Made by a program: the position numbers and the translations under genes. This document shows, piece by piece, positions 1 through 5,178 of a stretch of 5,178 nt of DNA; within the stretch, counting starts at the first letter, position 1; each line of letters begins with the position of its first letter. Where the stretch lies: the IMG/VR virus record IMGVR_UViG_2706794691_000005. One strand, given 5' to 3'. The DNA comes from a virus. Taxonomy: Duplodnaviria; Heunggongvirae; Uroviricota; Caudoviricetes. The notes below the pieces were generated by a model that saw nothing but the letters and a program-made list of their open reading frames with translations, ran no database searches and had not been told where the DNA came from.

Positions 1-167
1 ACGGCAGCAAGCCAGTAATGGGTTAAGTGATAACAGGTGTCTGGAAATATAGGGGCAAATCCAGCGTTCATCAGCCCCCGCATTGCCGACAGGATCACAG
101 ACGGGGGGCGCAACTGGTTGTCGTTCAACTGGCCCAGCTACCGTTCTTGTATCAGAGGTGTGGCTGC

Positions 168-1600
168 ATGACAACACCAGTCTGGCGTAATGATGACCTG
201 GAAGGCGCTGTCATTGGCGCATTCTTTCTGCGTGGGGCAGATCATGAAGTGATGGATATTCTGATCACACTACCGGCGGACATTTTTTCTGTACGAGCGT
301 ATCGGGATATCTACACAGGCATCTGCAGACAGGCCCGTGTTTCAGGAGTGATTGACCCCGTGCTGTTGTGTAATGAGATGCCGGAACTTGCCCCGGTGAT
401 TACTGATACCGGGCGTAAAACCTGGGTGAAGTCTTCACTGGAGCACTATGTTGCAGCGTTGCGGCGCAATGCCGCACTGCGCGATGCAGAAAAAACACTG
501 AATGAGGCGCTGCAGAAATTACGTGATGCGCATACCTGTGAAGCAGCTGAAGATGCCCTGAAGGATGCGCAGAACATGATGGTCACACTGTCGACAGGAA
601 AGGGCGTCATTCAGCCGGTACATATTGATGATGTGCTTCCGGAAGTGGTTGAGCGTGTTGAATGCCGGAATCAGGGGCTGGAGAAATCCAGGACGTTGAT
701 GACCGGTATTGATGAACTGGACGCAAAAACAGGCGGTATGGAGCCCGGAGACCTGGTATTCATTGCCGCCCGTCCTTCGATGGGGAAAACCGAACTTGCG
801 CTGGACATCATCGACAAGGTGACTGAGCAGGGGCATGGTGTGCTTCTGTTCACCATGGAGATGGCGAACATCCAGATTGGTGAACGTATGGTGTCTGCGG
901 CTGGAGGGATGCCAGTATCACGCCTGAAATCTGTGGCTCACTTTGAAGATGAAGACTGGGCGCGTTTCTCACAAGGGGTGGGGCGGATGACCGGGCGCAA
1001 TATCTGGATGGTGGACCAGGCGAACCTGACCATTGATGAGATATGCGCAACAACGAAACACCATCTGATTAAACATCCNNNNNNNNNNNNNNNNNNNNNN
1101 NNNNNNNNNNNNNNNNNNNNNNNNNNNNNNNNNNNNNNNNNNNNNNNNNNNNNNNNNNNNNNNNNNNNNNNNNNNNNNNNNNNNNNNNNNNNNNNNNNNN
1201 NNNNNNNNNNNNNNNNNNNNNNNNNNNNNNNNNNNNNNNNNNNNNNNNNNNNNNNNNNNNNNNNNNNNNNNNNNNNNNNNNNNNNNNNNNNNNNNNNNNN
1301 NNNNNNNNNNNNNNNNNNNNNNNNNNNNNNNNNNNNNNNNNNNNNNNNNNNNNNNNNNNNNTGCTTTACAGGGATGAAGTGTACAACCCGGATACACAGG
1401 CTACAGGCATAGCAGAAATTAATATCACGAAACAACGTAACGGTTCTCTGGGGACGATTTACCGGCGTTTTTATAACGGACATTTTCTGCCTGTGGACCA
1501 GGAAAGCGCACAGGTTCTTTCCACCCCAATGCGGCAGCCCCAGCCGCGCAGATACAGCAATACACGTACCGACAGCAGTAAGATGGAGCGTTTCTTTTGA
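168..1600 (+). CDS. Replicative DNA helicase, DnaB family (phage-encoded, P22 gp12-like); interrupted by assembly gap 1079-1361
   Basis: Translation from ATG 168 (MTTPVWRNDDLEGAVIGAFFLRG...) aligns by eye with the DnaB N-terminal domain. Walker A AARPSMGKT at 765-791, and HFEDEDWARFS resembles DnaB QLDDEDWARIS. After the gap, frame 2 reads LYRDEVYNPD...GIAEINITKQRNGSLGTI, matching the DnaB C-terminus (YRDEVY...GIAEIIIGKQRNGPIGTV), with stop TGA 1598-1600. RBS AGAGGTG at 153-159. The two parts sit in different frames because of the N-run (283 is not a multiple of 3). Confidence 0.85.
1079..1361. other. Run of 283 N (assembly gap or masked sequence) inside the helicase gene
   Basis: Uninterrupted n characters. 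Flanking translations correspond to roughly DnaB residues 320 and 410, so the missing stretch is about the size of the gap. Confidence 0.99.
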
Positions 1601-1611
1601 ACAACCAGACA

Positions 1612-1854
1612 ATGACTTTTACCTCTGAACAATTGCGTAAACACGCGCAGGAAATGTTGCGACAGGCGGAACAACTGGAAAAAACAGGTGTAACAAAAGA
1701 TGCCATTCGTCGGGATATGGTGCCAGCGCTCAGGGAACTGATGCAGGCGAAACATCGCGCACAAAAAGCGGTGGATGAGCTCGTTGATTGTGTGGCAGAG
1801 CTGGAAACCAAAGTTGGAAAGTTTGAAAAAATGGTGCAGGAGGTGCTGCGCTGA
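1612..1854 (+). CDS. Hypothetical small coiled-coil protein (80 aa from ATG 1612; alternative TTG start at 1597)
   Basis: ORF MTFTSEQLRKHAQEMLRQAEQLEKTGVTKDAIRRDMVPALRELMQAKHRAQKAVDELVDCVAELETKVGKFEKMVQEVLR, helical with heptad-like spacing. Sits in the nin-region position between helicase and rusA. Its stop overlaps the rusA start (ATGA at 1852-1856). GGAG at 1585-1588 would serve the TTG 1597 start; ATG 1612 has no obvious SD and may be coupled to the helicase stop. Confidence 0.5.
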   Translation: MTFTSEQLRKHAQEMLRQAEQLEKTGVTKDAIRRDMVPALRELMQAKHRAQKAVDELVDCVAELETKVGKFEKMVQEVLR

Positions 1855-2225
1855 TGCGCCATGAGTTTATTTTACCTTATCCGCCGACGGTGAATACTTA
1901 CTGGCGACGTCGTGGCAGCACATATTTTGTATCAAAAGTTGGTGAGCGTTATCGCCGTGATGTGACGCTAATTGTTCGCCAGCAGCGGCTGAAATTAAAC
2001 CTGTCCGGAAGGCTGGCGATAAAGATTATTGCAGAGCCACCGGATAAGCGCCGTCGTGACCTGGACAATATCCTGAAAGCACCACTGGATGCGCTGACGC
2101 ATGCCGGACTACTCATAGACGACGAGCAGTTTGATGAAATCAATATTGTGCGCGGTCAGCTCGTTCCTGGTGGGCGACTGGGCGTGAAGATTTATGAAAT
2201 CACAGGTGATAACGATGGCGCGTGA
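1854..2225 (+). CDS. rusA: Crossover junction endodeoxyribonuclease RusA (Holliday junction resolvase)
   Basis: 123 aa. [17 protein letters not shown]...[31 protein letters not shown]...[11 protein letters not shown] matches the RusA pattern as I recall it (PWPPSNNRYY...[23 protein letters not shown]...DDAQV...KGGRLELTITEM). Strong RBS AGGAGG at 1838-1843, 10 nt before the ATG. Confidence 0.85.
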
Positions 2226-2601
2226 TATTCAGCAGGTTATGGAACGGTGGGGGGCTTGGGCTGCAAACACTCATGAAGATGTATCCTGGGCGTCGATCGC
2301 TGCTGGTTTTAAAGGGTTAATTCCGTCGAAAGTGAAATCACGCCCTCAGTGTTCTGATGATGATGCAATGATAATTTGTGGCTGTATGGCCCGGTTGAAC
2401 AAGAAAAATCAGGATTTGCACGATTTGCTGGTGGATTATTACGTAGGTGGAATGACTTTTATGAGTCTGGCACGGAAACATGGGTGTTCGGATACCTGTA
2501 TTGGCAAGCGCCTGCAGAAAGCGGAAGGGGTTATTGATGGCATGTTGATGATGCTTGATATCCGGCTGGAGATGGACAGATACGTAGAACGAATTATGTA
2601 G
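2215..2601 (+). CDS. Late-gene antitermination protein Q (small Q21/QuuD-like family)
   Basis: 128 aa. [121 protein letters not shown] closely resembles the DLP12 QuuD-type Q protein as I remember it. RBS AGGTGA about 7 nt upstream. Overlaps the rusA 3' end by 11 nt. Followed immediately by a promoter and terminator in the canonical PR'/tR' arrangement. Confidence 0.8.
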
Positions 2602-2605
2602 GTGC

Positions 2606-2635
2606 TTGACCAGACACATTGTCCGGGGCTATATT
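2606..2635 (+). promoter_or_regulatory. Candidate late promoter PR' (sigma70 -35/-10) with Q-utilisation region downstream
   Basis: TTGACC at 2606-2611, 18-bp spacer, TATATT at 2630-2635, starting 5 nt after the Q stop codon. The predicted start (about 2642) is followed by a perfect 6-bp hairpin CGCCAG-caaaat-CTGGCG (2643-2660). Confidence 0.5.
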
Positions 2636-2696
2636 CCTCACGCGCCAGCAAAATCTGGCGTCGGGATTGGAACCCCGGATAGAGACCGCGACAGAC

Positions 2697-2720
2697 ACAC
2701 GCCGCGAGCGTGTTTTTTAT
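2697..2720 (+). terminator. Intrinsic terminator tR' ending the short PR' leader transcript
   Basis: Stem ACACGC (2697-2702) / GCGTGT (2708-2713), loop CGCGA, followed by a T6 run (2713-2718). Predicted leader RNA about 75-77 nt. Confidence 0.6.
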
Positions 2721-2846
2721 TGTCGTATGCACGCGCACATCTGAATTATGGTGGGGCGCATGGGGGAGCTGAAAAGCTCGCCGGTCGGTTTCCCGGTAGT
2801 TCCAACCCTGTGCGTCTCACCACCCGATGATTGGAACCTGACGGTG

Positions 2847-2875
2847 TTGACAGTTTCAGGTTTGCAGTTTACATT
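2847..2875 (+). promoter_or_regulatory. Candidate sigma70 promoter in the cargo region
   Basis: TTGACA (2847-2852), 17-bp spacer, TACATT (2870-2875): perfect -35 with ideal spacing and a 4/6 -10. Confidence 0.3.
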
Positions 2876-2910
2876 TCCCCGCGGTGCTCAAAACACCTCG
2901 AAAGCGGTAT

Positions 2911-2938
2911 CCACACCCGATAGCCATGTGGTTTTTTT
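2911..2938 (+). terminator. Candidate intrinsic terminator/attenuator (weak stem, strong U-tract)
   Basis: CCACA (2911-2915) pairs with TGTGG (2927-2931) around an 11-nt loop, followed by T7 (2932-2938). Lies about 35 nt downstream of the predicted start of the 2847 promoter and 144 nt upstream of the ORF6N start codon. Confidence 0.3.
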
Positions 2939-3081
2939 GTGTCCAGAATTCTTGGTTTATGACCGGGTGTGCGGCTAATACAATACCAGCAATGGAAATA
3001 CGCCCGCCGACTTTCGACGGTTTTGAGCGCCCGGTCACCCTCTCAAAAGGGGTAAATCAAAATATTCGAAAGGACATGTCT

Positions 3082-3645
3082 ATGAATCGCACGTCTATTG
3101 AAAAACTCCCGTCACTTACGCATAACCATCTTCCTGTCATGACAACAGAGCTGCTGGCTGATTTGTACGGAACAGAGCGCCAGCGTTTGACAAACAATTT
3201 CAATCGAAACAAAGAACGGTTTATAGAAGGTAAACATTTTTTCCTGATAGAAGGTGATGCGTTACGAGAGTTGAAGAACGAAAACTCTTTAAGAGTTTCT
3301 GTGAAAATTGCCCGTAACGTTCGCTCCCTCATCCTCTGGACAGAACGTGGCGCAGCCCGTCACGCCAAAATGCTCGAAACCGATCAGGCGTGGGAAGTGT
3401 TCGAAAAACTGGAAGACTGTTATTTCAACCAGAAACAGCCACCAGCGGCACAAAACACATCTATCGAAAATGATGGATGCGCATTACTGAGCCACTTCGA
3501 TAAACACGGTCAGGTTGAGTTCACGGAAAAGGTACCCGCCGATGCGATGGTATGTACTCTGGAACGGTTTAAATTTTATCTGGAGCAACACGGGTGGATC
3601 GTTGCCCGTAAAGAGCAACTGGTGGAGCGGTTGATGCGGTTTTAA
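3082..3645 (+). CDS. ORF6N / KilA-N-like DNA-binding domain protein (phage antirepressor-like), C-terminal half of unknown function
   Basis: 187 aa from ATG 3082, with RBS AAAGGA at 3069-3074 (7-nt spacing). The N-terminal half (LPVMTTELLADLYGTERQRLTNNFNRNKERFIEGKHFFLIEGDALRELKN...LWTERGAARHAKMLETDQAWEVFEKLEDCYF) fits the ORF6N/KilA-N pattern seen in phage regulatory and antirepressor proteins. The C-terminal roughly 70 aa I cannot assign. The six-frame ORF extends upstream to 2884, but that stretch crosses a U-tract hairpin and has no RBS. Confidence 0.7.
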   Translation: MNRTSIEKLPSLTHNHLPVMTTELLADLYGTERQRLTNNFNRNKERFIEGKHFFLIEGDALRELKNENSLRVSVKIARNVRSLILWTERGAARHAKMLETDQAWEVFEKLEDCYFNQKQPPAAQNTSIENDGCALLSHFDKHGQVEFTEKVPADAMVCTLERFKFYLEQHGWIVARKEQLVERLMRF

Positions 3646-3662
3646 AAATTTTTTCCGAAAAC

Positions 3663-3676
3663 TTTACGATCGTAAA
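3663..3676. repeat. Perfect 14-bp palindrome TTTACGATCGTAAA (contains a GATC Dam site); function unknown
   Basis: Read directly from the sequence. Lies 18 nt after the ORF6N stop codon and before the terminator at 3721. Confidence 0.9.
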
Positions 3677-3720
3677 AAGTTGAATATCCTGTTAAGAGTG
3701 GTTACTACGCCACACAGCTT

Positions 3721-3747
3721 AAACCCGCCGATGAGCGGGTTTTTTTA
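3721..3747 (+). terminator. Intrinsic terminator downstream of the ORF6N gene
   Basis: Stem AACCCGC (3722-3728) / GCGGGTT (3735-3741), loop CGATGA, then T-run 3740-3747. Confidence 0.6.
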
Positions 3748-3796
3748 TACCTGAAAAACGGCACAGGACGTTAAACGTGCTGGTGGTCAGATGAGT

Positions 3797-3825
3797 TTGC
3801 AGATGTGATGACATATGGTTATTAT
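3797..3825 (+). promoter_or_regulatory. Candidate sigma70 promoter for the tRNA array
   Basis: TTGCAG (3797-3802), 17-bp spacer, TATTAT (3820-3825). Predicted start about 3832, 2-3 nt before the first tRNA. Confidence 0.45.
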
Positions 3826-3834
3826 TCTGCCTCC

Positions 3835-3911
3835 GGCCCTTTAGCTCAGTTGGTCAGAGCGAGCGACTCATAATCGCCAGGTCGCTGGTTCAAGTCCAGC
3901 AAGGGCCACCA
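3835..3911 (+). tRNA. tRNA-Ile (anticodon CAU, lysidine type, decodes AUA; ileX/ileZ-like), CCA encoded
   Basis: Cloverleaf read by eye: acceptor GGCCCTT/AAGGGCC, anticodon loop CTCATAA (CAT at 3869-3871), T-loop GGTTCAAGTCC. Strong resemblance to E. coli ileX as recalled. Confidence 0.85.
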
Positions 3912-3912
3912 A

Positions 3913-3989
3913 CCACCACTAGCTCATCCGGATAGAGCATCAACCTTCTAAGTTGACGGTGCGAGGTTCGAGTCCTCGGTGGTGGGCCA
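3913..3989 (+). tRNA. tRNA-Arg (anticodon UCU, decodes AGA), CCA encoded
   Basis: Acceptor CCACCAC/GTGGTGG, D-arm GCTC-ATCCGGATA-GAGC, anticodon stem TCAAC/GTTGA with loop CTTCTAA (TCT at 3947-3949), T-arm CGAGG-TTCGAGT-CCTCG. One-nt spacer from the preceding tRNA. Confidence 0.85.
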
Positions 3990-3991
3990 GC

Positions 3992-4067
<76 letters not shown>

Positions 4068-4070
4068 TAT

Positions 4071-4145
<75 letters not shown>

Positions 4146-4179
4146 GCGAGATTTGAGACGAAGGTTGTTATTTGCACTG

Positions 4180-4193
4180 ACACAATATTGTGT
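4180..4193. repeat. Perfect 14-bp palindrome ACACAATATTGTGT; function unknown
   Basis: Read directly from the sequence, 35 nt downstream of the last tRNA. Confidence 0.9.
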
Positions 4194-4405
4194 GGGAATG
4201 TCTGACTCCTTACCATCTCCTGTTCTGTGATGTTGTTTTGTTGCAGTTCCAGTGCTCTTTTTTCAGCACCAGAATGGTGCATTGTCGGTCAGGTTACGTA
4301 GTGAACCTCTGGCAGGGGACTGATGATTCATCATTCTGGTGTTGTAAATATCTCTTCGGACAACTTACAAAATATTCTAAGCAAACCCCGGGAACACACT
4401 CTTAA

Positions 4406-4427
4406 CTGCCTTGGCTGGCGGTTTTTT
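4406..4427 (+). terminator. Candidate intrinsic terminator
   Basis: CTGCC (4406-4410) / GGCGG (4417-4421) with one G-U pair, loop TTGGCT, then T6 (4422-4427). Confidence 0.3.
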
Positions 4428-4528
4428 GTACAGCGCTCGGTATGTGTGAGCTGGAAATCAGATTTTGCATGGACTGGAATCATGCTGTTATTTAGGGGCG
4501 AAGAACTGGCTTTTTCTTCCGCCTTCTC

Positions 4529-4778
4529 NNNNNNNNNNNNNNNNNNNNNNNNNNNNNNNNNNNNNNNNNNNNNNNNNNNNNNNNNNNNNNNNNNNNNNNN
4601 NNNNNNNNNNNNNNNNNNNNNNNNNNNNNNNNNNNNNNNNNNNNNNNNNNNNNNNNNNNNNNNNNNNNNNNNNNNNNNNNNNNNNNNNNNNNNNNNNNNN
4701 NNNNNNNNNNNNNNNNNNNNNNNNNNNNNNNNNNNNNNNNNNNNNNNNNNNNNNNNNNNNNNNNNNNNNNNNNNNNNN
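4529..4778. other. Run of 250 N (assembly gap or masked sequence); hides the 5' end of the holin gene
   Basis: Uninterrupted n characters. A 71-codon S21-type holin ending at 4880 would start near 4665, inside this run. Confidence 0.99.
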
Positions 4779-4880
4779 ATTGGTGTGCTGGGAAGTCTGC
4801 TTCTGGGGCTTCTGACTTATCTGACAAATCTGTATTTCAAAATAAGAGAAGACAAGCGTAAGGCTGCGAGAGGTGAATAA
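4779..4880 (+). CDS. Holin, phage 21 S21-type pinholin (class II holin), 3' fragment; 5' end lies in the gap
   Basis: Visible C-terminus [33 protein letters not shown] matches the S21/EssD C-terminus as recalled ([35 protein letters not shown]). Stop TAA 4878-4880 overlaps the endolysin ATG (TAATG). Confidence 0.75.
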
Positions 4881-5178
4881 TGTCGCCATCATTACGCAAG
4901 GCTGTTGCAGCTGCTATTGGTGGTGGGGCTGTTGCTATAGCATCTGTGTTAATCACTGGCCCAGGTGGTAACGATGGTCTGGAAGGTGTCAGCTACATAC
5001 CATACAAAGATATCATTGGTGTATGGACTGTATGTCACGGACACACCGGAAAAGACATCATGCTCGGTAAAACGTATACCGAAGCAGAATGCAAAGCCCT
5101 CCTGAATAAAGACCTTGCCACTGTCGCCAGACAAATTAACCCGTACATCAAAGTCGATATACCGGAAACAACGCGCGG
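4880..5178 (+). CDS. SAR endolysin (phage 21 R21-type lysozyme with N-terminal signal-anchor-release domain); 3' end beyond window
   Basis: Translation [99 protein letters not shown]. Gly/Ala-rich SAR helix followed by a T4-lysozyme-like catalytic region; very close to R21/RrrD as recalled. Open to the window edge. Confidence 0.85.

Follow-up and report, generated by a model that had tools for sequence, protein, structure and literature searches.

Positions 2847-2938 of the window, a 5,178-nt stretch of tailed-phage DNA (IMG/VR record IMGVR_UViG_2706794691_000005), probably constitute the 5' unit of an antisense module of the sRNA-Xcc1 type that controls translation of the ORF6N gene, with the leader RNA titrating Xcc1. 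We put the probability of this reading at roughly 70%. By analogy, the module would be built like the c4 immunity module of P1/P7 and the IsrK locus of Gifsy-1. We regard the leader unit as genuine because of its comparison with related loci, given that the evidence from the window alone is within chance. What these loci display directly is the set of complementarities, their three-way co-variation and the conservation of promoter, hairpin 1 and terminator. The features are collected in Table 1.

Table 1. Features of the isrK-C4 module, the leader unit and the sRNA-Xcc1/ORF6N region (window coordinates)
Feature	Position	Strand	Basis or remark
Sister module	2606-2837	+	promoter, isrK / c4-a1b1 RNA, C4 RNA
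Sister-module promoter (predicted)	2606-2635	+	part of isrK-C4 module
isrK / c4-a1b1 RNA with terminator	2642-2718	+	Rfam isrK, 77.5 bits; c4-a1b1, 50.1 bits (2629-2681)
C4 antisense RNA	2744-2827	+	Rfam C4, 71.0 bits
C4 target copies UUGGAAC	2667-2673 and 2831-2837	+	complementarity map
Leader promoter, sigma-70-type (predicted)	2847-2875	+	10/12 in consensus scan; position conserved
Hairpin 1	2883-2897	+	stem GGUG (2883-2886)/CACC (2894-2897), loop CUCAAAA; displays a1
a1 GCUCAAAAC	2886-2894	+	copy of antisense target; complementary to Xcc1 3020-3028
b1 UCGAAAG, specificity element	2898-2904	+	identical to b2; complementary to Xcc1 hairpin-2 loop 3011-3017
CGG, nearly invariant	2905-2907	+	directly 3' of b1; could pair with CCG 2917-2919
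Weak intrinsic terminator (predicted)	2911-2938	+	stem CCACA (2911-2915)/UGUGG (2927-2931), 11-nt loop, U7 (2932-2938)
sRNA-Xcc1-family antisense RNA	2961-3044	+	Rfam RF02221, 77.4 bits (gathering score 53)
b', Xcc1 hairpin-2 loop CUUUCGA	3011-3017	+	complementarity map
a', Xcc1 joining strand GUUUUGAGC	3020-3028	+	complementarity map
a2 UCAAAA	3057-3062	+	ORF6N translation start; complementary to a'
b2 UCGAAAG	3066-3072	+	overlaps Shine-Dalgarno AAGGA (3070-3074); complementary to b'
ORF6N-domain gene, 187 aa, antirepressor-type	3082-3645	+	Pfam PF10543, 74.4 bits; ATG at 3082

The unit opens with a candidate sigma-70 promoter, in which TTGACA (-35, 2847-2852) and TACATT (-10, 2870-2875) are set 17 nt apart, so that both the hexamers and the spacing (16-18 nt) are those of the sigma-70 class. 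When the window was considered alone, the number of promoter-like sites in the region was within chance (4, compared to 2.3 ± 1.5 in shuffled sequences). Among relatives, 45 of the 64 distinct leaders were closely preceded by a promoter match of at least 9/12, compared to 2.8% of random 60-nt windows. Its position was conserved as well, the -10 hexamer ending 8-17 nt before a1, while the sequences upstream were otherwise unrelated among leaders. Homology of the leader to other modules starts at 2883, and transcription is predicted to begin near 2881-2883.

Downstream of this start, hairpin 1 covaried at all of its pairs (4/4), with GC, AU, UA, GU and UG among the pair types, and it was the only stem in the centroid fold of the 59-nt leader RNA. 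A preliminary description of this DNA, made from the letters alone, had pointed to the same GGTG/CACC segments, and these proved to be a covarying hairpin; the overall stability of the RNA found no such support, since at -8.5 kcal/mol (z = +1.13) it folds no better than shuffles. The CCGC/GCGG pairing named alongside had to be abandoned, as CCGC (2879-2882) lies at or before the predicted start and is replaced by unrelated bases in relatives. The promoter and the hairpin with its T7 tract were present where that description had placed them, and both are conserved in relatives. As for the transcript of 55-60 nt that it predicted, an RNA of 55-58 nt is plausible from the conserved + strand unit. 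Between a1 and b1, the spacer varies in length among relatives (3, 4, 5, 6, 8, 10 nt and others).

The terminator hairpin begins 35 nt past the -10 hexamer. Its 5-bp stem abuts the U-run directly, its loop bears the conserved motif CCCGAUAG, and its predicted energy is only -3.9 kcal/mol. A terminator scan of the window made no call at 2911-2938, because the scan misses hairpins with loops longer than 8 nt. Across leaders, the stem was represented by 26 distinct complementary arm pairs, 5/5 of its pairs covaried, and the U-run was kept in nearly all relatives. Since this hairpin is very weak and fails the standard scan, the short RNA could be a minor species.

Two further pairings of the terminator region were considered. 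Pairing of CGG with CCG in the terminator loop would form an H-type pseudoknot, which is not established: in alignment A3, the core pairs were invariant and covariation at the outer pairs did not exceed that of shuffles. Pairing of the CGG/CCG type is kept in some variants (GCGU/GCGU, GCCG/CGGU, GUCGG/CCGAC and GACGG/CCGUC). We rejected a pairing of leader CACACCCG (2912-2919) with CGGGUGUG, the 5' strand of the Xcc1 outer stem, which is lost outside an enterobacterial subgroup; within that subgroup, it is kept with one compensatory change, as judged by eye.

To place the unit among its relatives, a covariance model was built from 10 close relatives and used to guide a second alignment. The model gave 97 matches in 100 sources, upstream of Xcc1 in nearly every locus, and scored 80.2 bits at the window site (2881-2940). 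In the model-guided alignment, 97.5% of cells were paired and 9/9 pairs had double-sided changes. Compensatory cells numbered 112, compared to 28 ± 4 in shuffles, and the observed value was reached by 0/500 shuffles; conservation with compensatory changes, which the preliminary description had named as a check, is thereby borne out. G-U pairs in both stems are compatible with the + strand only. RNAalifold returned no consensus structure for 45 leaders in a plain MAFFT alignment, because the stems are out of register in that alignment.

The same loci reveal that loop, leader copy and ribosome-site copy change in concert. The three elements changed together in the nine first relatives, where loop/target pairs included CUUUCGA/UCGAAAG, CUACUGA/UCAGUAG and CUACUUG/CAAGUAG, as well as CUAUCGC/GCGAUAG, CUUCGUA/UACGAAG and UUUUUGG/CCAAAAA. 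On a larger scale, a locus's own b2 6-mer was present in the leader of 83 of 86 distinct viral loci, while a foreign b2 6-mer was present in 9.2%, with 49 distinct b2 strings among these approximately 86 loci. When 102 non-redundant viral loci were inspected, b1 was found in 97 and b2 in 87, and a1 was followed by b1 in 80. We also ran the comparison in reverse, picking sites by the hairpin-1 15-mer, the U-run and a'; a matched b1 was then found in 43/43 leaders, and, apart from chance 15-mer matches in coding DNA, no unit was seen without an Xcc1-like RNA downstream. The order common to the leaders is promoter, hairpin 1 with a1, b1, CGG, terminator with U-run, spacer and Xcc1, a layout also present in Azospirillum, Mailhella and other genomes. 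Azospirillum and others came up when genomes were scanned with a variant of the core pattern, a scan that had been aimed at the founding Xanthomonas cassette.

Xcc1 itself lies 23 nt downstream of the leader unit. It shares with C4 the outer stem and a 3' CACCC tail. The stem has UAU|G before it and CACCC after it, just like the C4 consensus, features suggestive of excision by RNase P. The C4 model gave no match to 2961-3044 at E ≤ 10. At the other end of the module, b2 ends 6-11 nt ahead of the first ATG in most loci, and the genes downstream of Xcc1 (61 loci) encode ORF6N, KilA-N, Rha, Bro-N, AntA or P22_AR domains. Judged by sequence, the Xcc1 elements are directed at the next gene's ribosome-binding site and vary with compensation, as would be expected of a C4-type antisense RNA. 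Cofolding of Xcc1 with the leader gave -55.6 kcal/mol, compared to -34.7 kcal/mol for the two folded separately, whereas Xcc1 with the translation start region gave -35.7 compared to -29.5 kcal/mol, a small predicted gain. Because the gain at the start region is so small, the case for repression at a2/b2 rests on covariation, not thermodynamics. The leader copy is often the more extensive one, with a1 longer than a2 in 49/68 loci and shorter in 1/68, and the minimum-energy fold of the read-through RNA joins leader a1/b1 to Xcc1 a'/b' (-65.7 kcal/mol, z = -2.3).

From these features we infer a sequence of events that begins with RNA production from the leader promoter and ends in net activation by the leader. 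Transcription would start near 2882, and the first 25 nt of the RNA would present a1 in the loop of hairpin 1, followed by b1, as copies of a2 and b2. The weak hairpin and U7 would halt some transcripts, giving a leader RNA of roughly 56 nt, while read-through would yield sRNA-Xcc1 and the ORF6N mRNA. Xcc1 is probably excised as a tRNA would be, by RNase P. Once mature, its b' and a' would pair with b2 and a2, so that the Shine-Dalgarno is covered and ORF6N is silent. The leader, which carries the same sites with longer complementarity, would compete for Xcc1, both in cis, from within the precursor made by read-through, and in trans, in its short form. With leader in excess, ORF6N would be translated, as with IsrK in Gifsy-1.

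In seeking known families to which the leader might belong, we ran cmscan on the window (E ≤ 10) and found no match at 2847-2938 to the isrK (RF01394) or c4-a1b1 (RF03163) models, nor to any Rfam cis-regulatory family, riboswitches included; the leaders of 13 other loci likewise had no Rfam matches. A chance snoRNA match was returned at 2823-2860. The search against Rfam that the preliminary description proposed was therefore negative for the leader itself and positive for the RNAs that flank it (C4, sRNA-Xcc1 and isrK). The layout is nevertheless that of isrK/c4-a1b1, with copies of the antisense target (a1, b1) upstream of an antisense RNA on the same strand, although the RNA downstream is sRNA-Xcc1 (RF02221), not C4. 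Since both models give no match at the leader, the analogy is one of architecture, not of detectable homology. We also discarded a leader-peptide attenuator: a single ORF (2831-2923, TTG start) spans the leader and opens before transcription is predicted to begin, and the a1-b1 spacing varies out of frame between relatives.

The closest parallel is the Gifsy-1 IsrK/STnc1160/AnrP system (Hershko-Shalev et al. 2016, PMC4825925), where antQ is followed by isrK, then by a stable RNA produced by processing (STnc1160) and then by anrP, and where the short terminated IsrK RNA raises translation of the read-through mRNA >100-fold. As in that system, the leader would have its own promoter, a short RNA and a leaky intrinsic terminator, and read-through is predicted to supply both a processed, stable RNA and the message for an antirepressor-like gene. 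Complementarity of the short RNA to the downstream RNA is shared as well; activation in trans has been shown for IsrK and is proposed here by analogy. Both loci follow just after a Q-type antiterminator gene, and the window holds a true isrK-C4 copy (2642-2827). In contrast to IsrK, the leader is partnered by sRNA-Xcc1 and not C4, its b1 adjoins hairpin 1 instead of lying in a second hairpin loop, and its terminator has a large conserved loop. ORF6N, moreover, has its own Shine-Dalgarno overlapped by b2, so that an upstream coupling ORF like orf45 would be unneeded.

In the immI operon of P1/P7 (c4; RF01695, RF03163; Citron and Schuster 1990), too, a tRNA-like antisense RNA comes from a longer transcript, its a' and b' base-pair to a2 and b2, which sit at the ribosome-binding site of the antirepressor operon, identical a1 and b1 copies lie upstream, and specificity differs between phages via matched changes (heteroimmunity). 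The module described here differs in that the antisense RNA is of another Rfam family, to which no clan connects it, the specificity element of Xcc1 that varies is a loop that would pair at the Shine-Dalgarno, and the leader has its own conserved sequence and structure, absent from Rfam 15. The decoy layout is known from P1 c4 and Salmonella IsrK; for the sRNA-Xcc1 family, we found no description of it. That family (RF02221) was first found in Xanthomonas campestris, and Northern blotting with end mapping has revealed an 88-nt species of it in Xanthomonas (PMC2996969). The family includes the RNA at 2961-3044 but not the leader, which lies outside the family model; in print, sRNA-Xcc1 is regarded as acting in trans and linked to virulence, unlike the cis module here. 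The searchable literature holds no mention of a cis module with matched leader and ribosome-site copies for sRNA-Xcc1, and we found no published link between sRNA-Xcc1 and a C4-type mechanism, although an earlier description is possible.

Since phage P4 offers a different use for upstream target copies, we considered whether the leader is an autoregulatory attenuator like that of P4 CI, in which Xcc1 would bind nascent a1/b1, alter the efficiency of the terminator at 2911-2938 and so control, by feedback, both the making of Xcc1 and the transcription of ORF6N. In P4, a processed antisense RNA likewise lies between complementary copies (seqA, seqB, seqC) in one transcript, and CI RNA pairs with seqA upstream and seqC downstream; by description (PMC4825925), the outcome is premature termination and not a ribosome-site block. 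The IsrK authors called SeqA a structural homologue of IsrK (PMC4825925). In the leader, b1 abuts the conserved CGG able to pair with the terminator loop, so that an antisense RNA could remodel the terminator, and a weak terminator with an unusually large conserved loop bearing CCCGAYAG suggests regulated rather than constitutive termination. It also counts against titration by the leader that a role for upstream target copies has been demonstrated for IsrK alone, whereas the equivalent copy in P4, seqA, serves transcription termination (PMC4825925). However, the CGG/CCG pairing is without statistical support on the alignment. The sole experimental data for a terminated a1/b1-type RNA, those for IsrK, point to a trans effect on translation, which is activated, and not to an effect on termination; the IsrK effect was not reduced when STnc1160 was expressed constitutively (PMC4825925). 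On balance, we consider attenuation unlikely as the main function; it is compatible with titration of Xcc1 by the leader, and both may coexist. The alternatives "small RNA" and "attenuator" of the preliminary description were each right in part, with the unit lying in a leader through which ORF6N must be transcribed.

The proximity of Xcc1 and ORF6N would be incidental if the leader were an independent sRNA of ~56 nt acting in trans on host or phage mRNAs elsewhere, a reading that we find very doubtful. In favour of it, many Hfq-dependent sRNAs likewise have a promoter to themselves and end in a U-rich stretch, as is predicted for this unit; Rfam lists the related isrK family as Hfq-binding, and the literature treats sRNA-Xcc1 itself as trans-acting. 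Yet the variable leader 7-mer matches the adjacent Xcc1 loop and ribosome-binding site across about 50 specificities, a pattern that a conserved host target would not lead one to expect, and the reverse comparison turned up no unit apart from an Xcc1-like RNA beyond chance matches. The "stand-alone" unit of the preliminary description is thus better described as one of three matched, co-varying parts (a1/b1; Xcc1 a'/b'; a2/b2), and, as far as these data go, a "cargo slot" sRNA with host targets does not fit a unit whose sole strongly supported partner is encoded 23 nt away. Least credible of all is a chance promoter beside a relic terminator, or a small ORF (30 aa, 2831-2923; 76 aa, 2748-2978): promoter count, hairpin energy and fold z-score are indeed within chance in the window, and the TL-2011c block begins ~50 nt past the Rha gene stop codon, the expected place for a gene-end terminator, but a promoter stands at the same distance in many loci with unrelated upstream sequence, both stems covary, a1 and b1 between promoter and terminator match the downstream RNA, the first codon of the 30-aa ORF lies ahead of the predicted transcription start, where the sequence is not shared by relatives, and the a1-b1 spacer varies in length, so no reading frame is conserved.

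The surroundings of the leader also differ from the "360-bp stretch" without a credible ORF seen in the preliminary description, which overlooked C4 and sRNA-Xcc1 within it; the "tR'" placed at 2697-2718 is the terminator of the isrK-type RNA. The isrK-C4 sister module has no gene of its own behind it and adjoins the leader promoter. Because read-through from the isrK promoter also enters the Xcc1 module in the window, the leader promoter would not be strictly required for Xcc1 synthesis there. In the alignment of this sister module with VT2-Sakai, the b' there, ACGCCAA, is matched by UUGGCGU, and an IsrK-like RNA accompanies the C4 module even in places with no adjoining Q gene. A second C4 target within the leader promoter, UUUCAG (2854-2859) opposite the C4 loop CUGAAA, was rejected as it is not conserved in EC12. 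RM8082 (L004) was set aside as a carrier of a stand-alone Xcc1 module, since an isrK-C4 module lies upstream there too.

Pipelines built on Rfam annotate sRNA-Xcc1 widely among phages and proteobacterial genomes. Its apparent role, at least for phages and prophages, is that of antisense core in a self-contained module gating antirepressor-type genes (ORF6N, KilA-N, Rha, Bro-N and AntA), with the previously unannotated leader upstream as an integral, co-evolving part. The module offers a concrete mechanism, open to testing, for a widespread RNA family, and accounts for small ORFs that are spurious and gene starts that are set too far upstream in public annotations. It would provide a second system for the idea, raised by IsrK, of an RNA acting on its own read-through form, and the naturally orthogonal RNA specificities could govern cross-talk and heteroimmunity of co-resident prophages, including Shiga-toxin phages. 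More speculatively, and with odds that we consider low, the leader may be more than a passive decoy, acting both as an antisense-responsive attenuator, pseudoknotted through the conserved CCCGAYAG loop and the adjoining CGG, and as a diffusible anti-immunity signal. If so, the leader of one prophage could unlock the antirepressor of a co-resident element that shares its 7-nt specificity, and the sRNA-Xcc1 family would be not a set of trans-acting virulence sRNAs but a natural library of at least 50 orthogonal, self-contained three-part RNA switches that set prophage induction thresholds.

A search for members of all Rfam families in the window returned four matches above the gathering score (c4-a1b1, isrK, the C4 antisense RNA and sRNA-Xcc1, hereafter Xcc1) in an interval where the preliminary description had seen no credible ORF. 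The unit under study, a promoter, short RNA and hairpin/T7 tract on the + strand (hereafter the leader), was placed exactly between C4 and Xcc1 and itself matched no family in this search of the whole window. The supposed PR and tR' proved to be the isrK promoter and terminator (2606-2718), which accompany the C4 module even away from Q, as in VT2-Sakai.

Features of the window around the leader
Feature	Coordinates	Remarks
DnaB-like gene		N-masked in part; first in window order
RusA	1854-2225	
Q-family antiterminator	2194-2601	
isrK-C4 module, complete	2606-2837	directly 3' of Q gene; promoter 2606-2635
c4-a1b1	2629-2681	Rfam, above gathering score
isrK	2642-2718	Rfam, above gathering score; takes in the former tR'
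C4 antisense RNA	2744-2827	Rfam, above gathering score
Leader	2847-2938	+ strand
sRNA-Xcc1	2961-3044	Rfam, above gathering score
ORF6N-domain gene	3082-3645	
tRNA genes (n = 4)	3835-4145	Met-CAT, Arg-TCT, Thr-TGT, Gly-TCC, in tandem
Phage lysozyme gene, 5' part	from 4880	near right end of window

The window is a segment of a lambdoid prophage, with the tRNA genes placed after the ORF6N terminator and ahead of the lysis genes; in Shiga-toxin phages, tRNAs and stx genes occupy this position. ORFs listed over its two N runs, at 1079-1361 (within the helicase gene) and approximately 4530-4778 (just before the lysozyme and lysis genes), are artefacts. A second candidate short-transcript unit lies at 3655-3748, after ORF6N and before the tRNAs, and is made up of a strong terminator (3721-3742, -12 kcal/mol) and a promoter resembling TTTACG...TATCCT that was picked out by eye; either its promoter or that of isrK is a candidate for the Q-dependent late promoter.

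Similarity searches showed the region to be a mosaic, in which an isrK-C4 block found in hundreds of E. coli prophages ends near 2834-2856, while a block at 2883-3065 is found in other phages, e.g., TL-2011c, P13374 and phage 2851. The left edge of the latter is the predicted transcription start and its right edge lies just before the ribosome-site specificity element. Copies of the C4 target, UUGGAAC, are present at 2667-2673 and 2831-2837. In VT2-Sakai, the isrK-C4 module (specificity UUGGCGU/ACGCCAA) is flanked by ninE and an ORF6N-like gene, whereas the copy in the window lacks a gene to itself, and the -35 of the leader promoter follows 10 nt after the downstream target copy; this suggests a decapitated C4 module that has become joined to that of Xcc1. 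Separately, the C4 of E. coli RM8082 (~1255-1556) has b' ACGCCAA, to which its b1 (UUGGCGU) is matched, but the downstream copy is of the other specificity, UUGGAAC; this is apparently a recombinant whose C4 is mismatched to its downstream target.

Xcc1 has two single-stranded parts, each with two complements. The hairpin-2 loop CUUUCGA (b', 3011-3017) is complementary to UCGAAAG at 3066-3072 (b2), which overlaps the ORF6N Shine-Dalgarno AAGGA, and equally to UCGAAAG at 2898-2904 (b1) within the leader. The joining strand GUUUUGAGC (a', 3020-3028) is complementary to UCAAAA at 3057-3062 (a2) and to GCUCAAAAC at 2886-2894 (a1). This arrangement follows the same a'/b', a1/b1, a2/b2 logic as the c4 system of P1/P7. 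Cofolding of Xcc1 with the leader gave -55.6 kcal/mol, against -34.7 apart; with the translation start region the gain was far smaller (-35.7 versus -29.5 kcal/mol). Since a1 exceeded a2 in length at 49 of 68 loci, and a2 was the longer at one, the leader is the better partner for Xcc1. The read-through RNA is predicted to fold with its leader paired to a'/b' (-65.7 kcal/mol, z = -2.3).

The three elements co-vary. Among the relatives compared first (prophages of E. coli, Stx phages, one Acinetobacter and one Pasteurella phage), loop, leader copy and ribosome-site copy vary between elements and always match within each, with the loop/target pairs CUACUGA/UCAGUAG, CUACUUG/CAAGUAG, CUAUCGC/GCGAUAG, CUUCGUA/UACGAAG and UUUUUGG/CCAAAAA. 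Scanning viral contigs with the Xcc1 core yielded 102 non-redundant usable loci, 97 with a leader copy, 87 with a ribosome-site copy and 80 with an a1-then-b1 ordered pair. The b2 strings were of 49 different kinds, the start codon lying 6-11 nt beyond their end, and a locus's own b2 6-mer recurred in the leader at 83 of 86 distinct loci, compared to 9.2% for b2 from other loci. The test was also run in reverse, with only the hairpin-1 15-mer as its starting point: both a U-run and a' lay downstream at 43 new sites, and b1 was complementary to the hairpin before a' in all 43; a further 24, with neither U-run nor a', were chance matches in coding DNA. Azospirillum, Mailhella and other genomes share the layout of the leader-Xcc1 module.

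Taken from this one sequence, promoter, hairpin and fold show nothing above chance. The promoter described earlier is present (TTGACA, 2847-2852; 17 nt; TACATT, 2870-2875; score 10/12), as are the hairpin and T-run (CCACA, 2911-2915; 11-nt loop; UGUGG, 2927-2931; T7, 2932-2938). The region held four promoter-like sites versus 2.3 ± 1.5 in shuffles; the hairpin was not called by a terminator scan, at -3.9 kcal/mol versus -7.7 for the upstream isrK terminator and -12.0 for that of ORF6N; and the 59-nt RNA folded no better than its shuffles (z = +1.13).

Aligned on a1, leaders of all subfamilies have a single architecture: -35/-10, ~8-17 nt, hairpin 1 with a1 in its loop, b1, CGG, a short stem (loop 9-13 nt, mostly carrying CCCG(A/U)YAG) with a U-run, a spacer of 20-130 nt, and Xcc1. 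Of 64 distinct leaders with otherwise unrelated upstream sequences, 45 have a promoter that matches at 9/12 or better (background, 2.8% of random 60-nt windows), and the terminator stems comprise 26 different complementary arm pairs, in a listing independent of the model-fitted alignment below. A covariance model made from ten enterobacterial leaders gave 97 matches in 100 sources. In the alignment fitted to it, 97.5% of cells are paired, and the compensatory changes that the preliminary description had proposed looking for are found in both stems (double-sided in 9/9 pairs; 112 cells versus 28.3 ± 4.3 in shuffles, 0/500; covariation score 0.486 versus ≤0.075 in slid controls). The GGUG/CACC element that it had picked out is the covarying hairpin 1. 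G-U pairs in the stems place the leader on the + strand, and the out-of-frame variation in a1-b1 spacing argues against a coding role. The terminator-loop motif (here 2916-2923) is kept across gamma-proteobacterial subfamilies while its stem covaries, and CGG is nearly invariant; these elements may form a pseudoknot or may contact a protein or another RNA.

Two leader-Xcc1 units stand ~500 nt apart in one further locus (6572-7271), with a 94-aa ORF after the first, and in TL-2011c (1560-2705) isrK, C4 and a Rha gene directly precede leader, Xcc1 and a 225-aa gene; five sRNA-Xcc1 copies spaced ~385 nt have been reported from Xylella. In P13374 (1355-1694) and E. coli VL7S7 (1584), small CDSs, including 'antB2' (147 nt) and ORF28, are annotated over the RNA elements, and in VL7S7 the BRO-N start is placed at an AUG that is the true Xcc1 5' end (AUGGUCGGGCGU); these are probably misannotations due to unannotated RNAs.

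The leader is like isrK and c4-a1b1 in function but a member of neither: their models did not match it at E ≤ 10, and their partner is C4 whereas that of the leader is Xcc1. No Rfam family covers the leaders of 13 other loci. The papers searched treat sRNA-Xcc1 as a trans-acting sRNA, remarking at most on its position upstream of an ORF6N gene or symE, and in our search of the literature, incomplete in coverage, the matched copies in the leader and at the ribosome site were nowhere described.

That the leader is conserved, functional and matched to Xcc1 seems to us very likely. Overall, we put at roughly 0.7 the probability that it serves as the decoy part of a c4-like antisense switch of the Xcc1 type that controls the ORF6N gene. 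Of the earlier proposal, a short RNA or an attenuator, both products stay plausible; the stand-alone status does not, the unit being the leader of the Xcc1 switch. The promoter would produce a short decoy RNA via a leaky, partially effective terminator, and read-through would yield Xcc1, presumably processed by RNase P, together with ORF6N mRNA. Xcc1 would block the ribosome-binding site, and the leader would titrate Xcc1 in cis and in trans, its effect being predicted to be positive. We lean toward this specific decoy-and-activation mechanism. The main rival is a role like that of P4 CI, where termination would be tuned by binding of Xcc1 to the leader as it is being transcribed; it could coexist with the decoy role. 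The nearest experimental precedent for a decoy leader is IsrK of Gifsy-1, where the gene order is the same (Q-type gene, short terminated RNA, processed stable RNA, antirepressor-like gene) and the short RNA brings about a >100-fold increase in translation of the read-through mRNA (PMC4825925). Because 61 loci have, downstream of Xcc1, genes that encode ORF6N, KilA-N, Rha, Bro-N, AntA or P22 antirepressor domains, the biological output would be antirepressor control, as in P1 immI.

Follow-up and report, generated by a model that had tools for sequence, protein, structure and literature searches.

A probable AnrP-like antirepressor gene, apparently silenced by small antisense RNAs from its 5' flank

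Small phage RNAs are known to silence antirepressor or replication genes by pairing with a leader or a ribosome-binding site (RBS). In the immI region of phages P1 and P7, this arrangement comprises the c4 antisense RNA, icd and ant (Citron and Schuster 1990; summarised in PMC12197685). The immI region of P22 (sar and ant) and the CI RNA of P4 (seqA/seqC) belong to the same group of systems. The P22 sar RNA is an opposite-strand transcript, P4 CI acts by transcription termination and not by masking of a Shine-Dalgarno (SD) sequence, and neither is related in sequence to the RNAs described below.

Another described system is isrK-orf45-anrP of prophage Gifsy-1 in Salmonella Typhimurium (Hershko-Shalev et al. 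2016, PMC4825925). The promoter PisrK drives isrK-anrP transcription, and the pairing of IsrK with the C4-type RNA (b1-b') was proved by compensatory mutants. Expression of AnrP raises the mRNA of the antQ operon (the early operon) and induces Gifsy-1, and the evidence on AnrP is limited to those two observations (PMC4825925).

A third line of work concerns sRNA-Xcc1 (RF02221), which was described in Xanthomonas campestris as a trans-acting sRNA that is encoded in an integron and controlled by HrpG/HrpX. Earlier discussion has linked it, as a trans sRNA, to virulence in Xanthomonas and Xylella. The literature found treats it in this way, while one paper mentions just that in APSE phages an ORF6N gene follows Xcc1.

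The DNA analysed here (the window, 5,178 nucleotides of a Caudoviricetes virus, IMG/VR record IMGVR_UViG_2706794691_000005) contains a gene that a first-pass annotation had described as cargo in the slot between Q and the holin gene, bracketed by terminators. The slot is as described, with Q before the gene and four tRNA genes, a P21-type holin gene and a lysozyme gene after it, and the bracketing hairpins lie at 2697-2718 and 3721-3746. A third terminator-like hairpin, at 2911-2938, had been missed. The 480 nucleotides upstream of the gene had been taken as spacer; however, Rfam places IsrK/a1b1, C4 and sRNA-Xcc1 RNAs there (Table 1). These elements belong to two tandem RNA modules of a cassette that sits after Q and ahead of the tRNA and lysis genes. 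On balance, we judge it probable that the ORF encodes an AnrP-type antirepressor, built from an ORF6N domain and a small enterobacterial C-terminal domain, within a self-contained RNA-gated cassette of the immI or isrK-anrP type.

Table 1. Features of the cassette and its neighbours in the window
Feature	Position	Strand	Details or basis
Late antiterminator Q gene	2194..2601	+	PF06530 Phage_antitermQ, E=2.7e-52; upstream neighbour of cassette
Promoter P1 (PisrK-like)	2606..2635	+	TTGACC, 18-nt spacer, TATATT; consensus scan 10/12
IsrK-like short RNA (a1/b1 target hairpins of C4 and intrinsic terminator)	2629..2718	+	Rfam; terminator scan
C4-type antisense RNA	2744..2827	+	Rfam C4 RF01695, 71 bits (gathering score 45)
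b2 target site of C4, UUGGAAC	2831..2837	+	alignment with related loci
Promoter-like site P2 (the '2847 promoter')	2847..2875	+	TTGACA, 17-nt spacer, TACATT; scan 10/12
Leader/decoy RNA of module 2 (putative)	2883..2938	+	conserved in alignments of related loci
sRNA-Xcc1 family RNA	2961..3044	+	Rfam RF02221, 77.4 bits against gathering score 53, full model 1-87
Downstream Xcc1 targets	3042..3074	+	CUCAAAA 3042-3048; UCGAAAG 3066-3072
AnrP-like antirepressor gene (probable)	3082..3645	+	187 codons and TAA; PHROG, AnrP homology
ORF6N domain	3118..3372	+	residues 13-97; Pfam PF10543
C-terminal domain	3469..3642	+	residues about 130-187; beta-hairpin, helix, GWIV strand, helix
Intrinsic terminator after gene	3721..3746	+	terminator scan: 8-bp stem and U-run
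Four tRNA genes (Met-CAT, Arg-TCT, Thr-TGT, Gly-TCC)	3835..4145	+	ARAGORN; Rfam tRNA

The first module follows the Gifsy-1 plan. Gifsy-1 and the window share the order Q, IsrK (a1/b1), C4-type RNA, 187-amino acid ORF6N protein, tRNA and lysis genes, with the promoter PisrK, IsrK and the C4-type RNA all 5' of the gene on the same strand, and E. coli and Salmonella relatives share this cassette order. The hexamers of promoter P1 are unchanged across five related loci. The Rfam models isrK (RF01394; 77.5 bits against a gathering score of 50) and c4-a1b1 (RF03163; 50.1 bits, above the gathering score) match at 2642-2718 and 2629-2681, respectively. Within this RNA lie the b1 site UUGGAAC (2667-2673) and a terminator with its stem at 2697-2713 and its U-run at 2713-2718. 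The b' site of C4, GUUCCAA (2799-2805), pairs with b1. The b1, b' and b2 sites co-vary between loci (GGAAC, GGCGUC and UCGAAC types), and one locus, L004, has mismatched b' and b2 types.

What lies behind b2 is different. The window has none of the hairpin, SD and ATG that follow b2 in Gifsy-1 anrP, Nil2 antA and PA2-type ant, and homology to these loci breaks at about 2852. The RBS is not covered by C4 targets (a2/b2) as in P1/P7 immI; an Xcc1 target overlaps the SD instead. With no SD or ORF behind its b2, module 1 may be a vestige, or it may add a further level of control upstream. Whereas about 55 nucleotides with a hairpin and the SD separate C4 from the gene in Gifsy-1, the window has an extra module of about 255 nucleotides there, made up of P2, a leader, an attenuator and Xcc1.

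The site P2 had been proposed as a promoter for independent expression of the gene. A -35/-10 pair does occur at the same position in three otherwise unrelated variants of the promoter region (window/EC12, Nil2 and Salmonella), 7-10 nucleotides before a conserved leader that begins at 2883. The leader contains a hairpin (2883-2897) with the site CUCAAAA in its loop (2887-2893), a second site, UCGAAAG (2898-2904), and an attenuator hairpin (2911-2931) followed by U7 (2932-2938). The attenuator stem shows a compensatory change between loci (CCACA/UGUGG versus CCGCG/UGCGG), and a run of at least five T lies between the leader site and Xcc1 in 37 of 43 other Xcc1 loci.

Two segments of Xcc1, loop a' of hairpin 2 (CUUUCGA, 3011-3017) and junction b' (UUUUGAG, 3021-3027), are each complementary to one leader site and one SD-proximal site, and in the window all three Xcc1 site sets match perfectly. 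The downstream UCGAAAG overlaps the SD and ends about 9 nucleotides before the start codon. The C4 covariance model does not detect sRNA-Xcc1 at E<=1. Since P2 is followed by a hairpin with U7 and by an anti-SD RNA, the gene is predicted to be gated at translation. The promoter-like site itself is supported by its conserved position; simple independent expression from it is not expected.

Several likenesses to P1/P7 immI are evident. An antisense RNA lies upstream of the antirepressor gene in the same orientation, two short sites (a' and b') are complementary to an upstream pair and to a downstream pair at the RBS, there are specificity variants, which in P1/P7 give heteroimmunity, and both C4 (71 bits) and c4-a1b1 are detected. 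Unlike immI, the window has sRNA-Xcc1 as the RNA predicted to cover the SD and carries no icd-like coupled ORF. Small antisense RNAs from the adjoining 5' DNA appear to hold the antirepressor gene silent, and sRNA-Xcc1 here looks like an unrecognised functional counterpart of the C4 immunity RNA of phage P1.

In the proposed mechanism, Xcc1 would pair with the SD-proximal sites and block translation, whether it is made in cis or supplied in trans by a resident prophage. The antirepressor would thus be off in the lysogen, giving a sequence-specific 'immunity' as with C4 of phage P1. The leader sites might work in one of two ways, either as a decoy in a short leader RNA that ends at 2938 or by cis pairing within read-through transcripts. 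In both cases Xcc1 would be tied up and the SD exposed, in the way that short IsrK acts for anrP in Gifsy-1. The protein, when produced, would then counteract or inactivate a CI-type repressor, with derepression of the early operon, an effect that might extend to co-resident prophages. The cognate repressor gene lies outside the window.

The case for pairing rests on covariation; RNAduplex energies of Xcc1 or C4 against their targets do not discriminate from shuffles (Xcc1 against the RBS region, z=-1.1). The sets of leader site, loop and SD-proximal site read UCGAAAG/CUUUCGA/UCGAAAG in the window, UCAGUAG/CUACUGA/UCAGUAG in EC12 and CAAGUAG/CUACUUG/CAAGUAG in Nil2, and a Symbiopectobacterium locus has a fourth type. 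Among 62 distinct hairpin-2 loops from viral contigs, 44 have a complement of at least 6 nucleotides both upstream and downstream (41 distinct cores), compared with 3.3±1.8 loops, and at most 9, in 500 permutation runs that keep composition and correct incompletely for phylogeny among kin sequences. Exact complements were chosen for this permutation test since the MAFFT alignment, from the 3' half of Xcc1 to the start codon, lost register at the variable loop. The 41 different cores argue for many independent changes. In 42 other loci, the median distance from the end of the downstream site to the start codon is 9 nucleotides, and GAG or GGA follows the site.

The same setting recurs widely. 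In about 90 viral-contig loci, Xcc1 is directly 5' of antirepressor-type genes with target sites flanking it, and the 94 unique genes 3' of Xcc1, almost all of them of antirepressor type, include 36 with ORF6N, 28 with P22 antirepressor N/C domains, 16 with Rha, 4 with Bro-N and 3 with KilA-N. The window RNA shares the consensus fold of Xanthomonas Xcc1 but, in contrast to it, sits directly 5' of an antirepressor-type gene with flanking target sites. These observations make us lean towards a wider joint reading, which we hold with some reserve, that sRNA-Xcc1 RNAs are a second widespread class of C4-like prophage 'immunity' RNAs and not primarily trans virulence sRNAs. Each Xcc1 would be preceded by a terminated decoy leader and followed by a gene of antirepressor type (ORF6N, P22_AR, Rha, Bro-N or KilA-N); the hairpin-2 loop (CU and 5-6 variable nucleotides) would mask the SD, and the junction site would pair nearby. 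Dozens of loop specificities would then serve as address codes that determine which antirepressors, incoming or co-resident, a given resident prophage is able to silence. The window would be a tandem double lock of C4 and Xcc1, and the C-terminal domain of its protein may serve in repressor recognition or oligomerisation and so determine the repressor that the protein targets.

The ORF at 3082-3645 is a genuine gene. An SD (AGGA, 3071-3074) lies 7 nucleotides 5' of the ATG, and the relatives of the protein are mostly 184-188 amino acids long and share its start position. Two longer in-frame starts, GTG 2884 and ATG 2992, overlap Xcc1 and are excluded, because an in-frame TAG just 5' of the ATG closes both in the EC12 and Nil2 variants. 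The protein is 99% identical to a Shigella sonnei protein cluster. Some features could fit a decaying mosaic, with relic RNA elements and a gene that never functions or is never expressed in this prophage: module 1 is without an ORF of its own, joints are seen at about 2852 and about 3432, the L004 locus has its mismatched types, and frameshifted or truncated copies occur among relatives (loci L034, L057 and L038). We give this very little credence, since the ORF is unbroken and 99-100% identical across many independent contigs, the Xcc1 site sets in the window are perfect, and the tandem arrangement of modules recurs with different specificities in E. coli, Shigella and Salmonella.

The protein belongs to a known family. 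It matches PHROG 2379 ('anti-repressor') over its full length (E=4e-85) and is colinear with Gifsy-1 STM2616/AnrP (SL2578; 187 amino acids), with 49% identity over 184 of 187 residues (E=6e-58). The Gifsy-1 sequence for this comparison was taken by accession; in a whole-protein search of genome contigs, other genera gave relatives of the N-terminal domain only, and Salmonella LT2 was not among the matches. The product is probably, judging from this homology, an AnrP-like antirepressor that helps to wake a dormant prophage. The antirepressor role suggested at first pass thus gains a colinear homologue that induces its own prophage (PMC4825925). As the gene falls squarely within the AnrP/ORF6N family of antirepressors, the reading as 'unknown cargo' can be retired. 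The alternative suggestion of an anti-defence factor finds nothing beyond weak PADLOC matches of the ORF6N domain to candidate defence models (PDC-S05, E about 1e-7). The window differs from Gifsy-1 in its divergent C-terminal domain, in having no isrJ downstream and in its Q family.

The ORF6N fold proposed for the N-terminal half is borne out by PF10543 (residues 13-97; 74.4 bits against a cut-off of 27.8, E=8.8e-21, profile positions 5-86 of 86), and a conserved helix accompanies it at residues 98-117. No other Pfam family is found in the 187-residue protein at E<=1, and it therefore has no Bro-N or ANT domain; P22_AR is absent at the same threshold. Judged on Pfam domain content alone, homology of the phage P1 Ant type is not seen, and, in a further difference from phage P1, the window belongs to a lambdoid prophage.

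ORF6N reportedly falls within the KilA-N/Bro-N/Rha network of putative DNA-binding domains (Iyer, Koonin and Aravind 2002). The protein could thus be a DNA-binding transcription regulator (an activator, or Cro/Rha-like) that acts through ORF6N and does not bind a repressor, with the RNA gating retained. The AF2 model of the N-terminal domain is confident (pLDDT 80-90), and the C-terminal domain also occurs fused to Rha and AntA N-terminal domains, both of which are compatible with this. However, the same RNA logic controls classical repressor-binding antirepressors, including Ant of phage P1, genes of the P22_AR type lie 3' of Xcc1 in 28 of 94 cases, and no operator or DNA target is evident. 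We regard such a regulator as unlikely, and the antirepressor reading is retained.

For the C-terminal domain, the first-pass statement that about 70 residues match no named family is upheld: these residues have no match in Pfam (E<=1), NCBIfam, PADLOC or PDB sequences. AF2 modelled both halves with confidence (pLDDT 80-92 for the C-terminal core), and fold-library searches with the C-terminal model gave no fold match. PHROGs 25059, 995, 340 and 22471 match the C-terminus alone. A HMMER scan of the domain against 1.84 billion representatives returned 11 relatives only, all enterobacterial and phage-type; a further match, P0128, was rejected as a repeat-protein false positive. Searched on its own, the domain matches that of AnrP (E=2e-7; 32% identity over 44 amino acids) and the L007-type (E=1e-9), and one protein, P0019, combines an AnrP-type N-terminal domain with a window-type C-terminal domain. 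The domain is a recurrent, narrowly enterobacterial module. As it is only about 30% identical to that of AnrP, the target specificity may differ.

The location of the gene raises another explanation, in which it is a late moron expressed through Q-dependent read-through from the late promoter, with a host-directed, anti-defence or superinfection role that has nothing to do with repressor control. In many E. coli and Salmonella prophages, the gene lies between Q and the lysis genes as it does here, promoter P1 or P2 could be Q-modified, and the weak PDC-S05 match of ORF6N would agree with a defence-related function. The contexts of homologues, whose survey had been proposed at first pass, speak against it. 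Cassettes with their own promoters also occur in the nin region, upstream of Q (Stx phage Nil2; Salmonella P0106), and beside int in PA2-type Stx2a phages. Three unrelated Q families (PF06530, DUF1133 and the Q82-like Q of Gifsy-1) precede the same promoter P1, PisrK alone drives anrP in Gifsy-1 (PMC4825925), and the ORF is separated from the promoters by two terminators and an anti-SD RNA. A late moron is accordingly quite improbable in our estimation, and the dependence on Q once suggested for this gene is not needed, although Q read-through may still occur. A search for pR'/qut between Q and the holin gene gave none that could be assigned, the candidates being P1, P2, a weak site at 3796-3825 and the terminators at 3721 and 4404.

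The Gifsy-type antirepressors GfoA and GfhA are reported to be controlled by LexA (Lemire et al. 2011). Such control was considered here and rejected, as EC12 does not conserve the only candidate, which lies at 2838-2853 and has one mismatch; the window contains 5 one-mismatch LexA-type sites against 1.8 expected.

The kind of gene, an RNA-gated antirepressor, is already known, and it is the regulatory arrangement that is new. The useful result is regulatory, in that one scheme joins the C4 immunity RNA of phage P1, Salmonella IsrK with its 'orf45' target, and sRNA-Xcc1. Should the pairing prove functional, the Xcc1 RNAs annotated in many genomes would mark antirepressor switches, and the many loop variants would be natural orthogonal RNA locks for prophage cross-talk and induction, including in the Stx phages of E. 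coli and Shigella.

Among Stx phages, antB (Stx2c phages Nil2 and 2851) and ant (PA2-type Stx2a phages) share the leader DNA, the ORF6N N-terminal domain and the RNA modules with the window, at 79-95% DNA identity and about 66% protein identity over residues 1-124. Their C-terminal domains differ (226- and 222-amino acid forms), DNA identity to the antB-type genes stops at about 3432, and their loci lie in the nin region or beside int. The 24B_1/d_ant lead from phage Phi24B proved to be a different locus, between lom and vb_24B_43 and with an ant gene after R, and Phi24B Ant is a protein of the P22-Ant type.

The ORF is predicted to be an RNA-gated prophage antirepressor gene, an already known sort of gene. 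The reading frame called by the first-pass annotation is borne out: it has 187 codons, with AGGA 7 nt 5' of the ATG at 3082, and it shares its start residue with relatives of 184–188 aa. Longer in-frame starts were rejected, since an in-frame TAG lies just 5' of the ATG in the EC12 and Nil2 variants of the locus. The proposed ORF6N N-domain was recovered at residues 13–97 (E=8.8e-21). The suggestion of an antirepressor is supported by an end-to-end match to PHROG 2379 ('anti-repressor', E=4e-85), and by 49% identity over 184 aligned residues (E=6e-58) to Gifsy-1 STM2616, the AnrP of Hershko-Shalev et al., which is also 187 aa long. Full-length relatives form more than 100 clusters (64–99% identity) in E. 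coli, Shigella, Salmonella and Citrobacter. Expression of AnrP raises antQ-operon mRNA and induces Gifsy-1; induction was reported in that study, while direct repressor binding was not demonstrated there (PMC4825925). The protein may, alternatively, be a DNA-binding regulator and not a repressor binder, which is compatible with the AnrP data.

The C-terminal part had been described as without known match. It indeed belongs to no named family, but it is homologous to the C-domain of AnrP (E=2e-7 for the C-domains by themselves) and to a third variant, in Salmonella locus L007 (E=1e-9). AnrP and the ORF protein share this C-domain, whose family is still unnamed. Its distribution is narrow, with only 11 representatives among 1.84 billion searched. 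In one protein (P0019) the window-type C-domain is joined to an AnrP-type N-domain, and other fusion partners are Phage_pRha and AntA N-domains. The C-domain is also present in predicted proteins of ~82 aa (e.g., P0126), which may represent separate genes or else fragments; a partial label is attached to many of the C-domain matches. Domain shuffling is evident from these combinations. The middle of the ORF6N domain (window 3175-3336, residues 32–85) is a mosaic and hypervariable in the family, with at least four sequence types, unlike residues 1–31 and 86–187, which are conserved. This part may form a surface that sets specificity, or it may be a hot spot of recombination.

The 480 nt upstream of the gene appear to be a regulatory RNA cassette, with Rfam matches that all exceed gathering scores.

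Features of the window (from Q onwards all on the + strand)
Feature	Position	Remark
RusA gene	1854-2225	
Q antiterminator gene	2194-2601	PF06530
c4-a1b1	2629-2681	Rfam
isrK	2642-2718	Rfam
C4 antisense RNA	2744-2827	Rfam
Leader hairpin	2883-2897	loop CUCAAAA
Leader site	2898-2904	UCGAAAG
Attenuator	2911-2938	hairpin + U7
sRNA-Xcc1	2961-3044	Rfam
Xcc1 hairpin-2 loop	3011-3017	CUUUCGA
Xcc1 junction	3021-3027	UUUUGAG
Downstream site	3042-3048	CUCAAAA
SD-proximal site	3066-3072	UCGAAAG; overlaps SD AGGA 3071-3074
The ORF	3082-3645	187 codons
Four tRNA genes	3835-4145	Met-CAT, Arg-TCT, Thr-TGT, Gly-TCC

The first module begins with promoter P1 (2606-2635), which lies 5' of IsrK and is conserved in related loci. 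Gifsy-1 has the order Q, IsrK, C4, ORF6N gene as well, and so do widespread relatives in E. coli and Salmonella. Three sites, b1 (the IsrK hairpin-2 loop), b' (the C4 junction) and b2 (just 3' of C4), change jointly, giving the types GGAAC, GGCGUC and UCGAAC. The isrK and c4-a1b1 matches overlap within 2629-2718, and IsrK consists of the hairpins that C4 targets (a1/b1) with a terminator added. The IsrK/'orf45' base pairs of Gifsy-1, proved by compensatory mutants (PMC4825925), are the C4 b1-b' pairs, and the two orf45 AUGs equal window positions 2748 and 2760, both within C4. One RNA trio therefore seems to have been described by two models, the published one of activation by IsrK and that of repression by C4 in phage P1. 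A hairpin, an SD and the ATG come after b2 in Gifsy-1 anrP, Nil2 antA and PA2-type ant; homology to this segment ends at ~2852 in the window, so module 1 lacks an ORF of its own here.

A 76-codon ORF (2748-2978) starts at the AUGs equivalent to those of orf45 and overlaps C4, b2, P2 and the leader; it has no match in Pfam. Two database proteins, P0125 and P0131, carry similar translations fused on, and the translated C4-like region of P0131 matches Pfam Phage_ASH (PF10554), so this family may be the translation of an RNA gene. Salmonella locus L004 (3630-3860) is a mosaic with b1 and b' of the GGAAC type and a b2 3' of C4 of the GGCGUC type; its C4 would mismatch its own downstream site.

Module 2 comes next and is the one that reaches up to the ORF. 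The promoter previously placed at 2847 corresponds to promoter-like site P2 (2847-2875), with a -35/-10 pair there in three otherwise unrelated variants, and ends 8 nt ahead of 2883, where conservation restarts. The attenuator stem shows compensatory change between variants. The Xcc1 loop and junction are complementary to both leader sites and to the downstream and SD-proximal sites. All three copies of the variable site (leader, Xcc1 loop, SD-proximal) change jointly: they read UCGAAAG, CUUUCGA and UCGAAAG in the window and Salmonella variants, UCAGUAG, CUACUGA and UCAGUAG in EC12, and CAAGUAG, CUACUUG and CAAGUAG in Nil2. A Symbiopectobacterium locus has another type, UUAGC(A)/UGCUAA. The ORF may be a relic, although this is weakened by its intact frame and perfectly matched sites.

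The predicted pairing recurs beyond this locus. Two pattern scans of viral contigs yielded 98 unique Xcc1 segments, which carry 62 different hairpin-2 sequences. For 44 of the 62 loops (41 distinct cores), an exact complement of at least 6 nt was present on each side, within 135 nt upstream and within 50 nt downstream, compared with 3.3±1.8 (maximum 9; 500 permutations) when loops were set against flanks taken from other loci. From the end of the downstream site to the start codon the median distance is 9 nt, and GAG or GGA comes directly after the site, which thus combines a variable address with the 5' half of the SD. A T-run separates the leader site from Xcc1 in 37/43 loci, and the junction site behaves alike in 28/49 variants. 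The genes 3' of Xcc1 are almost all antirepressor-type (94 unique proteins: ORF6N 36, P22_AR_N/C 28, Rha 16, Bro-N 4, KilA-N 3), and Xcc1-ORF6N units also occur without IsrK/C4. In the literature searched, Xcc1 is regarded as a trans-acting sRNA tied to virulence, one paper places it upstream of an ORF6N gene with nothing further, and no link between Xcc1 and C4 was found. New here is the tandem of C4 and Xcc1; with it, comparative evidence points to sRNA-Xcc1 as a predicted immunity RNA that, like C4, is directed against the SD.

The AnrP homology, the RNA family matches, the complementarities with their covariation and the target position on the SD are shown by the sequences; the mechanism is proposed by analogy with phage P1 C4 (summarised in PMC12197685) and IsrK (PMC4825925). 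Xcc1 would cover the SD, keeping the antirepressor off in the lysogen and conferring an immunity that depends on specificity. This block would be lifted by the leader sites, acting either in cis or in the form of a short decoy RNA, and the protein, once made, would oppose a repressor and promote induction.

The window is part of a lambdoid prophage, with the gene order DnaB-like helicase, small ORF, RusA, Q, the ORF, four tRNA genes, P21-type holin and lysozyme; many relatives likewise stand after Q and ahead of the lysis genes. The ORF may be late-operon cargo. A full-length Salmonella relative is found in the nin region, 5' of a different Q, and N-domain relatives, along with the same RNA modules, occur in the Nil2 nin region and beside int in PA2-type phages. 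The same P1 promoter is preceded by three unrelated Q families which, together with the placements away from Q, argues for an autonomous cassette and weakens the cargo reading. A search of the window for pR'/qut, restricted by N runs (1079-1361 and 4529-4778), located neither, so Q read-through may still occur, though it is not required. Of the earlier proposal of Q-dependent late cargo or expression from a promoter at 2847, the second part is matched by the promoter-like site P2, while Q-dependence is not needed for a cassette found also in the nin region and beside int.

The N runs hide a portion of the helicase gene, along with most of the holin gene and its upstream sequence. The tRNA cluster lies between the antirepressor-gene terminator and the lysis genes, with a weak promoter-like site at 3796-3825; relatives have three tRNA genes at this position and Gifsy-1 has one (tRNA-Arg), against four in the window. 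In related prophages, the STnc100 sRNA (~200 nt) follows the tRNA cluster and precedes the holin gene (L164 5686-5894, L168 5685-5884, L039, L052), with an adjoining AsxR match in L164. Judged by length and location, STnc100 could represent the short pR'-tR' transcript. The equivalent region of the window is partly N. In Gifsy-1 (L031, 32813-33480), isrJ is directly 3' of anrP, and a small ORF annotated as 'hypothetical protein' (STM2615.1n) is overlapped by isrI. Relatives from E. coli and Salmonella have this small ORF annotated 3' of their ORF6N gene (L001 7273-7470 and L007 4890-5078).
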